Assembly (NCBI GenBank): GCA_013403045.1 | Contig: GCA_013403045.1_3037.1 | Length of the DNA: 64,000 nucleotides | From: Escherichia coli O157:H7 | Lineage (GTDB): Bacteria > Pseudomonadota > Gammaproteobacteria > Enterobacterales > Enterobacteriaceae | Direction: 5' to 3' (one strand) | Shown here: positions 1 to 64,000 of the stretch, piece after piece | Layout of the letters: the number at the start of each line of letters is the position of its first letter | How positions within the stretch are numbered: position 1 is the first letter of the stretch | Program-made: the position numbers and the translations under genes | Notes under the pieces: generated by a model | Databases searched by the model: none | Told to the model about the DNA's origin: nothing | What the model saw: only the letters and a program-made list of their open reading frames with translations

Positions 1-40
1 TCGAAGATGTATTTGGCGATTTTCATGAGGTAACTGGTTT

Positions 41-229
41 ATGAAAGCTTACTTAGAAACAATTGTCGTGGCTCAAAAAGAAGGTGGAGATGTTTCTACT
101 TCTGTATCGCAAATCATGATTGAATTTATAGATGCATATGCTTATAATAAATTCACAGAAACTTTTGATGCTTATGAAAAAGGTCCAAAGTTTGAAATAT
201 ATCGTACTCTATTACCAATAGATTATTAA
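41..229 (+). CDS. small hypothetical protein upstream of alt
   Basis: 62-aa ORF; start overlaps the stop of a partial upstream ORF (ATGA); followed by hairpin terminator. Confidence 0.45.
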   Translation: MKAYLETIVVAQKEGGDVSTSVSQIMIEFIDAYAYNKFTETFDAYEKGPKFEIYRTLLPIDY

Positions 230-250
230 AGGCCTTCGGGCCTTTAATTT
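228..250 (+). terminator. rho-independent-like hairpin (aaggcc-ttcg-ggcctt) plus T-rich tail
   Basis: perfect stem-loop at 229-244 followed by taatttt. Confidence 0.55.
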
Positions 251-258
251 TATAAATA
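251..258 (+). promoter_or_regulatory. T4-type late promoter TATAAATA upstream of alt
   Basis: exact TATAAATA about 20 nt upstream of the alt start; AGAGG Shine-Dalgarno follows. Confidence 0.6.
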
Positions 259-278
259 GAATAAACACTAGAGAGGAT

Positions 279-2336
279 ATGATGGAACTCATTACAGAAT
301 TATTTGACGAAGATACTACTCTTCCGATTACAAACTTAAATCCAAAGAAGAAAATACCACAAATTTTTTCAGTTCATGTTGATGATGCAATTGAACAACC
401 AGGCTTTCGTTTATGTACCTATACATCTGGAGGTGATACTAATCGTGATTTAAAGATGGGCGATAAAATGATGCATATTGTTCCTTTTACATTAACTGCT
501 AAAGGTTCAATTGCTAAATTAAAAGGTCTTGGTCCAAGCCCGATTAATTATATCAATTCAGTTTTTACTGTTGCAATGCAAACAATGCGTCAATATAAAA
601 TTGATGCCTGCATGCTTCGTATTCTTAAGTCTAAAACCGCAGGTCAAGCTCGACAAATTCAACTTATTGCTGATAGACTCATCCGCAGTCGTTCAGGTGG
701 CAGATACGTCCTTCTTAAGGAACTCTGGGATTACGATAAAAAGTATGCATATATTCTTATACATCGCAAAAATGTATCACTAGAAGACATTCCAGGAGTT
801 CCGGAAATTAGTACCGAGCTCTTTACTAAAGTTGAATCGAAGGTCGGTGATGTTTATATCAATAAAGATACTGGAGCTCAAGTAACTAAAAATGAGGCAA
901 TTGCAGCATCTATTGCGCAAGAAAATGATAAACGTTCTGACCAAGCTGTAATCGTTAAAGTTAAAATTTCACGTAGAGCAATTGCGCAAAGTCAATCATT
1001 GGAATCTTCTAGATTTGAAACACCGATGTTTCAAAAATTTGAGGCTTCAGCAGCAGAATTAAATAAACCCGCTGATGCGCCTTTAATTTCCGATGCTAAC
1101 GAATTAACTGTTATTTCTACTTCAGGATTTGCATTAGAGAATGCTCTTAATAGTGTTACAGCTGGAATGGCATTCAGAGAAGCTTCTATAATTCCTGAAG
1201 ATAAAGAATCTGATGTTAATACAGAAATAAAAAATAAAGCTTTAGAAAGATTACGAAAAGAATCTATTACTTCAATAAAAACTTTAGAAACTATTGCTTC
1301 TATAGTCGATGATACTTTAGAAAAATATAAAGGTGCTTGGTTAGAAAGAAATATTAACAAGCATTCGCATTTAAATCAAGACGCTGCGAATGAGTTAGTG
1401 CAAAATTCTTGGAATGCAATAAAAACAAAGATTATTCGAAGAGAATTACGTGGATATGCTCTTACTGTTGGATGGTCATTACATTCTATAGTCGAAAATA
1501 AAGATTCATCTAAATACACACCAGCGCAAAAACGCGGAATTCGTGAATATGTAGGTTCAGGATATGTAGACATGAATAATGCTCTTTTGGGATTATATAA
1601 TCCAGATGAGCGTACAAGTATTTTAACAGCACCTGAAATAGAACAAGCCATCGATAATTTAGATTCAGCCTTTAAAAATGGTGATCGATTGCCAAAAGGT
1701 ATTACTTTATATCGTTCACAGCGAATGTTACCTTCAATATATGAAGCATTGGTAAAAAATCGAGTTTTTTATTTTAGAAATTTTGTATCAACATCATTAT
1801 ATCCAAACATTTTTGGTACTTGGATGACTGATTCAGCTGTTGGTGTTTTACCAGATGAAAAGCGTCTAAACATTTCTATCGATAAAAATGATGAAGGGCT
1901 TGTTAATTCTAGCGATAATTTAGTCGGAATTGGATGGGTTATTACTGGGGCTGATAAAGTCAATGTTGTTTTACCCGGTGGAAGTTTAGCGCCTTCAAAT
2001 GAAATGGAAGTTATTTTGCCACGTGGATTAATGGTCAAAGTTAATAAAATAACTGATGCATCTTACAATGATGGAACAGTTAAAACTAACAACAAGCTTA
2101 TTCAAGCTGAAGTTATGACCACGGAAGAGCTCACCGAATCGGTAATCTATGACGGAGACCATTTAATGGAAACTGGTGAATTGGTTGCAATGACAGGTGA
2201 TATTGAAGTAGAAGACAGAGTTGACTTTGCATCATTTGTTTCATCAAACGTTAAACAGAAAGTAGAATCATCTCTTGGAATTATTGCGTCTTGCATAGAT
2301 ATTACAAACATGCCTTACAAGTTCGTTCAAGGATAA
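279..2336 (+). CDS. alt: Alt ADP-ribosyltransferase (packaged, injected), copy 1
   Basis: 685-aa ORF (T4 Alt about 682 aa); N-terminus MELITELFDEDTTLPITNL; C-terminal R-S-E motifs (TLYRSQ, FVSTSLYP, SNEMEV); true start may be the second ATG at 282. Confidence 0.9.
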   Translation: MMELITELFDEDTTLPITNLNPKKKIPQIFSVHVDDAIEQPGFRLCTYTSGGDTNRDLKMGDKMMHIVPFTLTAKGSIAKLKGLGPSPINYINSVFTVAMQTMRQYKIDACMLRILKSKTAGQARQIQLIADRLIRSRSGGRYVLLKELWDYDKKYAYILIHRKNVSLEDIPGVPEISTELFTKVESKVGDVYINKDTGAQVTKNEAIAASIAQENDKRSDQAVIVKVKISRRAIAQSQSLESSRFETPMFQKFEASAAELNKPADAPLISDANELTVISTSGFALENALNSVTAGMAFREASIIPEDKESDVNTEIKNKALERLRKESITSIKTLETIASIVDDTLEKYKGAWLERNINKHSHLNQDAANELVQNSWNAIKTKIIRRELRGYALTVGWSLHSIVENKDSSKYTPAQKRGIREYVGSGYVDMNNALLGLYNPDERTSILTAPEIEQAIDNLDSAFKNGDRLPKGITLYRSQRMLPSIYEALVKNRVFYFRNFVSTSLYPNIFGTWMTDSAVGVLPDEKRLNISIDKNDEGLVNSSDNLVGIGWVITGADKVNVVLPGGSLAPSNEMEVILPRGLMVKVNKITDASYNDGTVKTNNKLIQAEVMTTEELTESVIYDGDHLMETGELVAMTGDIEVEDRVDFASFVSSNVKQKVESSLGIIASCIDITNMPYKFVQG

Positions 2337-2339
2337 ATC

Positions 2340-4397
2340 ATGGAACTTATTACAGAATTATTTGACGGCGCTTCGGCGCCGGTTGTTAACTTAAATCCTA
2401 AGCATAAAATACCACAAATTTTTGCTATCCAAGCCGGCGAAGAAAGCGTGCTTCCTGGATTTAGATTTTGTACATACACCTCTGGTGGTGATACAAATAA
2501 AAATGTTAAGCCAGGCGATAAAATGATGCATATCGTAATGATAGGTGTCAACGAGAAATTATCGCTGGTTAAGCTTAGAAACTTGGGTGGAAATCCAATT
2601 GGCGTCATTAATGCCGTTTTTGATACTGCTCTTCAAACAATGAAACAGTATAAAATTGACGCATGCCTATTCCGCGTACTAAAAAGTAAAACAAATGGCG
2701 CTGCTCGTCAAATGCAAGTTATTGCTGACCGTTTAGTACGTACTAAAGGAGCAGGTCGATATGTTCTTTTAAAGGAAATCTGGGATTATGATAAAAAGTA
2801 TGCATATATTATGGTTTACCGTAAAAATGCCAATTTAGAAGACATTCCAGGTGTACCTCCTATTTCAACTGAGTTATTCACAAAAGTTGAATCAAAGGTT
2901 GGTGATGTTTATGTAGACGTTAAAACAGGTAATGCTGTTCCTAAAGCTGTCGCTGTTGCTGCTTCTATTGCTTTAGAAAATGATAAGCGCACGGACCAAG
3001 CTGTTATTCAGAAAACTAAAATTAGTCGTCGATTAGCAGCACAAGCTCAATATTCTACTGTTGATGCTTCACTTCAGGGTGATAGCTTCGCTGCTAAGAA
3101 ATATCAAGAGTTTGAATCTAAAGTTCCGGTATATAAAGCAGAAGGACCAATGAACTCTGGCGTTATTCAGATTGGTTCAAACTTCAGCAAAGGAGCTATC
3201 GGTGGTATGAGGAGTGCTTCTCGTTTTAAATCTAGCGATTATGAACTAGAAAGTTTCCGAAATCATATTGCATTAGCCCATGCGCGTTTACGCGATCCAT
3301 CTATCAAGTTGCAGAGCGATACATCATATCAAGGTTCCCAGGAATATTTAAAGAATAAAGACTTCTTTAATTACAAAACTGATAAAATTTTAAGCGATCT
3401 TGCTGATATTAATATTTCTAATAGTTTTGATGTTATTAAGAAAATTATCAATGATTTAGTTAAAGGTTCTAAAGCTACACCAGATGAAAAGACAGCTATT
3501 ATTCAATTTGTAATGAATGGAATTTATAAATTAATTGATGAATCCGCTGCTCAGGCGTATGAATATGCAAGCACTGAAGTAACTCCAAAAGGATTGACTC
3601 AGGCTGAGTCTGATGTAATTGAAGATTATTGCGCAGATTCGTATGTTGAAATGAACTCATTCCTTTTAGGTAAACCTGATTCTACACGTGAAGAATATAT
3701 GGAACGAGCTATTAAACATATTGAGACGCTGGATTCTGCATTCGCTAAAGGTTCAGTTCTTCCTCCAGGAACTACACTTTACCGTGGACAAGAAGTTACT
3801 TTTAAAACTTTGCGTCATAACATTGAAAATAAAATGTTCTATTTCAAGAACTTCGTATCGACATCACTTAAACCAAATATCTTTGGTGAGTATGGTAAAA
3901 ATTATATGGCCTTAGATAATTCCGGAGCAGTATTTTCTGGTGAAGGAGAAGGTTCCGTTGATGCAGAAGATTTGATGCATATGGGTAGTCATTCTACATA
4001 TGCTAATGAAGATGCTGAAACTAGCGTGGGTATGGTAATTAAAGGAGCTGAACGAGTTAAAGTTATCGTTCCAGGTCATTTATCAGGATTTCCATCAGAA
4101 GCTGAAGTTATTCTACCACGTGGAATTTTACTGAAGATTAATAAAGTAAGTACTTACTTTATGAAAGAAACTGCTTATAACAAGTATCTAATCGAAGGTA
4201 CAATCGTTCCTCCTTCTGAACAATTAGAAGAATCAGTATATGATGGCGACCATCTAATGGAAACTGGTGAAGTTCGTCCAATGGCTGGATTTAATCAATT
4301 CCTTGTAGAAGAATCAAAAGAAGAGGAAAACGAAGTTTCTCAAATCTTAGCTTCTTTGGTTAACATCAACGGAATGTCTAAAAAGTTCAAAATGTAG
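2340..4397 (+). CDS. Alt-like ADP-ribosyltransferase paralog, copy 2
   Basis: 685-aa ORF 3 nt downstream of copy 1; same N-terminus (MELITELFDG), same R-S-E motifs (TLYRGQ, FVSTSLKP, SEAEV), divergent central region. Confidence 0.85.
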   Translation: MELITELFDGASAPVVNLNPKHKIPQIFAIQAGEESVLPGFRFCTYTSGGDTNKNVKPGDKMMHIVMIGVNEKLSLVKLRNLGGNPIGVINAVFDTALQTMKQYKIDACLFRVLKSKTNGAARQMQVIADRLVRTKGAGRYVLLKEIWDYDKKYAYIMVYRKNANLEDIPGVPPISTELFTKVESKVGDVYVDVKTGNAVPKAVAVAASIALENDKRTDQAVIQKTKISRRLAAQAQYSTVDASLQGDSFAAKKYQEFESKVPVYKAEGPMNSGVIQIGSNFSKGAIGGMRSASRFKSSDYELESFRNHIALAHARLRDPSIKLQSDTSYQGSQEYLKNKDFFNYKTDKILSDLADINISNSFDVIKKIINDLVKGSKATPDEKTAIIQFVMNGIYKLIDESAAQAYEYASTEVTPKGLTQAESDVIEDYCADSYVEMNSFLLGKPDSTREEYMERAIKHIETLDSAFAKGSVLPPGTTLYRGQEVTFKTLRHNIENKMFYFKNFVSTSLKPNIFGEYGKNYMALDNSGAVFSGEGEGSVDAEDLMHMGSHSTYANEDAETSVGMVIKGAERVKVIVPGHLSGFPSEAEVILPRGILLKINKVSTYFMKETAYNKYLIEGTIVPPSEQLEESVYDGDHLMETGEVRPMAGFNQFLVEESKEEENEVSQILASLVNINGMSKKFKM

Positions 4398-4426
4398 TTT
4401 ACAAGTCCCTCGTGTTGTGTTATAGT
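4397..4426 (+). promoter_or_regulatory. T4 early-type promoter (GTTTAC N18 TATAGT)
   Basis: -35 GTTTAC at 4397-4402, -10 TATAGT at 4421-4426, upstream of the ORF at 4458. Confidence 0.5.
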
Positions 4427-4457
4427 AGTCTTACTGACATAACATGAGGAACACAAA

Positions 4458-4748
4458 ATGAAATCTTCTTTGCGCTTTTTAGGTCAAGAACTCGTCGTTG
4501 AAGGCGTTATTCCCGCTGATAACGCTTTCAATGAAGCAGTTTACGGTGAATTTATCAAAATTTTTGGAACAGATAAAAAGTTCGGAATTTTTCCTTCTGA
4601 AAATTTTTCAAAGCCAGAACAGACTGAAAGTATTTTCCAAGGTGTAGTAACAGGTAAATTTGAGTCAGAAGCTCCGGTAAAAATTGAGGTTTATATTGAA
4701 GAAACCTCTGTTGCTTCAGTTTCTGCTTTTATTTCATTCCGTAAATAA
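4458..4748 (+). CDS. hypothetical protein
   Basis: 96-aa ORF with GAGGA Shine-Dalgarno, own early promoter, followed by bidirectional terminator. Confidence 0.5.
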   Translation: MKSSLRFLGQELVVEGVIPADNAFNEAVYGEFIKIFGTDKKFGIFPSENFSKPEQTESIFQGVVTGKFESEAPVKIEVYIEETSVASVSAFISFRK

Positions 4749-4752
4749 AAAT

Positions 4753-4774
4753 ATGGGGACCGAAAGGTCCCCAT
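4753..4774. terminator. bidirectional hairpin terminator between convergent genes
   Basis: atggggacc-gaaa-ggtccccat perfect hairpin between the ORF ending at 4748 and gene 54 ending at 4777. Confidence 0.6.
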
Positions 4775-4776
4775 TG

Positions 4777-5742
4777 TTATATTGCTCCTAATATTTTACT
4801 TTGCGAATTGACAATTCCTGTCATAGTATTAATATTTGAAATGCTTCCTGCAGTTCCCCCTAATCTACTAAGTCGTGAAAGCGAATTAGATAGTCCAGTA
4901 ACACCTCCACTATTTCCGAGAACGCTTTGAATACCATTTATAGTAGCAGATTCAAGCCATTCAAGGGCAGCTTGTCTATCAACTGCTCCAGCCTGCATGA
5001 CTCTATAAGCGAAAGTAACATCAAATGTAGTTATTTGGTTATCTCCATCATATGATAACTCAGGAGCACTCACAGATATTGGAATACAGCCAGTGAACAT
5101 CACCGCAGTATGTGGTAATCCATTGCGAGAATGAAGATTGACCTGAATATCTGCCTCGACATCTTGCGGTAAAGCACGCAATCCAGTTACTGGGTCTTGA
5201 ACAGCGTTAACCCAGTCTTGCATTGCACGATAGTTACAAGCTTCTGAATCCATTCTAAATGAAATAACCAAAGGGTCTAATTCTCTTCCAGTTATACGAA
5301 TATTAGGAGAATTATAGTTCCAGTCAGTTTCATAGGATAATCTATTCTCTGGCATTTTTACAGAATATATCATCAATCCAGATGAGTTATATGCCATGTT
5401 AAAGAAGTCAATTAAATATGTACCAACTGTAAATGAGCCTAATAAACTTTGAACTGTACGTTGACTCATGGCACCAATAAGATATTTACTAACCCCTGAT
5501 TTTCTTATCAGTTTTTGTGTGCCAGCGGTAATTAGCGTAGTAATTCCCTGATTAATATCACCTTGAGTTAATCCCAACCAATCTGAATTTAGACCCAAGT
5601 TATTATAAGCAAAGTTACTAATTGAGCTTATTAACGATGAGCTTTTAGTTGATGGAGTTGTAGCAAAAACACAGCTGAACATATTATTACGTTGGAAGTC
5701 TGCGTTTATTGCTTGATTATTAAATTCCTCTAAAGAATACAT
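4777..5742 (-). CDS. 54: baseplate tail-tube initiator gp54
   Basis: 321 aa (T4 gp54 about 320 aa); N-terminus MYSLEEFNNQAINADFQ; synteny. Confidence 0.9.
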   Translation of the reverse strand: MYSLEEFNNQAINADFQRNNMFSCVFATTPSTKSSSLISSISNFAYNNLGLNSDWLGLTQGDINQGITTLITAGTQKLIRKSGVSKYLIGAMSQRTVQSLLGSFTVGTYLIDFFNMAYNSSGLMIYSVKMPENRLSYETDWNYNSPNIRITGRELDPLVISFRMDSEACNYRAMQDWVNAVQDPVTGLRALPQDVEADIQVNLHSRNGLPHTAVMFTGCIPISVSAPELSYDGDNQITTFDVTFAYRVMQAGAVDRQAALEWLESATINGIQSVLGNSGGVTGLSNSLSRLSRLGGTAGSISNINTMTGIVNSQSKILGAI

Positions 5743-6836
5743 TAGAAAGTCCCCGTATATAAAGAAGCACGGTTTAACGTAATAATCTCTCTCATAGTAA
5801 TCTCGAGTGTAAAAGAACTTGGAAGGTTAGGAGCAATAGCTAATCCATTAAAGTTACCATTTGGTGTTTTATCAAATCTAATACTCTGTATTTGGCATGG
5901 ACCGAATACTTCAGTCTTTCCATCAAATTTAGAAGTTGCACCAAAGTTTTTCACCATCCAAATTGTCGGGTTTGAAACTACAAGAACGTTCGTTAAACTC
6001 GATGTCATTTTTTCAAATAACGTCTTGTTTTTAATCGCGTCTTCTGGCGTTAATGGTTCAATAAATGTAGAACGATACCACTCATCTAAATATCCTTTTA
6101 TTTCAGCAGCATATTGAGATTTACCAGTTTCACCGTAAGAAAAATAGTTAAAATACTGATAGATATTAATAATAGCCATTAAATCTTCTGTTGAGCGCGG
6201 AGTCAAATCCCAGGTGAACACTTTTGTTCTATTTTCAGCACCGCCATACATACTTCTAGCTGTTGTATAGATCTGTTCATTATTATCAGCCATTATTCCT
6301 TGTGTTATACTTTCAAGCGCACCAAATACTGCAGTTGAAGCCATATTACTTAGCACACCAGTAGCAGTACCTCCGCCTTTTGTAATAAGACTATCTTGAA
6401 CATCATTAAATCTATGTGATGACGTATCGACGTCAGATTTAGATCTAGGTAAAAGAATATTTGCAACAGGAACTTTACTTATTGTTCCTGAATTATTATC
6501 TGATATTAGTCCATTTGATAGTTTTGATACTGTATTACTGATAGTGTTTCTGGCTGTACGTAAAATACTCGAAGATGAAGAAGAGTAGTTAGATCTCATC
6601 GTTCTAAGACTTCCAGAATCCCTAGATGACATATTGTATGCAGTAAATAATAATCCATTCTTATATAGATCTGTTACCTGGAAGTCCCCTGTAGTGTCAT
6701 TACCACTAGCACGCCCAGTTGGAAACTGGGCTGTGTATGTTTTAGTTCCTACTTCTGATTTAGTACTCTGTCCGGCTGAAATTGTTTCACCGGACTTTTT
6801 AATTAAATCAGCAGTTATTTCTTTAACAATTGCCAT
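5742..6836 (-). CDS. 48: baseplate tail-tube cap gp48
   Basis: 364 aa, same as T4 gp48; synteny. Confidence 0.9.
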   Translation of the reverse strand: MAIVKEITADLIKKSGETISAGQSTKSEVGTKTYTAQFPTGRASGNDTTGDFQVTDLYKNGLLFTAYNMSSRDSGSLRTMRSNYSSSSSSILRTARNTISNTVSKLSNGLISDNNSGTISKVPVANILLPRSKSDVDTSSHRFNDVQDSLITKGGGTATGVLSNMASTAVFGALESITQGIMADNNEQIYTTARSMYGGAENRTKVFTWDLTPRSTEDLMAIINIYQYFNYFSYGETGKSQYAAEIKGYLDEWYRSTFIEPLTPEDAIKNKTLFEKMTSSLTNVLVVSNPTIWMVKNFGATSKFDGKTEVFGPCQIQSIRFDKTPNGNFNGLAIAPNLPSSFTLEITMREIITLNRASLYTGTF

Positions 6837-6844
6837 ATTATTCC

Positions 6845-8617
6845 TTAATTAACTCCCGTCGCACCAAATACACCAGGAGCAGTTGTGCTTGTGACAGGTG
6901 TCATATTATGAACGACAGTATTTTTCTTAATAACATTATTAGTATTATTGATTGAAGGAGATGCTTGTTGAACAGGAGCTTGTTGTGCTTTGTTCTTTTC
7001 AATCACCTGGACCTGTTTTGCTTCTGGTGATTTAGCAGAAGTTTCAGGTTTTGCTTCAGGTTGATTTTTCTTGAGCTCTTGATAAGTGGCATCAATTTTA
7101 GCAAATCTAGAAGCAAGTTCTTTTTTAACTGCTGGTGAATTATTTAAATCCGGATCATTCATTCGTTTTTTAAGGTCTTCATGAGCAGCTTCAATTGATT
7201 TAACTGTCGAGTCTTTGCTCATATCAGCTGAATCAGCGTATTTTTCAAAACGAATCATCGCAGCACGAGCTTCATTAGCTTTCATTAAAGCATTTTTTCT
7301 TTCTTCCGGTGAAAGTTGTTTTAATTTTTCTTCTTCTGCTGCACGTTCTTCGTCAGTAGTCAATGCTTCTTTATTATCTACACCACGAATCCAGTTAGAT
7401 GCACGAGTTTTCCAGTTCGCAATTTTGTCTAATCCTTTTGCTATTGGGCCAAGATCATCATTCATTCGTTTATCTTGATAATTTGCTACTTTTTCTTGGT
7501 CTTCTTTATTAAGAGATGCTCCAGTAGAATTTTGGAAATTTTCTAATGCTCTTCCTTCTACTTCATCAGCAGTATCCTTCATGCCAGGAATGACTCGAAG
7601 AATTGCTGCAGATAATTTAGCCATACCTAATTGAATAAGCTCTCCTAAATTATAAAGAACACTTCCAAGCCCTTCAACAATAGCTACTGTTAATCCGCCC
7701 CAATCTCCAGCTTCCCAGAACTTTTTAATTTCATCAATAGAATCAAAGATGCTCTGTAATAAAGGACCCCATGTTCCGGTTTCGCTAGAGAATTTAGTAA
7801 AATCAGTGCTAAATAAATCCCAGGCTTTTGAAAATTTATCTGACCAGTATTTAAAATGAACCATCAGCAGGTCTATTCCAATAACAACAGCCATTATCAA
7901 TGCAACCATTTTAGCAGCTTCAATAGCAGCACTGACGGTATACTTAAATAGCATACTAGATATTTTATCAGTAATTGAAATAGATTTCTTAAATCCGAAA
8001 TCAACTGTCTTTGTTAATTTATCTAAAGCTTGAGATAATTTTAAGTTAAATGCGTCTCTTTTTTGCTTCTCTTCTGGAGACTCTTGTTTTGGTTCAATTG
8101 GCTGAGGAGTAGGGAAAAAATCAGCATCAGGATCATTATTAACTGCTTCAGGAGCCGGTAATAAAGGACCCACAGATTCAGCTGTATCATCCTCGACGAC
8201 TTTAACAGGAATAGCATTTTCGACTACTGCTAAACTCGTTCCAGTTTGCTGAATTCCAGCTGTCTGAATTTTTTGTTCCAGTAAACTTGTTAATTTATCT
8301 AATTTGCTTCCGAGCGATTCACCGATTTCTTTATTAATATTGTTTCCAATTTCAACAGTTTCAGCAATTAACTCAGAACCGGCAGTAGTATCACTTACTG
8401 CGCTTTCAACGTTATCAATTGCTCCAACTATTTCATTTGATTTTTCTTCAACAGTCTGAGCTATTAATTCAGAAGCAGCTTGAGCATCATCTAATTTTGT
8501 AGAAATGTCATTAAGACCAGATAAAGTATTAGAAGCGGATTTAGCCGCTTCCTGTGTTGGTTTATTATCTGAAATAACTTTTCTACGCATCGTTTGCATT
8601 TCTTGTGGCTTTTTCAT
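6845..8617 (-). CDS. 29: tail tape measure / baseplate hub gp29
   Basis: 590 aa, same as T4 gp29; synteny. Confidence 0.9.
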   Translation of the reverse strand: MKKPQEMQTMRRKVISDNKPTQEAAKSASNTLSGLNDISTKLDDAQAASELIAQTVEEKSNEIVGAIDNVESAVSDTTAGSELIAETVEIGNNINKEIGESLGSKLDKLTSLLEQKIQTAGIQQTGTSLAVVENAIPVKVVEDDTAESVGPLLPAPEAVNNDPDADFFPTPQPIEPKQESPEEKQKRDAFNLKLSQALDKLTKTVDFGFKKSISITDKISSMLFKYTVSAAIEAAKMVALIMAVVIGIDLLMVHFKYWSDKFSKAWDLFSTDFTKFSSETGTWGPLLQSIFDSIDEIKKFWEAGDWGGLTVAIVEGLGSVLYNLGELIQLGMAKLSAAILRVIPGMKDTADEVEGRALENFQNSTGASLNKEDQEKVANYQDKRMNDDLGPIAKGLDKIANWKTRASNWIRGVDNKEALTTDEERAAEEEKLKQLSPEERKNALMKANEARAAMIRFEKYADSADMSKDSTVKSIEAAHEDLKKRMNDPDLNNSPAVKKELASRFAKIDATYQELKKNQPEAKPETSAKSPEAKQVQVIEKNKAQQAPVQQASPSINNTNNVIKKNTVVHNMTPVTSTTAPGVFGATGVN

Positions 8618-9147
8618 TCAAATAATCCAATAATATTGCCAATTCCGGTTATTGGACCATTAGGGCCAGGAATTGCTAAAGTTGTAGAAATATCATTTGC
8701 CCATTTTAAAACAAATGCTGGCATCTCAAGAAAATTAATTTCTTTAACTTCATCATTGACCTTAAGCAAGCATTTGGATAACATATCGCTTACAGTTAAA
8801 AATTGTTCAAATTTTCCAGGAGGTCTAAAATAAAATGTATTTCCTTGGTATTGAAATTCCAATCTTTGGCATACATAAACGTCATTAATATCATAAGTAT
8901 AACCATCTATTTCTTTACGAGATTTAATCTTTCCATTAAATTCTAGCAAATGAATAGAAACGAAATCAACTTCTGCCGGTGATAAATTTGGACAAATAGA
9001 ATCAATAAGAAGCTTTAAATTTTCATCAGGACCTTTAACATCTTTTAAAATGTTATAATGTTTAAGACCCATCTTAGGAATAGAAACCTCTTTATTACTT
9101 ATCGGAAGAACTACTTTCTTCAGTGGTAGTATCAGTTTTAAATTCAT
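8614..9147 (-). CDS. 28: baseplate hub distal subunit gp28
   Basis: start taken at internal Met (MNLKLILPL) giving 177 aa as in T4; 5' end overlaps the 3' end of gene 27. Confidence 0.8.
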
Positions 9148-10267
9148 TTTTAACCTTAACTGGGTCGATTGTTTCCAGTTTCGTTGCATTAGTGAACATA
9201 TAAAGATGAGTTACGGAATTATTATTTGATAATTCGTGAATAACTTCATCAACGTAAAATTCTGTTTTAAATTGGTTTTTACTATCATTAAAAATAATTT
9301 TAACGCCAGGAGTCAAGTTAAAATTACCGACAGTAGAACATTTAGCGTAACCATCATACTGCGCCATAGTCTGAAGACGAATAGCTTCTTCATATCCATT
9401 TCTATAAGTCATTTCAGAATAAGCACCTGACCTTGACACTACAATAGAGTTTTCACCCTTTCCTGTAGTAATCATTGGTAATGAAGAATCTAAAAATGAA
9501 TGAGCATAGATAGTAGCATTTTTCATTGGATCGCGTTTATGCGGGTTTGATTTAGTCAACCAAACAAAATCATATGCTAATGGATATTTCAATTCTTGGA
9601 CGAATTGACCTATTAAAGTTGGCTCACCTACAATCATTGGATATGGTTCTTGATTTATCATCATATCATAGTCCATCATGTTAACTCCCATGATGTCTTG
9701 CCATACAAATACGAACTTATCGCTTCCTACCGCTAGAGCAACTTCTCTTACATATGACAAATAGTTTTCAAATGTGCTAGTCCATGGAATATCAGGAACA
9801 TAAGCATTAATAGCATTTATCGCTGGAGTTAATAATGTACGATCTTGATAAATTACGCCAAGCATTTCCTTTATAGATTCACCGGCATCAGGGAAAAATG
9901 GTCTACCAAATTTAAGATTTTCTATAGAATGAATAGTTCCTAATTCAATAGCAATGATGTTATCGCCTTTTGAATCTACTGACACGGAAAAATGCTTGCA
10001 TCCATAAATTCGGGTTTTAACATTATTAATATCGTTTGCATTAGCTACAGAAATCTGAATTATTTCATTTCCATCCATTTTTGTATGAATGTTTTTAGAA
10101 TCATAAAATTGTAGCATTCCTTCATTTCGACCATAAAGAGAGTCACGCATAGTTAATGTGGTAATAGTAGCAGCTAATTCAACAAATCTATTATTACTCC
10201 AAGCGTCATAACTCTCAAATAATTTAACGCTGAGATTTGGATATCCAGGACGTTGTAACATACTCAT
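9095..10267 (-). CDS. 27: baseplate hub subunit gp27
   Basis: 390 aa (T4 about 391 aa); synteny. Confidence 0.9.
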
Positions 10268-11016
10268 TGATGTTTATCCTTCTCAATCAGTTTTAATACG
10301 AATCCGCGCTCGGCAGGAATCATTTTCATTATTGAATTTAAGCTATAATTACTTTTTACAAGCGTGTGATTAATTTGATAAAAAGTAAATATCTCATCTG
10401 GATTAACTAATAGCTTAAACACATCTACTATATCAGTGTATTTTTTAATGTACTTATCACAACACGACATGTGCAATGTTAAATTAATAGGATTCATTGC
10501 ATCGAGAATTTTTTCTAATGTTTCTATCTCGATGGCGTCAACAAGTTCTATTTGACTTGATTCACTAATTTCCTTCCAATCATACCACATTTCATCGACT
10601 TGAACAGAATGAATATTTTCAGTAATCATCTTTGCTTTATTTTCATAAAACTCAGAAGGAAAATTTAATTTAATTTTAACATTAGCTACATCAAAAATAG
10701 GTTCCTTTAATTCTTTTTGATATATTTCAAATGGAACTGTCTTTTCTTTTTTACATTTTGGACATACAAATGTGACTGGTACTTTAGTTTTACCTATTGA
10801 CCCTACAAATACCTGCAAAAATATAAATGGTTGCCAAGTCTTTGGATAGTCTCCAAAATAATCAGCAATTAAATCAGCAATTACTTCTTTTTGTTCTTGT
10901 GGTGACCGATGTTCTATATCGTTTCGAACTAACAAAAAATCTCGATAATCTTCTACCGTAAATGGTTTAAAACGATGAACACCATCAGGTAATTTACAAC
11001 GAATAATGTTTGCCAT
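10264..11016 (-). CDS. 51: baseplate hub assembly catalyst gp51
   Basis: 250 aa (T4 about 249 aa); synteny. Confidence 0.85.
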
Positions 11017-11033
11017 AGATGCTCCTTTTATTC

Positions 11034-11045
11034 TATTTATAAATA
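11034..11045. promoter_or_regulatory. divergent overlapping late promoters (TATTTATAAATA) for genes 51 and 26
   Basis: TATAAATA at 11038-11045 on plus and at 11034-11041 on minus, each about 20 nt from its start codon. Confidence 0.6.
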
Positions 11046-11066
11046 TGATAAATAAAGGAGCTAAAT

Positions 11067-11693
11067 ATGTATGAATACAAATTTGACGTGAGAGTTGGTT
11101 CTAAAATAATCAACTGTCGCGCATTTACTCTTAAAGAATATCTAGAACTTATTACTGCCAAAAATAATGGTTCCGTAGAAGTAATTGTTAAAAAGCTAAT
11201 CAAAGACTGCACAAATGCAAAAGATTTAAACCGCCAAGAATCAGAACTATTACTGATTCATTTATGGGCGCATTCTCTTGGAGAAGTTAATCACGAAAAC
11301 TCCTGGAAGTGCACCTGTGGAACTGAAATACCAACCCATATAAATCTATTACATACACAAATAGATGCACCAGAAGACCTCTGGTATACACTGGGTGACA
11401 TTAAAATTAAATTCCATTACCCTAAAATTTTTGATGATAAAAATATAGCCCACATGATAGTATCATGTATAGAAACGATTCATGCTAACGGTGAAAGCAT
11501 TCCAGTTGAAGACTTAAATGAAAAAGAATTGGAAGATTTATATTCTATCATCACAGAGTCAGATATTGTAGCTATAAAAGATATGCTTTTAAAGCCTACT
11601 GTTTATTTGGCTGTTCCAATTAAGTGCCCAGAGTGTGGAAAAACCCACGCTCATGTAATAAGAGGACTCAAAGAATTCTTTGAGCTATTGTAA
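11067..11693 (+). CDS. 26: baseplate hub subunit gp26
   Basis: 208 aa as in T4; AAGGAG Shine-Dalgarno. Confidence 0.85.
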
Positions 11694-12091
11694 TGGCAAA
11701 TATTAATAAGCTTTATTCTGATATTGACCCAGAGATGAAAATGGATTGGAACAAAGACGTTTCAAGATCACTTGGATTAAGGTCAATTAAAAATAGTCTT
11801 TTAGGAATTATTACAACAAGAAAAGGTTCAAGACCGTTTGACCCTGAATTTGGATGCGATTTATCTGACCAACTTTTTGAGAATATGACTCCTCTTACTG
11901 CTGACACGGTTGAGCGTAATATCGAAAGCGCAGTAAGAAACTATGAGCCACGTATTGATAAATTAGCAGTTAATGTAATACCGGTTTATGATGATTATAC
12001 TTTGATAGTAGAAATACGCTTTTCAGTCATCGATAACCCTGATGATATTGAGCAGATAAAACTACAACTGGCTTCCAGTAATAGAGTATAA
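11693..12091 (+). CDS. 25: baseplate wedge subunit gp25
   Basis: 132 aa as in T4; TAATG overlap with gene 26. Confidence 0.9.
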   Translation: MANINKLYSDIDPEMKMDWNKDVSRSLGLRSIKNSLLGIITTRKGSRPFDPEFGCDLSDQLFENMTPLTADTVERNIESAVRNYEPRIDKLAVNVIPVYDDYTLIVEIRFSVIDNPDDIEQIKLQLASSNRV

Positions 12092-12117
12092 TGCTTCACG
12101 TATAAACGTGGTATAAT
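12091..12117 (+). promoter_or_regulatory. middle (MotA-dependent) promoter of uvsY
   Basis: MotA-box-like ATGCTTCA about 30 nt upstream and -10 TATAAT at 12112-12117; matches the known arrangement of the T4 uvsY middle promoter. Confidence 0.55.
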
Positions 12118-12157
12118 GAATCTAAGTCCATCCAATAACAATTGAATAGAGAACAAT

Positions 12158-12571
12158 ATGAGATTAGAAGATCTTCAAGAAGAATTGAAGAAAGATGTGT
12201 TTATAGATTCGACTAAATTACAGTATGAAGCAGCTAATAATGTGATGTTATATAGTAAATGGCTTAATAAGCATTCAAGTATTAAAAAGGAAATGCTTAG
12301 AATTGAAGCACAGAAAAAAGTTGCTCTTAAAGCTAAATTAGACTACTACTCGGGACGAGGAGATGGTGATGAATTTAGTATGGATCGTTACGAGAAATCA
12401 GAAATGAAAACAGTTCTATCAGCTGATAAGGATGTTTTAAAGGTTGATACTTCATTACAATATTGGGGAATTTTATTAGATTTCTGTAGCGGAGCTCTTG
12501 ATGCTATCAAATCACGAGGATTTGCTATTAAGCATATTCAAGACATGCGGGCATTTGAGGCTGGAAAATAA
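12158..12571 (+). CDS. uvsY: recombination mediator UvsY
   Basis: 137 aa as in T4 UvsY; synteny between gene 25 and uvsW. Confidence 0.9.
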   Translation: MRLEDLQEELKKDVFIDSTKLQYEAANNVMLYSKWLNKHSSIKKEMLRIEAQKKVALKAKLDYYSGRGDGDEFSMDRYEKSEMKTVLSADKDVLKVDTSLQYWGILLDFCSGALDAIKSRGFAIKHIQDMRAFEAGK

Positions 12572-12798
12572 TGAGATATAACATTGATGACGCTTTTAAT
12601 TATGAAGAAGAATTTGAAACGGAAATTCAATTCTTAATGAAAAAGCATAATCTTAAGCGTCAGGATATTCGTATCCTGGCCGACCACCCGTGTGGTGAAG
12701 ATGTCCTTTATATTAAAGGAAAATTTGCCGGATATCTTGATGAATATTTTTATTCTAAAGATATGGGCATTGATATGCATATGAGAGATATGGGGTAA
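12571..12798 (+). CDS. UvsY.-1-like small protein
   Basis: 75-aa ORF, ATGA overlap with uvsY. Confidence 0.7.
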   Translation: MRYNIDDAFNYEEEFETEIQFLMKKHNLKRQDIRILADHPCGEDVLYIKGKFAGYLDEYFYSKDMGIDMHMRDMG

Positions 12799-12800
12799 AT

Positions 12801-12893
12801 ATGACAAATTATAAAGAAGTATTTAGACTTTTAGCAGAAATGGAAGCATGTTTAAAGCTTGTACAAGAAATGCGCTTTAAGATGGGGTTATAA
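12801..12893 (+). CDS. very small ORF (30 aa)
   Basis: ATG 3 nt after the uvsY.-1 stop; no other support. Confidence 0.25.
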   Translation: MTNYKEVFRLLAEMEACLKLVQEMRFKMGL

Positions 12894-12896
12894 ATA
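12889..12896 (+). promoter_or_regulatory. late promoter TATAAATA
   Basis: exact TATAAATA 26 nt upstream of the ATG at 12922. Confidence 0.5.
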
Positions 12897-12921
12897 GATA
12901 TATAATTCAGAGGAGACAATC

Positions 12922-13089
12922 ATGTCAGATAAGATTTGTGTTGTCTGTAAAACTCCAATCGATTCTGCATTGGTTGTTGAAACAGACAAAGGTCCTGTAC
13001 ATCCTGGGCCTTGCTATAATTACATTAAAGAACTACCAGTTTCAGAAAGTTCGGAAGAACAATTAAATGAAACACAACTTTTGCTATAG
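12922..13089 (+). CDS. small Cys-containing protein (55 aa), uvsY.-2-position
   Basis: AGAGGAG Shine-Dalgarno, CxxC motif, late promoter upstream, terminator downstream; not in supplied ORF track (under 60 aa). Confidence 0.45.
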   Translation: MSDKICVVCKTPIDSALVVETDKGPVHPGPCYNYIKELPVSESSEEQLNETQLLL

Positions 13090-13112
13090 TGTGACCTTTA
13101 GTCTATAGTTTT

Positions 13113-13141
13113 GGCCCTTCCTTTTTGGTTGGGCCTTTTTT
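13113..13141 (+). terminator. hairpin plus T-run terminator
   Basis: ggccc-ttcctttttggtt-gggcc stem followed by TTTTTT. Confidence 0.5.
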
Positions 13142-13144
13142 AAT

Positions 13145-13390
13145 TTAAAAGCTTTCTTCTACTTCATCATCGTCTGAATCTTCTAATTCAGCTCTTTTTC
13201 CTGCCAAAGCATCTCTCACAGAGATGTCATCAGTATCTTTTAATTCAGTTTCTTTAACTCTTTTCTTATAATAAGCTTCAAGTTCTTCTAAACCTTCTAT
13301 CGTTTGGCAAGAGGCAATTTTACCCATAAATTCATCAATAGAAGCTTCATAAAGAAATTGTTTAAATTCTAGTAACATCTTTTTCTCCAA
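13145..13390 (-). CDS. UvsW.1-like acidic protein
   Basis: 81-aa ORF directly downstream of uvsW on the same strand. Confidence 0.7.
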   Translation of the reverse strand: MEKKMLLEFKQFLYEASIDEFMGKIASCQTIEGLEELEAYYKKRVKETELKDTDDISVRDALAGKRAELEDSDDDEVEESF

Positions 13391-13403
13391 AGGGCCGAAG
13401 CCC

Positions 13404-14912
13404 TTATAAATTAACTGTTTTCATTACGTAATTAAATTTTTCATCTGCGTAGCGCTGAATACGATCAATGCCGTGTTTTAAAAGATAGTTCAAATGAACA
13501 TATTTCTTTTTCGTATTAGCAGATTTTGGCTTAACACCACAATCATCTATGAGGTCCCAGACTGTTGCTATTGTCTTAGAACCATGCTTACGTAATACAC
13601 GACCGATTGTTTGTAATACAATGATTTTTGATTTAACACCGTGCGCTAAAACAACGTGATGCAGATTTTTAACTGAAATACCAGTAGAAAATACACCATA
13701 ACTAGCTACTATAATTATTCCTTTACCATTTTCAGCTAAGGTTTTCATTATATTGCGGGTTTCGGTATCAACTTCCCCTGATACGTAATAAACTTTATCG
13801 TATTCATTTTTAATTAAATCGAAAATAGCTTTACCATGTGATACATGTTTAAACATGACAAAAGCGTTTTCATCTTTTTGCGCAAGCTTAATAGCTAATT
13901 TAGCGATCCATTTATTTCTTTTACTAAGCCCAGTAATAATTTTTATTTCTTCTTGATAAGTTTTTCCCTTTAATTTAGTAGTGAACTCATCGGGATAGCG
14001 AAGAAAAATACTATTAATTTTTAGCTCAGTTACTTGCCCATCTTCCATTAATTTAGAAGTCGTTACTGGCTTAAATATTTCACCAAACAATCCAACATAC
14101 TGCATGATATTGGCTTTGCCATCACGTAATGAACCTGATAGACCAAATTTAAACATACAGTTATTTAAACCAGATATGATAGATGAAATACTTTTTCCTG
14201 TAGCAAGATGGCATTCATCATTCATCATCATTCCAAACTGTGAGAACCATTCTTTTGGTTGTTTAACTACAGTTTGCCATGTACCAACAACGACTGGTGC
14301 ATCATTTTTATATTTATCATCTTTTGATGCTCCTCCGCCAATTTTCTTTATCATTGCATGACTGAATAAACGATAGTCAACGAAGTCATCAGCCATCTGA
14401 GTTGTCAGAGCAGTTGTTGGAACAATGATAAGAATTTTACCTTCATAATTTTCCAAATAATACCGAGCAAGCAGAGCTTGAATTAACGATTTACCAGCGG
14501 ATGTTGGAAGATTAAGAATTCTACGACGATTAACTAATCCTTCGAACACTGCATCTTTTTGATACCAGTGTGGTTCAATTCTTTTATTTCCTGAATAGAT
14601 TTCTAATTTAGAAAGCCATTCATCAAAATCTTTTCTTGATAATTCTTCTTTTTCATTAATTTGTGGGTCAATCCAGGCTTTATAGCCAAAGTTATCACAG
14701 AACTTTTTAATTTGCCCGACTAAGCCGAATGGAAGAAGACGATTATAATCTAAAAGACGGATTCGTCCATCCCAGTTGCCATATCTGAAGCGAGGGTTAA
14801 ATCTATATCCATCGGCCTCAAACGAAAAGAAATCTCTTAATTCGTGGAACGTGCTCTCTTCACAATCGATGCGTACATGACTGAAGTCGTGAAAATGTAC
14901 TTTAATATCCAT
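13404..14912 (-). CDS. uvsW: UvsW SF2 DNA/RNA helicase
   Basis: 502 aa as in T4 UvsW; Walker A (PTSAGKS) and DEAH-like (MMNDECH) motifs. Confidence 0.9.
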   Translation of the reverse strand: MDIKVHFHDFSHVRIDCEESTFHELRDFFSFEADGYRFNPRFRYGNWDGRIRLLDYNRLLPFGLVGQIKKFCDNFGYKAWIDPQINEKEELSRKDFDEWLSKLEIYSGNKRIEPHWYQKDAVFEGLVNRRRILNLPTSAGKSLIQALLARYYLENYEGKILIIVPTTALTTQMADDFVDYRLFSHAMIKKIGGGASKDDKYKNDAPVVVGTWQTVVKQPKEWFSQFGMMMNDECHLATGKSISSIISGLNNCMFKFGLSGSLRDGKANIMQYVGLFGEIFKPVTTSKLMEDGQVTELKINSIFLRYPDEFTTKLKGKTYQEEIKIITGLSKRNKWIAKLAIKLAQKDENAFVMFKHVSHGKAIFDLIKNEYDKVYYVSGEVDTETRNIMKTLAENGKGIIIVASYGVFSTGISVKNLHHVVLAHGVKSKIIVLQTIGRVLRKHGSKTIATVWDLIDDCGVKPKSANTKKKYVHLNYLLKHGIDRIQRYADEKFNYVMKTVNL

Positions 14913-14914
14913 AA

Positions 14915-15532
14915 TTATGCCTTACTAAATTTGCCTTTAGAATCTCTTTTCATGAGACGACCTTTAATAAATCCGTCGGGAATAATACCGTCTGGTTGTA
15001 TTAATTTATTTATTGCGCCATTATTGACCCAAAAAGTTCCTGTGGTAGTCGGTTTGACTTTACATCCTTTTCTGGACTTTCTATTAGGATGAACCATCCC
15101 TTTTACAAATCCTTCTGGAACAAGTTCTCCAGGTTTAATAAAAATATTTTTAGTTCCATTAGTGTAACAAGTTTTACCTAATACCGTGCCTGGTGAGTTT
15201 TCAAATCTTTTAGCGGAAGATTCTTTCATCTTTGCTATAACCTCTGTAGTCATAACAATTCCACCAATTCCACCAGGTTTCATATTATAATAATTTTTGC
15301 TTTTTATTAGTTCAGGAGTTATAATTTCTTCTTCATACATGTACGCTTCTTCGGAAGTTTTAAACTCTTTTAGTATTGTTCTAGAGAAATTGTTTTCACC
15401 ATATTTCTTTATAGCCTGCTGAATTGCCTTACCGGAACCAAGGTAACCATCATTCAAGTCATCAGTAGAGTGTTTTCCTATATACTTTTTACCATTTATT
15501 AGATTTGTTGTTTCATATACAAAGTGGTACAT
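14915..15532 (-). CDS. segE: GIY-YIG homing endonuclease SegE
   Basis: 205 aa; GIY-YIG motifs (YETTNLINGKKYIGK); same position as T4 segE. Confidence 0.85.
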   Translation of the reverse strand: MYHFVYETTNLINGKKYIGKHSTDDLNDGYLGSGKAIQQAIKKYGENNFSRTILKEFKTSEEAYMYEEEIITPELIKSKNYYNMKPGGIGGIVMTTEVIAKMKESSAKRFENSPGTVLGKTCYTNGTKNIFIKPGELVPEGFVKGMVHPNRKSRKGCKVKPTTTGTFWVNNGAINKLIQPDGIIPDGFIKGRLMKRDSKGKFSKA

Positions 15533-15560
15533 ACTATTTTCCGAGTAATAAATATATCTA

Positions 15561-15568
15561 TATTTATA
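15561..15568 (-). promoter_or_regulatory. late promoter (TATAAATA on minus strand) upstream of segE
   Basis: plus-strand TATTTATA 29 nt from the segE start. Confidence 0.4.
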
Positions 15569-15581
15569 CTGAGGAAATATT

Positions 15582-16262
15582 ATGATAGATAAAGATTATA
15601 TTGCAGAGCTGAAGGCTCTTGATGATAACAAAGAAGCTAAAGCTAAATTAGCTGAATATGCTGAACAGTTTGGTATAAAGGTCAAAAAGAATAAATCTTT
15701 TGATAATATCGTTGTTGATATTGAAGAAGCCCTCCAGAAGCTCGCTAGTGAACCTATGCCAGAGACTGATGGGTTATCTATTAAAGACTTAATTGATGCT
15801 GCTGATGCTGCAGAGGGATTAAAATATGACGATGAAGAAGTTAATCCAGAAGCAGCACTTCTGATTGATTCTCCAGTTAAATCTGATATTAAAATTGAAG
15901 TGGTAGAAACGGATAAAATTCCTGAAAATACTGATGTTTTGATTGAAGACACTCCTTTTGTTGAAGAAAAGTTTGAACAAGCTGTAGATAAGATTATTGA
16001 ATCTGAAAAGCCGTCTGTATTTACTCTTCCGGAAAACTTTAGCCCGAATCTTCAGCTGATTGGAAAAAATCCAGGATTCTGCACTGTTCCTTGGTGGATT
16101 TATCAATGGATTGCTGAAACTCCGGATTGGAAATCTCACCCAACTAGTTTTGAGCATGCGTCAGCACACCAAACTTTATTTAGCTTAATTTATTACATTA
16201 ATCGCGATGGATCAGTTTTAATTCGTGAAACACGCAACTCTTCTTTCGTAACATTAAAATAA
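15582..16262 (+). CDS. inh: Inh, inhibitor of prohead protease gp21
   Basis: 226 aa as in T4 Inh; synteny. Confidence 0.8.
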   Translation: MIDKDYIAELKALDDNKEAKAKLAEYAEQFGIKVKKNKSFDNIVVDIEEALQKLASEPMPETDGLSIKDLIDAADAAEGLKYDDEEVNPEAALLIDSPVKSDIKIEVVETDKIPENTDVLIEDTPFVEEKFEQAVDKIIESEKPSVFTLPENFSPNLQLIGKNPGFCTVPWWIYQWIAETPDWKSHPTSFEHASAHQTLFSLIYYINRDGSVLIRETRNSSFVTLK

Positions 16263-16271
16263 GGATAACTT

Positions 16272-17696
16272 ATGGCTTTTACAGTTGATATAACTCCTAA
16301 AACACCGACAGGGGTTATTGATGAAACCAAGCAGTTTACTGCTGCACCCAGTGGTCAAACTGAAGGTGGAACTATTACCTATGCTTGGAGTGTAGATAAT
16401 GTTCCACAGGATGGAGCTGAAGCAACTTTTAGTTATGTACTAAAAGGACCTGCCGGTCAAAAGACTATTAAAGTCGTTGCAACAAATACAGTTCCAGAAT
16501 CTGAATCTGAACCTGAAACAGCAGAAGATACGACAACTATCACAGTTCAAAATAAGACACAGACTACTACAATAACAGTAACTCCTGATAGTCCTTCGGA
16601 AGGAGTAATCGGAACAGCTGTTCAATTTACCGCTGCCTTAGATTCACAGCCGCCAGGTGCATCTGCTACGTATCAATGACACGTCGACGGTTCTCCTGTG
16701 GGAGAAGCAACTGACGCTACATTTAACTATACTCCTGCCACAAGCGGAGTTAAAAAAATTAAGTGTGTAGCTCAAGTAACTGCGACAGATTATGATACAA
16801 AGACCGTTACTTCTGACGAAGTGTCGCTGACTGTTAACAAGAAAACCCAAGCGACTACTTTAGTTGTAACTCCTAATAGTCCTTCAGCTGGAGTAATTGG
16901 AACTCCAGTTCAATTTACTGCTGCCTTAGCTTCTCAACCTGATGGAGCGTCTGCTACATATAAGTGGTATGTAGATGATTCTCAAATTGGTGGAGAAACT
17001 AACTCTACATTTAACTATACTCCAACTACAAGTGGAGTAAAAAGAATTAAATGTGTAGCGCAAGTAACTGCAGAAAATTACAATGAAAAGGAAGTTACTT
17101 CTAATGAAGTATCATTGACAGTTAATAAGAAGACAATGAATCCACAGGTTACATTGACTCCTCCTTCTATTAACGTTCAGCAAGATGCTTCGGCTACATT
17201 TACGGCTAATGTTACTGGAGCACCTGAAGCAGCACAAATTACTTATTCATGGAAGAAAGATTCTTCTCCTGTAGAAGGGTCAACTAACGTATACACCGTT
17301 GACACCTCATCTATTGGAAGTCAAACTATTGAAGTTACTGCTGTCGTTACAGCAACCGACTATGATAGTAAAACAGTTAAAACAACAGGTCAAGTTCAGG
17401 TAACTGATAAAGTTGCTCCGGAACCAGAAGGTGAATTGCCTTATGTTCATCCTCTTCCACATCGTACTTCAGCTTATATCTGGTGCGGTTGGTGGGTTAT
17501 GGATGAAATCCAAAAAATGACTGAAGAAGGTAAAGATTGGAAAACTGAAGATCCAGATAGTAAGTACTACTTGCATCGTTATACGCTTCAGAAGATGATG
17601 AAAGATTATTCAGAAGTTGATGTTCAAGAATCACGTAATGGATACATCATCCATAAAACTGCTTTAGAAACTGGTATCATCTATACTTATCCATAA
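16272..17696 (+). pseudogene. hoc: hoc (highly immunogenic outer capsid protein) with an extra Ig-like domain and an in-frame TGA at 16677-16679
   Basis: single frame of 474 codons; N-terminus MAFTVDITPKTPTGVIDETKQFTA and C-terminus as T4 Hoc; stop falls where paralogous repeats have Trp (ATYQ*HVD versus ATYKWYVDD); four tandem Ig-like repeats versus three recalled for T4. Confidence 0.75.
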
Positions 17697-17699
17697 TCG

Positions 17700-17727
17700 A
17701 AAGGGGCTTCGGCCCCTTTCTTCATTT
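17700..17727 (+). terminator. hairpin terminator after hoc
   Basis: aaggggc-ttcg-gcccctt followed by T-rich tract. Confidence 0.6.
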
Positions 17728-17785
17728 TGAAAGCACACAAAACACAATCAGAAAATGATGTATATAATGGCACCAACTCGATAAC

Positions 17786-18001
17786 ATGAGATTGATTATG
17801 AGAACTGAAGTTGTGGTGTTTACACTTCATGAGTCTGGAAAGTCATTCATTGAAATTGCTCGTGAATTAAACTTACAGGCGAAAGAAGTGGCTGTATTAT
17901 GGGCTCGAGCTATGACTGCAAAGAATAAATTTGAGACTCGAGAAAAAGTTGTCTATAGAAAAAGACACATTAATAAAAAGGTGAAAAATGGAACAGTATG
18001 A
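17786..18001 (+). CDS. small protein, possible helix-turn-helix (24.3-position)
   Basis: 71-aa ORF. Confidence 0.5.
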   Translation: MRLIMRTEVVVFTLHESGKSFIEIARELNLQAKEVAVLWARAMTAKNKFETREKVVYRKRHINKKVKNGTV

Positions 18002-18266
18002 TCTTTATGAAAATGAATCTTTTGCTAATCAATTACGTGAAAAAGCATTAAAAAGTAAACAGTTTAAGCTAGAGTGTTTTATTAAAGATTTTTCAGAACT
18101 TGCTAATAAAGCAGCTGAACAAGGTAAAACATATTTTAGTTATTATTGTACTGCTCGTGATAAATTGATTACTGAAGAAATTGGTGATTGGCTGAGAAAA
18201 GAAGGATTTAATTTTAAAGTCAATAGTGATCAGCGTGATGGTGATTGGTTAGAAATTACATTTTGA
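17988..18266 (+). CDS. hypothetical protein (24.2-position)
   Basis: 92-aa ORF overlapping the previous gene. Confidence 0.5.
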   Translation: MEQYDLYENESFANQLREKALKSKQFKLECFIKDFSELANKAAEQGKTYFSYYCTARDKLITEEIGDWLRKEGFNFKVNSDQRDGDWLEITF

Positions 18267-18275
18267 GGATTAATT

Positions 18276-19280
18276 ATGTTTAAAAAGTATAGCAGTCTTG
18301 AAAATCATTACAACTCTAAATTTATTGAAAAACTTTATAGCTTGGGATTGACTGGCGGCGAATGGGTAGCTCGTGAAAAGATTCACGGCACAAATTTCTC
18401 ATTGATTATTGAGCGTGATAAAGTAACTTGCGCTAAACGTACTGGACCGATTCTTCCTGCTGAAGATTTCTTTGGGTATGAAATTATTCTAAAGAATTAC
18501 GCTGATTCCATTAAAGCAGTACAAGATATTATGGAAACTTCAGCGGTTGTATCTTATCAAGTTTTTGGCGAATTCGCTGGACCTGGCATTCAGAAGAATG
18601 TTGATTATGGTGATAAAGATTTCTATGTATTTGACATTATTGTCACTACAGAAAGTGGTGACATGACTTATGTCGATGATTATATGATGGAATCATTCTG
18701 CAATACATTTAAATTTAAAATGGCTCCACTTTTAGGTCGCGGTAAATTTGAAGAGCTTATTAAATTGCCAAATGATTTAGATTCTGTCGTCCAAGATTAT
18801 AATTTTACAGTAGACCATGCTGGATTAGTTGATGCAAATAAATGCGTTTGGAATGCCGAAGCCAAAGGCGAAGTATTTACCGCTGAAGGATATGTATTGA
18901 AACCTTGTTATCCTTCTTGGCTGCCTAATCGCAATCGTGTAGCCATCAAATGCAAGAATTCTAAATTTAGTGAAAAGAAAAAGTCTGATAAGCCTATTAA
19001 AGCTAAAGTTGAATTGTCAGAAGCTGATAACAAATTGGTGGGAATTTTAGCTTGTTACGTTACACTGAACCGAGTAAATAACGTTATTTCTAAAATTGGC
19101 GAAATTGGTCCAAAGGATTTTGGAAAGGTGATGGGGCTAACTGTCCAAGATATTTTGGAAGAAACTTCTCGTGAAGGTATTACTCTAACTCAAGCAGATA
19201 ATCCTTCTTTGATTAAAAAGGAATTAGTTAAAATGGTGCAAGATGTACTTCGTCCAGCTTGGATTGAGTTGGTGAGCTAA
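18276..19280 (+). CDS. rnlB: RNA ligase 2 (Rnl2)
   Basis: 334 aa as in T4 Rnl2; nucleotidyltransferase motif KIHGTN. Confidence 0.9.
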
Positions 19281-19284
19281 ATAA

Positions 19285-19306
19285 AAAGGGACCGAAAGGT
19301 CCCTTT
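19285..19306. terminator. bidirectional hairpin terminator between rnlB and gene 24
   Basis: aaagggacc-gaaa-ggtcccttt. Confidence 0.6.
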
Positions 19307-19309
19307 GTT

Positions 19310-20593
19310 TTATTCATCGATAATAATTTTTGGTAATTTAACACCTAATAAAACAGACAAATCTGAACGACCCGCCATTTTATCCATGTCTCCACCATCA
19401 ATTACTCTTGCTTCTTTTTCATCTTTTGCTACGGTATAAGGATTTGCAGATAAAGCATATCTAACTAATAAACCGATAGACGGTTGTAAGCTTTCTGGAT
19501 CAACAACAACTTTAAATGCACCTACATGTTCAGGGTCATCTAAGTCGAGACCTTCTGTATACGGAGCATAGAAAATTGATCCAACAATTTCTTTTTCACC
19601 GATATTTTCTACTACGCCAACGATTACATAATCTAATGGGCTGTTAGTATCGCAATAAAGCGGTAAACCATTAGCTAAGAACCCGTAGGCATTTTGTGAA
19701 AGATATTTATCATCTTCTGGTTTATGTTTTAACCAACCAGATGCAGCAAGAATCGCAGCGGCACGAGCTGAAGCAACACAAAACGTTGCTGTATAAGTTG
19801 ATTCTTTTTGGATATGCGAAACCATTTCACATACCATTCGGTATAATGAACGACCAGCTTCAGGTGCAGATGCATAACTCAAATCAATGAATCCAGTATC
19901 AGTAATTCCTGTAACTTTATAACGTTTTGATACTGTAATCAAAGACTGCAGAATATCTTTATTGATTTCATCTGCCATTTCAGTTGCAAGCAAATCTTCC
20001 AAGAAATTAGGAGCATCGAATCCATTTGCTTCTAAATCTTGTGCTAATTCAACTGTGATACCGGTTTTAAGTTTACGAGATTTAACTGCGGTTTGCCATT
20101 TATTAATCTGGAATCTAGCATCCGCAATTTCACTATCAGAGCTTTCAAATTTGCTTGTTGACGCTGCGTCAGAAAATAGACGAACCTTTAAAAGAACAAT
20201 TGCAATCTGAAGAGCTAATTCTAAATCACTTTCTTCAATATCAGCAAATGGTGTATCTTCTAATACTTTATAAACGATATTATTATATTTGAATAAATCG
20301 CCTTTATTGAGAGTTAATTTAGACTCTTCTGTTAATTCTGTGATTTGTTCTCGGTCTACATATCCAGCTTCGCCAGCGTAAGTAGCACCAGTTTTAAATG
20401 TAAATTCATTGTCTGGGTTAAGGTATTTGATACCATAAAAAGCAGCAACAGGTTGATTAGTTCTTTGCGTTGCTACAATGTCAGAATATATTAATTTAGT
20501 GGTAGCGCGAGTCAAAGCAACGAGATTTGGGCGACCGATTGAGTTGCTATTCGTTGTGGTTGATTCGCGCAGAAGTTCGTTGATTTTAGCCAT
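19310..20593 (-). CDS. 24: head vertex protein gp24
   Basis: 427 aa as in T4 gp24; paralog of gp23. Confidence 0.9.
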   Translation of the reverse strand: MAKINELLRESTTTNSNSIGRPNLVALTRATTKLIYSDIVATQRTNQPVAAFYGIKYLNPDNEFTFKTGATYAGEAGYVDREQITELTEESKLTLNKGDLFKYNNIVYKVLEDTPFADIEESDLELALQIAIVLLKVRLFSDAASTSKFESSDSEIADARFQINKWQTAVKSRKLKTGITVELAQDLEANGFDAPNFLEDLLATEMADEINKDILQSLITVSKRYKVTGITDTGFIDLSYASAPEAGRSLYRMVCEMVSHIQKESTYTATFCVASARAAAILAASGWLKHKPEDDKYLSQNAYGFLANGLPLYCDTNSPLDYVIVGVVENIGEKEIVGSIFYAPYTEGLDLDDPEHVGAFKVVVDPESLQPSIGLLVRYALSANPYTVAKDEKEARVIDGGDMDKMAGRSDLSVLLGVKLPKIIIDE

Positions 20594-20620
20594 TGCGCTT
20601 TCCTTTCAGTTTATATGATT

Positions 20621-20628
20621 TATTTATA
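20621..20628 (-). promoter_or_regulatory. late promoter (minus-strand TATAAATA) for gene 24
   Basis: TATTTATA on plus strand 28 nt from the gene 24 start. Confidence 0.55.
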
Positions 20629-20643
20629 CCATAAAAACAACTA

Positions 20644-20663
20644 AAGGGACCCGAAGGTCCCTT
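20644..20663 (-). terminator. hairpin terminator after gene 23
   Basis: aagggacc-cgaa-ggtccctt. Confidence 0.55.
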
Positions 20664-20676
20664 AAATCGTCAAAGA

Positions 20677-22242
20677 TTAGATACCTTTAACATATACACG
20701 GCGGAAGTAAGCGTTCTTACCAAGGCTGTTCAGGATAGAAGGCATACCGCTCTGAATGCGAGAAGCCGGAGCCTGAGCAGCGGATTCTGCAAATGGGTTG
20801 ATACCGATACCGTAACGAGTTTTGAATCCCATTACTGGTTGGAAGTTCTTCGGATCAGAACCACGCAGTGGAGTCAGAGCTACATATGGAGCGTAGTAAA
20901 TACCAGCATCCATTTCGTTCGGACCTTTATAACCTACAGTGAAATAATCCTGTTTAGCATACTGGTCGATATATACACGGTATTTACCACCCAGAACACC
21001 AGCAAATACTGACTTGGTAGTATCAGTGTTAAAGCCAGTTGCCAGACCCTGTGCAGCATAAGAAATGCCGGTATCAACTGAAGCCAGAACGTTAACTACG
21101 TTACGGGAAGCGATAATGAAGTTACCTTCACCACGACCGGTCTGACGAGCGATTTCAACTGCTTCTTTATCAATCTGGAACAACAGAGCTTTAAAGGATT
21201 CACCAGCCCAGCGAGCACCACGAATATCGATTGGGTCCTGGAAGTCAAATACACCAGCTTTAGAACCCGGAGTCAGGGTCATACCAGATTTACCAACCTG
21301 TGCTGAGTAGTTAATCCAATCAACAACTTCACGGTTGATTTCCAGCATAATTTCGGTAGCCAGAATACCAGACAGTTCAGCATCAGCATCCATACCATGA
21401 ACAGCGCGGAGGTCTTGTGCTAATTCGATAGAGTAAGCAGCTTTCAGCTGGCGAGATTTAGCTTCGATAACTTGTTTATCGATACGGAAGCCCATTTCAT
21501 TCCATGGGTTATCGGTAGAACCATTGAAACCTTCCTGAAGTTCAGCGATAGAAGTAGCCATACCTTCAGCGATTTCTACCAGTACACCAGCTTCCATTTG
21601 TTTCTTGATTTCAGCATCTAATTTAGCTGCATCATTTGCACTAGTATCAATTTGCTTAACTTCTGTAGCTTGCAGATACACAGTACCAGTGTCCTGGAAG
21701 AAGTGAGTGTAAATAGTTCCGACTTCAAGAGTATCACTTGCTTTCAAAGCAGCGAATTTCTTAGCAGCACCCTGACCAGAGAACATTGCATCTGGACCAT
21801 ACATTGGGTGGAATGCTTCTTTAGCGCCGGAAGCGATTGGATCTTTACCATATACTGCGCGCAGCGCGAATACCTGGCCAGTCGGGCTGTTCATTGGCTG
21901 AACACCGCAAATATCGAAAGCAATCAGGTTAGGAATGGCACGACGTACCATACCCATAACAGCTGGGCCAATCTGAGTTACTGCGCCAGAAGTCTGACCT
22001 GCAGCGATGTTGGTAGCATTGTAACCGTGGTCACCACCGATTTCAGCTTCTGTTAAGAAAGAACCGAATGCCTGAGCAATTTTTTCGTCTTTATATTCCG
22101 GAGCTGTCTGGAAATCTTTTTCCTGGTTTTCAAAGATTTTAGCGATAATCGCTTGTTTGCTATTAGCAATTTCCGGTAAACCTTCACCTTCCAGTAATGG
22201 CTTCCATTTGTTCAAAAGTTCAGCTTTAGTTTTGATAGTCAT
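20677..22242 (-). CDS. 23: major capsid protein gp23
   Basis: 521 aa as in T4 gp23; locally GC-richer sequence with host-like codon usage typical of a highly expressed gene. Confidence 0.95.
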   Translation of the reverse strand: MTIKTKAELLNKWKPLLEGEGLPEIANSKQAIIAKIFENQEKDFQTAPEYKDEKIAQAFGSFLTEAEIGGDHGYNATNIAAGQTSGAVTQIGPAVMGMVRRAIPNLIAFDICGVQPMNSPTGQVFALRAVYGKDPIASGAKEAFHPMYGPDAMFSGQGAAKKFAALKASDTLEVGTIYTHFFQDTGTVYLQATEVKQIDTSANDAAKLDAEIKKQMEAGVLVEIAEGMATSIAELQEGFNGSTDNPWNEMGFRIDKQVIEAKSRQLKAAYSIELAQDLRAVHGMDADAELSGILATEIMLEINREVVDWINYSAQVGKSGMTLTPGSKAGVFDFQDPIDIRGARWAGESFKALLFQIDKEAVEIARQTGRGEGNFIIASRNVVNVLASVDTGISYAAQGLATGFNTDTTKSVFAGVLGGKYRVYIDQYAKQDYFTVGYKGPNEMDAGIYYAPYVALTPLRGSDPKNFQPVMGFKTRYGIGINPFAESAAQAPASRIQSGMPSILNSLGKNAYFRRVYVKGI

Positions 22243-22260
22243 TTGTGTTAACCTTTAAAA

Positions 22261-23070
22261 TTAGAAACGAGATGCGACTTTCGCATATACACTTACAATA
22301 TCTTCTGCACCTTGTGCAGATTTATCTTCTACAGCTTCAGTGACGAAATTCAGTCCGGCTGCTTCAGTATCAGGAGTATTTATACTCTCAGTAATAGTGC
22401 TTTCATCTTTATTAGATTTCTTCACCATTTCTACTATGGCACTCAATTTGCTTGAGAATGCATCTGAATAATCAATACCTTCGACCAGAGCAGAGACTTT
22501 TTCTTTTTGAGACTCAGTCAGATCTTTAGTACTTTCGCTCAATGCCACTTCACGCTGCACATAATTGATATATGCGTCACGCTTATTGAGTTCTTCGAAC
22601 AGACGAGCTGATTCTTCTTTATGTTCTTGCAGTTCTTCTTCCATTTCAGCTACAACATCAACTGATTCTTCTGGAACAACAACGTTGTGTTCAACGAAGA
22701 GCTCTTTCAATCCACCAAGCATGGATTCAAACAGTTCGGCTTTGATACCTTTATCTACTGCTAATTTATTTTCAGTGAGCCATTCTTTTGCAAGATGGTC
22801 AAGGAATTTAGAAGCTTGCTCAGCGATTTTCTTCTCAGCTTTTTCTTCTGCTTCTTCTTTATTTTTTTCTACTTCTTCTTCTGCTTTTTCAGCAATTTTA
22901 GCGATATGAGATTCAGCTAATTTAACGGCGTGCTGCTTGACGGTAGCTTCGAATACAGTGCCGAAAGTTTCTTTTGCTTCCGGAGAAATATTAACTGATT
23001 CGAAAATACTATCAAGAGCAACGGAAGCATCAATTTTCTGCGCTTCGGCAATCAGTTGTTCTTTAAGCAT
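22261..23070 (-). CDS. 22: prohead core scaffold gp22
   Basis: 269 aa as in T4; acidic coiled-coil composition. Confidence 0.9.
   Translation of the reverse strand: MLKEQLIAEAQKIDASVALDSIFESVNISPEAKETFGTVFEATVKQHAVKLAESHIAKIAEKAEEEVEKNKEEAEEKAEKKIAEQASKFLDHLAKEWLTENKLAVDKGIKAELFESMLGGLKELFVEHNVVVPEESVDVVAEMEEELQEHKEESARLFEELNKRDAYINYVQREVALSESTKDLTESQKEKVSALVEGIDYSDAFSSKLSAIVEMVKKSNKDESTITESINTPDTEAAGLNFVTEAVEDKSAQGAEDIVSVYAKVASRF
22377..22384 (-). promoter_or_regulatory. candidate late promoter (minus-strand TATAAATA) inside the 3' end of gene 22, upstream of gene 23
   Basis: plus-strand TATTTATA about 135 nt upstream of the gene 23 start. Confidence 0.35.
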
Positions 23071-23100
23071 TTTGTAGTCCTGTTGTTTAGATAATAATAT

Positions 23101-23739
23101 TTATAACGCTTTTTTCATGGCCTCTGCGAGAGCCATATAGGCGTCATCGGCACTTGTATCGGCTTCCGCCGTCTGTGATTCTGTAATTTCCTTAGGAGTT
23201 ACCCATGCATCTGGAGCACTTGGACCCCATACTGCATCAACACCTACAGTTAATTTGAATCCTTCGTTTACGATACGATAACCTTTATTTGTGTCAGTCA
23301 ATGAACCTAATCCACGAGAAGAAACTCCTGGAATCCATCCGGCACGAATATTAGCTGCTAATTTATCTCCAGGACCATGGTCACCTTCAATAACACGAGC
23401 TCGTCCGTATACGTCATTTCCTTTCCACCACATATCTTCTATAATGATAGCGGCTTGCATCGGGTCAACATTAGCGCGTGGAGGATGATTTAATTCTCCG
23501 AGAGCTTGTTTAGTTAAAACTTGCTCATTAATATAGTCTTTTACCGCTTTTTCTAATATACGTTTTGGATAAAGACGTTTATTTCTATTGACGACTTCTG
23601 CTTGCATGAATATTCCTTCGATGTATAAACCAGGTTTTAAACCTAAGTCTTTCCCATCATGGGATTCAAGCATTGGCACACCATCAATAATTTCGCCAGG
23701 TTGACCCCAAGTTTCAATTAGCAATTGGGGTTCATTCAT
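23101..23739 (-). CDS. 21: prohead protease gp21
   Basis: 212 aa as in T4; synteny. Confidence 0.9.
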   Translation of the reverse strand: MNEPQLLIETWGQPGEIIDGVPMLESHDGKDLGLKPGLYIEGIFMQAEVVNRNKRLYPKRILEKAVKDYINEQVLTKQALGELNHPPRANVDPMQAAIIIEDMWWKGNDVYGRARVIEGDHGPGDKLAANIRAGWIPGVSSRGLGSLTDTNKGYRIVNEGFKLTVGVDAVWGPSAPDAWVTPKEITESQTAEADTSADDAYMALAEAMKKAL

Positions 23740-24164
23740 TAGCTTAATCCTAATGCTTTACGGCGTTTAAGAGCTTTTTTACGCTTACGCTGAGCACGAG
23801 ATTGACCTGCTGGATTGGCAATCTTCGTTTTGGTAGCTTTACGAGCAATTTGTCTACGTTTTGCTTTAGACAACCCGGTAGTTTGAAATGCATTACGTTC
23901 GCGGGTTTTGCGATCTTTAGTGCGAGTAATTTCACCACGGGCAGAAACATGTTTAACGATAAATTCATTTAACGGCATATTTTCATTAATAGAAGCTAAT
24001 GCAACCGCTAAATCAGTTTCATCATCAAGCATATTCTCGATAATTTTATTTATATCGTCTTTATTTAAAGCAGAAGACAACTCGTCAAAGCGACCCTGTG
24101 CTTCAGGAATAAGTGCTTCGACATTCTCGAGAACTAATTCATGAGTTTCAGGGATTAGAATCAT
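23739..24164 (-). CDS. 68: prohead core protein gp68
   Basis: 141 aa as in T4. Confidence 0.8.
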
Positions 24165-24399
24165 TATTCATCATCCTCGTCTTCATCAGAGTCTTTGTCT
24201 TTTTTGTCGTCTTTATCATCATCGCTATCTTCGTCGTCATCCTCGTCATCAGGTTCTTCACCCTCGATTAAGAAATTACGAGCGATAGTGATTTTTTCTT
24301 CTTTGATTAAATCAGTCGTTCTTGCAGCCATGGCTTCAGCAAATAATTTACGAGCGGCTACGAGGTCGTTTGATTTAATAGCTTCAATTAAACCTTCCA

Positions 24400-24400
<1 letters not shown>
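24164..24400 (-). CDS. 67: prohead core protein gp67
   Basis: 78 aa, acidic C-terminus (T4 about 80 aa). Confidence 0.8.
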
Positions 24401-26025
<1,625 letters not shown>

Positions 26026-26034
26026 TTAAGCAGG

Positions 26035-26052
26035 ATGGGGATTTCTCCCCAT
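26035..26052 (-). terminator. hairpin after gene 19
   Basis: atgggga-tttc-tccccat. Confidence 0.5.
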
Positions 26053-26057
26053 TCATT

Positions 26058-26549
26058 TTATTCCCAATAATCGAGAGCAAGAGTTACTTCAAATGTTTGG
26101 ATTTCATTGTTTGAATCCCAATCTAATTGAAGTTCACCCACGTTAGTAGGCCATAGACCTTTAATTTCAATTTCTTTTGTTACTGTTTTAGCATCACGAG
26201 CATATTGACGAACAATAGCGCTCTTTTTATACTCTGCAGGTTTTCCACCAGTAATTTCGTTTCCTTGACCAGCAGCAATGCTTTGCCAATCAACAAACTT
26301 CTGACGAGCATCATGAGCTTCATCATTCATCACTGTAACAGTCCAATCATCGAATGTACGGTCTCCTGCTACATTAATTTTACGGTTCATAAATCCGACT
26401 GGAATTTTTTCTACAATACCAGCTGGTAAAGCAGTAGCTTTACATTGGAACGTAAAATTTTGGCCAAGATAAGAAATCTCTACTTGGAATAAGTTAGGTC
26501 GCGCAAAATCACCAGATTCAAACGCTCGTGTTACATCATCTACAAACAT
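26058..26549 (-). CDS. 19: tail tube protein gp19
   Basis: 163 aa as in T4. Confidence 0.9.
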   Translation of the reverse strand: MFVDDVTRAFESGDFARPNLFQVEISYLGQNFTFQCKATALPAGIVEKIPVGFMNRKINVAGDRTFDDWTVTVMNDEAHDARQKFVDWQSIAAGQGNEITGGKPAEYKKSAIVRQYARDAKTVTKEIEIKGLWPTNVGELQLDWDSNNEIQTFEVTLALDYWE

Positions 26550-26622
26550 ATTAGCCTCTGTAGTATTTATATCCCTATGTTTAACCTAGGGCATATAGAA
26601 TTAAAGAATTAAGGATATAGTG

Positions 26623-26630
26623 TATTTATA
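26623..26630 (-). promoter_or_regulatory. late promoter for gene 19
   Basis: minus-strand TATAAATA between genes 18 and 19. Confidence 0.5.
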
Positions 26631-26631
26631 T

Positions 26632-26649
26632 GGCCTGTCGAAACAGGCC
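26632..26649 (-). terminator. hairpin after gene 18
   Basis: ggcctgt-cgaaa-acaggcc. Confidence 0.5.
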
Positions 26650-26665
26650 TTTAGAATGCACCGTA

Positions 26666-28645
26666 TTAACCAGCAAGACCAGTTAACTCATCGAAATCTG
26701 CACCAGTAGCAGTCGCAACGAAGTTAAGCTGGATATAATTTATACTGCGCGCCGGTTGGATGTAGAATGTTGCAACAAATTCATTTCTATCAATTACTGA
26801 CGGAGTGTTATTTGTTGTATCGCAAACTACACGATATTCATAAATTCCGCCAAGAGCTTTAATTCCTTGCAAGTACTGAGCAGTTTCTGTACGGAATGAA
26901 GAACGAGTAAACGCGTTGTTTAATTCGAACAAACGATATTTTGAACTACGTCCGATATTCGTTTTCAACATATTAAACAGACGACGAACGTTAATACGAT
27001 CAAATGGAGAAGGAACAGAAGTAGCTGTTTTATCACCATACAATACGTAACCATCACCACCTGTACCAGTTACTGGGTTGATAGCTTCTTGATATAAGCG
27101 GTCACGTTGTGCCTGGCGAGTTTCAATAGCAAGTTTAATAACGTTAAGAATCTGGCCACGATTATAACCAGCTGGTGACATCCAAGTCTGAGATACGTTA
27201 TCAGTTCTTGCGCATAAACCAGCAATATCAGCTGCTAATGGAACCCAACGATTCACATCATTATATTTGTCATACTGATATTTGTAGTTACCATCAATTG
27301 CTGCGTAGGTTGAACTAATATTAAAGTTATTATCAGTATATGAACCTGCGGCAGTTCTCCAATTGACTAAGTTGTCAACAGCACGGGTTACAGGAATTCC
27401 AACTACAGTTTCACGCGGTGGTGAGCACAATACTAAGCAATCCTGGCGAGCATCACCAATTGAAACGACGTGTTTTTGGACAGTAGATGCTGTTTCCAAA
27501 GATTCACCGGCACAAGAACCCGCAATAAACAGTTGAACATCAACGGATTCACGGTCAGCAAAGAAGTCCCAAGCTTCCATCAAATCTCCTGCTGTTACTT
27601 CAGCATTTGATGATAATCCACCAGAAAGAGTTAAAATTCCAGAGAATCCTTCTGGCCAGTTTTGTGCAGTTGCAAAAATATATTCTGAACCACCTTTTGC
27701 GAAAAAGTCATCGATATAGATGTTACTATCGTAAATATCTTTTTCACCACGCTTAGTTGAAAGAACAACGCTTTGAACAATAGCATCATTTCGACGAACT
27801 ATAATAGCGTACTGTGAGTCAGTCTGCGGCCCATATCCAAATACTGCCTTGGCAGTAGATGCACGAGTACCACCACCTGGATAAATTGGCAGTAATGCAG
27901 AAGCGCCTTTCGCATAGTCAGCTTTAGATACGATTTCAATTTCAATTTTATCGCCTAATTCGCCTGGATAGAGAGCTACTACTCCTGGAATTCCATATTT
28001 TTCAAGATTTGCCTGAAAATCAACTGCTGTCATAGCAGTTTCAGCGCTCTCGATTTCAGCTAATAAAATACCGGAATCAGTAATAATTTTTCCAAGAGTT
28101 ATTACTGCAGCTAAACCGGAAGAAGATGAAGAAATTTCTGCAGTCCAGTTAGAACCTAATGTTGGGTATTCGCCAACTTCTTTAGCTTTAGCAATAATTT
28201 TTGCAGTAGGAATATTAATTTTCTTAATTTTTCCATCTGCGTCTACTTCGGTAATTTTACCTTCAGTTTCAATATCATCTGAAACATATTTGACCGTGAT
28301 TTTATCTCCAACTGCATAGTTACTACCCGGGGTAGAAATTGTGTATTCAATATTACCAGCAATTGGCGATGAGTTTTTAGCGGTATCTCTATCAACAGCA
28401 CGAACTACTCGTAAGTCATTTCCGTACTGCAAGAAATTCATCGCAGACATAAAATAGTCAGCAGTTTCAGCGGTTGGTTGACCAAAAGTATTAACTAAAT
28501 CTACTTCATTTGTAACCTGTTTAATCTGAAAAGCAGGACCCCACTGGAATTTACCGGCCAAAGCTGCTGTACCAGTAGAGTTATTAACCACGGTGCTTTG
28601 AACCGTAGTTTCTTTGAGCTCAATGCCCGGAGATAATAAAGTCAT
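26666..28645 (-). CDS. 18: tail sheath protein gp18
   Basis: 659 aa as in T4. Confidence 0.95.
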   Translation of the reverse strand: MTLLSPGIELKETTVQSTVVNNSTGTAALAGKFQWGPAFQIKQVTNEVDLVNTFGQPTAETADYFMSAMNFLQYGNDLRVVRAVDRDTAKNSSPIAGNIEYTISTPGSNYAVGDKITVKYVSDDIETEGKITEVDADGKIKKINIPTAKIIAKAKEVGEYPTLGSNWTAEISSSSSGLAAVITLGKIITDSGILLAEIESAETAMTAVDFQANLEKYGIPGVVALYPGELGDKIEIEIVSKADYAKGASALLPIYPGGGTRASTAKAVFGYGPQTDSQYAIIVRRNDAIVQSVVLSTKRGEKDIYDSNIYIDDFFAKGGSEYIFATAQNWPEGFSGILTLSGGLSSNAEVTAGDLMEAWDFFADRESVDVQLFIAGSCAGESLETASTVQKHVVSIGDARQDCLVLCSPPRETVVGIPVTRAVDNLVNWRTAAGSYTDNNFNISSTYAAIDGNYKYQYDKYNDVNRWVPLAADIAGLCARTDNVSQTWMSPAGYNRGQILNVIKLAIETRQAQRDRLYQEAINPVTGTGGDGYVLYGDKTATSVPSPFDRINVRRLFNMLKTNIGRSSKYRLFELNNAFTRSSFRTETAQYLQGIKALGGIYEYRVVCDTTNNTPSVIDRNEFVATFYIQPARSINYIQLNFVATATGADFDELTGLAG

Positions 28646-28673
28646 TTTTAATCCTCTTTAATATGCTTTAATA

Positions 28674-31814
<3,141 letters not shown>

Positions 31815-31855
31815 GATTTCTCCTAATCTGGGCTTTAATTAGTTTATAATATTTA

Positions 31856-33557
<1,702 letters not shown>

Positions 33558-33569
33558 TTAAAATCCTTT

Positions 33570-33585
33570 GGGGCCTTGCGGCCCC
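33570..33585 (-). terminator. hairpin after wac
   Basis: ggggcc-ttgc-ggcccc. Confidence 0.5.
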
Positions 33586-33588
33586 ATG

Positions 33589-35046
33589 TTATGCTGGTGA
33601 TAAAAAGGTAGAAAGTAATACCCATTCGCCGTCTTTACGAACGTAAGCTTGACCATCTTTTGGAGCTTCAGGAATATAACCAGCTTCTTGTAAAGTCTGG
33701 ACATCCCTCTGCAATGAGGACACATTACCTTTAATACTACGAATCTCTTGATTAATTGAAGAAATGTTAGTCTCATTAGCTTTTATTGAATTAGTCAATC
33801 CGCGTTCTTCGACAGTTGAACCATTCGGATTTGTTCCATTTACTAATTTATTTAGTGTTACAACTTGCCCTTTAATTCCGGAATTGTTATTACCAATTTC
33901 AACCTGTAAGTTTTGAACATCATTGTTAAGTCTATTAACAGAGGTTTCAACAGTTGAAACTCTATTTAAAAGAGACCCCGGAGGAGAAGGTTGACCTCCG
34001 CTAGAATCAGTTCCAACTATCTGATTTAGCCATGAAACGTTAGCTCTTAAACCGGACGAGGTGTTTTCACCTACAATTCCATTTAAAGATTCAATAGAAG
34101 TGGTATTATCTTTAATTTGACCTTTAATACTAGAAGGAATATCATCTGAACCAATCGATGTTTCAATAACAGTTAATCGCTGTTTAACGCCGCCACTTTT
34201 ATTTAGTTCATCATTTAAAGCTGAAATTTCTTGACTGTTGACATTGACATCTGTGATTATTGAAGTATTTCCTGGATATCCAATAGAAGTTTTGATAGAT
34301 TTAATTTCGGAACTAAGATTAATTTGAGATTGATCTAAATTATGCACACGTGAATATATGCTTTCACTAAATGAAGATGGTCTTTGTCCAAGTTCTTGTC
34401 TAAGATTTCCGACTTCAATTGTCAGTGAACCTACATCAGATTCAATAAATTTTTCTTCCAAATCACTTAGACGTATTCCTTGGGAAGTTATAGCATCTGT
34501 ATTATTAATGATACGGTGCTTCATACCCGTGCTGCTATTTCCTACAACAGGAAGACCGTTAATGTCTTGCCCAGCATATTGTCCTAATTCCCTTTTAATC
34601 CATAACAAATCATTTCTAATCGTTCTATAAACTGAATTTGCTTGCGAATTAAATGGACCAATGTCAGCAAGAATGCTATCGACAGTATTATTAGTTCCAT
34701 TTAATATTTCGGTATGTTCACTCGTAAGCGTTTTAAGATCAGTGATATCCTTTTTATTGATACTTATTTGCGATAAAGCTTCTATATCACCAGATACATC
34801 TAAGATACCCTGAATGGTTTTAATATCTTCCTGGGATGTTTCTAATGCTGTTTTAAGAATTCCTATATTTTCGTCAAGAACCTCAACATTTTTAAACACG
34901 GAAACAGTTGGTCTATTCATTGATCCATCGTTTCCATACTTAGTACTAGCTCCTAATATTTCTTCACCATTTTTAATCCATGAAATACGCTCCTGACCTT
35001 CGCCAGGAACGCTATCAACAAAAGGTAACTCTTTTAATTCAATCAT
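33589..35046 (-). CDS. wac: fibritin (whisker) Wac
   Basis: 485 aa (T4 about 487 aa); coiled-coil heptads; C-terminal foldon-like [27 protein letters not shown]. Confidence 0.9.
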
Positions 35047-35055
35047 TTGTAATCC

Positions 35056-36606
35056 TTAGTAATGAATTTTAATAATATAGTTTAATGATATATTCCATGG
35101 TCTAGTTTCATAACCAATTAATCCTTCACGATTAAGTGTACCAAGGGCATCTCTCGGTCCACCCAATTCAAATCCATCATTAGTGAAGTATGAAGCATTA
35201 TCCCAGTCGGAATATTTTCTAGTTCCAAGATATCCTTGATAAACGGACGCGCCAAATGGACCTTCACTTCTGTTATATTCCCCCCAACCACCAGCGTGTT
35301 TATGGTATGACATTTGTTGTGCTTGAACGCCACCAACATGCATTCCGTCACATCCTACACCAAGTCTATCCTTCCCATAACCATCTTGTCCACGTTGATT
35401 TAAAATATGACCGCCCGTGCCAGCTCCTCTAACAAAAAGACCTCTCATATCAGGAATGCCAGGGTTATTCCAATCACCACCAAATCTTGTTCCAACTGTG
35501 TTTCTATAATCAGGATATTGATCTCCTGACACTGTTCCACCGTGGCACATAATCCAACCCGGAGGTGCTGAATCACCCGCAAACATCATAATAGTTCCAA
35601 CTGGAACTCTTTCGGACGCATATCTTTCAGTGGCAACAGGTTGATCGCCATTTTTCCACATTCCGCCGCGCGACCAAATTCCGTTTGCTGTAAGATGGTC
35701 TAAATTTAAAGAACCATTAATAGTTTGTCCACCGCGAGTATTAATTACATCTGCGTTCCATGCTAATGCTCCAGAGCTATCACCTTCGGGGGCAATACCG
35801 GCCTGCGTCGTTAATTTGACGACTCCACGCATAGAACCAGTAGCTCCTCGACCATTTAGTGTTTCACCTGTTACTGCAACATCTCCTAAATTACTGTTAA
35901 TTTCCGATTGTGTTCCTAAACGTATAACACCCTTATATTCTTGTGTTGCAACAGAATTCATAAAGGTATATGGAGAAATTGCATATCCTTCGCGGAGAGT
36001 TCCTTGACGAGTTTGCGCAACAGTAGATAATTGAACTACACCTCTCACAGATTCTGATGCAGTATCTTCGGAAGGAGCTATTTGCGAAATTAATTTTATT
36101 GCAAGTTTTTGTGTTTTTAGCGGAGTCATTGCCGTAGTATCATCTACTCCAGCTAAAGCTGCAGGTGTAGATGATATTTTAATAACCCCGTTTGATGACT
36201 CAGACGAATATCTATTTTGGAACACATCGTCAGTATGGTATTTCAGTTTTTGCGGCGTTATTGATGAATTATTATCTGAGCCTTCTAATGTTTCTTCATT
36301 TGTTGAATAGCGCGTTAAACCATACTTAGTTTCAGTAGCATTTGGATACAATAATCTTGTTGCTAATGTAGCTGGTGTAACGATTTTAGAATTATTAGTT
36401 CCATCTAAAACCTCTTGCTCTGACGCAATCATTGCTATTCCTTTAACTTCCATAGTTGCATCAGGAATACCATTTACGCCGATATTACTTATTTTTGATA
36501 ATGCAGACTGCACTGTCGTGACAGTGTCAGGAAAATTCGATCCAGTAGGATCGAATTTAACATATTTTGATTCATTTGATACGTGCTGATATGTATTGTT
36601 ACTCAT
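35056..36606 (-). CDS. 12: short tail fiber gp12
   Basis: 516 aa (T4 about 527 aa); synteny. Confidence 0.9.
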
Positions 36607-37262
36607 GCTATTCTCTCAAAATAATAAAATACCGTAGGTTGTGTGTGACTATCTAGCGTAACAGTTTGCGCACCTAATAATTGCCAAGTTCCGTATCCGG
36701 GTTTAGAAGGAGAAATTATTTCTTGTTTGAAAGTAATTCCTTTATCAGAGTATTGTTCTAAGATATGTTCTTGGTTATCTAAATACTTAACTTGTATTTT
36801 ATTTCCTATGGTAGGATGGTCTTCAAATGAATCAATTGCAATAAATTTTGCAACCATTTCCTGCAGAGCTGTTCTAACGGCACTGGTAAATTCGATTGAA
36901 GTCATTCCATTAGTAGCTTTAACTGGAATACCAAACATGTTAACAATAACTGTGTCACCTGGTTTGGCTGAAGTATCATTGACAGTTCCTTCAAATGACC
37001 AGTAGTCTGTTTGTTGCACTCCAGTAGGAGATACGCCGCTTATATTAACTAATACAGCTCCAACCTGTTGCTCTGCCATATTTCTAACATCATTAATAGC
37101 AGATTCTACATTTGGGTCATAAAAACCTTTTGCTATTTGTGAAATTGTTACAGCACCTACTGGCTGATTATTCATAACCGAAATATCATTTTTCTTAGTT
37201 CTAAAACCAAGAAAATCTGCTAAGCGGGAAATAACTCCCGCTTTATTATTAAGTAAACTCAT
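36603..37262 (-). CDS. 11: baseplate wedge / short-tail-fiber attachment gp11
   Basis: ATG start (MSLLNNK) gives 219 aa as in T4; supplied ORF was extended to a TTG. Confidence 0.9.
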
Positions 37263-39067
37263 TATGCAATCCTTATCCAACGGTATACAGTAATAGACGG
37301 TTGAATATTACTAATATTAGCAGGAGGAGTATGTGAAGAGTTTGTTGTTGCGTAGTCTTCACGATATTTTGTATATATAGGACCAGTTTCATCTGGGTCA
37401 TATTGGCAACCTCCAATAATAACCGATCCATTTTCGTCTTCAATTAAAACTCTTTCGTCGGTTTTAGTTGCAGGAAGATTTGCGTTTTCAAGCGTTACTG
37501 ATGTTGTACCAACTGTTCCACCGGCGGTATGTGAAGGATTTCCGCTAGAATCTAAATCATTATTGTTTAATGCAAAGTTTGGATCTGTAACATCATCATT
37601 CCATCCTACTAAAACCTGCCCTTTACCAAATAATTTCCATGAACCAAATCCCATATAAGTCACCGGATTATTTGGGTTTATAGCATTTTCATAAATTGAA
37701 CCAACAGGATAAATGCTGTCGAAAATAGATGATATTGAATTATACGTTCTAGTATAAGAATCAACTTTTTCAACATTTGGCCAACCGATTTTATCAAAAT
37801 CTGTTAAGGCCACATCACCAGTAACTTCAGTAGATGATCCTTTACTAACATAACGGTCATCAGTCAATTCAATGATGTCATCTTTTTCTAAAAGAGTTCC
37901 TAAATCATTATTGAACCATGTTATAACGATAATGTCACCGGATTCAAATTTTCTATCAAATAAAAGACTGATAGGTTTTCCGTCTTCATACTCTATAGAA
38001 TAATCGGTGTTTGATTCTTTCCATTCGCCACCAAGAGATATACATCCTTCTTGCGTATCTGAATTAGCGCCTTCACACAAAAACAGAGGATATCCAGCTG
38101 TTCCAGCCTGCTGCTGCAAAATTCCATTAAAACGAACCTCAAGAGAGTTAGGATTAATGGGTTCACCAGGAATTAATCCAAATGCAGAAAATGGAATTGA
38201 TTTCATCGCTGATAAATCAGTAACATAAATGCTTCCTTCTAAAGAAGTCTTTGATGTTAGTTTTGAATCCAGTACTTTTATTTGGCGTCTTGTATATGAA
38301 CTTCTCCATTGTGATACACCATCCATAAATGTTTCAATTTGAACAGTGTCACCAATATTACAAGGCTGTCTTAATCGAATGTTAAATCCATCAAGAGGAA
38401 CTAATTCGCCTTCATTTTCTCCAGGAGAGCCAAAGTCACTGTTTTCGCTAAATACATCGCCGTAATACAATTCGTTACCACGATGTTTTACTCTGATGTT
38501 ATTGACATTATAACTAGTTCCATTAAAAACATCTAAAAAGTCTGTTTGCCCTTGAACTTCGACTAAAAATTCTTTACGAGCTACATTACTAATGTCTGAA
38601 CTGATAATTTTATCAATTTGCTTATTTTTGACATACTCCCAGCGTCCTGGAGCGCAATAAACGAGTTCTAAATCACTAAATTGAATATTAATTTCAACTG
38701 ACGATGACGACCCTTTAATTGTATCTCCAGAAGCAGCTACTAAAGTAACTGGATTGATGTTCCATGTAGCGAATACGTCTCTAGCTCTAATTACCTTGTT
38801 GTAATCATTAACAGTTCCTTTAGGAAGTTGTAGAGTTACTCTTCCAGACGAAGTATTAATGGCATATGATTTTCCCCATTCTGCCGTTAGTGTTTGTCCA
38901 GATGAAGCATTATAAGTTTTCCAGGCACCGGCTGAATATGGAACATCTCCATCACCAAGTTCATAATAAAGTTCATCAAAGTTTTCATTTATTTTTATAC
39001 CACCTTTACGCAGGTAGTCACCGGTACCATCATCAACAACATTACCGATATTAATATTTTGTTTCAT
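37262..39067 (-). CDS. 10: baseplate wedge gp10
   Basis: 601 aa (T4 about 602 aa). Confidence 0.9.
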
Positions 39068-39933
39068 TATTGAGCCACCCCGATTTTCTGCGTAGCGATA
39101 ACTTTAACTGCTGCTCTCATACCGACAGTTGAAGAACTTATAGTCGCCGTTACATAATTTTCTTTAATACTAAATGCAATATTAGCGATTTCGTCTTCTT
39201 CAGTTTCATTCCCAACCCGCATGACAGCATATTCAGAAGAAATGACCGTTGAATTAACAGTATCTACAAGAATATTTATTTCTGCCGTTTTAATTTTTCT
39301 TCCATCTACCGATTGACAAGTAACTAGCAATTTAGCCATATTGTATTCAGTACGATGAAATAATGGAATGTCAACTGATCCAGATGTAGAAATATTCCAT
39401 GTACCTTCGGCCGGTGATTCCTTTTGGCCAAACATACTTTCAATAGAATAATTCCAAACTGACGTAGAATTATCAGATGAAATACAGCGCAAAGTTACTT
39501 TACTATATGGGCTAGTTACTACCAAATTACCCGAAACACCTTTAATTGAATCAATGGCTTGAATTGTTAAAGGATTAGTAACTGATATCGATCCATTAGA
39601 ATTAATGAATTCAACACAGTCACCGAGTTCTCCTCTTTCAATGATAACTTTAACACCAACAGTAGAGGTATCAATATCATGCCTAGTACCAACTTTCACC
39701 GGAGTTGCGTACTCTGTGATAGAATGCTTTTGATAATATCCAGTAGCATGGATAATTTGGCCGTCAGCACCAGTACCATTTGCTACTGCCATTTTACGCT
39801 GATCGCCAAACGCATTATAAATTGCGTTAAAATCACTATTAATTTTATTACCACCGTCGAATAAGATATCACCAGTAGAAGCGTTACCAATTTCGCCGGT
39901 ATCAATCAATTTCTTTGGTTCTTGAATGAACAT
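39067..39933 (-). CDS. 9: baseplate wedge / long-tail-fiber socket gp9
   Basis: 288 aa as in T4. Confidence 0.9.
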   Translation of the reverse strand: MFIQEPKKLIDTGEIGNASTGDILFDGGNKINSDFNAIYNAFGDQRKMAVANGTGADGQIIHATGYYQKHSITEYATPVKVGTRHDIDTSTVGVKVIIERGELGDCVEFINSNGSISVTNPLTIQAIDSIKGVSGNLVVTSPYSKVTLRCISSDNSTSVWNYSIESMFGQKESPAEGTWNISTSGSVDIPLFHRTEYNMAKLLVTCQSVDGRKIKTAEINILVDTVNSTVISSEYAVMRVGNETEEDEIANIAFSIKENYVTATISSSTVGMRAAVKVIATQKIGVAQ

Positions 39934-39957
39934 AGCAGTTTCCTTATGAGTTTATAG

Positions 39958-39965
39958 TATTTATA
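39958..39965 (-). promoter_or_regulatory. late promoter for gene 9
   Basis: minus-strand TATAAATA 25 nt upstream of the gene 9 start. Confidence 0.55.
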
Positions 39966-39972
39966 AAGAAAA

Positions 39973-39992
39973 AGGGAGCCCATGGGCTCCCT
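39973..39992 (-). terminator. palindromic hairpin after gene 8
   Basis: agggagccca-tgggctccct. Confidence 0.55.
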
Positions 39993-39996
39993 TAAT

Positions 39997-41001
39997 TTAA
40001 AATGTAAACAGAATATTGATTTCTTCTGTTTGATCCATTGCCATAATAATAGGTGGCCTATTTTCCATATAAATCATTTCGCCCGAATGCCTCATTAAAT
40101 CTTCCGGATCATAGTAATCCTTTTCAGCTTTAACGTTTGGGTCATTTGGATGAACTTTAGCTTCAAGAGGATTCGTGATTATCGATATTTGTCTAAATCC
40201 TTTATTTCCTGGCAATGCAGCTTCAGGAAAATAAACTGAATCTAAGTATGCTTTAAAACGAATAGTATTTGCCTTAACCCGGTAAATTAATCCAAAATCA
40301 TCTTGCTGCCAAGTGAGATTATCTTCATACCCCCATCTAGTCGGGTCTTCTTTTAATTCCTCAGGCCAAGGAACTACGATATATTCATTCGTACATCTAT
40401 TTATAGATACATCAGGCGGAATCTCAAATAGATATTCCCATACATACCCGTCTCCAGGTTCGATTGTTCCTTCCGCGTCTCCTCGACCTTCAGGAGGAGT
40501 CATTGACCTAACAGAAGGAGTCCATTTTCCACCTAGCTTAAGGCATTCATCCTTATTAGTTAAAGACTCAATTGAGCACATTCCAGTATCAGGAACATCT
40601 AAACAACGATATACTAACCAGCCTGCGCCTGATTCGGTAGCGTTGTAAGGAGCTGAGTTACACACTACAATATCGTTAATTCTAAATGTGTATGGATCCG
40701 GATATCTAGTATCTCCCCAATCTCGACGAGGAATAACTGCATCAAGCATAGATGGAAGAACCTTCACGGTTCCCATCATATGAGTCCACATGTCAGTTAC
40801 ACCTAACACAGAATCGGTGGGATAAGGTGGGGCAAATCCCACCTCATTTTCGTTTGATGACCACGGTTCTGATCTTCCAAATGTAATAAAGATAGTGTTT
40901 TTATCCGGACCACTTCCAATTGAATTATAAAAATTCAACATTTTTTCTGTTCTAAATTTTGAAGTAACTATCGCACGATAGATAACACTTGAATCATTCA
41001 T
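39997..41001 (-). CDS. 8: baseplate wedge gp8
   Basis: 334 aa as in T4. Confidence 0.9.
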   Translation of the reverse strand: MNDSSVIYRAIVTSKFRTEKMLNFYNSIGSGPDKNTIFITFGRSEPWSSNENEVGFAPPYPTDSVLGVTDMWTHMMGTVKVLPSMLDAVIPRRDWGDTRYPDPYTFRINDIVVCNSAPYNATESGAGWLVYRCLDVPDTGMCSIESLTNKDECLKLGGKWTPSVRSMTPPEGRGDAEGTIEPGDGYVWEYLFEIPPDVSINRCTNEYIVVPWPEELKEDPTRWGYEDNLTWQQDDFGLIYRVKANTIRFKAYLDSVYFPEAALPGNKGFRQISIITNPLEAKVHPNDPNVKAEKDYYDPEDLMRHSGEMIYMENRPPIIMAMDQTEEINILFTF

Positions 41002-44000
41002 CTATTTTAACCTGTGTTGGATTTTCAGGGTCTCTTGGATTTCCTATATTATCTTTTAGACGTTTATTAACTAAATCCCTAAATTGTGCAAATGTTGTTC
41101 CAGATGCATCAAATAGAGGACTCATTAATTTACGTCGTTCAGATGGCAATTGACCTTGAAATATTGAATTATTATTTTCAGCATTATAGTCATCAGGAAG
41201 AGGATATTCTACACCAGCCATTGGGCCAGGTTCATAAATTGCTTCGCCTGTTACTGAATCATGCTCAATTTCACCGGTTGGAGTCAATTTGGCTACTCTA
41301 TCAGCATATTCAGTAGGCAATCCAGAATCCCATTTATAGTTTTTGTATTTATTAATTATAGTCTCTGTATGTTTAAGAGTTAAACCAACATTAATAAACA
41401 TTGTTAAAAGGGTAATTGCTATAAATCCAAATCCTACTGGATGAACAAAACGAATAACGTCAGATTTCCAGCGGGAAGAAGGTAAATTGGATTTAATTTT
41501 CATTACATAATATGATCTACTTCTATTAATATAGTCTATATTATTTTGAAGCAAATCCTTTCCTTTAACCCCGCGAATAATTTCGCCTTCGAAACTAGGG
41601 AGTCTTTCTGCTTTAACTTCTTGACCGGCAATTAATCTTCCCAAAAGATTATGAATAGTTACGGTCCATTGCAATTTACCATTAGAATAGCTTCTTTCTA
41701 TATAAGTAACATTACATCTTCCTGTAGCTGTATAAATCGTTTGTCCTACTAAGTCTTCGGTCAAAGAATCAGATTGAACGATTATATCATATTCAGTACC
41801 AGCCCCAGATTCAATTTCAATTTCAACTTCTTCATTATAAAGAACTTTAAAAAGAAATTTGTATGATGCTTCAATTCCTTTAGTAGAATAAAAATCATAG
41901 CTACGTGATTCAAAAAATCTTGCAACAGCATCACGTTTATCAGCATTTAAATAAATGTTTCTTTTATATATCTCTGACCACAAATATTCCCACGCGTGCT
42001 CTTCTCGCGGATATTGGTTACGAATTAAATTTCGTAAATTATTATACTGAGTTCCATATCCATCGGAAAGATACTGAATATATGCTTCGCAGAATGCCTC
42101 AAAATTAGAATCCTGTAGCAAATAAGAATCAGGCATCATTGTGCCAATCAATGGTCTTAAATCAGGATCAGCTAATCCATGCTCTTCTTCCGGGGACCAA
42201 GGAGTTTCACGCTCTTGGTTTTGTAAAAATGCTTTTAAAAATATTCCAGTTGGCTTCCAAATTATTTCAACCGTGTCTCTCACTCGATAGTTAAAATCAT
42301 AGTAAGAAATTATTTCACCAGAAGACTTATAAAAAAGCATTCCTGATGCGTATTTTTTAAATCCAGTGAATTTGACATTTGGCATTACTATAGTGCAATC
42401 ACCATCATCCCAGTATTCATGAACTAATCTATCTGGTGATGTTTCCGGAATATTTTCTATAACTTTGGTGTATTTTAAATCCGCATAAACTACTACAGCT
42501 CTGTCAGAGTTGTTTATCCAACAGCGTGTGTTAGATTTTTTAGACCAGTTAAAGAATGGTTCTGCATAGTATTTCATCGGCTGAGGCGTAAAAGTTTCCC
42601 AATCAGATTTTTCATCCGCTATAAATGCCATCATATGATAATGCTTATCAGCTAACCATTCACGAGGAAATTCATATTTAACAGCACCGATTAACTGATA
42701 TTTCACCACAGTTTCAGGGTCATTAACAATGTTATCACTTAAAAATTTAAAATTACTCGAAGATAGAGAAACTAATTTACCGTCAGTTGACATATTCGCA
42801 TATCCGGGTTGAATACGTCTTCTTTCTTCTTCGGTATTACCGAAAACTCTTTTCCACGTTTTCGTATCATGGTTTAAAACATATATTCCTTTATCAGCAG
42901 AATCAATTATTTTTGATGTTCTAGGATTGGCATTTAATGTTTCAACTTCACCAATAATAAGAGCAAAAACTTTATCACCAACAGAATCCATTTTATAGCA
43001 TACTGCTTTAGGATTTCCGGTTATAGTCATGGTATCAGGTTCAAAAAGTCTTTCCGAATATGTTGGAGATAATGGATCAGAATCTATAGGTGCATTACTC
43101 GTTTTTATGTATCTAACTTTGTCTCTGGCGACAACGTAAATGTAATCATCGGTGCAAGTAATAGCTTCTGCAATGCGGTATACATTCGCTGGTAAAGTCG
43201 CATAAGTGGCAAAAATTTCTACATCAAATCCTAAATGTAATTGGTCGCCAAGTTTAGCGAATGTTATATCCTGTGAACTGAATCTGACATCATCAGCTGA
43301 CCATCTAACATCAGTAGATTTGCGGCCATAGAAAATCTTGTCGTATCCTAGAACGTATGTAGTGTTCGCAGATTGGTAATATACTGTCTTAGATAAAGGA
43401 TATCCTACACGGTCATTGAAGAGCTTTACAGCTTTCCAGGTTTGTCCTTTATCATTAGATACTTTAACCACGGGTTGATAACGCTCAAAAAGATATAGAA
43501 TCCCTTCTGATTCCATCAAATAAACTCGGTTAATATCCTTACATACTTGCTGAATGGAACCTTGTATTTCATGATACTCATTTTCACCAATAATAAAATT
43601 ACTGATTGATGAAACATCAACATATGATGGGCTGAATTGGAACGATTCATTCATCAATGCAGCCATTATAGTGTCATTATTAAAATTGACATAATTAGAA
43701 TTGTTAAGAGTAAACTTTTCCTGAATGAATTTATTGGCTAATTGCATTTCAATCATGTTTTGAAATGTGTAAGCATTCGTAGCAAAAGTTTCAAACTCTT
43801 CCGTATAAACCCAATCAGATTGCTCAAAATCTTGTGCAGCTGTAGCTACTCTAATGATGTATGATGTTAGTGGATCAGCATCATCAAAAAAGAAACTATT
43901 GTTTGCTGTATATCCTAAATTAATCCAACGATATTGATCACTCGGGAGATTTTCCCCCGAGTCTGTTTTTGTCTCAGCGATTTCTACAAAATAGTAGAAA

Positions 44001-44092
44001 TTAGCACCAACGTCATCCCAGCGTACTTGCACCTGATTTGCGGATAACTTGGAAATTCTGAGACTAGTGACTGAAGGTGCTTTTACTGTCAT
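40994..44092 (-). CDS. 7: baseplate wedge initiator gp7
   Basis: 1032 aa as in T4. Confidence 0.95.
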   Translation of the reverse strand: MTVKAPSVTSLRISKLSANQVQVRWDDVGANFYYFVEIAETKTDSGENLPSDQYRWINLGYTANNSFFFDDADPLTSYIIRVATAAQDFEQSDWVYTEEFETFATNAYTFQNMIEMQLANKFIQEKFTLNNSNYVNFNNDTIMAALMNESFQFSPSYVDVSSISNFIIGENEYHEIQGSIQQVCKDINRVYLMESEGILYLFERYQPVVKVSNDKGQTWKAVKLFNDRVGYPLSKTVYYQSANTTYVLGYDKIFYGRKSTDVRWSADDVRFSSQDITFAKLGDQLHLGFDVEIFATYATLPANVYRIAEAITCTDDYIYVVARDKVRYIKTSNAPIDSDPLSPTYSERLFEPDTMTITGNPKAVCYKMDSVGDKVFALIIGEVETLNANPRTSKIIDSADKGIYVLNHDTKTWKRVFGNTEEERRRIQPGYANMSTDGKLVSLSSSNFKFLSDNIVNDPETVVKYQLIGAVKYEFPREWLADKHYHMMAFIADEKSDWETFTPQPMKYYAEPFFNWSKKSNTRCWINNSDRAVVVYADLKYTKVIENIPETSPDRLVHEYWDDGDCTIVMPNVKFTGFKKYASGMLFYKSSGEIISYYDFNYRVRDTVEIIWKPTGIFLKAFLQNQERETPWSPEEEHGLADPDLRPLIGTMMPDSYLLQDSNFEAFCEAYIQYLSDGYGTQYNNLRNLIRNQYPREEHAWEYLWSEIYKRNIYLNADKRDAVARFFESRSYDFYSTKGIEASYKFLFKVLYNEEVEIEIESGAGTEYDIIVQSDSLTEDLVGQTIYTATGRCNVTYIERSYSNGKLQWTVTIHNLLGRLIAGQEVKAERLPSFEGEIIRGVKGKDLLQNNIDYINRSRSYYVMKIKSNLPSSRWKSDVIRFVHPVGFGFIAITLLTMFINVGLTLKHTETIINKYKNYKWDSGLPTEYADRVAKLTPTGEIEHDSVTGEAIYEPGPMAGVEYPLPDDYNAENNNSIFQGQLPSERRKLMSPLFDASGTTFAQFRDLVNKRLKDNIGNPRDPENPTQVKIDE

Positions 44093-46071
44093 TGTGATAT
44101 AGGCTCCAAATCGATAGTTAAGTATTGCGGACGTAAATCATTTTCAAATACAATCAGTGAACCATCGCGAGTAAAGATAACATCATCGGTTGGGTCAGAA
44201 TATAATTCAATAGTCTGAACCTCAAATTTTTCAGATGTTAAATTAATTTTAGCGATATTCCAATAAATCATGTCAGCCGGATAATTTATTTCACCGATAA
44301 CATAATATTTGTCACGTCCATCAGAATTTGCTAATTTATTAAAATCATTGCCTGTATACGGCTGAATGTTTTCATTTTCTGTAACATCGCCAGAAGCAAA
44401 TGGACCAATAATAACTTTACCAATTCCTTTAGAATCTCGGTCTGTTGATACTATACGAACGTCATATAATACATCTTCTTCTAAACCAGTATCAGGATTT
44501 ACAACCTTTCGTCCAGAATTAAATGAAAACGTATTAGATTCCATAGAACGATCTTTTATTTGATTATTGTATTTAATACCCGCTTCAGGCGTTTTATAGA
44601 AGTTTTGTACTTCACGAACCATTTGAATAGTCGCTGATGAACCAATGATAGAATGATCTGCATCATCTACATAAGTTAACATCTTAGACTTAGCGAAAGA
44701 TGAGTTAAAAATTTCTACATCTTCGGTATAATAGCGATCAATTTTATCAATTATTTGACCTTCAAGCCACTGCTCGGATTCTTGCAGTTTATTTAAAGCA
44801 TATGTGACTTTTAAATTAGTCTTAATAAAAAGATAATTAGGAGAAATAATTGATGGCGTAATAGGAGCTAAATTATAGTCTTTGAGATAATTTTTAATAT
44901 CTTCACGTTGTACAGTAGTTAAATACAGACCTGATTTAGGTTTAGCAGCAATAAATGCATACCCAGGTTTAGTAGAATCAGTGAAAGTTTGAACAGCTTG
45001 AATAATAGAACCGAATCTCTCTGAAACGAATGTATCGTAGTCAGTCGCAGTTACGCATCGTTGCTGAGTTTCGCGTTTAATAGTACCCAATTCGCGAATA
45101 CGCTCAATATCTTCTGGATCACCGCCGCCATCTGCCCCAACAAAATCTGGGTCATCGTTTGGATTTTCATTAATATTGATGACAGTTATATTTGTTAATG
45201 TATCTGCGTATGAAAATCCGACTGCTCCGTTCGCGTCAGCACCATTAGTACTGATGTACTCAATAACAATCGTAGAGTTCTGAGTAGGTTTAAGACCTCC
45301 GATATAATTAGCGGTCAAAGCTCCTTCAGAAGCATTAACAGAAATTTCACCTTCGCCAAAATAAAATTCAGTGTTTCCATCAATAGTTTCACGCATATAG
45401 TAAATCGTTGATGTTGAACCAGCATGAACCATTGACTTTCTCGTCCAGTTAATCCATTCCGCTCCATCAACATATAATTTAACCTGGTTTCTATCAATAT
45501 TTTTATCATAAATGATAATAGGTGTTAATTTATCATAAATGATTTCAGTTCTTACTATACGCCCCTGGGCCAATTTTAAACGCGGAAAATACTGGTTATT
45601 TTTATCACGAATAGCAATAACGTCTTCGGTAGAAACGAAGTTATATGGATTAACAGAAGTATCTTTTGCATATGCTAAAAAGCGAGTTCCGCGAGGAATT
45701 GTAATGTAATTCCTATTCAATGCGTCGGTGCATGTTAACATAATTTCGGTCTGCGCAGCGGATTTTGAAGTAGGTAAATATCCGTTATCTTGCGCAGCTT
45801 GAACAACTGAACTTCGTAAGTTAGCAGTACGCATAAAGCTTTCATACACAGCAGCATTACCAAACTGTTGAATGTACAGCGTATTATAAGCCAAAAGGTC
45901 ACACAGAACGTTTAATCTTGAGCCTTCAAAATCATAATCCAAAAATTCATTTTGGCCATTAAGCCATTCAATGAGGTTTTGTTTTATTTCAGCAAACGTA
46001 CCCCCGACGAATATCTCGGGAATAGCATTTGCTGTTCTTGTTAATTGATAATTTACAGGGGTATTTGCCAT
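44089..46071 (-). CDS. 6: baseplate wedge gp6
   Basis: 660 aa as in T4. Confidence 0.95.
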   Translation of the reverse strand: MANTPVNYQLTRTANAIPEIFVGGTFAEIKQNLIEWLNGQNEFLDYDFEGSRLNVLCDLLAYNTLYIQQFGNAAVYESFMRTANLRSSVVQAAQDNGYLPTSKSAAQTEIMLTCTDALNRNYITIPRGTRFLAYAKDTSVNPYNFVSTEDVIAIRDKNNQYFPRLKLAQGRIVRTEIIYDKLTPIIIYDKNIDRNQVKLYVDGAEWINWTRKSMVHAGSTSTIYYMRETIDGNTEFYFGEGEISVNASEGALTANYIGGLKPTQNSTIVIEYISTNGADANGAVGFSYADTLTNITVININENPNDDPDFVGADGGGDPEDIERIRELGTIKRETQQRCVTATDYDTFVSERFGSIIQAVQTFTDSTKPGYAFIAAKPKSGLYLTTVQREDIKNYLKDYNLAPITPSIISPNYLFIKTNLKVTYALNKLQESEQWLEGQIIDKIDRYYTEDVEIFNSSFAKSKMLTYVDDADHSIIGSSATIQMVREVQNFYKTPEAGIKYNNQIKDRSMESNTFSFNSGRKVVNPDTGLEEDVLYDVRIVSTDRDSKGIGKVIIGPFASGDVTENENIQPYTGNDFNKLANSDGRDKYYVIGEINYPADMIYWNIAKINLTSEKFEVQTIELYSDPTDDVIFTRDGSLIVFENDLRPQYLTIDLEPISQ

Positions 46072-46079
46072 TTTAAATC

Positions 46080-46373
46080 CTATTTAATGAATACTTTAGA
46101 TGATGCCTGAGCCACAGTATCACCGCATGATATTGGATCAGCCATTTGAACAGCTTTCTTTCCAGTGACATATACCTTAGAAGTTCTAGGTTGTGTCACT
46201 CCGCCATGTGTTTCATACGGCTTTTTAATTTCTGTATGTTCTGTAATTGGATCGCCTGCTACGAGAACAGCAATTCCTCCAGTGAATACTTTACTTTGTG
46301 TAGCATTCACAACTGTTGGAGGCCACGCTTCATGGCCAGCAGTAACACACTTATCATAACTTAATCCTGACAT
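46080..46373 (-). CDS. 5.4: gp5.4, PAAR-like spike tip
   Basis: 97 aa as in T4 gp5.4; synteny. Confidence 0.8.
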
Positions 46374-46931
46374 TTATGGCCTCTCATATACATAGCTTCT
46401 CAATTTATTAGCCCAACGACTCCAATTTCCAACTATAGTTTTAGTATAATTTTTAACGAGAGTTTTTCTTACTGGAGCAGGAGGATCCGTCGGTTCAGTA
46501 GTATCAGAAGATGACCTAGAATTACTGCCAGAACCTCCAGATTCGCTTTGTTCTTGGTAGTCATATATTAATGTTACTTCGTAAGTGAATGTCTTCTGGA
46601 GATTTTGAGGAGCTTTCCACAAATACAACTGAGTATTAGAATCAGTAGGAAGTTCTTCCCATGAAGCAGCAGTTTTAAATTCATCGCCTAAACGATATTT
46701 CAACGCGTCATCTCCAAATCCAAACACAGATTCATATGTTCCATATAAGCGATTTTCTTCTACTAAAACCCCAGGAGTTTCTTCGTAACTAGTTATATTT
46801 ATAGATACTAACGTTTCACCTGTTTCTAATTGAGCGGTAAAGGTGACGTCGATAGAAGAACCTTCCATGGATTCTCCTAAATCAGCGCTCATTGGAAGTA
46901 TATTAGCCAATGTCAATCCTCGATCCATCAA
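46374..46931 (-). CDS. gp5.1-like protein
   Basis: 185-aa ORF between genes 5 and 5.4; 5' end overlaps gene 5, so true start may be an internal Met. Confidence 0.6.
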
Positions 46932-48630
46932 TTGTGTATTGACCAGATGAAATAGAACTCATAGATGCCATTTTTTCTGTCCAATCACCACCAACGTCCC
47001 AATCAACTGTCCCAGCAACTTTCCAAGAAAGATTTCCATTTACTGTATTAGTTTGATTTCCTTCAACTAAAGTGGTAGCATCTCCTTTAACTGTAATGTC
47101 AGCATTACCTTCAACTACAATAGTAACATTACCTTTAACTAGGATAGTTCCATTACCTTCAACCGTCTTAGTTTCATCGCCGCGCACAAATATTGTATTG
47201 CTTCCATCTATCTGGTGAAGACGATTATCCATGTTGTAATAAATTTCTGAACCACCGACGTTAGTCTTTTTATCACCGGCTACCAAAAAATTACCATCAG
47301 CATTTGTTATATCATACAAATTATCGACAGTTTTTCTTGTTCTTCTTCCTGACGGTGATACTTCTTCATAAGTTCCAGTTGGATGAACTAATCTGTATCG
47401 TTCTTGCCCAGGGGTATCATCAAATTCCTGAATATGTCCGCTTTCAGTTTCCATTGTATGTACATAAGGATATTCACCTTTATATGAAGAAACTGGTTCT
47501 TTGAATAAAATTCTCGAGTCATTTGGAATAGGAGGGTCAGCAGGGTCAGAAGATTTAGCTACAGTAGCAGCCATTGCTGATAGAGACCTAGCTGGGGTTT
47601 TCACTTCAACACCGTATGATTCCAAATTCCCCGTAAGAATAATCATGGTAACACGGGATGCACGGCCTTTTGTTTGTTGATACCACAATGAATCACGACC
47701 GGCTTTATATGCTTTTTCCCAATCTCCGGCTAACATAGCAGTTAACATTGTGTTAAATTTAGCTACACCACCAACACCCATTTGAAATGCCATATTTTCT
47801 AACGCCATTTGACGAGAACGGTTGACAGCTTGCCAGACTGGTCCTACTTTAGAATGTGATTTAATGTCCCGTTGCATATCAGCCAAATCACGCTCAAATA
47901 AAGTCGTCGCCTCTTCCATTGTAATAGAACCTGGGTTTCCAGTAATTTCACGACCAACTTGTTTTGATAAAACTTTATTAATTTGAGCCATATCACGAAC
48001 TGGCTGTTTCATGATAAGATGACCAATACCAATTGTCGGATATCCTTCGGTATCCCAATAAACTTTTAGTCTTAATCCTTCATCACGGCGAAGCATTTCA
48101 GCCATTGACATATTTGGATTATCATCGGTTGGAATCTCTGATAGTGGTCTATCATCGGGATTTATTGCAGTGTCTAAGTTACTATCTTGAATAACGTTAG
48201 AAGAGGAATCATATCCTACTTCTCCGCCTTGGTTTAATACGTTAGTATCATTTCCTAAACGTCTAGGATATTGCCCAGTTGGGTCAGAAAATCCTTCAAG
48301 TCTATTAGGTTTTTCGCGAACTATTCCACCATACGTGCCAAGGACAATTCCGTTAGTTTTCCATTTGTCTAAAAAATGACCATAAACTCTAGTTCCTTCT
48401 ACTGGCCCTGTAACAGAACCTCCAATTCCTGACATTGCTGCAGAAGTTATAGGTTGAATAACTGACATCCATGGTAATTTTTCAGTTGGAATACCCATTA
48501 CATCACCTTGTGCTCTTTGTGGTGGATGCAGACCAACCACACGAACGCGAACACGACCTAATTTTAATGGGTCCATTCTATCTTCAACAACACCAACAAA
48601 CCAATTAAGGTTATTACTTATCATTTCCAT
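46903..48630 (-). CDS. 5: baseplate central spike with lysozyme domain gp5
   Basis: 575 aa as in T4; lysozyme-like segment LRLKVYWDTEGYPTIGIGHL; C-terminal VxGxxxxx beta-helix repeats. Confidence 0.95.
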   Translation of the reverse strand: MEMISNNLNWFVGVVEDRMDPLKLGRVRVRVVGLHPPQRAQGDVMGIPTEKLPWMSVIQPITSAAMSGIGGSVTGPVEGTRVYGHFLDKWKTNGIVLGTYGGIVREKPNRLEGFSDPTGQYPRRLGNDTNVLNQGGEVGYDSSSNVIQDSNLDTAINPDDRPLSEIPTDDNPNMSMAEMLRRDEGLRLKVYWDTEGYPTIGIGHLIMKQPVRDMAQINKVLSKQVGREITGNPGSITMEEATTLFERDLADMQRDIKSHSKVGPVWQAVNRSRQMALENMAFQMGVGGVAKFNTMLTAMLAGDWEKAYKAGRDSLWYQQTKGRASRVTMIILTGNLESYGVEVKTPARSLSAMAATVAKSSDPADPPIPNDSRILFKEPVSSYKGEYPYVHTMETESGHIQEFDDTPGQERYRLVHPTGTYEEVSPSGRRTRKTVDNLYDITNADGNFLVAGDKKTNVGGSEIYYNMDNRLHQIDGSNTIFVRGDETKTVEGNGTILVKGNVTIVVEGNADITVKGDATTLVEGNQTNTVNGNLSWKVAGTVDWDVGGDWTEKMASMSSISSGQYTIDGSRIDIG

Positions 48631-49204
48631 AAGATTTCTCCATTATACGTATAAGGTCGTTCATAAATGAATTGATGTCTGATTTTGCTATTATTTTTAT
48701 TTGACGAAGTTTTTCATTTTCAAGAACAGCCGCTTCATACGTATCGACCGCAGCAAGTGCTCCTTCATATTGAGGATATTTTCTAGCTTTATCGCCTTTA
48801 TCATACCAAACATATGGATTATCATCGTATGATATTAAATTATAAAATTTTTCACCGTTCTCATTCACATGATATACTATTTGGTCTCCACCCACATTTT
48901 TGTATTTTTGTATAGATGCTTGATAAGCAGCTTCTTGTGAAGTAATCCATCCATAATATGGATCATAATTATCATTACACATCAATAAAACCCAATACAG
49001 CTGTGGATTTCCATATATAGTATTTGCTAATTCTTCCGGACGTGGTGAACCTTTGATATAATAAGTACGTAAGCGGTATCCCGCAAGAGCGCGTTTAAAA
49101 TAGTCTTTATAGTTTCTAAAAATATCTGTCATAGGAATAGTCGGCGCGTTTTTATTCACCGTTTTGGCCGCATATTCAATCGGATCAAAAAATGTAAAGA
49201 GCAT
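48614..49204 (-). CDS. 53: baseplate wedge gp53
   Basis: 196 aa as in T4. Confidence 0.9.
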   Translation of the reverse strand: MLFTFFDPIEYAAKTVNKNAPTIPMTDIFRNYKDYFKRALAGYRLRTYYIKGSPRPEELANTIYGNPQLYWVLLMCNDNYDPYYGWITSQEAAYQASIQKYKNVGGDQIVYHVNENGEKFYNLISYDDNPYVWYDKGDKARKYPQYEGALAAVDTYEAAVLENEKLRQIKIIAKSDINSFMNDLIRIMEKSYGNDK

Positions 49205-49217
49205 GGGCCCTCCTGTT

Positions 49218-49240
49218 TATAAATATATTATCTATTTATA
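49218..49240. promoter_or_regulatory. divergent late promoters for genes 53 and 4
   Basis: TATAAATA at 49218-49225 on plus; TATTTATA at 49233-49240 (minus-strand TATAAATA). Confidence 0.55.
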
Positions 49241-49251
49241 AGGAGAATCCA

Positions 49252-49704
49252 ATGGCATATTCTGGAAAATGGGTTCCTAAAAATATATCAAAGTATAGAG
49301 GTGACCCTAAAAAAATTACGTATAGATCAAATTGGGAAAAATTCTTTTTTGAATGGTTAGATAAAAATCCAGAAATTATTGCATGGGGTAGTGAAACAGC
49401 AGTAATTCCTTATTTTTGTAATGCCGAAGGGAAAAAACGTAGATACTTCATGGATATTTGGATGAAAGATTCTTCTGGACAAGAATTTTTTATTGAAATA
49501 AAACCTAAAAAAGAAACACAACCACCAGTTAAACCAGCACATCTAACAACCGCAGCGAAGAAAAGATTTATGAATGAAATTTATACATATTCTGTTAATA
49601 CCGACAAATGGAAAGCAGCGCAAGCTTTAGCTGAAAAGCGTGGAATAAAATTTAGAATTCTAACAGAAGATGGATTACGAGCTCTTGGCTTTAAGGGGGC
49701 ATAA
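49252..49704 (+). CDS. 4: head completion protein gp4
   Basis: 150 aa as in T4; AAGGAG Shine-Dalgarno. Confidence 0.9.
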
Positions 49705-50528
49705 TGGCTATTTTTCAAATAATTAATGAAAGCACTCCCCAAGTTCCAAAGGTTAAGCAATCATTAAACGAAAAGAAATGGATTCAAATAGGTCTTGAAT
49801 ATAAAAAGGCCAAAGCAAAAGGAATGACAGGAAAGCAATTTGCTGAAGAAAGAGGAATCAAATACTCTACGTTTACTTCAGCAATGTCAAAATATGCTTC
49901 AGGAATTAAAACGGCTGAAAAGATTCAAAAGCTTGAATCAAAACCAATGAATAAACTCAATAAGCAAGAAAGACAACTGCTTATGATAAATTCATTCAGA
50001 CAAACATTGCGTGATAAAATTCGTAATGAAGGTGCAGCAATTAATAATAAAACCAGAAAGTGGTTTGCTGAAACTATTAAGCAAGTAAAAGGACATAAAG
50101 TTGTTCGCCCGCAGCCGGGACGAATATATGCTTTTGCTTATGATGCTAAACACAAGGAAACTCTTCCTTACTGGGATAAATTTCCTTTAATAATTTACCT
50201 TGGTTTAGGTAAGCATAATTTAATGTATGGATTAAACTTGCACTATATTCCACCTAAAGCTCGTCAACAGTTTCTAGAAGAGCTTTTAAAGCAATATGCA
50301 AATACACCTACTATTACTAATAAAACGAAATTAAAAATTGATTGGAGTCAAGTGAAAGGATTTAGGGGTGCAGACCAAATGATTAAGGCATATATACCTG
50401 GTAATATTATGGGTAGCCTTGTTGAAATCGCCCCGAAAGACTGGGCGAACGTTGTGTTGATGCCACTTCAGCAGTTCGTTTCAAAAGGAAAACGTTTCTC
50501 TGCAAACAAAGTCTGGTCAAATATCTAA
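49704..50528 (+). CDS. 2: DNA end protector gp2
   Basis: 274 aa as in T4; TAATG overlap with gene 4. Confidence 0.9.
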
Positions 50529-50634
50529 TTCTATTATCTTCCATTCTTTTCTGTTGTTTGTTCTAAATGGAATTGAATGGAAGGGACTTAGACCCATTAT
50601 ACCACCAACAGTTATAAAGCATTATGAGGAATAT

Positions 50635-51165
50635 ATGTCGCAAGCTCTGCAACAAATTTTTAACCAAGCAAATACAACTAACTTTGTAGTATCAATACCG
50701 CACAGTAATACTACATCTGCTTTTACTTTAAATGCTCAGTCAGTTCCTATTCCAGGAATTAGAATACCTGTTACTGATACCGTGACTGGGCCGTTTGGAC
50801 TGGGCCGAGCACAACGTCCAGGTGTTACATTTGAGTATGATCCACTCATTGTGAGATTTATAGTTGATGAAGAACTTAAGTCGTGGATAGGAATGTATGA
50901 ATGGATGCTAGGAACTAGCAACTATCTTACAGGTGAAAATACTGCCCAAAAAACAGGTCCTGAGTACATTACGCTTTACATCTTAGATAATAGCAAAACT
51001 GAAATAGTGATGTCAATAAATTTTTATAAGCCTTGGGTTTCTGACCTATCTGAAGTAGAATTTAGCTACACAGAAGATTCAGACCCGGCTTTAGTATGTA
51101 CTGCAACGATTCCTTACACCTATTTTCAAGTAGAAAAAGATGGTAAAATTATAGCAGAAGTTTAA
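50635..51165 (+). CDS. 3: tail completion / sheath terminator gp3
   Basis: start at MSQALQQIF with GAGGAA Shine-Dalgarno gives 176 aa as in T4; supplied ORF extends upstream. Confidence 0.85.
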   Translation: MSQALQQIFNQANTTNFVVSIPHSNTTSAFTLNAQSVPIPGIRIPVTDTVTGPFGLGRAQRPGVTFEYDPLIVRFIVDEELKSWIGMYEWMLGTSNYLTGENTAQKTGPEYITLYILDNSKTEIVMSINFYKPWVSDLSEVEFSYTEDSDPALVCTATIPYTYFQVEKDGKIIAEV

Positions 51166-51214
51166 TGCTTCAGTTTTGTGTGTTATAATCTTAATTAAAT
51201 TTGAGGAGAGACAC

Positions 51215-51939
51215 ATGAAACTAATCTTTTTAAGCGGTGTAAAGCGTAGTGGAAAAGATACTACTGCTGATTTTATCATGAGCAATTATTCTGCAGTTAA
51301 ATACCAACTTGCTGGTCCTATTAAGGATGCATTGGCTTATGCATGGGCAGTATTTGCAGCAAACACTGACTATCCTTGCTTAACTCGTAAAGAGTTTGAA
51401 GGAATTGACTATGATCGTGAGACTAATTTAAATCTGACTAAATTAGAAGTAATCACGATTATGGAACAAGCATTTTGCTATCTTAATGGTAAAAGCCCAA
51501 TTAAAGGTGTGTTTGTTTTTGATGACGAAGGAAAAGAATCAGTTAATTCCGTAGCATTTAACAAGATTATTGACGTTATAAATAATATTGAAGATCAATG
51601 GTCAGTCCGTCGTCTGATGCAAGCCCTAGGTACGGATTTGATTGTTAATAACTTCGACCGCATGTACTGGGTAAAATTATTTGCTTTAGATTATCTTGAT
51701 AAATTTAACTCAGGTTATGATTATTATATCGTTCCTGATACTCGTCAAGATCATGAAATGGATGCGGCTAGGGCGATGGGTGCTACAGTAATTCATGTAG
51801 TTCGTCCTGGTCAAAAATCCAATGATACACATATTACAGAAGCTGGATTGCCAATTCGTGATGGTGATTTAGTAATTACAAACGATGGTTCTCTTGAAGA
51901 ACTTTTTTCTAAAATTAAAAATACACTAAAGGTACTATA

Positions 51940-51940
<1 letters not shown>
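51215..51940 (+). CDS. 1: dNMP kinase gp1
   Basis: start at MKLIFLSGVKRSGKDT (P-loop) with GAGGAGA Shine-Dalgarno gives 241 aa as in T4. Confidence 0.9.
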
Positions 51941-52680
<740 letters not shown>

Positions 52681-52709
52681 ATCTCATCAAAATTAATTAG
52701 GAAAATAAA

Positions 52710-52967
52710 ATGAAAACTTTCAAAGAGTTTGCTACAAAAACTACTATCACTGAATCTTCTCATGGTATGGAAGTAAAGCTTGGAATGGCTTTAGCTGAAG
52801 CTGAGCGTCTTTTCTCTCGTATTAAAGAACTTGCTGCTGCAGTCGATCCTTCGTCTTTTAAAGGAGACCAAACTAAAGTTAAAGCACTTTTAGCATTATG
52901 CTCTGACGCAGGAGAAATCGCTAAAAATGGTTCTAAGATGAAGAAACGATTAGAAGATTTAAAATAA
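52710..52967 (+). CDS. internal-protein-like small protein with capsid-targeting N-terminus
   Basis: 85 aa; N-terminus MKTFKEFATKTTITE resembles the T4 Ip leader MKTYQEFIAE with an I-x-E gp21 cleavage motif; at the ipI position next to 57B. Confidence 0.65.
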   Translation: MKTFKEFATKTTITESSHGMEVKLGMALAEAERLFSRIKELAAAVDPSSFKGDQTKVKALLALCSDAGEIAKNGSKMKKRLEDLK

Positions 52968-53010
52968 TTTCACAAAGTTGTTTACACGGGGTTTTAGTAG
53001 TGATACTATT
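52951..53010 (+). repeat. direct repeat copy B (60 bp) containing an early promoter
   Basis: same core as copy A; -35 GTTTAC at 52980-52985, -10 TACTAT at 53004-53009. Confidence 0.7.
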
Positions 53011-53037
53011 ACCCTATCAACTACTGAGGAGAATAAA

Positions 53038-53223
53038 ATGAAACGCTGTGAATTAATTCGAAATGTTGCTATTGCAATTTCTGCTTCCGCTTTTAGTTTT
53101 TCAATGTTTGTTGGATTTATATGCGGATTATTAACTACAGCAGAAAATGTATTTTCACTTGTAGTAGCATTTTTAATTGGTTTAATTGCTATCGTTATGG
53201 ATAAAATTTCTAAAGGTGAGTAA
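53038..53223 (+). CDS. small membrane protein (2 predicted TM helices)
   Basis: 61 aa from ATG with GAGGAG Shine-Dalgarno; hydrophobic; supplied ORF extends back through the promoter. Confidence 0.55.
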   Translation: MKRCELIRNVAIAISASAFSFSMFVGFICGLLTTAENVFSLVVAFLIGLIAIVMDKISKGE

Positions 53224-53224
53224 A

Positions 53225-53605
53225 ATGTATAAAGTATATGCAGATTATCAGGCTAATCCATCTGAAAAGCCAGATTGCCAAATTGGATGGGCTCATGATA
53301 CCTTGCTTGAAGCAGTAGATGCTGCTCAAAAATTAGGATATAGTTATGTAGATATTGTTCAACCTGGTGGAACAGTTATTACTCTTGAAGAGTTCAATAA
53401 CATTAAACCAAACTTTTTACTTTTTGCAGGTGATAATTATTATCCTCGCGGTGGATATGCTGATTTAATCGCGAAAGCCGCTACCGAAGATGAACTCCGT
53501 GACATTATCAAAGAAAATGAGAACAAACCAATGTATGGTTCTAATCGCTTTGATTGGTGGCAAATTGTAAATGCCCACACTCATACTATTGTTGATGAAG
53601 GGTAA
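53225..53605 (+). CDS. hypothetical protein (e.x region)
   Basis: 126 aa from ATG 53225 (MYKVYADY) with GGTGAG Shine-Dalgarno. Confidence 0.55.
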   Translation: MYKVYADYQANPSEKPDCQIGWAHDTLLEAVDAAQKLGYSYVDIVQPGGTVITLEEFNNIKPNFLLFAGDNYYPRGGYADLIAKAATEDELRDIIKENENKPMYGSNRFDWWQIVNAHTHTIVDEG

Positions 53606-53607
53606 TA

Positions 53608-53898
53608 ATGATTCTTTATGCTAAAGTATCGTCCATTGAAAATGGATATAAATATGATCAAGAAGCAGCTAAAGCCTTGATTGATGATTATGGCATTTTA
53701 ACATGTTTTGAAGTTGAAAAGGTTTACATTGACCGTTCATCTTCTCAGGTTAAATTAGTGAAGGAAGACCGTAAATTTAATACAGTAAATTTTGATTTCT
53801 TTATTGAAACAGAAAAAGGTCCTCTTGAATATGATATTTTCAAGAATCCTTTAAATCTTGAATGTATTAAATATACTTATATTAATGCAGCGTGGTGA
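53608..53898 (+). CDS. hypothetical protein (e.x region)
   Basis: 96-aa ORF tightly packed with neighbours. Confidence 0.55.
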   Translation: MILYAKVSSIENGYKYDQEAAKALIDDYGILTCFEVEKVYIDRSSSQVKLVKEDRKFNTVNFDFFIETEKGPLEYDIFKNPLNLECIKYTYINAAW

Positions 53899-53900
53899 AA

Positions 53901-54416
53901 ATGAATATTTGTTTAGGTACTACAATTCCGCAGGGTTACGTAATTGATGTCACTACCTGGGAAAATGATGGTGACAACTATAAAACTAAAACACTGTTTG
54001 GCGTAGAAGAGCATGAAATCTTACAGTTCCAATATCTTTTAAAGAAGTTTAAAAGCAGACATTCTAGTACTAAAGCTGAACGTTATTGTGGTAATGGCTT
54101 GTTCAGCGAGCAATCGCTTTTTATTTATGAATACTTGGTTGAAGGACTGTTCTCAGAACAACTTTATCCAGAATTCATTAAAAAGGTCTTTGATATAGAA
54201 GTTGACCTTGGTAATAAATCCGAAGAAGATGAAGAACGTGTATTTGACTTATTCTTTGTGAATGGTAATAAGATATTTGAAGGCCTTATTGATATTCTTG
54301 GTCATGCTTCTGAATATTATGACTATGATTTCTTGCGTGTAGTTGAGAGTGTTAAATACTCTTATATAGAAGAAGAAATTGTTTTGCCGACCGTTAAAAT
54401 GTTTAATTTGCTTTAA
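53901..54416 (+). CDS. hypothetical acidic protein (e.x region)
   Basis: 171 aa from ATG 53901; supplied ORF starts at an upstream GTG. Confidence 0.55.
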   Translation: MNICLGTTIPQGYVIDVTTWENDGDNYKTKTLFGVEEHEILQFQYLLKKFKSRHSSTKAERYCGNGLFSEQSLFIYEYLVEGLFSEQLYPEFIKKVFDIEVDLGNKSEEDEERVFDLFFVNGNKIFEGLIDILGHASEYYDYDFLRVVESVKYSYIEEEIVLPTVKMFNLL

Positions 54417-54654
54417 GAATTATTTGTTATTATTAACTCATACCGCACTGATTAATACCCTCTATCATCAGAGAAAGTCCAATAGGCAGAACAGGAGATT
54501 GGATTCTTTTAATTATGCTTGTTAATATTTTGACAGCAGCAATATTATCTGGGATATGGTGCGCGTTCATTGAAATGCCATGGCGGTTACGCAGACAGCA
54601 AAAGATTTTTGATGAAAAGAAATATACTCAAAATTTAAATAACTTTATCACTGA

Positions 54655-55642
<988 letters not shown>

Positions 55643-55646
55643 AGTT

Positions 55647-55676
55647 ATTTACTTTCTCCTAGAATTGTGATAGTAT
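55647..55676 (+). promoter_or_regulatory. early-type promoter (ATTTAC N18 TAGTAT)
   Basis: upstream of the internal-protein gene at 55737. Confidence 0.4.
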
Positions 55677-55736
55677 ATTCACAGTTACTTGAAGAGATAA
55701 ATTATTAATTAAAATATTTACATTTAAAGGATACAC

Positions 55737-56210
55737 ATGAAAACATATCAAGAATTTATTACTGAAGCAGCTATTAATTCTCAAATTATTGCTGAATCTT
55801 TTACTGATCTTTTGAAATTTAAAAAAGGTCAAAAAATCACTGCTGTATTGGATGATGGTACAGAAGTTGAGATGGATGTACAGGGATATAATTATGCAGT
55901 AGATGGAAAACTGTATAATAAATCTCATGCTAAATTTGATTCATTTGACGACTTTGTTAATACAGTTGAAGATGAAAAAACTCGTAGATCCATTGCAACT
56001 GGCGACGCTAAGGTTCTTATGGCACATGGCCATGAACGCATCCGCGCTAAACAGAATAAAATGGGCGAAGATAATTTTGCATTAGTTGGTTATCAATCTG
56101 GTAAACAAACTTATGGCTATCAGCGTACTGCTACCATGTATAACAAAAATGGTAAAATTGCCTTTGTGAATAGTAAAGGTTCTATTCAGTACGTTAAATC
56201 GTTCAAATAA
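55737..56210 (+). CDS. internal protein (Ip) family member with capsid-targeting sequence
   Basis: 157 aa; N-terminus MKTYQEFITEAAINSQIIAES with I-T-E and I-A-E gp21 cleavage motifs; adjacent to e as ipIII/ipII are in T4. Confidence 0.7.
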   Translation: MKTYQEFITEAAINSQIIAESFTDLLKFKKGQKITAVLDDGTEVEMDVQGYNYAVDGKLYNKSHAKFDSFDDFVNTVEDEKTRRSIATGDAKVLMAHGHERIRAKQNKMGEDNFALVGYQSGKQTYGYQRTATMYNKNGKIAFVNSKGSIQYVKSFK

Positions 56211-56315
56211 GCAAATAAGAAATATGGGAACAAGCTGGACCTCATGATTCTGTGAGGGATTCCCGCCAACCTGTAATAAGGTCGAGCCCAAGTGCGGTAA
56301 TGGGTAAATACAGAA

Positions 56316-56903
56316 ATGGACAATTCATGCGCCATGGAATGGCCCAAATTTAGAGAGAATAAAATGAGAACATTTTTAACTGGTCCTTATCTATCCCTGA
56401 TGAATGCTTTTACACACCATTCTGATGCTAGAGTAGAAGAAATTTGTAAAAACGATTATATCCCACCATTTGAAGAATTACTTAAACAGTATTGCACACT
56501 TCGACTAGATGGTGGACGTCAATCCGGTAAATCAATTGCTGTGACTAACTTTGCTGCTAATTGGTTGTATGATGGCGGAACAGTTATCGTTCTTTCTAAT
56601 ACTTCAGCTTACGCTAAAATTTCTGCAAATAACATTAAAAAGGAATTTTCGCGTTATTCTAATGATGATATACGTTTTCGTTTATTTACTGATTCTGTGC
56701 GCAGTTTTATTGGTAATAAAGGAAGCAAGTTCAGAGGTTTATCGCTTTCGCGAATTTTGTATATAATTGATGAGCCTGTCAAATCTCCTGATATGGATAA
56801 GATTTATAGTGTCCATATTGAGACTGTACACTACTGCTGTAATAGTAAATGTTGTATTGGTGGTATTACTCGTCCACAGTTTTTCGTAATCGGAATGCAA
56901 TGA
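56316..56903 (+). CDS. P-loop NTPase, function unknown
   Basis: 195-aa ORF; Walker A GGRQSGKS and Walker B-like LYIIDEP; C-terminal Cys cluster; start codon uncertain (56316, 56334 or 56364). Confidence 0.55.
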   Translation: MDNSCAMEWPKFRENKMRTFLTGPYLSLMNAFTHHSDARVEEICKNDYIPPFEELLKQYCTLRLDGGRQSGKSIAVTNFAANWLYDGGTVIVLSNTSAYAKISANNIKKEFSRYSNDDIRFRLFTDSVRSFIGNKGSKFRGLSLSRILYIIDEPVKSPDMDKIYSVHIETVHYCCNSKCCIGGITRPQFFVIGMQ

Positions 56904-57229
56904 TGACAGACACTCAGCTTTTCGAATATCTTTATTTTTCGCCAAAAACTATTAAAAATAAATTGGTGAATCATTTTGAAATTTTGGCAAATAACAACGT
57001 CTTGAGCGAATTTTATCCTAAGCAATACAAATTACAAAAAGGCGTATTCAAAGGATGCAGAGTTTTGTGTACTGCTCCTAATGCACGGCTAATGAATAAA
57101 ATTCCATATTTTACCATGGAATTTATTGATGGTCCTTTTAAAGGACTAATCACACAGAGTTTAATGGCATATGATTCTGAGCCATTTTTAATTAAAGAAC
57201 AATCTTGGATAAATTTATTTTCTAATTGA
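56900..57229 (+). CDS. hypothetical protein translationally coupled to the P-loop NTPase
   Basis: 109 aa from ATGATGA overlap with the upstream stop. Confidence 0.5.
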
Positions 57230-57236
57230 GGTTTAT

Positions 57237-57599
57237 ATGAAAGCATATCAAATTCTTGAAGGCACACATAAAGGTACTATTTATTTTGAAGATGGTATTC
57301 AAGCACGAATTATTGTCTCTAAAACCTTTAAAGAGGACTCTTTTGTAGACCCAGAAATTTTCTATGGTTTGCATGCCCGTGAAATTGAAATTGAGCAACA
57401 GCCTACAGTTAAAATTGAAGGTGGTCAACACCTGAACGTTAACGTTCTGCGTCGCGAAACTCTGGAAGATGCAGTTAAGCATCCGGAAAAATATCCGCAG
57501 CTGACCATCCGTGTATCCGGTTATGCAGTTCGCTTTAACTCTCTGACTCCGGAACAGCAGCGCGACGTTATCGCTCGTACCTTTACTGAGAGTTTGTAA
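57237..57599 (+). CDS. autonomous glycyl-radical cofactor (GrcA/YfiD-like)
   Basis: 120 aa; C-terminus [59 protein letters not shown] carries the glycyl-radical motif RVSGYAV; 3' half is GC-rich with host-like codons. Confidence 0.8.
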
Positions 57600-57820
57600 T
57601 GGCAAAGATAATTATTGAAGGTTCTAAAGATGTGCTAAATGCTTTCGCCGAGTGGTTTAGTAATTCAGGCGAACAGCAATTTAATGAAGCCTGGAATATG
57701 GGTGATATTGATGGAATTTATCCTACGACAGAAATTTCTGTTCAAGGATATGGCATTCATGAACCTATTCGTTTAGTTGAATATGATTTATGTACTGGTG
57801 AGGAAGTCAAATATGATTGA
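57599..57820 (+). CDS. hypothetical protein
   Basis: 73-aa ORF, TAATG overlap with the previous gene. Confidence 0.5.
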   Translation: MAKIIIEGSKDVLNAFAEWFSNSGEQQFNEAWNMGDIDGIYPTTEISVQGYGIHEPIRLVEYDLCTGEEVKYD

Positions 57821-58079
57821 AGACATTAAAGGTTATAAGCCGCATACTGAAGAGAAAATCGGTAAAGTGAATGCTATTAAAGACGCTGAAGTTCGTTTAG
57901 GACTTATCTTTGACGCTTTATACGATGAATTCTGGGAAGCACTAGATAATTGTGAAGATGATGAACTCGCGAAGAATTATGCTGAAAGCCTCGATCAGTT
58001 AACTATTGCTAAAACGAAACTCAAAGAAGCCAGTATGTGGGCTTGTCGTGCAGTGTTCCAACCAGAGGAAAAATACTAA
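57813..58079 (+). CDS. hypothetical acidic protein
   Basis: 88 aa from ATG overlapping the upstream stop. Confidence 0.5.
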
Positions 58080-58357
58080 TGGCTCAATTAAGTGCAGGGT
58101 TTGGTTATGAGTATTATACTGCACCTCGTCGTGTATCTGCCGCTCCTAAGAAAATTCAAAGTCTTGATGACTTCCAGGAAGTAGTCCGTAAAGCTTTTCA
58201 GGACTATGCACGTTATCTTAAAGAAGATTCACAGGACTGTCTCGAAGAAGATGAAATTGCTTACTATGAGCAGCGTCTTGAACAGCTTAAAAACTTACAT
58301 GAGGTTCGTGCAGAAGTTTCAAAGTCTATGAATAAATTGATTAGATTTAAAGAATAA
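58079..58357 (+). CDS. hypothetical protein
   Basis: 92 aa from ATG ([13 protein letters not shown]) in TAATG overlap. Confidence 0.5.
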
Positions 58358-58359
58358 CT

Positions 58360-58389
58360 GTTTACTTTTCCTCTTGACTGTGGTATAAT
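58360..58389 (+). promoter_or_regulatory. early promoter (GTTTAC N18 TATAAT, extended -10 TGTGG) for regB
   Basis: -35 at 58360-58365, -10 at 58384-58389. Confidence 0.6.
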
Positions 58390-58416
58390 TTTTCTATCAG
58401 TTAAGAGGAGAATAAC

Positions 58417-58878
58417 ATGACTATCAATACAGAAGTTTTTATCCGTCGAAATAAGCTTCGTCGTCACTTTGAGTCGGAGTTTCGTCAAATTAACAATGAG
58501 ATTCGTGAGGCATCAAAAGCAGCAGGAGTCTCATCGTTTCATCTAAAATATTCTCAACATCTTCTTGATCGTGCAATTCAACGGGAGATTGATGAGACAT
58601 ATGTTTTTGAATTATTCCATAAAATAAAAGACCATGTTTTAGAAGTTAATGAATTCCTGAGTATGCCTCCGCGTCCTGACATTGACGAGGATTTTATTGA
58701 TGGGGTTGAATATCGTCCTGGACGTTTAGAAATCACAGATGGAAATCTTTGGCTTGGATTTACAGTTTGTAAGCCTAATGAGAAGTTTAAAAACCCGTCA
58801 CTTCAATGCAGGATGGCAATTATCAACAGTCGTCGTTTACCAGGAAAGGCTTCTAAAGCAGTAATTAAAACTCAATGA
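58417..58878 (+). CDS. regB: RegB site-specific endoribonuclease
   Basis: 153 aa as in T4 RegB; N-terminus MTINTEVFIRRNKLRR; AGAGGAG Shine-Dalgarno. Confidence 0.8.
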   Translation: MTINTEVFIRRNKLRRHFESEFRQINNEIREASKAAGVSSFHLKYSQHLLDRAIQREIDETYVFELFHKIKDHVLEVNEFLSMPPRPDIDEDFIDGVEYRPGRLEITDGNLWLGFTVCKPNEKFKNPSLQCRMAIINSRRLPGKASKAVIKTQ

Positions 58879-58885
58879 GGTAAGC

Positions 58886-59431
58886 ATGAGAAAAGCACTA
58901 CTCGCTGGTCTATTGGCCATTTCAATGATGGCACATAGCTCCGAGCATACTTTCAGTAATGTCCAACTCGATAACATGCGTTACGCGTATCAATTCGGGG
59001 AACAATTTTCTAAGGATGGAAAATATAAAACACACAAAAATATCCACAAGAGCGGATTAGGTCATATAATGGCTGCTATTTTATGGCAAGAAAGCTCTGG
59101 CGGAGTTAATTTAAAATCTAAACCAAAGCATCACGCCTACGGAATGTTCCAAAATTATTTGCCTACTATGCGAGCAAGAGTTAAGGAACTTGGTTATAAT
59201 ATGACCGATGCTGAAATAAAAAGAATGTTGAATAAACGATCCAATTCAGCTTCCTGGGCGTACATTGAACTTTCTTATTGGTTAAATATACATAAGGGCG
59301 ATATAAGAAAAGCAATATCCTCTTATAATTCGGGATGGAATGTTAAAGCAGGTTCTAAATATGCTTCTGAAGTCCTAGAAAAGGCTAATTACCTTAAAAA
59401 TAATAAACTTTTGGAAATAGTAAATGACTAA
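58886..59431 (+). CDS. secreted lytic-transglycosylase-like protein (vs.1 position)
   Basis: 181 aa; N-terminal signal peptide; catalytic-type E-S motif (LWQESSGG). Confidence 0.6.
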   Translation: MRKALLAGLLAISMMAHSSEHTFSNVQLDNMRYAYQFGEQFSKDGKYKTHKNIHKSGLGHIMAAILWQESSGGVNLKSKPKHHAYGMFQNYLPTMRARVKELGYNMTDAEIKRMLNKRSNSASWAYIELSYWLNIHKGDIRKAISSYNSGWNVKAGSKYASEVLEKANYLKNNKLLEIVND

Positions 59432-59771
59432 AATTTTGGTTTTATGTATAGGATTAATTTCATTTTCTGCTTCTGCGTCAGCAGATACATCATATACTGA
59501 AATTAGAGAATATGTAAACCGCACTGCGGCAGATTATTGTGGGAAAAATAAAGCATGCCAAGCTGAATTTGCACAGAAATTAATATATGCATATAAAGAC
59601 GGAGAAAGAGATAAATCAAGTAGATACAAAAACGATACATTATTAAAACGATATGCTAAAAAGTGGAATACCTTAGAATGTTCAGTTGCGGAGGAGAAAG
59701 ATAAAGCCGCTTGTCATTCAATGGTTGACCGTTTGGTAGATTCTTATAATCGAGGATTGAGTACTAGATGA
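59424..59771 (+). CDS. vs: Vs-like protein (valyl-tRNA synthetase modifier position), secreted
   Basis: 115 aa as in T4 Vs; signal peptide; assignment by size and synteny only. Confidence 0.5.
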   Translation: MTKILVLCIGLISFSASASADTSYTEIREYVNRTAADYCGKNKACQAEFAQKLIYAYKDGERDKSSRYKNDTLLKRYAKKWNTLECSVAEEKDKAACHSMVDRLVDSYNRGLSTR

Positions 59772-60235
59772 TTGTAAAATATATCAAGGGCGATATTGTC
59801 GCCCTTTTCGCTGAAGGTAAAAATATTGCGCATGGATGTAATTGTTTTCACACGATGAAAGCTGGAGTCGCAGGTCAATTAACTAAAGCTTTCCCTAAAA
59901 TTTTGGAAGCTGATAAATTACAGACTGAATGGGGTGATGTAACTAAACTTGGTTCTTATTCAGTCTATGAAAAATACTTTAGGACTCATAAAGCTTACTG
60001 CTTTAATCTTTATACTCAATTTCAACCAGGGCCAAATTTTGAGTATTCCGCTTTAATGAATTGTATGTTAGAATTAAATGAGTTTGGTAAAAATAAACTG
60101 ATTAAACCTACAATCTATATGCCTAGGATTGGTGCAGGCATAGGTAAAGGGAACTGGGATATTATTGAGGGGATTTTAGATACATATTCTTCTAAATTAG
60201 AAATTGTGATTGTTGATTGGGAACCGTTATTATGA
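59768..60235 (+). CDS. macro-domain-like protein (putative ADP-ribose binding or hydrolase)
   Basis: 155 aa; GDIVALF...NIAHGCNCF..MKAGVAGQL and PRIGAGIGKG resemble the two glycine-rich loops of macro domains. Confidence 0.5.
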   Translation: MIVKYIKGDIVALFAEGKNIAHGCNCFHTMKAGVAGQLTKAFPKILEADKLQTEWGDVTKLGSYSVYEKYFRTHKAYCFNLYTQFQPGPNFEYSALMNCMLELNEFGKNKLIKPTIYMPRIGAGIGKGNWDIIEGILDTYSSKLEIVIVDWEPLL

Positions 60236-60444
60236 ATATACATTATCCACATCCATATGACCCAAAGAATAAGGCAGTAATTATTCGTCAATGGGAACGC
60301 ATTTGTCGTACTAAATGTCCAATTAATAGTCCACATGATGTAGATAAAGACTACATTGGAACATTCGTTGAATATACCTTTATTGATAAGAAAGGTCGTA
60401 AACAGCATGTAGAAGAATACTGCTTAAAGGTTACATGGTTATGA
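60232..60444 (+). CDS. hypothetical small protein
   Basis: 70 aa from ATG in ATGA overlap. Confidence 0.45.
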   Translation: MNIHYPHPYDPKNKAVIIRQWERICRTKCPINSPHDVDKDYIGTFVEYTFIDKKGRKQHVEEYCLKVTWL

Positions 60445-60647
60445 GCCAAACTAGTATTCTTAAAAATGCCCACTGTGAAAAGTGTAAATGGCCGGTTGTT
60501 TTTGCTTTATGCAACGATGAAATGGCTTGTGATTTCGATTATTGGTGCTATTGTTCTAATAAAGGATGCATCAATCATAAAGGTGAAGGATTTTATTCGG
60601 GATTTTATCCTTATCCTGATTTCGTTAAAGAAGGTAAACCAAAATGA
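60435..60647 (+). CDS. Cys-rich small protein (possible zinc ribbon)
   Basis: 70 aa, 7 Cys including CxxC. Confidence 0.5.
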   Translation: MVMSQTSILKNAHCEKCKWPVVFALCNDEMACDFDYWCYCSNKGCINHKGEGFYSGFYPYPDFVKEGKPK

Positions 60648-60820
60648 ATGATGATTTAAAATATCAATTATTACGTGAACTTGATGTTTTGATTGAACTT
60701 TCTGCGCAAAAAGGATTTATAATTGGATCAGGTCAAAAAGACCCCAACGGTCATTCAATCGTAGCGGTTATGAATCAGAAACGAGTCATTTTAAAACTTT
60801 TGGGGATTGACATACTGTGA
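60644..60820 (+). CDS. hypothetical small protein (58 aa)
   Basis: ATGA overlap with the upstream stop; not in supplied ORF track. Confidence 0.4.
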   Translation: MNDDLKYQLLRELDVLIELSAQKGFIIGSGQKDPNGHSIVAVMNQKRVILKLLGIDIL

Positions 60821-61002
60821 GTCTAAGCAAAGAACAAAAAGATAAATTGTTTGAGCTTATCCATGAACTTCTAGATGAGCATATAGAAGCAAACACCTTT
60901 TATGATGAATACGGCCCGCTATCTCCCGAACAGCAGGAAGAATTTGCTGATCGGTTTGATAAGAAAGAAAATGAATTAATAGCTTATGTGAATACGCTTT
61001 AA
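60817..61002 (+). CDS. hypothetical acidic small protein
   Basis: 61 aa, GTG start overlapping the upstream stop. Confidence 0.4.
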   Translation: MSLSKEQKDKLFELIHELLDEHIEANTFYDEYGPLSPEQQEEFADRFDKKENELIAYVNTL

Positions 61003-61011
61003 GAAGGTGAT

Positions 61012-61593
61012 ATGGCGAGTTTAATTTTTACTTATGCAGCAATGAATGCTGGAAAATCTGCTTCTCTTTTGACTGCTGCACATAATTATAAAGAACGTGG
61101 AATGAGTGTATTAGTTCTTAAGCCTGCTATTGATACTCGCGATTCTGTCTGTGAAGTTGTTTCTCGCATTGGAATTAAACAGGAAGCGAATATTATTACA
61201 GATGATATGGATATTTTCGAGTTCTATAAATGGGCTGAAGCACAAAAAGATATTCATTGCGTATTTGTAGATGAAGCTCAGTTTTTAAAAACTGAACAGG
61301 TGCATCAATTAAGTCGAATTGTTGATACATATAATGTTCCTGTTATGGCTTATGGATTAAGGACTGATTTCGCTGGAAAATTGTTTGAAGGTTCTAAAGA
61401 ACTTTTAGCGATTGCAGATAAACTTATTGAACTAAAGGCAGTTTGTCATTGTGGTAAAAAAGCGATTATGACAGCTCGATTAATGGAAGATGGAACACCA
61501 GTTAAAGAAGGTAATCAAATCTGTATTGGTGATGAAATTTATGTTTCTTTGTGTAGAAAACATTGGAATGAATTAACTAAAAAGCTCGGTTAG
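61012..61593 (+). CDS. tk: thymidine kinase
   Basis: 193 aa as in T4 Tk; P-loop AAMNAGKS; C-terminal Cys zinc-site pattern. Confidence 0.9.
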   Translation: MASLIFTYAAMNAGKSASLLTAAHNYKERGMSVLVLKPAIDTRDSVCEVVSRIGIKQEANIITDDMDIFEFYKWAEAQKDIHCVFVDEAQFLKTEQVHQLSRIVDTYNVPVMAYGLRTDFAGKLFEGSKELLAIADKLIELKAVCHCGKKAIMTARLMEDGTPVKEGNQICIGDEIYVSLCRKHWNELTKKLG

Positions 61594-61635
61594 TGCAAAA
61601 GTTATAAATAGGTTTATCTAACTAAAGGGGTATAT

Positions 61636-61848
61636 ATGCTACAATTAACTGAAAAGCAACTTCGCAATCTTACTGTTCTTCAATTAGATGAAATTCGTAG
61701 GGAAGTTGGAAATATCATTTCAGCTTTGCGTCGAGAAGTATCACTCAACCAATCTCCGGCAGACTATACTAGATTGCGAAATTTTGAAAAATACCTTGAT
61801 AAAGTTAAGGCCGTGCATCGGCATAAAGTAAATACAGGACAAAAATGA
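61636..61848 (+). CDS. hypothetical protein (rI.1 position)
   Basis: 70-aa ORF. Confidence 0.5.
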
Positions 61849-61860
61849 TAGGAGGCCTTT

Positions 61861-62154
61861 ATGGCCTTAAAAGCAACGGCACTTTTTGCCATGCTAGGAT
61901 TGTCATTTGTTTTATCTCCATCGATTGAAGCGAATGTCGATCCTCATTTTGATAAATTTATGGAATCTGGTATTAGGCACGTTTATATGCTTTTTGAAAA
62001 TAAAAGCGTAGAATCGTCTGAACAATTCTATAGTTTTATGAGAACGACCTATAAAAATGACCCGTGCTCTTCTGATTTTGAATGTATAGAACGAGGCGCG
62101 GAGATGGCACAATCATACGCTAGAATTATGAACATTAAATTGGAGACTGAATGA
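61861..62154 (+). CDS. rI: lysis inhibition regulator rI
   Basis: 97 aa as in T4 RI; N-terminal signal-anchor; position next to tk. Confidence 0.75.
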   Translation: MALKATALFAMLGLSFVLSPSIEANVDPHFDKFMESGIRHVYMLFENKSVESSEQFYSFMRTTYKNDPCSSDFECIERGAEMAQSYARIMNIKLETE

Positions 62155-62537
62155 AATTCAGCGACTTTTCACAAAGTGGAAAACCTTCAAAGGCAGATGA
62201 ATACTTAGGTTTATTAATGGCTGCACAAGCTTATTTTCATTCTGCACATTTTGAAACTAAAAGTTATGCTAGACACAAAGCATACGATTTTATTTTCTCC
62301 GAGTTGCCAGATTTGATTGATAAATTTGGTGAGCAATATTTGGGGTATTCTGGTAGAAAATACACGCCTTCAATTCCAGATGCCAGTAAACTTCCTACCG
62401 ACACAATTAAAATGATTGATCGCATACTAGACCAATCTAACAGCATTTATAAAGAAATGCCTCCAGCCATTCAAAGCACGATAGATGATATTACTGGGAT
62501 GTTTTACCAGAGTAAGTATCTTCTTTCCCTCGAATAA
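62151..62537 (+). CDS. rI.-1-like protein
   Basis: 128-aa ORF, ATGA overlap with rI. Confidence 0.6.
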
Positions 62538-62541
62538 CATT

Positions 62542-62566
62542 AGTCTCCTTCGGGAGACTTTTTTCA
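62542..62566 (+). terminator. rho-independent terminator
   Basis: agtctcc-ttcg-ggagact hairpin followed by TTTTTT. Confidence 0.65.
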
Positions 62567-62574
62567 TTTTACCG

Positions 62575-62604
62575 GTTTACTTTCCGTTTGAGCTGTGGTA
62601 CTAT
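62575..62604 (+). promoter_or_regulatory. early promoter (GTTTAC N18 TACTAT)
   Basis: immediately after the terminator, upstream of the ORF at 62633. Confidence 0.5.
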
Positions 62605-62632
62605 ACAACTATCGGATAAAGAGGAGAACATC

Positions 62633-62821
62633 ATGAAAATTGAAGCACTCAATCAAGAAGGAAATATCTACGTCATCATTAATGGTGATTTTTTCGTCGA
62701 CATGGATGAAGTTACTAGTGAAGAACTTGTAGAATTTCTTAAGAAACGTTATAATATGTGTGATGAAGTTGCAACTCACATGGCGTGTGCAATATTCTCT
62801 CTTTCATATGTGGTGGAATAA
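62633..62821 (+). CDS. hypothetical small protein
   Basis: 62 aa from ATG with AGAGGAG Shine-Dalgarno. Confidence 0.5.
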
Positions 62822-63024
62822 TGATTAGTATCGAACAAGCGGATAAGATTAAAGAATTGGTAGCTTTAATTCGTAAAGCAGACGAGGAACTTAGTGACTT
62901 TGCTTGGTTTTCGTCAGGCATTGCAAATAAAGGCATTGATGAACTTGAAGCTAAAGTTGATAATGCTTTAGAAGCGTTAGATATGTTTCTTGATGAAATT
63001 ATCGATCATAATACGAGAGTTTAA
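62821..63024 (+). CDS. hypothetical acidic small protein
   Basis: 67 aa, TAATG overlap. Confidence 0.5.
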   Translation: MISIEQADKIKELVALIRKADEELSDFAWFSSGIANKGIDELEAKVDNALEALDMFLDEIIDHNTRV

Positions 63025-63026
63025 TT

Positions 63027-63221
63027 ATGCTAACACGCGAACAGTTTGAAAAAATCATTAAATTAGCACGTGATATTGAAATAGATTCATATCAATTGGC
63101 AGTTGAGCATTGTGAAGGATATTCATACGACGGTATAGAAGCAGCTAAAAAGGATTTGGACAAATCTAAAGCTAAGTTAGTTCAATATCTTGAAATGATT
63201 AGGTGGAATAATGAAAACTGA
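63027..63221 (+). CDS. hypothetical small protein
   Basis: 64-aa ORF. Confidence 0.5.
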   Translation: MLTREQFEKIIKLARDIEIDSYQLAVEHCEGYSYDGIEAAKKDLDKSKAKLVQYLEMIRWNNEN

Positions 63222-63384
63222 AAAGCAGATGTTTTTAATGAAACTAATTGAAGAATATGCTAATGCAGTTTCTGACTATGAGTGTTCTTCTCGGGAAAGA
63301 GGTACAGCTTTCGCAAAGGAAGAAATGAAAATCATGGTTGATGCTCACACAAAGCTTCAGAATTTTATTGAAAACGTCATTTAA
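63211..63384 (+). CDS. hypothetical small protein (57 aa)
   Basis: AGGTGG Shine-Dalgarno; overlaps the upstream stop; not in supplied ORF track. Confidence 0.4.
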   Translation: MKTEKQMFLMKLIEEYANAVSDYECSSRERGTAFAKEEMKIMVDAHTKLQNFIENVI

Positions 63385-63386
63385 TG

Positions 63387-63416
63387 GTTTACAAGTTGGC
63401 AAGGTTATGGTATAGT
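63387..63416 (+). promoter_or_regulatory. early promoter (GTTTAC N18 TATAGT)
   Basis: -35 and -10 hexamers with an inverted repeat overlapping the -10 element. Confidence 0.5.
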
Positions 63417-63551
63417 AATCTTGTCAACTGCCAAGGAGAAGAGAATGAAAGTTTTGTTTGTTGTGTATGTGATGATTCAATATAATTACCCAATGTTTAC
63501 TTATAATCTGGTGAACAACATTATTGATATTATTCAAAGGAGTATGTAATT

Positions 63552-64000
63552 GTGAGTGAGTCGAAGAGAATCAATATGAAACGATTAGTATTAGAAGTTA
63601 GTCCGCTTTTTGGTGAATTGACTATAGAAAAAGTAAATAACATGTATCGTTTGACGCAAGAAGACGATATGCTATATTTTACGCCTAGTGAAATCATTCA
63701 TTTAACCCAAATTGAATATCCTTATACTGATAAAATAGTAAGCATCAATGATGAGCACAAAATTCATTTTTATTCTTCATGCCCAGGATTTAATATTAAA
63801 AGTGAGTCAATGTGTTTATCAGTTATCCATTGGGATAGTTTTATAGCTAAGATTAAATATTTTTATTATTCTAATGAAAGAAAACATAGTTTAAAATGGC
63901 TCAAAAATTGCAATGCTATTATTACTAACGCTTGCAATCAGAATGATGAAACTCTTTTAAATGTATCAAAATGTTATGAAGAGGGAGATGTCTTAACTAT
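63552..64000 (+). CDS. hypothetical protein, 3'-partial (runs off window)
   Basis: open frame to the window end; AAGGAG Shine-Dalgarno 9 nt before GTG 63552; in-frame ATG at 63576. Confidence 0.45.
   Translation, partial: MSESKRINMKRLVLEVSPLFGELTIEKVNNMYRLTQEDDMLYFTPSEIIHLTQIEYPYTDKIVSINDEHKIHFYSSCPGFNIKSESMCLSVIHWDSFIAKIKYFYYSNERKHSLKWLKNCNAIITNACNQNDETLLNVSKCYEEGDVLT

Follow-up and report, generated by a model that had tools for sequence, protein, structure and literature searches.

This locus raises the question of why a close relative of phage T4 carries two Alt-type ADP-ribosyltransferase genes in tandem, and whether the product of the second gene (Alt2) duplicates or extends the action of the first (Alt). 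The window, the whole 64,000-nt stretch of DNA that was analyzed, matches Escherichia phage AR1, a Tequatrovirus and close T4 relative, at 100% identity, and both ORFs are annotated alt in AR1. The gene order is as in AR1: ligase, alt.1, alt, alt, alt.-3 and gene 54, and the position of the alt locus between DNA ligase/alt.1 and alt.-3/gene 54 is conserved across the phages compared. We consider it fairly probable that the region is the Tequatrovirus alt locus in its common two-gene state, in which the orthologue of T4 Alt (alt) precedes an old paralogue (alt2) whose product is late, packaged, injected and directed to targets partly different from those of Alt. The features of the locus are listed in the table.

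Gene 1 shows ~96–97% amino acid identity with T4 Alt (NP_049811). It matches Pfam PF03496 (ADPrib_exo_Tox) with 118.1 bits (E = 4e-34, gathering cut-off 23.4) and phrog_802, 'Alt-like RNA polymerase ADP-ribosyltransferase', from end to end (E = 1e-263). Alt2 matches the same two families, PF03496 with 71.7 bits (E = 7e-20, cut-off 23.4) and phrog_802 with E = 9e-256, residues 1–685 being matched to a profile of 674 positions; the phrogs representing T4 alt.-1 and alt.-2 match alt2 at 2e-40 and 1e-37. Pairwise alignment of the two proteins, which the initial annotation had proposed, gives 42% identity with E = 6e-160 (BLASTP), and chance resemblance is excluded. Coordinates, Pfam matches and motifs thus agree with its description of two Alt-type ORFs with R-S-E motifs, 3 nt apart. 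It had also stated that both begin with MELITELFD; this is correct for gene 2 and for gene 1 from ATG 282, while the ORF opened at ATG 279 reads MMELITELFD. The second ATG is likely the start of gene 1, because the Shine-Dalgarno sequence GAGG (273–276) is 5 nt from ATG 282 and 2 nt from ATG 279 and because T4 Alt is annotated from MELITE. Residues of gene 1 are numbered from ATG 282.

Features of the alt locus (positions in the window).
Feature	Position	Strand	Remark
alt.1	41..229		
Terminator-like hairpin AAAGGCC-TTCG-GGCCTTT with T-rich run	228..245	+	Read from sequence
T4-type late promoter consensus TATAAATA	251..258	+	Exact match; consensus only
alt, T4 Alt orthologue	282..2336	+	ORF also readable from ATG 279 (685 aa, MMELITELFD)
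Alt ITE-6, N-terminal gp21 prohead-protease motif	291..299	+	Motif position
Alt allelic cassette	980..2090	+	Helical middle and most of catalytic domain
Alt catalytic Arg478, in TLYR 475–478	1713..1715	+	Invariant column
Alt S503-T-S505	1788..1796	+	Invariant in alignment
Alt E574-M-E576 catalytic motif, then VILPRG	2001..2009	+	Motif scan
Alt LTE-619 (617–619), C-terminal gp21 motif	2130..2138	+	Motif position
alt2 Shine-Dalgarno AAGGA	2329..2333	+	Read from sequence; inside last alt codons
alt2 ('alt.-2' or 'Alt2' elsewhere)	2340..4397	+	685 aa, MELITELFD start
Alt2 Alt-family N-terminal alpha/beta domain, aa 1–238	2340..3053	+	67% identity between genes
Alt2 ITE-6	2349..2357	+	Motif position; N-terminus MELITELFD identical to Alt
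9-nt direct repeats CTAAAAAGT bounding the T4 deletion	2679–2687 and 4369–4377	+	Junction sequences
Segment absent from T4	2688..4377	+	1,690 bp; blastn of T4 locus against window
Alt2 helical middle domain, aa ~239–415	3054..3584	+	Helices 250–414, pLDDT about 75–90
Alt2 ADP-ribosyltransferase domain, aa ~416–625	3585..4214	+	Pfam stretch 416–620
Alt2 catalytic Arg482, in TLYR 479–482	3783..3785	+	Invariant; aligned with Vis toxin Arg
Alt2 S507-T-S509	3858..3866	+	Invariant; aligned with Vis
Alt2 E587-A-E589 catalytic motif	4098..4106	+	Invariant; surrounding DNA GAAGCTGAAGTTATTCTACC...
Alt2 LEE-631 (629–631), predicted C-terminal gp21 site	4224..4232	+	Aligned with LTE-619 of Alt
Sigma-70/T4-early-like promoter GTTTACA, 17 nt, TG-TATAGT	4398..4426	+	Consensus match only
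alt.-3	4458..4748		
Bidirectional terminator hairpin	4753..4774	both	9 pairs, 6 G-C; between alt.-3 and gene 54

The two genes seem to be expressed together. The hairpin 3' of alt.1 lies just upstream of the late promoter, at the position of a 'putative transcriptional terminator' annotated in phage KAW1E185; it is not listed by a simple terminator scan. The late promoter consensus is found 24 nt upstream of ATG 282 and is the sole plus-strand copy in positions 1–5000. The initial annotation had likewise placed a late promoter before the first gene only. The whole window holds 23 copies against 9.9 expected. Inside alt and alt2 there are only one-mismatch variants, and the scans found neither a terminator between the two genes nor a late promoter before alt2. 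Since alt2 is preceded by no late promoter, terminator or gap (the alt stop TAA occupies 2334–2336), co-transcription from 251–258 is the simplest reading, in line with the earlier proposal. A single late transcript from TATAAATA would cover both genes, with alt2 translated from its own Shine-Dalgarno sequence within the end of alt. The early-like promoter (10/12 consensus matches plus the extended TG in a consensus scan) begins directly after the alt2 stop, upstream of alt.-3. The distal hairpin, also annotated as a terminator in KAW1E185, would terminate the alt-alt2(-alt.-3) transcript.

The tandem pair is already annotated and is normal for the genus, and it is T4 that departs from the rule. 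A description of neighbouring alt paralogues dates from 2006 (PMC1524935). Full-length alt2, at 90% nucleotide identity or more, is present in 402 phage records of about 530 related records, and the second alt is annotated in AR1, in RB5 ('alt.-2') and in Bas43 ('ADP-ribosyltransferase Alt2'). Novelty of the pair is not supported: both copies are the norm among close relatives of T4, a state that the initial annotation had listed among its refuting findings. Its statement that T4 has a single alt gene is correct for functional genes but incomplete, for the first ~116 codons of alt2 persist in T4 as alt.-1 (NP_049810) and alt.-2 (NP_049809), which its GenBank record terms a duplication of the alt start. 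These pieces show about 95% nucleotide identity with window positions 2340..2687 and lie in the same place between alt and alt.-3. Their frame is split by a 1-nt deletion, and codons ~117–680 are gone via the 1,690-bp deletion. The T4-type deletion occurs in 91 records (T4 and 90 others), alt and alt2 are fused into one chimeric gene in KAW1E185, and phage sutha retains only a 38-codon alt2 tail. Given these losses, alt2 can be dispensed with under some conditions at least.

Several independent deletions and fusions at one locus could also mean that alt2 is a duplicate in decay, without a role of its own and heading for loss as in T4. This reading is already disfavoured and we regard it as extremely improbable, given that about 400 records keep all 685 codons in an unbroken frame and dN/dS between alt2 orthologue pairs is only 0.020–0.042 (at dS 0.15–0.18). 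Every catalytic residue is invariant as well. A loss of catalytic residues from the second copy was looked for, and R482, S507-T-S509 and E587-x-E589 are all intact; in a 16-sequence alignment with identity down to 42%, the R, STS and ExE motifs are invariant in both proteins, and so is E631. With purifying selection, invariant catalytic residues, a predicted C3/Vis/iota-like fold and retained gp21 motifs, Alt2 looks functional.

The fold was assessed on an AlphaFold2 (AF2) model of the gene 2 product, with a domain pLDDT of about 75–90. In a Foldseek search against the PDB, the top matches of this model are Vis, C3bot, Certhrax, CDTa and VIP2, all with probability 1.00, E from 1e-8 to 1e-5 and a target TM of about 0.6. 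From residue 629 the model is disordered (pLDDT < 50). In profile alignment the ExE of Alt and Alt2 aligns with the E-x-E of arginine-specific iota-like toxins and the E-Y-E of CPILE-a/BECa; the EME of gene 1 falls on this E-Y-E and on the Q-Y-E of a C3-like enzyme. With E-x-E instead of Q-x-E, specificity for arginine is predicted by analogy. Each product would be made up of a shared N-terminal propeptide and carrier domain, a helical middle, a C3/iota-like catalytic domain (R, S-T-S, E-x-E) and a disordered C-terminal propeptide.

The paralogues have diverged unevenly. Identity between Alt and Alt2 is 67% for residues 1–238, 20% for 239–415, 35% for the catalytic region 416–625 and 42% in the tail. 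The strong central divergence assigned earlier to residues 230–520 is not uniform. The insertion between STS and ExE differs and is longer in Alt2, the loop before ExE reads GHLSGFPSEAE in Alt2 and GGSLAPSNEME in Alt, and the C-terminal tail of Alt2 is shorter. The duplication is old: a comparison of the two paralogues gives a saturated dS (about 1.5), and in Dhakavirus WG01 the distal gene is likewise the orthologue of alt2. The two genes have been kept separate since before the Tequatrovirus-Dhakavirus split. From the differences in the middle domain and the active-site loops, the targets of Alt2 are most likely partly different from those of Alt, with the caveat that divergence of sequence by itself is no proof of different substrates. 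Alt2 could instead be a redundant second dose, packaged and injected to modify whatever Alt modifies (RNA polymerase alpha Arg265 among others), the pair then serving to increase or safeguard the supply of enzyme delivered. In favour of this, the two proteins have the same domain plan, the same N-terminal propeptide and catalytic motifs, and the same arginine-type E-x-E signature. T4 and 90 other records do without alt2, and a single chimeric gene is enough in KAW1E185. We nevertheless find redundancy rather unlikely in view of the age of the separation, the low identity in the middle and catalytic regions, the differing STS-ExE insertions and the strong purifying selection on alt2-specific sequence; pure redundancy seldom keeps such divergence.

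Partly distinct targets in the newly infected cell presuppose that Alt2, too, travels in the virion. The T4 head contains some 40 copies of Alt (PMC5694885; PMC9026906), which enter the host along with the DNA (PMC2988021), and the alt gene of T4 is non-essential (PMC9026906). T4 Alt is cut by gp21 at ITE-6 and LTE-619, with removal of the 63 residues after LTE-619 (PMC5694885). At the motif level Alt2 retains both sites, ITE-6 and LEE-631; these are consensus matches, and L-x-E tripeptides are common (7–8 per protein). No report of virion proteomics, enzymology or genetics of Alt2 was found in the literature searched. By analogy with T4 Alt, Alt2 is probably packaged, gp21-processed and injected. 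The initial annotation's proposal of a second injected enzyme with other targets is plausible, and it gains weight from the retained gp21 motifs and from the selection on alt2. Both proteins would be built into the prohead core, where gp21 would trim them after ITE-6 and after LTE-619 (Alt) or LEE-631 (Alt2), and the trimmed enzymes would stay in the head and be injected with the DNA, like T4 Alt. An active but unpackaged Alt2, acting late on phage or host proteins while still inside the cell that makes it, would fit expression from a consensus late promoter, as well as the negative literature search. It is quite improbable in our view: Alt2 keeps the N-terminus and N-domain of packaged Alt, L-x-E is found at both gp21 cut positions, and the N-domain family is restricted almost wholly to Alt-type proteins. 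Once injected, Alt and Alt2 would both carry out NAD+-dependent mono-ADP-ribosylation of arginines in host proteins before any phage gene expression, Alt2 most likely on a set partly unlike that of Alt.

The first gene is variable as well. AR1 and T4 carry a type A cassette, while RB3, RB5, T6 and Bas43 carry type B; the type A body occurs in 175 records and the type B body in 331. Amino acid identity between the two types is 100% for residues 1–238, 34% for 239–400, 59% for 401–575 and 93% for 576–684. The DNA around the EAE motif of Alt2 (GAAGCTGAAGTTATTCTACC...) is a near-identical homology patch common to type B alt. The alt locus is recombinationally mosaic, and at least three cassette types exist in Tequatrovirus. 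It is possible, and we suggest it only tentatively, that this is a polymorphic-effector locus in which cassettes are shuffled between anchors, so that most T-even phages inject a pair of ADP-ribosyltransferases that differ in target and Alt2 has substrates of its own. The conserved N-terminal carrier domain and the propeptides would then serve as head-packaging signals and recombination anchors, a further anchor being the identical 25–30 nt patch encoding E-x-E-VILPRG. Cassettes combining target recognition and catalysis would be swapped, duplicated (1–3 tandem genes), fused or deleted. The substrates of Alt2 might be proteins of host defence or of toxin-antitoxin systems, and they would have escaped notice because T4, the model phage, has itself lost alt2 by a natural deletion.

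Knowledge of injected ADP-ribosylation in T-even infection comes nearly all from T4, a deletion derivative at this locus. In about three out of four sequenced Tequatrovirus records there is a second Alt paralogue, and it is well conserved. Should Alt2 be injected and act on targets of its own, most T-even phages, T2 and many therapy phages among them, would have a broader programme of immediate-early host modification than the T4 textbook account allows. Alt2 represents a well-defined and easily testable knowledge gap, and not a new kind of system.

Among known systems, T4 Alt (gpAlt) is the closest, gene 1 being its orthologue at the same locus. Alt2 shares with it the length, the four-part architecture, the MELITELFD start, the R/S-T-S/E-x-E motifs and both gp21 motif positions; it differs in overall sequence (42% identity, 20% in the helical middle), in the STS-ExE insertion, in the pre-ExE loop and in tail length. 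T4 alt.-1/alt.-2 is the same gene as alt2, broken in T4 and intact in the window. The RB5 (AIT73201) and Bas43 (QXV84768) proteins are Alt2 orthologues with 98–99% amino acid identity and the same length and position, but the upstream alt has a type B cassette (697–698 aa) in these phages and the T4-type cassette in AR1. T4 ModA and ModB are also a tandem pair of phage R-S-E mono-ADP-ribosyltransferases with differing target ranges: ModA targets RNA polymerase alpha, while ModB targets other proteins and performs RNAylation. They are, however, small enzymes that are expressed early and not packaged, and they have neither the N-terminal and middle domains of Alt nor its propeptides. The C3-like and iota/VIP2/Vis toxins (PF03496) share the catalytic fold and motifs, E-x-E being the signature of the arginine-specific members. 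However, their identity is only about 15–20%, they lack the Alt N-domain, and they rely on secretion or binary-toxin translocation rather than on a phage head.

Over its first 5 kb the window matches the reverse strand of Escherichia phage AR1 (AP011113 / NC_027983) with 100% identity. Gene 1 and gene 2 are each named alt in the AR1 annotation, with DNA ligase and alt.1 flanking the pair at one end, alt.-3 and gene 54 at the other. Gene 1 shows about 96–97% amino acid identity with T4 Alt. The T4 ORFs alt.-1 and alt.-2 align to gene 2 residues 1–56 and 62–117, and the corresponding PHROGs score 2e-40 and 1e-37 on gene 2 versus 1e-21 and 2e-19 on gene 1. Gene 1 is orthologous to T4 Alt, and gene 2 (alt2) corresponds in intact form to T4 alt.-1 plus alt.-2, a pair that the T4 GenBank record traces to an old duplication of the initial part of alt. 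In a DNA comparison T4 is collinear with window 1–2687 and 4378–4792, and therefore window 2688–4377 (1,690 bp) is absent from T4. The deletion is bounded by 9-nt direct repeats CTAAAAAGT at 2679–2687 and 4369–4377 (the T4 junction lies at about 5100 of the T4 comparison locus, L002), and the loss of 1 nt from an A-run splits the remnant into two ORFs. The junction was found contiguous in 91 records, many of them from independent non-T4 isolates. An origin of the deletion in laboratory propagation is rejected, because many independent isolates carry the identical junction.

The initial annotation described a tandem pair of full-length Alt-type ORFs, and this is borne out. Both are in the ORF list (see the table), their products align over the full length with 42% identity (BLASTP, E = 6e-160), both exceed the gathering threshold of Pfam PF03496 (ADP-ribosyltransferase exoenzyme), and each aligns over its whole length with PHROG 802 (Alt-like RNA polymerase ADP-ribosyltransferase). 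An NCBIfam scan of the two proteins gave zero matches. Gene 1 and gene 2 show all sequence-level features of the R-S-E ADP-ribosyltransferase (ART) family and of the Alt family, and every R-S-E motif quoted earlier for the two ORFs is present. The sequence reads TAA of gene 1 at 2334–2336, then ATC, then the gene 2 ATG. For gene 1 the second ATG, at 282, is the most likely start codon, because GAGG at 273–276 is spaced 5 nt from this ATG and 2 nt from the ATG at 279, and because T4 Alt is annotated from MELITE.

Features of the alt–alt2 locus (window coordinates) and parts of the Alt2 model (residue numbers)
Feature	Position	Strand	Remarks
Terminator-like hairpin	228-245		after alt.1, ahead of late promoter; equivalent KAW1E185 site annotated as terminator
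Late-promoter consensus TATAAATA	251-258	+	sole + strand copy in first 5 kb
Gene 1 ORF	279..2336	+	685 aa, start MMELITELFD
Gene 2 AAGGA			6 nt ahead of its ATG; sequence read
Gene 2 ORF	2340..4397	+	685 aa, start MELITELFD
Early-type promoter match (GTTTACA, 17 nt, TG-TATAGT)	4398-4426		begins on base after alt2 stop, upstream of alt.-3 (DUF5498)
Bidirectional terminator, predicted	4753-4774
Alt2 alpha/beta N-domain	about 12-215		AlphaFold2 model
Alt2 helical domain	about 230-415		AlphaFold2 model
Alt2 ART domain	about 420-622		AlphaFold2 model
Alt2 disordered tail	from residue 629		AlphaFold2 model

The late-promoter consensus reported ahead of gene 1 is confirmed. No late-promoter consensus or convincing terminator was found in window 259–4397, so the simplest model is that alt and alt2 would be co-transcribed. 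No exact TATAAATA is present as a separate gene 2 promoter. Variants with one mismatch at 857 and 1509 were rejected for this role, as they lie deep within gene 1 and are atypical for late promoters. Sigma-70-like matches were also rejected (19, versus 18.9 in shuffled sequence). T4 keeps the early-type promoter match that follows alt2 directly after its deletion junction.

The central divergence of the two proteins is real, but it is not uniform over residues 230–520. It is concentrated in residues 239–415 (20% identity), while the N-terminal 238 residues are 67% identical, the catalytic domain 35% and the tail 42%. The loop preceding E-x-E reads GHLSGFPSEAE in Alt2 versus GGSLAPSNEME in Alt. 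Recent conversion between alt and alt2 is rejected because their N-terminal regions are just 67–73% identical in DNA, with dS about 1.5. Simple redundancy of Alt2 with Alt, favoured by the shared motifs but opposed by this divergence, seems unlikely.

Alt2 is under strong constraint. Three orthologue pairs (AR1, RB5, Bas43) give dN/dS of 0.020–0.042 at dS 0.15–0.18, and each segment of the protein is constrained. Decay of a duplicate is contradicted by these ratios and by the intact frames, and is extremely improbable. The catalytic residues of the second copy, whose loss had been raised as a possibility, are kept: an alignment of 16 sequences, with identities as low as 42%, shows no variation at R482, S507, S509, E587 and E589. 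In alignment, the R and STS fall on their counterparts in the Vis toxin. The E-x-E lines up with E-Y-E in CPILE-a and BECa, two iota-like toxins specific for arginine, and with Q-Y-E in a C3-like enzyme. Against PDB sequences, a single-sequence search with Alt2 gave a marginal Vis match only (E = 0.73) and a profile search gave clearer, still partial, matches. The AlphaFold2 model (mean pLDDT 74.7) has four parts, and Foldseek against the PDB matches it to Vis, C3bot, Certhrax, CDTa and VIP2 with probability 1.00. No functional study of Alt2, virion proteomics included, was found in the literature searched.

T4 Alt, present in the prohead core in about 40 copies, enters the cell by injection alongside the DNA. 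There it modifies Arg265 on one RNA polymerase alpha subunit by ADP-ribosylation, along with various other host proteins (PMC2988021; PMC9026906). The prohead protease gp21 trims it, removing six residues after ITE-6 and 63 after LTE-619, as determined by mass spectrometry (PMC5694885). Alt2 has the same MELITELFD N-terminus. Its L-E-E at 629–631 falls in the column aligned with LTE-619, Glu631 is invariant family-wide, and disorder in the model begins exactly at this predicted C-terminal gp21 site. Alt2 also contains the Alt N-terminal domain, which belongs to a small family (1.8 billion proteins yield 69 clusters at 50% identity) and is nearly always linked to an ART domain. These kept elements argue, at the level of motifs, that Alt2 would enter the head by the Alt route. 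An Alt2 that is active but stays outside the virion is quite improbable. A short way downstream of the C-terminal gp21 site, YDGDHLMETGE (window 4242–4271 and 2151–2180) is invariant family-wide. Its invariance inside a propeptide removed on cleavage suggests that it takes part in core targeting or activity control. Two proteins distantly related to the Alt N-terminal domain, P0183 (485 aa) and P0184 (541 aa), yielded no Pfam ART domain, and the carrier domain in them may be fused to something other than ART.

We consider it rather likely that the locus encodes two late-made, gp21-processed, head-packaged and injected arginine-specific mono-ADP-ribosyltransferases with partly different host substrates. 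Alt and Alt2 would both be made late, processed by gp21, packaged in the head and injected. They would be built as arginine-specific enzymes on a common carrier and propeptide frame and would be distinct in their helical middle domains and in the loops on either side of the active site. Their host substrates would probably differ in part.

In the phage collection, 532 records have any match to the 5-kb locus; the counts below for the bodies of the two genes and their combination, and that of the deletion junction, require at least 80% of the query covered in one place, and all contain RefSeq/GenBank duplicates and are read as proportions. The initial annotation set the pair against a single alt in T4. 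In distribution both copies are standard in close T4 relatives: the gene 2 body (window 3040–4397) is found in 402 records, T2, RB3 and RB10 included, all with at least 90% identity. It is labeled 'alt.-2' in RB5 and 'ADP-ribosyltransferase Alt2' in Bas43. Gene 1 is, unexpectedly, more polymorphic. Across Tequatrovirus, alt is dimorphic for a cassette of about 1.1 kb (window 980–2090 versus 3440–4500 of the RB5 locus, L003) with nearly identical flanks, spanning the middle domain and the greater part of the catalytic domain. The type A body (AR1, T4) occurs in 175 records and type B (RB3, RB5, T6, Bas43) in 331. The two types are identical in the first 238 residues, then 34% identical in 239–400, 59% in 401–575 and 93% in 576–684, a pattern suggestive of cassette swapping. 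The AR1-like combination, in which alt2 accompanies a type A alt, is found in 119 records. Added to the 91 T4-type records, these exceed the 175 type A records, and the counts are not simply additive because of the duplicates and of mosaic alleles.

KAW1E185 (L005, 4303–6360) has a single chimeric gene, type B through E-x-E-VILPRG and alt2 in the tail. The crossover falls inside a 25–30 nt patch encoding E-A-E-VILPRG that is identical between the parents (window 4098–4124 / 2001–2027), and by its sequence the gene is a recombinant of type B alt with alt2. In phage sutha, alt2 is reduced to a 38-codon tail. Compared across these phages, the alt locus shows exchange of cassettes, gene fusion and changes in copy number, with conserved segments as anchors.

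Alt homologues occupy 1,832 places in 1,223 phage records. Dhakavirus WG01 (L007, 1012–7124) carries three tandem Alt paralogues of 631, 693 and 707 aa at the equivalent locus. Of these, the last is orthologous to alt2 (49% identity), whereas the second is similar to type B alt (66%). The upstream part of the WG01 alt locus showed no exact TATAAATA. The tandem alt–alt2 arrangement is already known, since it is annotated in hundreds of genomes and the duplication is noted in the T4 record and in a 2006 comparative paper, which lists paralogous duplications adjoining alt for RB49, 44RR and T4 (Nolan et al. 2006, PMC1524935). T4, the model phage, is a natural alt2 deletion.

Follow-up and report, generated by a model that had tools for sequence, protein, structure and literature searches.

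An in-frame TGA in the hoc gene of a phage AR1 sequence is most likely an ordinary knockout mutation or a sequence error

Organization of the hoc locus

The window, a stretch of 64,000 bases analysed at its full length, contains on its plus strand a hoc reading frame that runs from an ATG at 16272 to a TAA at 17694-17696. The frame comprises 474 codons with a sole internal TGA at 16677-16679 (codon 136), and the list of open reading frames consequently divides the locus into a 135-aa frame (16272-16679) and a GTG-initiated frame of 332 aa (16698-17696). The original prediction had described the locus as a single 474-codon frame carrying a TGA at codon 136, which is exact as read from the sequence, and the repeat contexts it quoted (ATYQ*HVDGS versus ATYKWYVDDS, and SPSEGVIGTAVQFTAALDSQPPGASATYQ versus SPSAGVIGTPVQFTAALASQPDGASATYK) are exactly as stated. 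The elements of the locus are as follows.

16261-16265, plus strand: Shine-Dalgarno-like AAGGA, read from the sequence, 6 nt 5' of the hoc ATG and overlapping the inh stop codon
16272-17696, plus strand: hoc frame of the long, four-Ig allele class with one in-frame TGA; 99.9% identity to AR1_184
16272-16679, plus strand: truncated ORF of 135 aa that covers Ig unit 1 and the linker and runs ~40 residues into unit 2, without the capsid-binding domain
16272-16556, plus strand: Ig-like unit 1 (codons 1-95); the ESESEPE linker microsatellite (16497-16517) lies within it
16557-16844, plus strand: Ig-like unit 2 (codons 96-191), missing in T4 Hoc and bearing the stop; 75% nucleotide and 74% amino acid identity to unit 3
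16677-16679, plus strand: opal codon 136; base 16679 is A versus G (TGG, Trp) in AR1, wV7 and O157 typing phage 7, and the next base is C (UGA-C)
16682-16716, plus strand: modest RNA hairpin just 3' of the UGA (z = -2.2, folding versus shuffles; no Rfam match)
16698-17696, plus strand: in-frame GTG ORF (332 aa), 18 nt past the stop, which keeps the capsid-binding domain; a hypothetical weak reinitiation product
16845-17132, plus strand: Ig-like unit 3 (codons 192-287), orthologue of T4 Hoc domain 2; Pfam PKD match at residues 197-269
17133-17405, plus strand: Ig-like unit 4 (codons 288-378), orthologue of T4 Hoc domain 3; Pfam Ig_3/I-set match at residues 291-358, modelled as a beta-sandwich
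17406-17693, plus strand: C-terminal capsid-binding domain (codons 379-474, corresponding to T4 residues 281-376); YVHPLPHR, CGWW and ESRNG are intact by T4 alignment; phrog_21694 match
17699-17720, plus strand: intrinsic-terminator-like hairpin and T-run directly after hoc

The assignment as hoc, also made in the original prediction, is borne out by three lines of evidence which together show that the frame did not arise by chance. Its identity to the hoc gene of AR1 (AR1_184) is 99.9%, it matches the solved T4 Hoc chains (5vf3_Z/8t1x) at E=5e-214 (5.2e-214) in two stretches of residues 1-109 and 195-474, and PHROG 1149 ('Hoc-like head decoration') matches on both sides of the stop (E=1e-37 and 2e-96). 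The gene lies where hoc is expected, with inh upstream and 24.3, 24.2 and rnlB downstream. It is homologous to T4 Hoc over its full length, begins with a string of Ig-like domains and, at the level of sequence, has capsid-binding-domain residues that are all identical to T4 in the alignment. Every sequence-based mark of Hoc membership is thus present save an uninterrupted full-length ORF, which the in-frame TGA at codon 136 breaks.

A single-sequence AlphaFold model of residues 137-474 yielded beta-sandwich units at pLDDT 70-94 and a C-terminal domain of low confidence; its closest solved folds are tandem Ig/FnIII strings such as those of PECAM-1, Dscam and CD22. The single-sequence model of the 135-aa fragment, with a pLDDT of 41, is too poor to interpret.

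A TATAAATA search for late promoters detected no plus strand site immediately upstream of hoc or inh. Because the terminator-like hairpin lies right after hoc, no polarity is expected on the downstream genes. On the opposite strand, the AR1 annotation places a 47-aa 'hypothetical protein' with 'no match to nr' (ar1_183, window 17687-17830, minus strand) antisense over the hoc stop and the terminator; neither wV7 nor O157 typing phage 7 has it annotated, and it is probably not a genuine gene. The gene for the GIY-YIG homing endonuclease SegE (window 14915-15532, minus strand) is located between uvsW and inh, beside hoc, in both AR1 and T4, and is missing from wV7 and O157 typing phage 7, which are otherwise almost identical and have uvsW sequence there instead. 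This is a presence/absence polymorphism of a mobile element.

Four Ig-like units, as the original prediction had it, are found in the window Hoc versus three in T4 Hoc (PMC10385173), as seen in both the T4 alignment and the alignment of the units. Compared with T4 Hoc (376 aa), the window protein gains a 96-residue unit (codons ~96-191) behind domain 1, and its linker is two residues longer; the remainder is ~91% identical over the aligned columns. At the DNA level the repeat is a tandem duplication of 288 nt (96 codons) at 16542-16829 and 16830-17117, the copies sharing 74-77% nucleotide identity. A microsatellite of 3.5 GAATCT repeats (16497-16517) encodes the acidic linker ESESEPE that joins Ig units 1 and 2; T4 has a shorter SEGGPE here, and the difference is likely a slippage-prone length polymorphism.

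The novelty of the extra unit, implied by the original prediction, is not borne out by the survey of relatives. Sixty Tequatrovirus records were sampled at even steps through 679 matching phage genomes; the hoc form of ~1,416-1,425 bp occurs in 22 of the 60 (~37%) and the 1,131-bp form in 28, the rest having other lengths or C-terminal-only matches. The extra unit is therefore part of a common allele class unrelated to the stop, and the long form has been annotated for years as 'large head outer capsid protein'. Nor is the repeat an assembly artefact of collapsed or expanded repeats, assembly having been put forward as a ground for dismissing it, since the same 1,425-bp structure is present in the deposited AR1, wV7 and many other sequences. 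Within Tequatrovirus the number of Ig units is about 2 to 6: the slur03 Hoc is annotated at 1,995 bp (664 aa), and the portion of it examined contains at least four TYQW units; the hoc match in KIT06 spans just 852 bp. The literature gives a range of 2 to 10 Ig domains for Hoc, with two in ΦPNJ-9 and ten in Muldoon.

The short, three-Ig hoc of OE5505 provides a record of how units are lost. Compared with window 16557-17132, it is a clean AR1-type chimera that carries 14 of 14 unit-2-specific sites followed by 57 of 57 unit-3-specific sites, with the crossover at a unit offset of ~54-58 (window ~16611-16615), 5' of the stop position. This indicates that the two repeats of a long allele resembling that of AR1 crossed over unequally, with the loss of one unit, and the copy number of Ig units in hoc is evidently in flux through ordinary homologous recombination. 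As the stop lies in the stretch of unit 2 that would be lost in a crossover like that of OE5505, such an event offers an in-frame escape route to an intact three-Ig Hoc besides true reversion.

The window differs from AR1 at two places

Comparison of the whole 64,000 bases with AR1 54000-125000 identified the window as Escherichia phage AR1 (AP011113.1 / NC_027983.1), reverse-complemented. There are exactly two differences from AP011113.1, a G>A change at 16679 and a deletion of 6,062 bp at 54470/54471. Window 1-54470 has one mismatch, at 16679 (AR1 107748; A in the window, G in AR1), and window 54471-64000 has zero. Two adjoining full-length paralogues of alt (RNA polymerase ADP-ribosylase), 2,058 bp each, are annotated in the stretch at window ~279-4397 (plus strand), AR1 120030-124148.

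The segment absent from the window (AR1 63895-69956) comprises most of ar1_129, e.3-e.8, ar1_136-139, all ten tRNA genes, segD and ar1_141, and its removal leaves a 5'-truncated remnant of ar1_129. The junction is blunt and without microhomology; it is spanned by none of 533 matching phage records and occurs in no public genome searched. Blunt deletions without microhomology are atypical for spontaneous T4-type deletions, and the junction raises the possibility of an edited sequence, though it fits an odd spontaneous deletion as well. The genes removed presumably cover only functions that are dispensable according to the T4 literature, and a deletion so confined fits a viable derivative of AR1 with its own history of propagation better than a copy of the deposit with typing errors. 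ARAGORN found no tRNA gene in the 64-kb window because the deletion takes out the AR1 tRNA cluster. Thus no tRNA encoded by the phage could act on the opal codon, and a phage-encoded suppressor tRNA was ruled out.

The hoc genes of the window and AR1 differ at one of 1,425 bases, and this is the single SNP of the 64,000-base window. In the AR1 annotation, AR1_184 is an intact protein of 474 aa whose codon 136 is TGG, and since the deposited gene is identical throughout except for G at 16679, the single TGG to TGA change postulated in the original prediction accounts for the allele. TGG also occupies codon 136 in wV7 and O157 typing phage 7, which differ at five other positions. The stop sits, as had been proposed, at a repeat-conserved Trp: this residue is invariant across the four aligned units (93-96 residues each), where it belongs to the invariant T-Y-x-W and forms one of 15 invariant columns, and Trp also stands at the homologous position of another six long alleles, of diverse origin (PhiZZ30, UTI-E2, fPS-90, ime09, UFV09 and slur03).

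The comparison with T4 and T4-like hoc genes suggested in the original prediction showed the stop to be absent from AR1 and all relatives examined, which have TGG. A BLAST search of 50,697 phage records with an 80-nt query centred on the stop gave 23 matching records, the best 14 at 79/80 with TGG as the mismatch; none of the 23 carries the TGA allele. A 26-mer bearing the TGA had no exact match in viral, metagenome or genome contig collections, the negative among viral contigs being weak because the wild-type 26-mer is absent there too. Exact look-up of the 135-aa product in an index of 153 billion genes returned no record. A stop private to the window speaks against any evolved function, and the options are then a real mutation of recent date, an erroneous base or an edit. 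As hoc has no other difference from AR1, that is, no secondary decay, the change is either very recent or not biological.

A less probable reading is that the A at 16679 is not biological. It would stem from a base-calling or consensus error, a change on data entry or a deliberate edit of AR1, and a normal four-Ig Hoc would be made. Such an origin agrees with the G and the intact, annotated 474-aa CDS of the deposited AR1, with the presence of the A in no other record or assembly searched, and with the sole other difference in the window, the blunt excision of 6,062 bp that is found in no public genome and may be a post-assembly alteration. Moreover, a single random substitution has a chance of only about 3-5% of being nonsense. 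On the other hand, site 16679 is outside any homopolymer or other error-prone context, substitution errors are rare in a consensus that is otherwise identical to the reference at 63,999 of 64,000 positions, and hoc is dispensable and repeatedly appears broken in deposited isolates. That the only SNP in 64 kb should be nonsense (~3-5% a priori) fits selection or tolerance in the stock and a deliberate or artificial change equally.

Expected fate of the hoc message

The reading preferred here, with a probability of roughly 60%, is that the window carries a recent, leaky loss-of-function allele of AR1 hoc, created by TGG>TGA at Trp136 of unit 2. The allele is a single step from an otherwise identical intact orthologue, and it affects a gene that is dispensable and recurrently disrupted (PMC10385173; four other lineages, see below). 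TGG to TGA at 16679 is one of only 41 transition-to-nonsense routes in hoc. By this account, a G>A transition at 16679 would turn the codon of the invariant core Trp136 of unit 2 into opal, and the main product would be the 135-aa fragment without the capsid-binding domain. The capsid anchor of Hoc is the C-terminal domain, T4 residues 281-376, for which Fokine et al. named YVHPLPHR, CGWW and ESRNG (PMC10385173). It follows, in agreement with the original prediction, that the 135-aa fragment cannot bind, so that heads would be essentially without Hoc. Hoc can be dispensed with under laboratory conditions, and phages with hoc deleted are in routine use (PMC10385173).

UGA is the leakiest of the E. 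coli stop codons. Low-level readthrough of the UGA had also been raised as a possibility and is plausible (PMC10570021). Some ribosomes may read the codon with Trp-tRNA-Trp, and since the near-cognate tRNA inserts Trp, any such product would be the exact wild-type Hoc of 474 aa. In reporters in E. coli K-12, a context and host that differ from the window hoc and from O157:H7, UGA readthrough by Trp-tRNA-Trp in competition with RF2 amounts to ~2% at 37 °C and 4% at 25 °C (PMC10570021). The RF2 of K-12 is a weak variant, and readthrough products vanish with the B-type RF2 (PMC5373646). In K-12-type hosts the readthrough fraction may be expected not to exceed a few per cent, with still lower values in hosts whose RF2 is fully active, and of the ~155 sites on each head only a handful at most would receive the resulting Hoc.

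A more elaborate version of partial readthrough, in which the stop is a real and maintained 'dimmer' allele, is very unlikely. With the UGA-C read by tRNA-Trp, each head would then bear a few wild-type four-Ig Hoc molecules alongside a secreted or free Ig1 fragment, and the level would be set by the RF2 activity and growth state of the host, giving a host-tunable virion adhesiveness. If this were true, reversion could be expected through A>G or through unequal crossover between units 2 and 3 that deletes the stop in frame, as in OE5505.

Reinitiation at the in-frame GUG at 16698 after termination at the UGA is improbable and would be at best a minor contribution atop the leaky knockout. It would produce a capsid-binding Hoc of 332 aa with a shorter fibre, made up of part of unit 2, units 3 and 4 and the C-terminal domain, which this ORF keeps whole. 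The GTG is accompanied by a weak SD-like GACGGT 6 nt upstream, and reinitiation after nonsense codons is classically documented in T4 rIIB, a precedent that counts for such a product. The Shine-Dalgarno sequence is nevertheless very weak and GUG a poor starter, the GUG is in a hairpin loop whose stem would sequester its flanks, and the two-thirds of unit 2 that remain would not fold and would invite proteolysis. The hairpin itself (16682-16716) has a UUCUCC/GGAGAA stem and a UGUG loop, inside which the GUG at 16698 falls.

Least credible of all is that the UGA is a selected recoding signal, either for programmed readthrough or for selenocysteine, that sets the ratio of a soluble Ig fragment to full-length Hoc. 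The C that follows the stop is compatible with this view, as UGA-C is said, in work attributed to Poole et al. from 1995, to be the leakiest or weakest stop tetranucleotide in E. coli; so are the modest hairpin 3' of the stop (z = -2.2) and the perfect wild-type protein that readthrough by Trp would give. The stop is, however, absent from AR1 itself and every relative examined (TGA in 0 of 23 records; Trp in all aligned long alleles), and selection cannot have made a conserved device of a signal that is a single mutation old. The hairpin is ordinary coding sequence that is present in TGG alleles too and was matched by 6 of 200 shuffles, so that it does not qualify as a dedicated 3' cis element. 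An Rfam search around the stop up to E=10 returned no family match except one chance match, no SECIS among them, and the window has no tRNA or suppressor gene. Selenocysteine insertion, a SECIS and other RNA elements were accordingly rejected. The TGA in the window hoc is most likely an ordinary knockout mutation or a sequence error, not a new biological device.

Significance and comparison with known systems

Hoc mediates adherence to mucus and mucin, influences aggregation behaviour and is the major immunogen (PMC10385173, PMC11853027). Should the base be real, the AR1 stock would be effectively hoc-null or very sparsely decorated, and, given these roles, its users would find mucosal retention and antigenicity changed. 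The free Hoc sites would be open to in-vitro display. AR1 is an O157:H7-specific phage of biocontrol interest, and the practical meaning of the finding is that of a quality-control flag on the stock or on the sequence. A literature search on AR1 hoc specifically found nothing relevant within the library searched. Null alleles of hoc, variable Ig-domain number and leaky UGA codons are all established, and no new biological question arises. The W136opal change is the only undocumented element; the type of lesion, nonsense in a dispensable accessory structural gene, is well known.

The nearest relative of the window gene is AR1 hoc itself (AR1_184, BAI83192.1; AP011113.1 106731-108155), with which it shares 1,424 of 1,425 bases, the flanking genes (inh; 24.3, 24.2 and rnlB), the four Ig-like units and the C-terminal domain; the two are distinguished by TGG (Trp) at codon 136 in AR1 versus TGA in the window. 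T4 Hoc (NP_049793.1, 376 aa; solved in 5vf3, 8t1x and others) is alike in its 91% identity, synteny and capsid-binding motifs, and its domains 1, 2 and 3 correspond to Ig units 1, 3 and 4 of the window. In contrast to the window, T4 Hoc is intact, is without the 96-residue unit 2 and has an Ig1-Ig2 linker two residues shorter.

T4 display strains with a hoc deletion and broken hoc genes among deposited sequences resemble the window in that a single nonsense or frameshift lesion abolishes a dispensable decoration protein in phages that remained viable, were propagated and were deposited. As deposited, hoc is disrupted in at least four other lineages, namely UFV09-11, OE5505, SfPhi01 and ACG-C40. 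The hoc gene of vB_EcoM-UFV09 carries Q63>stop, and UFV10 and UFV11 are the same by annotation; OE5505 has a Gln>stop in its last Ig unit; in SfPhi01 and ACG-C40 the reading frame shifts at the A-rich SGVKK stretch. These lesions differ from that of the window in their sites, and none is an opal codon at the conserved Trp.

The classical phage case of UGA readthrough is the Q-beta A1 protein. With the leaky UGA codons of nudL and pheL, which are read by tRNA-Trp, the window allele would share its expected mechanism, competition of Trp-tRNA-Trp with RF2 (PMC10570021, PMC5373646). The stops of nudL, pheL and Q-beta are native, and readthrough in Q-beta is conserved and functional, whereas the UGA of the window hoc is private, premature and unconserved.

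Follow-up and report, generated by a model that had tools for sequence, protein, structure and literature searches.

Among the closest described systems are the internal head proteins (Ips) of phage T4. Proteins bearing a capsid-targeting sequence (CTS) enter the gp22 core, which has a role in CTS targeting (PMC3012670). T4 IpI has 95 residues and its mature form 76 (PMC3012670), indicating a cut after T-I-T-E that takes off 19 residues. The mature protein, IpI* (IPI*), is an inhibitor of the GmrSD enzyme of E. coli CT596 (PMC4437046, PMC3012670). A 2025 study added two further GmrSD variants, one inhibited specifically by IpII and the other by IpIII (PMC12373910). In the cytoplasm, IpIII does not require its CTS for activity (bioRxiv 10.1101/2022.04.14.488369). 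Repoila et al. (1994) are cited in later papers for at least 10 Ip proteins, recognised by their N-terminal signal (PMC12373910, PMC3012670). The polymorphic ipI locus, the alternative Ip proteins and the anti-restriction hypothesis for all Ips are already in print (PMC3012670, PMC12373910), and the remaining Ips are proposed to target further GmrSD variants (PMC12373910).

The window, by which we mean the whole 64-kb stretch of DNA that was analysed, contains an 85-codon, ATG-initiated open reading frame (ORF) at 52710–52967 (+) whose N-terminus translates to MKTFKEFATKTTITESSHG, confirming the length and the N-terminus given in the original prediction. Over 451 bp that include the ORF, identity is 100% to Escherichia phage AR1 and 97–99% to a large number of Tequatrovirus genomes, and in several of these the gene is annotated as ip5, "Ip5 internal head protein". 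Judged by its sequence, the window is DNA of AR1, a phage of O157:H7. The ORF matches PHROG 3499, "internal head protein", over residues 1–85 of 85 (E 1.2e-49), and its product is the exact sequence of Ip5 of phage T6 (UniRef Q38630_BPT6, "Ip5, Tequatrovirus"), with identities of 99% to T2 Ip5 and 92% to RB70 Ip5 (Q38378). The exact 85-residue sequence is present on 205 contigs of a public collection, and the gene is annotated ip5 in the records of PP01, RB51, ime09 and T2. These matches identify the ORF as ip5, an alternative internal head protein gene of the polymorphic ipI slot in T-even phages. Compared with Ip5 of T6, T2 and RB70 (Q38630, Q38378; PHROG 3499), locus and leader are the same and nothing of substance differs; the T2 allele has one Ala codon fewer than AR1, and the RB70 allele is without three residues in a predicted inter-helix loop. 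The gene itself is already named in T6, T2 and RB70 and has been catalogued since 1994, and nothing in the window goes beyond the existing databases and literature on Ip5. A reading as a chance ORF was rejected on the PHROG 3499 match and on purifying selection. A 44-codon antisense ORF at 52629–52763 (−), annotated ar1_148 in AR1, overlaps the 57B stop, the early promoter and the ip5 start, and is probably a spurious call. The positions of the features are collected in Table 1.

Table 1. Features of the ip5 locus and of the associated head genes, in coordinates of the 64-kb window.
Feature	Position	Strand	Basis
ip5 CDS, internal head protein Ip5 precursor	52710..52967	+	85 codons + stop; ORF list, PHROG 3499, UniRef identity
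Leader / capsid-targeting sequence MKTFKEFATKTTITE, predicted gp21 cut after Glu15	52710..52754	+	Alignment with T4 IpI leader, alleles
Predicted mature Ip5*, 70 aa, 7.5 kDa, pI 9.2, all-helical	52755..52964	+	Composition, AlphaFold2
Early promoter of ip5, equivalent of T4 PE2	52651..52679	+	TTTACA, 17 nt, TACTAT, upstream TG; sigma-70/T4-early type
Shine-Dalgarno AGGA, 7 nt before ATG	52699..52702	+	Sequence; part of repeat D2/D3, common to trna.4 start region
Upstream direct-repeat copy: last 57B codons, stop, promoter	52622..52690	+	69 nt, 84% identical to 52952-53020, spacing 330 nt
Downstream repeat copy: last ip5 codons, stop, promoter (T4 PE1 equivalent driving trna.4)	52952..53020	+	Repeat, X03016
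Late promoter TATAAATA inside gene 1, equivalent of T4 PL1	51577..51584	+	Exact match; same context as PL1 -10 in X03016
gp21 prohead protease, expected leader-cutting enzyme in trans	23101..23739	-	Pfam Peptidase_S77, E 1.5e-111
gp22 scaffolding core protein	22261..23070	-	Pfam T4_CASP, E 3.1e-90
Ip4, second internal protein gene, e-proximal Ip locus	55737..56210	+	Pfam DUF7412, E 6e-96; PHROG 3155 'internal virion protein'; Ip4 in AR1

A search of all six frames of the window for the start M-[KQR]-T-[FYL]-x-[EDT]-F returned two ORFs only, ip5 and Ip4, both in classical Ip loci. The residues MKTFKEF at positions 1–7 of Ip5 align to the leaders of T4 IpI, T4 IpII and T2 Ip7, and an I-T-E motif occupies residues 13–15. 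The I-x-E protease motif of the original prediction is thus present, as I13-T14-E15 at the end of the leader, and a leader of the capsid-targeting type was correctly recognised. The sequence with which that leader had been compared, MKTYQEFIAE, belongs to T4 IpII and IpIII, not to IpI, and the distance from the IpI leader that had been assumed proved mistaken, as T4 IpI starts MKTFKEFTSTTTPVSTITE, which is much closer to the leader of the ORF. In T4 IpI this start is followed by ATLT, and in Ip5 the leader MKTFKEFATKTTITE is followed by SSHG; 14 of 26 residues are identical between the two, including MKTFKEF and TITE. The leaders are 15 residues long in Ip5 and 19 in T4 IpI, with T-I-T-E common to both and Ip5 four residues shorter.

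Alleles and relatives of Ip5 differ in the leader that precedes the mature part. The allele of phage TH22 has a 10-residue leader, MKTYQTFITE, joined straight to SSHGMEV, the homologues of Mosigvirus and Gaprivervirus carry the leader MKTYSEFLSESILNE followed by ATD, and distant metagenomic members have MKTYxDFLAE followed by STL. In the alleles with leaders of 10, 15 and 15 residues the conserved mature part begins directly after (I/L)-x-E, and the comparative leader data support cleavage at the predicted site after Glu15. Two more (I/L)-x-E motifs lie in mature Ip5, LAE at 28–30 and IKE at 38–40, both within a confidently predicted helix; if these were cut, the product would be smaller. The head machinery encoded in the window comprises gp21, gp22, gp23, gp24 and gp20 (portal). 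Literature searches, including virion proteomics, returned no report of the presence of Ip5 in virions or of its processing; its packaging, cleavage site, injection and anti-restriction role are what we infer here.

The AlphaFold2 model of Ip5 has a mean pLDDT of 85, with values of about 60 over the leader and above 90 in the remainder, and places helices at residues 4–44, 54–63 and 67–84, so that mature Ip5 is predicted to be a three-helix, all-helical protein. The original prediction held that the part beyond the leader does not resemble T4 IpI, and this is borne out, as BLASTP and hhalign of Ip5 against T4 IpI aligned residues 1–26 and 1–10 only, ruling out a full-length IpI match. An alignment by hhalign of the Ip5 family profile with T4 IpI, T4 IpII and T2 Ip7 was likewise confined to the first 10–11 residues, and tblastn with T4 IpI gave no match anywhere in the 64-kb window. 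No Pfam family was found for Ip5 (the best, DUF7890, at E 0.076 is noise), and PADLOC and PDB sequence searches gave nothing above noise, with designed helical bundles at E 0.02 or weaker. The structural neighbours of the model include no informative match, and fold and sequence searches gave no functional hint. A profile search of 1.84 billion representative proteins returned five cluster representatives that start with a leader of the T-even type; no distant relative pointing to a function of Ip5 was among the matches. With only five cluster representatives, the Ip5 family is confined to T4-like phages.

Among those phages Ip5 is widespread. A tblastn search with the mature part matched 497 phage records, 269 at an identity of at least 90% and 228 at about 54%; T4 IpI is found in 292 records, and the number to set against the 269 of Ip5 is about 280. 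Ip5 is therefore about as common as IpI and ranks among the two most frequent genes in the ipI slot. The group at about 54% comprises Mosigvirus and Gaprivervirus, where the gene adjoins the lysozyme gene e, the second Ip locus, rather than 57B. In these Ip5-like proteins (VR25 'ip5', p000v gp244) the mature part is 48–54% identical, the leader has 15 residues, the motifs KLGxALxEAE, EIAKNG and RLE are common with Ip5, and there is an 8-residue C-terminal extension. A metagenomic homologue with 35% identity sits at the 57B–trna.4 locus. Between AR1 and T2 the ip5 genes differ by 11 synonymous and 0 non-synonymous changes, and dN/dS against the TH22 allele is 0.04. Ip5 is thus a real, constrained gene under strong purifying selection, and the diversity of the locus comes from cassette swapping, not from rapid point mutation.

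This conservation bears on the suggestion that Ip5, although packaged and cleaved, is aimed at no particular host target and acts as a generic filler, basic and rich in lysine, which neutralises the charge of the DNA in the head or aids packaging or ejection, with different Ip cassettes interchangeable in function. Mature Ip5 is basic much like IpI* and IpII (13 K+R against 10 D+E), and the lysines of internal proteins contact DNA phosphates by solid-state NMR (PMC3012670). A screen in which ip4–10 were expressed against a panel of active GmrSD enzymes gave no reproducible inhibition, and so found no target (PMC12373910, section 10, Supplementary Fig. 9). However, the net charge of Ip5 is merely +3, and a filler would not need the strict conservation seen in the AR1–T2 comparison or surface motifs, EIAKNG among them, that stay invariant in homologues of as little as 35% identity. 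All three T4 Ips, moreover, were once deemed dispensable fillers and proved to be specific inhibitors (PMC12373910). We regard a role of Ip5 as filler as unlikely.

The gene order around ip5 is gene 1 (dNMP kinase), 57A (Pfam GP57), 57B, ip5, trna.4, trna.3 and trna.2. The interval between 57B and trna.4 holds ipI in T4 and ip5 here, in agreement with the ipI position originally predicted for the ORF. Directly upstream of ip5, 57B (52182–52637, +) matches Pfam Acb1, an anti-CBASS nuclease, with E 2.6e-60; it is labelled 'RNA ligase' in many RefSeq NC_ copies (including AR1, T4 and T2) and 'hypothetical' in the original GenBank submissions. With 57B an Acb1 anti-CBASS nuclease, ip5 lies in anti-defence territory. 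The early promoter of ip5 has one mismatch to the −35/−10 of T4 PE2 annotated in X03016, a record that annotates PE2 and PE1 at the two promoters and the late promoter PL1 within gene 1. The hexamers of the PE1-equivalent promoter lie at 52981–53009. Directly upstream of ip5 there is no exact late promoter, the nearest TATAAATA on the + strand being 1.1 kb away within gene 1 (Table 1), and this promoter is the closest one from which the late transcripts required for packaging might come.

The 69-nt direct repeats bracket a 330-bp ip5 unit, and their similarity extends through the ribosome-binding site (RBS). The 20-mer core of the repeat, TTTCACAAAGTTGTTTACAC, occurs at two sites only in the 64-kb window, one in each repeat copy, with 0.01 expected by chance, and the repeat takes in the terminal codons of both genes, 57B ending in ...DDLK and Ip5 in ...EDLK. 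An alignment of AR1, T4 and T2 DNA shows near-identity from the end of 57B through the promoter, RBS, ATG and first seven codons; identity weakens over the rest of the leader, there is none after T-I-T-E, and homology returns at TTTCACAAAGTTGTTTACA, the next promoter. Since homology with T4 stops at T-I-T-E and resumes at the next promoter, the exchanged segment is the mature part of the protein. Relatives carry one to four tandem CTS-bearing ORFs at the 57B–trna.4 site, T2 having ip5 and ip7. In phage TH22 (L006 1836–3002) there are four consecutive ORFs with CTS leaders upstream of trna.4, in the order MKTFNEFFNE, MQTLHEFLVE, MKTYQTFITE (Ip5) and MKTYQEFINE, which shows the extent to which an Ip array can expand. 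Tandem arrays and flanking repeats fit cassette exchange by recombination between repeated promoter segments. The idea of such an exchange reportedly goes back to Repoila et al. in 1994.

The same layout might be read to mean that Ip5 is not packaged at all, being an early cytoplasmic protein only, with its leader a passive by-product of recombination in the promoter–leader flank. The strong early-type promoter directly upstream and the absence of an exact late promoter within 1 kb would suit an early protein, and a leader inside the region of DNA identity with T4 could hitch-hike. T4 ipI, however, has the same promoter layout (PE2, and PL1 in gene 1) and each T4 head packs about 360 copies of its product (PMC4437046). 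At the other locus, distant Ip5 homologues keep the CTS and the (I/L)-x-E junction between different flanks, which argues for selection on the leader itself. We regard an unpackaged Ip5 as very improbable.

The e-proximal locus of the window is occupied by Ip4, a protein of 157 residues that starts with the canonical MKTYQEFITE leader and has a second motif, I-A-E, at residues 18–20. Over the first ~75 residues, counting the leader, it weakly resembles T4 IpII (33% identity, E 2e-4). In T4, denV and ipII lie between ipIII and vs.8, and here (56210–56320) Ip4 is followed directly by vs.8; tblastn found no homologues of denV, ipI, ipIII or ip7 in the 64-kb window. Further upstream, at the junction 54470/54471, the window is 100% identical to AR1 on both sides and is without AR1 63895–69956 (6,062 bp). 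The missing segment holds part of an e.2-like membrane protein gene, e.3–e.8, four small ORFs, segD and all ten tRNA genes, and ARAGORN found no tRNA genes in the window. The junction has no microhomology, no phage record in the collection spans it, and it reflects a deletion in an AR1 variant or else editing of the sequence. A 52-codon ORF at 54515–54673 (+), just downstream of this 6-kb gap junction, overlaps the start of nudE and probably represents what is left of the C-terminal end of the e.2-like membrane protein gene truncated by the gap.

Of the T4 proteins, IpI is like Ip5 in genomic slot, promoter, RBS, leader type (MKTFKEF...TITE) and precursor size, and both are basic; the route taken by IpI, through the scaffold core, gp21 cut and injection, is presumed to be the same for Ip5. 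In contrast, the mature sequences are unrelated, and IPI* consists of two beta sheets flanked by helices (PMC3012670) whereas Ip5 is predicted to be all-alpha. IpII and IpIII share with Ip5 a CTS-type N-terminus, a protease motif and the functional class of injected small proteins (PMC12373910), but lie at the other locus, have the 10-residue leader MKTYQEFIAE and differ in unrelated mature parts. The targets of the T4 proteins can be set against the phenotypes of T2 and T6, which carry Ip5. GmrSD-CT596 restricts T2, which IPI* rescues (PMC4437046, Table 3), both T2 and T6 are subject to restriction by the UTI89 enzyme (PMC4437046), and GmrSD-ECOR21 and GmrSD-ECOR17, the targets of IpII and IpIII, both block T2 and T6 (PMC12373910). 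Judging from the T2 phenotype, the target of IpI is not covered by Ip5 (PMC4437046), which agrees with the original prediction of a target other than that of IpI. That Ip5 might be a divergent IpI allele with the same target, CT596-type GmrSD, as locus, leader type and similar size could suggest, was rejected as extremely improbable, being contradicted by sequence (similarity outside the leader is undetectable by BLASTP or hhalign), by predicted fold (Foldseek against the PDB gave no IPI* hit) and by the restriction of T2.

Restriction of the Ip5-carrying phages T2 and T6 by four GmrSD enzymes, together with the null ip4–10 screen, indicates that the target of Ip5 is not among the enzymes tested so far. 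One negative screen stands against an anti-GmrSD role. The best-supported reading, by analogy with the T4 proteins and from the genomic context, is that Ip5 may be an injected inhibitor of some defence attacking incoming DNA; such an inhibitor is more likely than a filler, an early protein that stays outside the head or a divergent allele of IpI. We consider it probable as a whole that ip5, in the ipI slot, encodes a protein that is packaged, cut by gp21 and injected, and that blocks a host nuclease. Early transcription of the gene would start at its own promoter, and at late times RNA polymerase would probably read through into it from the late promoter of gene 1. The 15-residue leader, a homologue of the IpI leader, would carry the precursor into the gp22 core of the prohead, where gp21 would cut after Glu15 of T-I-T-E to leave Ip5*, a basic three-helix protein of 70 residues, amid the packaged DNA. 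On ejection Ip5* would enter the cell together with the DNA and most likely bind and block a host nuclease directed against incoming glucosyl-hmC DNA, and this nuclease would differ from the known targets of Ip1, Ip2 and Ip3. More tentatively, and with a rather low probability in our estimate, the inhibited defence could lie outside the GmrSD family. Candidates would then be another modification-dependent nuclease, a hmC/glucosyl-hmC DNA glycosylase or a DNA-entry-sensing system.

A non-GmrSD target, if true, would explain the failure of Ip5 against every GmrSD variant tested, its IpI-like frequency and its spread to both Ip loci. As Ip proteins arrive with the DNA, they act before any phage gene is expressed. 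They are a first-line counter-defence and a host-range determinant of T4-like phages in therapy and biocontrol, and naming the target of Ip5 would probably reveal a further anti-T-even defence.

Follow-up and report, generated by a model that had tools for sequence, protein, structure and literature searches.

A coding sequence annotated in related phages as Ip4 (ipIV) occupies 55737..56210 on the plus strand of the window (the whole 64-kb stretch of DNA that was analysed) and adjoins the lysozyme gene e, a conserved upstream neighbour located at 55148..55642 on the same strand by a Pfam Phage_lysozyme match and the annotation of phage AR1. As the original prediction had described it, the open reading frame listing gives the gene an ATG start, a product of 157 aa and a TAA stop, and the protein starts MKTYQEFITEAAINSQIIAES. 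A Shine-Dalgarno sequence, AAGGA, is found at 55727..55731 (plus strand), 5 nt ahead of the ATG, and is also kept upstream of T4 ipIII and ipII. Window positions 55000-57300 are 100% identical to Escherichia phage AR1 (AP011113.1), in which the open reading frame carries the label "Ip4 protein" (AR1_126). The protein is also 100% identical to T2 ipIV and to RB32 Ip4, and 99% identical to Ip4 of phage K3 (UniProt Q38388), the latter being the protein itself and the sole return of a structure search of viral models (BFVD). Q38388, an old accession, ties the protein to the original Ip4 name of T-even internal proteins. The Pfam family DUF7412 (PF24183) was matched with 319.4 bits against a gathering cutoff of 27, over positions 1-157 of 158, and PHROG 3155, "internal virion protein", matches the protein end to end (E 6e-102), while a scan against NCBIfam gave nothing above cutoff. 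Ip4 or ipIV annotations are present in AR1, T2, RB32, RB14, RB51, PST and others; Ip4 is already known and named, with wide annotation among T2-type phages. The members in K3, T2, RB32, RB14, RB51 and PST are the same protein in the same slot after e, with no substantive difference. There is good reason to regard 55737..56210 as encoding Ip4, a member of the interchangeable internal proteins of T-even phages, with the packaging, cleavage and injection in that description taken over from T4 IPIII and IPI.

The 94-nt spacer between e and Ip4 (55643..55736, plus strand) is an upstream regulatory cassette common to T4 ipIII and ipII, as seen in DNA alignments with the T4 e-ipIII and ipIII-ipII intergenic regions. 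It contains a putative sigma70/T4-early-like promoter on the plus strand, made up of TTTACT at 55648-55653, a 17-nt spacer and TGaTAGTAT (-10 at 55671-55676), which scores below the threshold of the consensus scanner. A hairpin, AATTGTGA/TCACAGTT, spans 55663-55686 and holds the -10 element in its loop; it was seen in the MFE fold, and by folding energy the whole region has a z-score of -0.94, which is not significant alone. An exact motif search placed the late-promoter motif TATAAATA upstream of e at 55114 and 55127, and found no exact copy in the e-Ip4 spacer. From the final codons of e through the spacer to the Ip4 leader codons, the DNA follows the T4 e-ipIII junction nearly base by base, and the same unit aligns upstream of T4 ipII. 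The T4 homology ends at about 55769, at the leader codons, and resumes at 56226..56363 (plus strand), 15 nt past the Ip4 stop, with DNA aligned to the T4 denV/vs.8 junction. The gene order in T4 is e - ipIII - ipII - denV - vs.8, and that of the window is e - Ip4 - vs.8, with approximately 456 bp of Ip4-specific DNA (about 55770-56225) replacing a T4 segment of approximately 1.5 kb that holds mature ipIII, ipII and denV. Nowhere in the 64-kb window was denV found, nor the mature part of ipI, ipII or ipIII. The interval from e to vs.8 (55643-56225 in the window, 4940-6416 in T4) accordingly carries no denV, the gene for endonuclease V of pyrimidine-dimer repair, in keeping with the classical finding of a higher UV sensitivity in T2-type phages than in T4.

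Between ipIII and ipII, T4 (5720-5834) has a copy of the last e codons (ACTTGGGACGC...) directly after the ipIII stop, followed by the same unit of promoter, hairpin, Shine-Dalgarno sequence and leader that precedes Ip4. The repeated cassette thus takes in part of the e 3' end, and the arrangement suggests that the tandem internal-protein genes arose via duplication or recombination of the cassette unit. PeSL (promoter-early stem-loop) cassettes have been proposed to drive modular shuffling in T4-type genomes (PMC2839356). The unit upstream of Ip4 resembles them in being a repeated intergenic element that flanks an interchangeable accessory gene, with a sigma70-like promoter, a stem-loop over the -10 element and a Shine-Dalgarno sequence, and in offering homology for cassette exchange. 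It differs from them in that the repeat also takes in the last e codons and the leader codons, and in that its stem is AT-rich and not of the GGGG/CCCC type.

Downstream of Ip4, the approximately 140 nt at 56226-56366 are about 97% identical to T4, where they are annotated as the N-terminus of vs.8, and are GC-richer than their surroundings. In the window, a TAG at about 56349 and an indel of 8 nt interrupt the T4 frame of this N-terminus, and the AR1 annotation places the vs.8 start at 56316 in another frame. Because the PHROG match to vs.8 starts only at residue 19, translation probably begins at the ATG at 56364 (MRTFLTG...). A structured RNA in this conserved segment was considered and rejected, the folding z-score being -0.04. 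Inside Ip4, two A6 runs, TTTAAAAAAGG and GTCAAAAAATC, are present at 55823-55850. A preprint on phage contingency loci dealing with T2 homopolymer runs of at least six recorded no slippage mutant of ipIV in any of five populations (PMC12633550), so there is no sign of phase variation at these runs.

A tblastn search of the phage collection found Ip4 in 471 records and IpIII in 261. At least 99% identity to Ip4 was seen in 291 of the 471, including T2, RB32, RB14, RB51, wV7, PST and SH7, and a further 160, T4-like phages that infect Klebsiella and Salmonella, share 60-80% identity; the homolog of a Serratia phage is 61% identical. The order e then Ip4 is kept in three lineages, namely T2 (e - ipIV), the Klebsiella Jiaodavirus and Serratia phage SP1. 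In Klebsiella phage 311F the order is e - Ip4 - ipII and Ip4 abuts the e stop codon, and in SP1 e overlaps the Ip4 homolog, while Shfl2 and some Klebsiella phages have IpIII and Ip4 side by side. The slot after e is conserved across the three lineages, and the number and choice of internal-protein genes in it vary. Late expression of Ip4 together with e is supported by their tight coupling in two lineages and by the two exact late promoters ahead of e in the window. Against the ortholog of a Klebsiella phage, pS is 0.73 (near saturation), pN is 0.19 and dN/dS is about 0.085; with the Serratia ortholog the values are 0.84 for pS and 0.27 for pN. Across 15 family members 49 columns are invariant. 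Ip4 is a real protein under strong purifying selection (dN/dS about 0.09). The original prediction had counted internal proteins among the most variable loci of T-even phages, which holds for the gene content of the locus but not for Ip4 itself, in view of this dN/dS and the 291 near-identical records. A profile search of 1.8 billion representative proteins returned seven matches only, of which three are full-length homologs of approximately 35% identity from metagenomes, without genomic context; these three were not present in the phage collection.

Three parts can be told apart in the 157-aa precursor. Residues 1-10 (MKTYQEFITE; 55737..55766, plus strand) form a capsid-targeting sequence that ends in a gp21-type site, ITE before A; residues 11-20 (55767..55796, plus strand) are a variable linker propeptide that ends in a second candidate gp21 site, IAE before S; and residues 21-157 (55797..56207, plus strand) make up the predicted mature domain of 15.5 kDa and pI 9.3, which is basic, with 22 K+R. 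The leader differs from that of T4 IpII and IpIII, MKTYQEFIAE in both, at one residue only (9/10 identical), which agrees with the near-exact copy of a T4 internal-protein leader that had been predicted. ITE (residues 8-10) and IAE (residues 18-20) are the two gp21-type motifs read from the sequence at the outset, and the protein has no other [LIV]xE motif. The depletion of [LI]xE in the mature domain is not significant, since 61% of shuffled sequences likewise contain none. The likeness of the leader to that of T4 is, judged from the alignment, a matter of homology and not chance, because approximately 130 nt of upstream DNA and leader codons align almost base for base with T4. In T4 IPIII, residues 4 and 7 determine targeting and residues 8 and 10 processing, gp21 cuts after L/I-x-E, and the first 10 residues alone suffice to package foreign proteins (PMC9026906). 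The four corresponding residues, Y4, F7, I8 and E10, are all identical in Ip4.

Across the family alignment, M1, K2, F7, E10 and E20 are each at least 90% conserved, and residues 11-17 vary freely. Nearly all members have a strict [LI]xE at the first site. At the second site P3 is a hydrophobic residue throughout (I/L/M/V); the strict motif is present in 6 of 13 full-length members, the others having M or V at P3. The distant metagenomic homologs start M-N-F-x-x-F-L-N-E-S, and two of them carry a second LNE before S further along. The leader has thus been kept as protein, including in the distant homologs, and the cleavable targeting leader therefore appears from the sequences to be an ancestral, selected feature of the Ip4 family and not a relic of recombination. 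A six-frame scan of the 64 kb for the leader pattern found one other open reading frame only, at 52710..52967.

The mature part of Ip4 was compared with the internal proteins of T4, whose reference translations are IpI (95 aa, leader MKTFKEFTSTTTPVSTITE), IpII (100 aa, leader MKTYQEFIAEARVGAGKLE) and IpIII (193 aa); the lengths given for the last two in the original prediction were right. Homology of mature Ip4 to any of the three was rejected, as all BLASTP matches of residues 21-157 had E>0.2, and hhalign of the Ip4 family profile against the mature T4 proteins gave a probability below 1% for all three (IpII 0.14%, IpIII 0.14%, IpI 0.8%). PHROG matches of Ip4 to other internal-protein families span the leader only. 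The alignment to IpI, IpII and IpIII that had been proposed as a check therefore shows no full-length identity to IpII or IpIII, with the leader alone in common, and bears out the assignment of Ip4 as an internal-protein family member that is neither of these, its mature part being without similarity to either. Ip4 resembles IpIII and IpII in its locus beside e, the upstream regulatory cassette, the near-identical targeting sequence and the gp21 site after E10, and IpII further in having a second site 9-10 residues beyond the first (E10, then KLE19); it differs from both in that the mature domains are unrelated in sequence and the lengths unlike. T4 IpI, with its mature form IPI*, is likewise small, basic and compact, and has an N-terminal propeptide of 19 residues that is cleaved off, against a predicted 20 in Ip4. 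IPI*, which is packaged and injected and inhibits the GmrSD enzyme of E. coli CT596, is the model on which the presumed working of Ip4 is based. IpI differs from Ip4 in its leader subtype (MKTFKEF...), in its locus next to 57B and in its unrelated mature sequence of 76 aa, against 137 aa.

The structure model of full-length Ip4 was mediocre (pLDDT 73). Modelling the mature domain by itself, on an alignment extended by the distant homologs, gave pLDDT 91.0 and pTM 0.85. The predicted fold consists of a beta-hairpin (precursor residues 33-38 and 43-54), three helices (about 70-103) and four C-terminal strands, and the model indicates with high confidence that mature Ip4 folds as a small SH3/Sm-like barrel with a helical insert. 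The sole structural neighbours of the model are barrels of the SH3, Sm, Tudor and L19 type, many of them nucleic-acid binders. A search of solved structures with the model gave no close resemblance and no enzyme-like fold, and by sequence no relative of solved structure was found below E 0.5. The lack of an enzyme-like fold fits a binder or inhibitor.

The components with which such a leader would act are encoded elsewhere in the window. The gp21 prohead core serine protease, the expected cutter of the Ip4 leader, is at 23101..23739 on the minus strand (Pfam Peptidase_S77, E 1.5e-111), and the gp22 scaffolding core protein, thought to bind the targeting sequence (PMC9026906), is at 22261..23070 on the minus strand (Pfam T4_CASP, E 3e-90); gp23 and gp20 are also encoded. 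The window thus has what is expected of a T4-type internal protein, namely a targeting sequence, a gp21 motif, the genes for gp21 and gp22, and an internal-protein locus next to e. From the precedent of T4 IPIII and IPI we infer the packaging, cleavage and injection of Ip4 as follows. The precursor would be made late, most probably by read-through from the late promoters of e, and the putative promoter of the cassette itself possibly aids expression. Residues 1-10 would carry the protein into the gp22 scaffolding core of the prohead, where gp21 would cut the leader off after Glu10 and probably also after Glu20, and the freed, basic and compact mature protein of about 15.5 kDa would stay with the DNA in the head and be ejected with it into the cell. 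Because all four targeting and processing residues of IPIII are identical in Ip4, this course of prohead-core targeting, cleavage after Glu10 and probably Glu20, head retention and ejection with the DNA is very likely. The designation "candidate injected effector" in the original prediction is, by the same analogy, a reasonable reading.

The contrary view, that the leader is a relic of recombination and Ip4 an ordinary cytoplasmic accessory protein that is left unpackaged, appears highly improbable. The leader codons do sit in a repeated DNA cassette and were possibly carried along by recombination, the putative promoter upstream is of the sigma70/early-like kind, and Ip4 is absent from the virion protein list of SH7, a phage with an identical Ip4. 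That list, obtained by LC-MS/MS, is a very shallow data set of 14 proteins and was the sole accessible proteome, and a literature search found no direct report of Ip4 in virions. Against a relic, the leader and both glutamates are kept in comparisons in which synonymous sites are saturated, the leader is kept in homologs of 35% identity, and the Klebsiella and Serratia phages keep it though their Ip4 abuts e without an intergenic cassette; in T4, moreover, the 10-residue sequence alone is enough for packaging (PMC9026906).

Packaging and injection of Ip4 being the preferred reading, its role in the cell was considered in the light of the other internal proteins. Ip1, Ip2 and Ip3 each inhibit one distinct type IV restriction enzyme of the GmrSD family, with GmrSD-ECOR21 the target of Ip2 and GmrSD-ECOR17 that of Ip3, and the same inhibitor role has been proposed by the authors for all genes of the two internal-protein loci (PMC12373910). 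Removal of the targeting sequence does not stop IPIII from acting in the cytoplasm (PMC9391042). If Ip4 works as Ip1, Ip2 and Ip3 do, it may bind and block a single, specific first-line defence of the host, a suggestion that we put forward tentatively, and its most likely target would then be a modification-dependent (type IV, GmrSD-like) enzyme subtype that attacks glucosyl-hmC DNA. Put in full, Ip4 is possibly an injected inhibitor whose fold, an SH3/Sm-like barrel carrying an insert of three helices, has not been seen before, and it would disarm a host defence so far unconnected with any internal protein, either an unsampled GmrSD subtype or another early-acting system, although our confidence in this stays on the low side. 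When ip4-10 were assayed against a panel of GmrSD variants there was no reproducible inhibition (PMC12373910, Supplementary Fig. 9), and the "ip4" of Silas et al. 2025 likely has the same sequence as the Ip4 of the window because of the K3 Ip4 entry. T2 is restricted by both GmrSD-ECOR17 and GmrSD-ECOR21 (PMC12373910) despite having an identical Ip4, which counts against an anti-GmrSD role. Ip4 is also near-invariant within Tequatrovirus, which is not the pattern expected of a fast arms race.

These last observations bear on two other readings of the role. Ip4 could be mainly a structural, DNA-associated component of the head that stands in for IPIII in T2-type phages, neutralising DNA charge or aiding core assembly or DNA packaging and ejection, and would then be no dedicated defence inhibitor. 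In its favour, Ip4 fills the first slot after e in AR1 and T2, which in T4 is that of IpIII, and IpIII is missing from the window; the mature protein is basic in pI and in its 22 K+R; and the barrels that are its only model neighbours include many nucleic-acid binders. T4 internal proteins touch DNA phosphates via lysines (PMC3012670), IPIII mutants assemble heads more slowly and give smaller bursts (PMC9026906), and both the very strong sequence conservation and the negative results of the GmrSD panel would suit a housekeeping protein. We nevertheless regard this role as unlikely. Inhibition of a defence other than GmrSD, for example an early-acting sensor of incoming modified DNA or of the injection event, seems a little less plausible again. 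Against it, nothing found speaks positively for such an alternative, and all three characterised internal proteins hit GmrSD, a family of extreme diversity of which only 15 groups were sampled (PMC12373910). The reading of Ip4 as an injected inhibitor of an unsampled GmrSD subtype or of another early-acting system would, if true, help to explain differences in host range between T2/AR1-type and T4-type phages, including on O157:H7.

As a discovery the gene carries little weight, since the name Ip4 dates from the 1990s and is annotated in hundreds of genomes; a search of the literature found neither a published function nor a demonstrated virion location. Its interest is that of an orphan in an active field, in which targets have been found for Ip1-3 and in which Ip4 is more widespread than IpIII among sequenced phages. 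Ip4 lends itself to experiment thanks to its conserved leader and high-confidence model, and, as AR1 and its relatives are used against E. coli O157:H7, knowing the target of Ip4 could help to predict host range.

The second open reading frame found by the leader scan (52710..52967, plus strand) lies at the ipI locus, between 57B and trna.4-like open reading frames. It encodes a protein of 85 aa that matches PHROG 3499, "internal head protein" (E 1e-49), and has the leader MKTFKEFATKTTITE followed by S; the mature sequence of this protein bears no relation to T4 IpI. The DNA upstream of the gene, with a promoter-like GTTTAC and a hairpin over the -10 element, aligns with that upstream of T4 ipI. 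Between this gene and e, at window positions 54470/54471, the sequence matches AR1 at 100% on both sides with 6,062 bp of the AR1 record missing in between; window 52600-54470 corresponds to AP011113.1 71827-69957, and window 54471-57300 to 63894-61065. The missing AR1 stretch (63895-69956) holds the rest of ar1_129, e.3-e.8 and ar1_136/137, and presumably, from the T4 map, the tRNA cluster as well; ARAGORN and Rfam searches of the 64 kb gave no tRNA and no RNA family. The contiguous arrangement at 54470/54471 was absent from every phage record in the collection, and the junction could mark a deletion variant of natural or laboratory origin, or an artefact of the assembly or of the window. In the T2 RefSeq record (NC_054931.1, 1442-2413), nudE is given a CDS of 972 nt that reads through e and covers all of it, apparently through an error of annotation or a frameshift and not for a biological reason.

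Follow-up and report, generated by a model that had tools for sequence, protein, structure and literature searches.

The two overlapping ORFs at nt 56316–57229 of the window (the whole 64,000 nt stretch of DNA that was analysed) are the Escherichia phage AR1 copies of the known T4 genes vs.8 and vs.7, and do not represent a new kind of system. The vs.8 product is a stand-alone protein paralogous to the N-terminal ATPase core of gp17, the large terminase. Upstream of the pair lies a structured leader RNA of 125 nt (nt 56222–56346, plus strand).

A 2.1 kb query around the pair was 100% identical to phage AR1 (Tequatrovirus), and hundreds of T4-like phages matched it at 85–99%. In the AR1 annotation the two ORFs are named vs.8 and vs.7, with Ip4 upstream and vs.6, encoding a GrcA-like protein, downstream. 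The original prediction had described a 195 aa ORF (56316–56903, plus strand) carrying the motifs GGRQSGKS, LYIIDEP and HYCCNSKCC, followed by a 109 aa ORF (56900–57229, plus strand) that begins within ATGATGA. All of these features were found in place, the ATG of the second ORF overlapping the TGA stop of the first by 4 nt (ATGA, 56900–56903, plus strand, read from the sequence). It had also held that neither protein matches a T4 product, which proved wrong: T4 vs.8 (NP_049732) shares 97% protein identity with the first ORF over 179 aa, counted from M17, and T4 vs.7 (NP_049731) shares 98% with the second. In T4 the genes lie at 64253–64912 (vs.8) and 63927–64256 (vs.7), with an identical 4 nt overlap. 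Homology to a characterised T4 product, the finding named in advance as refuting the original prediction, is thus borne out as far as homology goes and not as to characterisation, because the T4 genes are named but functionally uncharacterised. The family profiles agree with the assignment, as phrog_1488 (the T4 vs.8 family) matches residues 19–195 (E 4.2e-79) and phrog_2049 (the T4 vs.7 family) the 109 aa protein (E 2.8e-54), both as full-length members. Neither protein was assigned to a significant family by Pfam, NCBIfam or PADLOC; the Pfam copy searched did not contain the PF26834 model, so vs.7 scored null there, and in precomputed Pfam data PF26834 is carried by all database relatives of vs.7.

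The upstream neighbour is the internal virion protein gene Ip4 (55737–56210, plus strand), a member of the denV/ip cassette identified by DUF7412 (E 6e-96), phrog_3155 and the AR1 annotation. The downstream neighbour is vs.6 (57237–57599, plus strand), a GrcA-like glycyl-radical protein gene (Pfam Gly_radical, E 2.5e-18; AR1 and T4 annotation). The placement of the pair between an ip gene and a GrcA-like gene was therefore correct, as was the reported absence of a denV-like sequence (tblastn of T4 DenV against the whole 64 kb window, best E about 9). The proposal that the pair occupies a variable slot in place of denV failed, since T4 has denV directly beside the pair (e-ipIII-ipII-denV-vs.8-vs.7-vs.6) and phage NBEco003 has the order e-denV-Ip4-vs.8-vs.7, compared with e-Ip4-vs.8-vs.7 in AR1. 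AR1 and T4 thus differ in the gene upstream of vs.8 (Ip4 and denV, respectively) and in their annotated starts, but share the order vs.8-vs.7-vs.6 (GrcA) and the ATGA overlap. In RB69, CLB_P2, myPSH1140, EcS1, Roth67, Merlin and PM2 the vs.8-vs.7 pair is kept while the flanking genes change, and in these seven, as in AR1, T4 and NBEco003, vs.8 is located upstream of vs.7/vs.6 in the e-regB region. Comparison of gene orders indicates that vs.8-vs.7 is a conserved unit and that what changes is the denV/ip cassette lying between it and e. The early-region genes around vs.8 are all on one strand. ARAGORN found zero tRNA genes in window positions 1–64000; in T4 the tRNA cluster, with rnaC/rnaD, is just beyond e.8 (NC_000866, 70.9–72.5 kb), a region that the AR1 window should span.

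A tblastn search detected vs.8 in about 1010 phage records and vs.7 in about 930; these all belong to T4-like phages of enterobacteria, and the two genes co-occur in about 930 of the 1010. The stop/start overlap is conserved across divergent relatives, being 4 nt (ATGA) in seven genera, represented by T4, RB69, CLB_P2, myPSH1140, EcS1, Roth67 and Merlin, and 1 nt in PM2. Gelderlandvirus carries vs.8 without the vs.7 core (Salmonella phage Melville, L059:2025–2255; also L063), and in Melville the gene immediately after vs.8 is a homologue of the small one that comes after vs.6 in AR1 (57599–57820 in the window). Consequently, vs.7 is a frequent partner of vs.8 and not an obligatory subunit.

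Residues 1–16 of the 195 aa ORF differ or are missing in T4 and NBEco003, and conservation starts exactly at M17. Because these residues are unconserved and overlap the conserved non-coding RNA, the true start of vs.8 is probably at 56364 and not 56316, giving a product of 179 aa (56364–56903, plus strand). The annotated starts of AR1 vs.8 (56316) and of T4 vs.8 (219 aa; NC_000866, 64793–64912) both enter the RNA, and the AR1 annotation gives vs.7 a length of 126 aa with its start at 56849, inside vs.8. Both the 219 aa T4 vs.8 and the 126 aa AR1 vs.7 are probably over-extended. Other public records call vs.8 or vs.7 'endoribonuclease' or 'terminase large subunit'. An N-terminal extension of vs.8, or a conserved leader peptide (MCQGMA…), was considered and rejected, as the open frame varies by genus and a 1 nt deletion in Karamvirus shifts it. 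The ribosome-binding region of vs.8, AGAGAGAAUAAAAUG (56347–56366), resembles the RegB/S1 target consensus GGAGAAUAAAA (PMC1702504), without the GGAG.

An alignment of 19 vs.8 family members, down to 40% identity, shows DGGRQSGK, I-I-D/E-E-P, R113, R124 (179 aa numbering) and a C-terminal G-x-Q to be invariant or nearly so. The Walker A motif GGRQSGKS (56511–56534, plus strand) is invariant, and the Walker B motif with its catalytic glutamate, LYIIDEP (56757–56777, plus strand), is invariant or nearly so; an invariant 'FRG' arginine is found 13 residues upstream of the Walker B glutamate. None of the residues that handle nucleotide has been lost: the Walker A lysine (K56) with the terminase-type R-Q, the Walker B D-E (catalytic glutamate E137), the arginine shortly before Walker B and the C-terminal G-x-Q are all retained. 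A full-length gp17 gene is present in the window (28677–30509, minus strand), and hhalign of vs.8 against this protein aligned the Walker A motifs (SRQLGKT with GRQSGKS), the 'RG' motif and the Walker B motifs (IYIDE with IIDEP). Their conservation across the 19 family members shows that the Walker motifs are not a chance match. The terminase-type Walker A and Walker B are thus both present in vs.8, the Walker A being of the R-Q-x-G-K-[ST] form common to vs.8 and its own gp17. This form is also that of gp17 ATPase subdomain I (PDB 2o0h; Terminase_6N), with which vs.8 shares an ASCE fold, and both proteins have an hhhhDE Walker B with an arginine about 11–13 residues before the catalytic glutamate. 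Profile matches, though weak, consistently point to the large terminase. The large terminase family phrog_2 matches vs.8 with an E of 1.3e-5, and Terminase_6N matched 16 of the 19 family members, all below threshold; AR1 vs.8 itself scored 12.7 bits against a cut-off of 22, and the best family member gave an E of 6.8e-5. A sequence-profile search of the PDB returned a best E of only about 0.07. The homology of vs.8 to terminase was independently reported in 2026, in a study that left its function open (PMC13601566).

Unlike gp17, vs.8 is 179 aa long, is located among early-region genes, and lacks both ATPase subdomain II and the C-terminal RNase-H-like nuclease domain, the chain ending at residue 179, as soon as the last core strand is complete. 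It is not a large terminase, as it has no nuclease, no subdomain II and a sub-threshold score, and neither is it an SF2 helicase, since two tandem RecA-like domains with motifs I–VI were not found. A profile search run exhaustively over 1.84 billion representative proteins recovered only 50 clusters of the vs.8 family, nearly all of them small stand-alone proteins of about 160–185 aa or shorter fragments. It is plausible that vs.8 works like a terminase ATPase core. A role in nucleotide metabolism, one of those suggested originally, found no support because vs.8 has a fold and motifs of helicase/terminase type rather than kinase type; our best guess is that the pair is neither a denV replacement nor a nucleotide-metabolism enzyme. 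The cysteine cluster HYCCNSKCC (56829–56855, plus strand) was considered as a zinc site and rejected. It falls in a low-confidence loop (AF2 pLDDT below 50 for residues 160–167 of the 179 aa protein) and homologues of less than about 60% identity lack it, which means that the vs.8 family as a whole does not share it. The partner protein, vs.7, has two N-terminal helices followed by a putative small SH3-like beta-barrel with two GPFKG-type motifs, and its weak matches include KOW, KIN17 and helicase-associated SH3 domains.

The gap between Ip4 and the conserved start of vs.8 is 153 nt, with a G+C content of 49% in a genome of 36%, and its DNA is far more conserved across genera than the flanking proteins. 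The leader RNA within it is likewise 49% G+C, compared with 36% for the window. Coding does not explain the conservation, since indels in the region are not multiples of three and the open frame through it varies from genus to genus. The RNA, as worked out by inspection and RNAalifold, comprises helices P1, P2, Pa, P3, P4, P5 and P6 and a pseudoknot. P1 (GGGAA/UUCCC in AR1; AAAGG/CCUUU elsewhere) encloses hairpin P2. A three-way junction follows, made up of the closing stem Pa, the invariant hairpin ACCU-GUAAUA-AGGU (P3) and the short hairpin P4, and is succeeded by GGUAA. After the junction come hairpins P5 and P6, with loops containing A(U/A)GGA(C/U) and A-N-GGAA, a pair of GGA loops (at about 56318 and 56335) that we take to resemble CsrA sites. 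The pseudoknot is formed by the strand joining P1 and P2 with the P5 loop, and among its partner strands are CGCCG/CGGUG, CCGA/UCGG, ACAC/GUGU, CCUG/CAGG, CUCGA/UCGAG and CCA/UGG, with CUG/CAG in AR1 (CUG at 56235–56237, CAG at 56310–56312).

The case for an RNA structure rests on covariation between phage sequences; folding of the single sequence was uninformative (z = +0.47). In a MAFFT alignment of the region that was not fitted to the structure, 93% of cells were paired, as against 21–42% when the partners were slid (21–44% in the combined tally), and 0 of 500 shuffles reached the observed covariation. Changes on both sides were seen at 8 of 36 pairs in this alignment; the count rises to 17 of 31 pairs in a second alignment of 31 sequences, which was fitted to the model and so leans towards the structure. 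At the core of the pseudoknot, three base pairs are kept in all of the sequences (19/19), and up to four pair types occur there. These compensatory changes, exceeding those of the controls, point to a structured functional RNA. RNAalifold recovered only P1, P3 and fragments from the raw MAFFT alignment, because in P2 and the pseudoknot the T4-type sequences were aligned out of register, and for this reason a covariance model (R1) was built from non-T4-type phages only. This model nevertheless found the AR1 element at 56222–56346 with 85.4 bits (E 1.3e-22), as a single copy in the window. A further pairing is possible between the P3 loop GUAA (56279–56282) and UUAC/UCAC after the junction (about 56304–56309 in AR1, AAAUAC). 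It is clearer in L015, L029 and L055, and for the P3 loop GUAA/GUGA the pairs A-U, G.U and G-C occur in three Karamvirus sequences, although few sequences are informative. This pairing and P5 (ACAU/AUGU) share nucleotides, and would therefore be alternative structures, as in a switch.

No known RNA family accounted for the element. Rfam 15 gave no match at E up to 10 in this region of the window, and none at E up to 1 in six related loci. ARAGORN found neither a tRNA nor a tmRNA; the hammerhead and twister cores, judged by eye, do not fit, and Rfam finds neither. Mimicry of a host RNA is unsupported: none of 5,426 E. coli genomes gave a match, and the core pattern did not occur in representative genomes covering 185,579 species of bacteria and archaea. 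When read side by side with T4 rnaC/rnaD, no similarity of sequence was seen. The literature searched, leaving aside a bulk catalogue that lists over 10,000 candidate phage RNAs (PMC10690425), held no description of the RNA.

T4 itself carries the RNA (NC_000866, about 64818–64942, minus strand), which precedes vs.8 in every T4-like genus examined, either adjacent to it or with just an ip gene in between. Public phage records almost always leave the stretch without annotation. In Gelderlandvirus and Mosugukvirus, model R1 locates the RNA immediately before vs.8, and there P3 and P6 show compensatory changes. In Karamvirus-type phages and EcS1 two copies stand in tandem before vs.8 (L006:1637–1894, L030:5050–5307, L036:8964–9221 and L007:1679–1933), the second having its own compensatory variants (GCCU/AGGC in P3, GUC/GAC in P4 and ACCA/UGGU in the pseudoknot). 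In three Klebsiella T4-like phages (L018, L023 and L032) an internal-protein gene (MKTYKEFITEA…) is situated between the RNA and vs.8. Internal-protein genes are thus found both before and after the RNA, a possible boundary for cassette exchange. The same arrangement shows that the RNA is not a dedicated operator touching the ribosome-binding site of vs.8.

The core of the RNA, CCA-ACCUGUAAUAAGGUCGAGC…GCGGUAAUGG, which forms the three-way junction, recurs in unrelated phages with a P1-like hairpin before it. Copies outside the T4-like phages were located at L046:58–210, L057:1577–1614 (phage rV5), L037:636–673, L014:5303–5413 and L062:12919–12949, and in L066, L068 and L065. The hosts of the core include rV5-like phages, a possibly FelixO1-like contig of about 84 kb, 46 kb Klebsiella siphophages, a 360 kb jumbo contig, and others. 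These copies share the strand of the tRNA genes and either fall within a tRNA cluster or precede one by a few hundred nt, and no vs.8 or vs.7 homologues were found in the 3–14 kb around eight copies (L014, L020, L033, L042, L037, L046, L048 and L054). The position is comparable to that of T4 rnaC/rnaD (species 1 and 2), small structured RNAs tied to phage tRNA clusters; in T4-like phages, by contrast, the leader RNA stands before vs.8 and not in the tRNA cluster. In the rV5-like contig L046 a group I intron (3115–3418; Rfam Intron_gpI, 81 bits) was seen about 3 kb from the RNA element. The leader RNA is a candidate cis-acting leader, processed small RNA or self-processing element.

Among the literature searched, only one study was found to deal with vs.8 or vs.7 (PMC13601566), and no mutant phenotype for either gene. 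In that study, co-expression of vs.8 with the STAND sensor EcAvs2 was toxic in E. coli, and AF3 placed vs.8 (ipTM 0.84) in the same EcAvs2 pocket as the terminase ATPase domain, with a bridging ATP. It also described two non-terminase activators of Avs2, Ksap1 and Ksap2 (PMC13601566). Like vs.8, these are small phage proteins with a terminase-ATPase-like sheet that trigger Avs2 and are limited to particular phage lineages; vs.8 differs from the Ksaps, as that study describes them, in having retained clear Walker motifs and sequence homology to terminase.

The reading we favour, tentatively, is that this conserved early pair consists of an oligomeric ATPase and its accessory protein and serves as a non-essential anti-defence or host-takeover module at the phage–host interface. 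An early polycistronic mRNA, with the pseudoknotted RNA (56222–56346) as its 5′ part, would serve for translation of both genes, and this RNA probably governs processing, stability or translation of the message. By analogy with terminase ATPases, vs.8 would bind and hydrolyse ATP as an oligomer, the upstream arginine acting in trans. Putative translational coupling would have vs.7 made in step with vs.8, as a putative accessory subunit or adaptor that is dispensable in some lineages. Owing to its likeness to terminase, vs.8 may also be detected by the terminase sensor Avs2. A role in phage–host conflict is our best guess, and depends mainly on the published Avs2 result and on the position of the pair in an accessory early region. 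Weighing against this guess, activation of EcAvs2 harms the phage, and fits an accidental look-alike no less than an anti-defence protein.

The same data suggest that vs.8 might be a terminase decoy, a rather unlikely account in which the early protein occupies or mis-triggers sensors of terminase ATPases (Avs1-3, Upx and similar), which would be titrated, inhibited or fired harmlessly, with vs.7 capping or modulating an exposed surface. It would suit this account that vs.8 mimics the ATPase domain bound by EcAvs2, down to the predicted pocket and bridging ATP (PMC13601566), that its gene lies among same-strand early-region genes, and that its ATP-binding residues are conserved. However, the toxicity of co-expression means that the sensor is activated and not blocked, and a passive decoy would not need an invariant catalytic glutamate and invariant arginines.

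The constant company of the RNA and vs.8 raises another scheme, which we consider unlikely: that vs.8, with its RecA-like core, and vs.7, with its SH3/KOW-like barrel, together bind or remodel the upstream RNA, either in autoregulation of the mRNA or as a ribonucleoprotein loosely resembling phi29 pRNA-gp16. T4 proteins gp32, gp43 and RegA autoregulate their own mRNAs. The linkage of RNA and vs.8 holds in every T4-like genus examined, including Gelderlandvirus and Mosugukvirus, and is more constant than that of vs.8 and vs.7; the weak matches of vs.7 noted above are also compatible with such a scheme. Like phi29 gp16 and pRNA, vs.8 and the RNA combine a nuclease-less terminase-class ATPase and a structured RNA in one genome, and both RNAs have a three-way junction and loop-loop base pairing. 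The likeness is one of analogy only, as no sequence relation was found and the genes belong to the early region and not with the late packaging genes. A wider version, doubtful to the same degree, would make the pseudoknotted RNA, vs.8 and vs.7 a three-part unit, in which the ATPase binds or remodels the RNA as an operator or as a pRNA-like ribonucleoprotein, while RNAs of the same class are free-standing or self-processing in the tRNA clusters of unrelated virulent phages.

The relationship to gp17 could also mean that vs.8 enters mixed assemblies with gp17, or is a competitor for gp16 or the portal, thereby tuning or delaying terminase activity. Paralogy with the gp17 ATPase subdomain and retention of the putative trans-acting arginine would agree with this, but it is decidedly unlikely. 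No genetic link to packaging is at hand, and the early-region location of vs.8 suggests a different timing of expression from the late-made gp17. From the structures of T4 gp17, it is subdomain II and the nuclease domain that mediate motor contacts, and these are the parts missing from vs.8. It is highly improbable that vs.8 is a decaying relic of a terminase duplication, devoid of present function, for although it is truncated relative to gp17 and the literature searched holds no phenotype, it persists in about 1010 phage genomes of many genera, with invariant catalytic motifs, a constant length and a conserved coupled partner.

The probably co-translated vs.7, the invariant catalytic residues and the natural lineages without vs.7 offer three handles on the role of vs.8. 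The start-codon annotations of T4 and AR1 are also corrected. The part deserving follow-up is the upstream RNA and not the ORF pair. It is an apparently undescribed element in T4 and hundreds of its relatives, related to elements in the tRNA clusters of other phage families. If the three-part unit were true, it would mean a new RNA class in T4, the most studied phage; and if the RNA turns out to act as a regulator, as a ribozyme or as a small RNA that binds protein, a model phage would have gained a new functional element.

Follow-up and report, generated by a model that had tools for sequence, protein, structure and literature searches.

The tk.4 gene of phage AR1 encodes a stand-alone macrodomain with glutamine at the DarG/TARG1 lysine position and a probable role in countering DarTG2

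The closest described counterpart of the gene considered here is tk.4 of phage T4, whose RefSeq record reads 'phosphatase; contains A1pp phosphatase motif'. Since its orthologue is also labelled 'macro domain protein' or 'Poa1p-like' in many phage records, the assignment of this fold is old. T4 lacking both adfA and adfN is still resistant to DarTG2, which led to the prediction of a further anti-DarTG2 factor (Johannesman et al. 2025), and tk.4 has now filled this gap: When a T4 transposon library was screened on a DarTG2 host by HIDEN-SEQ, tk.4 was the single significant hit, insertions in the gene were depleted specifically with DarTG2 present, and, in this preprint work on the T4 allele, a clean T4 Δtk.4 mutant was sensitised to DarTG2 (bioRxiv 10.1101/2025.11.20.689424, November 2025). 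Because T4 needs tk.4 for DarTG2 resistance, the gene was renamed adfM (anti-DarT factor, macrodomain); the authors of the preprint describe it as similar to the DarG macrodomain of M. tuberculosis and infer that its product acts by hydrolysis (bioRxiv 10.1101/2025.11.20.689424).

The DarG macrodomain itself (T. aquaticus, PDB 5M31 and 5M3E; M. tuberculosis, 5M3I) has DarT2-modified DNA as its target and carries a catalytic lysine (K80 in T. aquaticus). SCO6735 of Streptomyces coelicolor (PDB 5E3B), a stand-alone bacterial protein encoded on the chromosome, is a thymidine-ADP-ribose DNA hydrolase that reverses the DarT modification: With a glutamine (Gln85) at the catalytic position, it efficiently cleaves thymidine-linked ADP-ribose, the Q85A form is inactive, an activated water molecule has been proposed for its catalysis, and an extra mobile loop has been described as a DNA clamp (PMC9411070). 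In phage PhiKZ, gp104, likewise called AdfM, is a stand-alone macrodomain that counters DarTG2; in vitro, the protein clears a TNTC oligonucleotide of the ADP-ribose added by DarT2, and the N23A substitution lowers this activity (Cell Rep 2026, PMC13309987). The paper on CmdTAC, which concerns ADP-ribosylation of mRNA, has nothing on phage macrodomains.

The window that we analyzed is a 64,000-nt stretch of a contig deposited under Escherichia coli O157:H7 (assembly GCA_013403045.1). The window belongs to Escherichia phage AR1, a T4-like Tequatrovirus whose isolation host was E. coli O157:H7. Over 3.2 kb surrounding the ORF of interest, the sequence is a 100% match to the AR1 genome (AP011113 / NC_027983), with the window reversed relative to that record, and the ORF (59768..60235, plus strand), which runs from ATG to TGA and specifies a stand-alone macrodomain of 155 residues and 17.5 kDa, is AR1 tk.4 at 100% (58597-58130 in the coordinates of the AR1 record). 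All 155/155 residues of the protein align with T4 Tk.4 (NP_049723), and 152 of the 155 are identical (98%); for T6 Tk.4 the figure is 154 of 155. A preliminary description made from the letters alone had placed a 155-residue ORF at exactly these positions and had singled out the segments NIAHGCNCF (residues 19-27), MKAGVAGQL (residues 30-38), and PRIGAGIGKGNW (residues 119-130), all of which are present.

Genes around tk.4 are co-oriented and follow the order regB, vs.1, vs, tk.4, tk.3, more small ORFs, and then tk, of which the central vs–tk.4–tk.3 portion is common to T4, T6, and AR1. The sequence, read directly, has an ATGA overlap at either end of tk.4: At 59768..59771 (plus strand) the stop codon of vs, which ends at 59771, overlaps the tk.4 start, and at 60232..60235 (plus strand) the tk.4 stop overlaps the tk.3 start, whose ATG begins at 60232. 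As such, tk.4 is a single gene within a tightly packed, co-oriented run, and the overlap with vs shows how closely the genes are packed and makes translational coupling possible. The product of tk.3 has 70 residues and belongs to Pfam family DUF7202, and T4 tk.3 also specifies 70 residues and overlaps tk.4; indeed, T4 Tk.4 agrees with its AR1 counterpart in length, in its place between vs and tk.3, and in the ATGA overlaps. Among the other neighbours, vs.1 contains the SLT family, vs has no Pfam family, and a nearby ORF matches Phage_zn_bind; this ORF and Pfam check of the neighbours found no darT gene adjoining tk.4. Judged from sequence identity and gene order, the tk.4 gene of the window is the orthologue of T4 tk.4/adfM.

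Upstream of regB lies a candidate sigma-70 early promoter (58361..58389, plus strand; TTTACT-17-TATAAT with an extended TG), the best match to the consensus between 57 and 62 kb, and it could drive the run regB–vs.1–vs–tk.4–tk.3…tk. Because the count of promoter matches within 57-62 kb is not above shuffled expectation, we regard this candidate as context only, and the timing that we assign to tk.4 expression rests on T4 gene order. A 9-bp hairpin in the 5' end of tk.4 (59786-59806) was considered and set aside, the region being no more stable than shuffled sequences (z = -1.35).

The preliminary description had proposed a macro domain, and profile searches, structure prediction, and fold comparison each bear this out. 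The Pfam Macro family (PF01661) matches residues 22-132 over profile positions 2-113 of 118 with 24.8 bits (E = 2.2e-5), above its gathering score of 22, and PHROG 335, a family named 'phosphatase', matches Tk.4 at E = 2e-64. Single-sequence searches of PDB entries with phmmer returned BT1257 (2e-8), yeast Poa1p (3.2e-5), human TARG1/OARD1 (2e-3), SCO6735 (0.0039), and DarG macrodomains (9e-3); with a profile of 116 homologues, solved macrodomains were matched at E-values of 1e-19 to 1e-12, among them BT1257 (1.8e-19), TARG1 (2.9e-16), SCO6735 (3.2e-15), Poa1p (4.3e-15), and M. tuberculosis DarG (3.2e-14). An AlphaFold2 model built on the 116-homologue alignment has a pLDDT of 96.1 and a pTM of 0.91, and its strands and helices alternate. 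When this model was compared with the PDB by Foldseek, the top matches were TARG1 (E = 3.5e-10), Poa1p (TMq 0.78-0.81), BT1257, and the DarG macrodomain (TMq 0.79 for 5m3e, the structure with ADP-ribose), all at a probability of 1.00 and all ranking ahead of viral and archaeal macrodomains, and TM values on TARG1, Poa1p, and DarG were 0.7-0.8. There were 128 PDB matches at E<=1e-3, and the best 50 of these 128 are natural macrodomains together with a few designed hydrolases. On the evidence of profile, predicted structure, and fold search, Tk.4 is a macro domain.

The two glycine-rich segments, which the preliminary description had likened to the phosphate-binding loops of macro domains, show the highest conservation in the family alignment; they are far beyond chance as motifs, and they align with the loops of TARG1 and DarG. 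Loop 1 of the ADP-ribose pocket, as delimited by column conservation and by alignment with the DarG and TARG1 loops, spans residues 22-38 (HGCNCFHTMKAGVAGQL; 59831..59881, plus strand) and pairs with 'VNTVGVMGKG' of DarG and 'CRMGAGIA' of TARG1. Its N25 is the equivalent of N23 in PhiKZ AdfM, the conserved asparagine of that protein, and it also contains the derived K31-A32 allele to which we return below. Loop 2, the diphosphate-binding loop, comprises residues 119-130 (60122..60157, plus strand) on the basis of conservation and alignment with solved macrodomains, and is aligned to 'PRIGCGLDRLQW' in TARG1, 'PRIGCGLAGGKW' in BT1257, and 'PPLGAGNGGLPW' in DarG. Across the 116-homologue alignment, G33, A35, P119, I121, and G124 are invariant, as are Y82 and Q84 outside the two loops, and H22, G23, C24, N25, C26, M30, G122, G128, and W130 are conserved in at least 90% of sequences (N25 in 115 of the 116, H22 in 111). 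By this alignment, both glycine-rich segments are ADP-ribose-binding loops, and the pocket that they line is the predicted binding site.

Between the loops lies the motif N-L-Y-T-Q (residues 80-84; 60005..60019, plus strand), which was placed by HMM and hhalign alignment and by conservation, and it is here that Tk.4 departs from DarG and TARG1. In the HMM alignment, the 'nlYTQ' of the family (Q84) pairs with 'yLITK' of TARG1 (K84), and when the Tk.4 family was compared by hhalign with four DarG-type macrodomains (probability 98.8%, E = 4.5e-17), NLYTQ84 paired with NFPTK, whose lysine is the catalytic K80 of T. aquaticus DarG and is replaced by Gln84 in Tk.4. The second member of the TARG1 K84/D125 dyad is also missing: The D125 position is occupied by G126 in AR1 Tk.4 and by alanine in most of the family. 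Given an invariant Gln84 and Gly/Ala at the D125 position, Tk.4 cannot work through a lysine as DarG and TARG1 do. SCO6735 likewise has glutamine for lysine, dispenses with the TARG1 aspartate, and stands alone, and catalysis by Tk.4 is probably of the SCO6735 type (i.e., with a glutamine that positions the distal ribose and an activated water) and not of the DarG/TARG1 lysine mode. We class Tk.4 as a glutamine-type enzyme by transitivity, Q84 corresponding to the TARG1/DarG lysine and that lysine to Gln85 of SCO6735, and not by direct superposition; the two proteins are in any case distant (profile E = 3.2e-15; Foldseek E = 6.3e-6; TM 0.69; about 19% identity), and one is bacterial and chromosomal whereas the other is encoded by a phage.

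The best matches in sequence and fold, i.e., TARG1/OARD1 (4J5R/4J5S), Poa1p (6LFQ-6LFU), and BT1257 of Bacteroides (2FG1/2AFC), share with Tk.4 a loop 1 of the H-x-C-N/I type and a P-R-I-G-x-G loop 2. They differ at position 84, where BT1257 has glutamine, as in Tk.4, but Poa1p, whose substrate is a small molecule, has serine. The DarG macrodomain has the same fold and loop architecture (TM ~0.75-0.79) and the same target as we propose for Tk.4, but the C-terminal domain with which DarG binds DarT is missing from Tk.4, no darT adjoins the gene, and Gln84 stands in place of K80. Profiles for DarG match accordingly over the macro part alone: NCBIfam NF048014 gives 25.4 bits, where its cut-off is 250, and covers only positions 2-146 of 338, and the PADLOC DarG model matches at E = 8.7e-8 over positions 2-145 of 329. 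An assignment of Tk.4 as a DarG antitoxin was rejected on these grounds: 25.4 as opposed to 250 bits, no DarT-binding domain, no lysine, and no darT neighbour.

A comparison of Tk.4 with the other phage protein called AdfM leads to a related distinction. PhiKZ gp104 matches M. tuberculosis DarG at E = 9.4e-25 and has the catalytic lysine, in an FPTK motif, whereas BLASTP aligns only 23 residues of gp104 with Tk.4, all in loop 1 (E = 0.018). Since gp104 is of the DarG type and so little of it can be aligned, the two proteins called AdfM are analogous in function but come from separate lineages of macrodomains, and one name has thus been given in separate papers to two non-orthologous lineages, the one glutamine-type and the other lysine-type.

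Taken with the genetics of T4, these features make it likely that Tk.4 is the AdfM macrodomain of AR1, a member of the TARG1/DarG/SCO6735 class that strips DarT2-added ADP-ribose from thymidines. According to this model, DarT2 released upon infection of a DarTG2 host would ADP-ribosylate thymidines in single-stranded phage DNA and so block replication. The two glycine-rich loops of Tk.4 would bind the ADP-ribose, the essential glutamine would position the distal ribose and water would be activated, as in SCO6735, and hydrolysis of the bond between ribose and thymine would restore normal DNA, such that Tk.4 would act as an orphan mimic of the antitoxin. The model has its direct basis in the identity of the gene, the fold of its product, the conserved motifs, and the glutamine substitution; hydrolytic activity and early expression we infer, and the requirement in the face of DarTG2, for which the preprint supplies genetics of the T4 orthologue, would extend to AR1 by analogy. 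The preliminary description had suggested, naming DarTG, that a macro domain could remove ADP-ribose placed by host defenses, and this suggestion has gained support from the DarTG2 sensitivity of T4 Δtk.4, in which the 98%-identical orthologue is lost (bioRxiv 10.1101/2025.11.20.689424).

Several observations count against too literal a version of the model. The absence of the DarG catalytic lysine argues against a residue-for-residue analogy with DarG, and in sequence Tk.4 is no closer to DarG than it is to Poa1p or to BT1257, whose function is unassigned. In addition, Lys31 of AR1 lies inside the ADP-ribose-binding loop, which weighs against a simple transfer from T4, where this residue is Gly31.

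AR1 and T4 Tk.4 differ at three residues, of which two lie inside loop 1 (G31K and S32A) and the third is E108K, and the available genetics are for the T4 allele only. Position 31 is glycine in 101 of the 116 homologues, T4 included, and lysine, alanine, asparagine, aspartate, phenylalanine, or glutamate in the others; as the position varies, Gly31 is not strictly required. Lysine occurs there in two distant lineages as well (P0048 and P0100). Because glycine is found in all more distant relatives, we consider Lys31 to be the derived state. The K31-A32 allele is common to T6 and AR1, and almost identical copies of the 60-mer around K31 occur in no fewer than 47 phage records (among them RB51, RB68, wV7, and an O157 typing phage), a number that is a lower bound and no frequency, since a 60-nt megablast with a 28-nt word requirement reaches near-identical records only. 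The 2025 Nat Commun paper makes no mention of T6.

At the nucleotide level, 11 of the 18 differences between AR1 and T4 tk.4 fall within codons 21-39, and codon 31 differs at all three bases. This dense patch of loop-1 differences from T4 is common to AR1 and T6, and it looks like a small recombination patch. Counted by codon, there are 12 synonymous and 3 non-synonymous changes, and outside the patch nearly all are synonymous, a pattern consistent with a functional tk.4 gene. By extension from the T4 orthologue, the K31-A32 allele would be active against DarT2. A more ambitious reading holds that Tk.4 represents a separate, glutamine-dependent lineage of phage macrodomains that is convergent with PhiKZ AdfM, and that K31-A32 is an arms-race adaptation and not a neutral change. 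We consider this unlikely; if true, the allele would shift the specificity for substrate or toxin, for example toward other DarT variants or toward ADP-ribosylated RNA or protein.

Relatives of Tk.4 are widespread: They were detected by tblastn in 2,817 of 50,697 phage records, the hosts of these phages include Escherichia, Klebsiella, Salmonella, Pseudomonas, Vibrio, Acinetobacter, and Aeromonas, and a scan of IMG/VR gave only 11 loci. In T4-like genomes, tk.4 usually adjoins vs. One homologue from a 'Bacilli bacterium' MAG (P0070) was considered as a bacterial, darT-linked case and rejected, its contig being that of a T4-like phage.

Of the competing accounts, the one that fares best, unlikely as we find it, is that Tk.4 mainly binds and inhibits DarT2 or shields its product, in the manner of AdfA and AdfB, rather than hydrolyzing ADP-ribosyl-thymidine. 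Both AdfA and AdfB have been described as direct DarT inhibitors, and catalytically dead forms of SCO6735 (Q85A), DarG (K80A), and TARG1 (K84A) inhibit DarT in vitro, SCO6735 most strongly (PMC9411070); moreover, the hydrolysis proposed for Tk.4 in the preprint was itself inferred (bioRxiv 10.1101/2025.11.20.689424). But Tk.4 is devoid of the C-terminal domain through which DarG binds DarT, and an ADP-ribose pocket and an SCO6735-type glutamine that are invariant over very diverse phages fit an enzyme directed at a substrate better than a binder that has to follow variable toxins.

If, alternatively, Tk.4 were a small-molecule enzyme like Poa1p (i.e., an ADP-ribose-1''-phosphate phosphatase or O-acetyl-ADP-ribose deacetylase) that clears NAD-derived metabolites during infection, this would agree with the 'A1pp phosphatase motif' of the T4 annotation and with the 'phosphatase' name of PHROG 335. 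Poa1p is among the best matches in both sequence and fold, and H22 of Tk.4 aligns in phmmer with H23 of Poa1p, in 'IHSCNC', the residue mutated (H23A) in structure 6lfs. Yet no phenotype other than DarTG2 sensitivity is known for the T4 orthologue, the residue at position 84 is serine in Poa1p and glutamine in Tk.4, and side activities on small ADP-ribose esters are so common among macrodomains that they would not define a biological role. To our knowledge, the tRNA repair route of T4 Pnk and Rnl1 yields no Appr-1''-p, which also speaks against a Poa1p-like role. This account ranks below inhibition of DarT2, and we think it improbable.

We attach very little weight to the view, also raised in the preliminary description, that Tk.4 is a counterweight to the phage's own enzymes, erasing the ADP-ribosylation that Alt, ModA, and ModB place on host proteins or RNAylated targets and thereby timing or limiting these marks. 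The premise is sound in that AR1 does encode ADP-ribosyltransferases (modA, modB, and two copies of alt, none of which lies within the window), and both SCO6735 and TARG1 have protein substrates as well (PMC9411070). The depletion of tk.4 insertions, in contrast, was specific to the presence of DarTG2 (bioRxiv 10.1101/2025.11.20.689424). In the AR1 genome, tk.4 is unlinked to alt or mod. The residue that Alt, ModA, and ModB modify is arginine, and it is enzymes of the ARH family that cleave arginine-ADP-ribose. We know of no macrodomain of the TARG1/DarG class that cleaves arginine-ADP-ribose, so this linkage lies outside the known activity of the class and the counterweight proposal loses ground.

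Tad1 and Tad2, the sponges known for gcADPR, have folds unrelated to macrodomains. The least credible of these accounts builds on the binding of ADP-ribose-derived signals, which the preliminary description had also allowed for: Tk.4 would soak up immune signals of this kind, for instance Thoeris gcADPR, as a binder or sponge with no catalytic role. Macrodomains are ADP-ribose-binding modules, but we found no evidence supporting a role in binding such signals, N25 and Q84, the residues relevant to catalysis, are conserved, and the HIDEN-SEQ phenotype is specific for DarTG2 (bioRxiv 10.1101/2025.11.20.689424).

The identification of tk.4 as a macro-domain gene is correct, and it is already known; the T4 annotation already included the macro identity, and the role against DarTG2 was published in 2025, so that it adds no new biology. 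Two details may have been less appreciated so far, namely the Gln84 that stands in place of the DarG/TARG1 lysine, as in SCO6735, and the derived G31K/S32A allele in loop 1 of AR1 and T6. Both the glutamine-type active site and the K31 loop allele are refinements and not discoveries; the K31 allele of T6 and AR1 is a natural variant of an active-site loop that can be compared with the T4 allele. In the wider biology of T-even phages, tk.4 forms part of a layered anti-DarTG toolkit of AdfA, AdfN, and AdfM, and since AR1 possesses 61.2 (the homologue of T4 adfA), 30.3 (adfN), and tk.4 (adfM), it is probably armed against both types of DarTG.

Of the 18 nucleotide differences between the AR1 and T4 copies of the macrodomain gene tk.4 (adfM), 11 are located within 57 nt (window 59828-59884, codons 21-39), a segment that covers the ADP-ribose-binding loop. 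The replacement of T4 GGT TCA by AR1 AAA GCT, which produces the substitutions G31K and S32A, belongs to this cluster. The AR1 allele of the loop is common to T6, and all more distant relatives have Gly31. The cluster has the look of a short stretch exchanged by recombination at the active-site loop.

The name AdfM has been applied in separate papers to PhiKZ gp104 and to T4 Tk.4 (PMC13309987; bioRxiv 10.1101/2025.11.20.689424), which are non-orthologous phage macrodomains: PhiKZ gp104 is of the DarG type, with its catalytic Lys within F-P-T-K, whereas T4 Tk.4 is nearer to Poa1p, BT1257 and SCO6735 and has an invariant Gln in N-L-Y-T-Q. One Tk.4 homologue (contig L005, 1927-2397) was deposited as 'MAG: macro domain-containing protein [Bacilli bacterium]'. 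The same contig also encodes T4 Rnl1, a Dda-like helicase, PNK and dCMP deaminase; it probably belongs to a T4-like phage that binning assigned to a bacterial MAG.

Within tk.4, codons 7-13 contain a 9-bp GC-rich hairpin, AAGGGCGAU-AUU-GUCGCCCUU (window 59786-59806, +), which a terminator scan picked up on the minus strand. The stability of the surrounding 86 nt was not raised relative to shuffled sequences (z -1.35).

Upstream, vs.1 (window 58886-59431, +), annotated in T4 and AR1 only as 'hypothetical protein', encodes a 181-aa protein whose N-terminus is hydrophobic and resembles a signal peptide. Vs.1 scores 25.1 bits with the SLT lytic transglycosylase domain (PF01464), above the cut-off of 21.3 bits. 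Between tk.4 and tk, AR1 has four small ORFs vs. three in T4 (tk.3, tk.2, tk.1). Among the AR1 four, tk.3 matches DUF7202, another matches DUF7438, the ORF at window 60435-60647 (+) encodes a 70-aa Cys-rich protein with a match to Phage_zn_bind (PF23895, E 2.6e-29), and one matched no Pfam family.

Elsewhere in the AR1 genome, outside the window, there is a tandem pair of full-length alt genes (AR1 record 120030-124148, i.e., 1031-5149 of segment L003), each 2058 nt and encoding an Alt-like ADP-ribosyltransferase. Because AR1 also has 30.3 and 61.2, the orthologues of adfN and adfA, the full known anti-DarT set is present in this phage.
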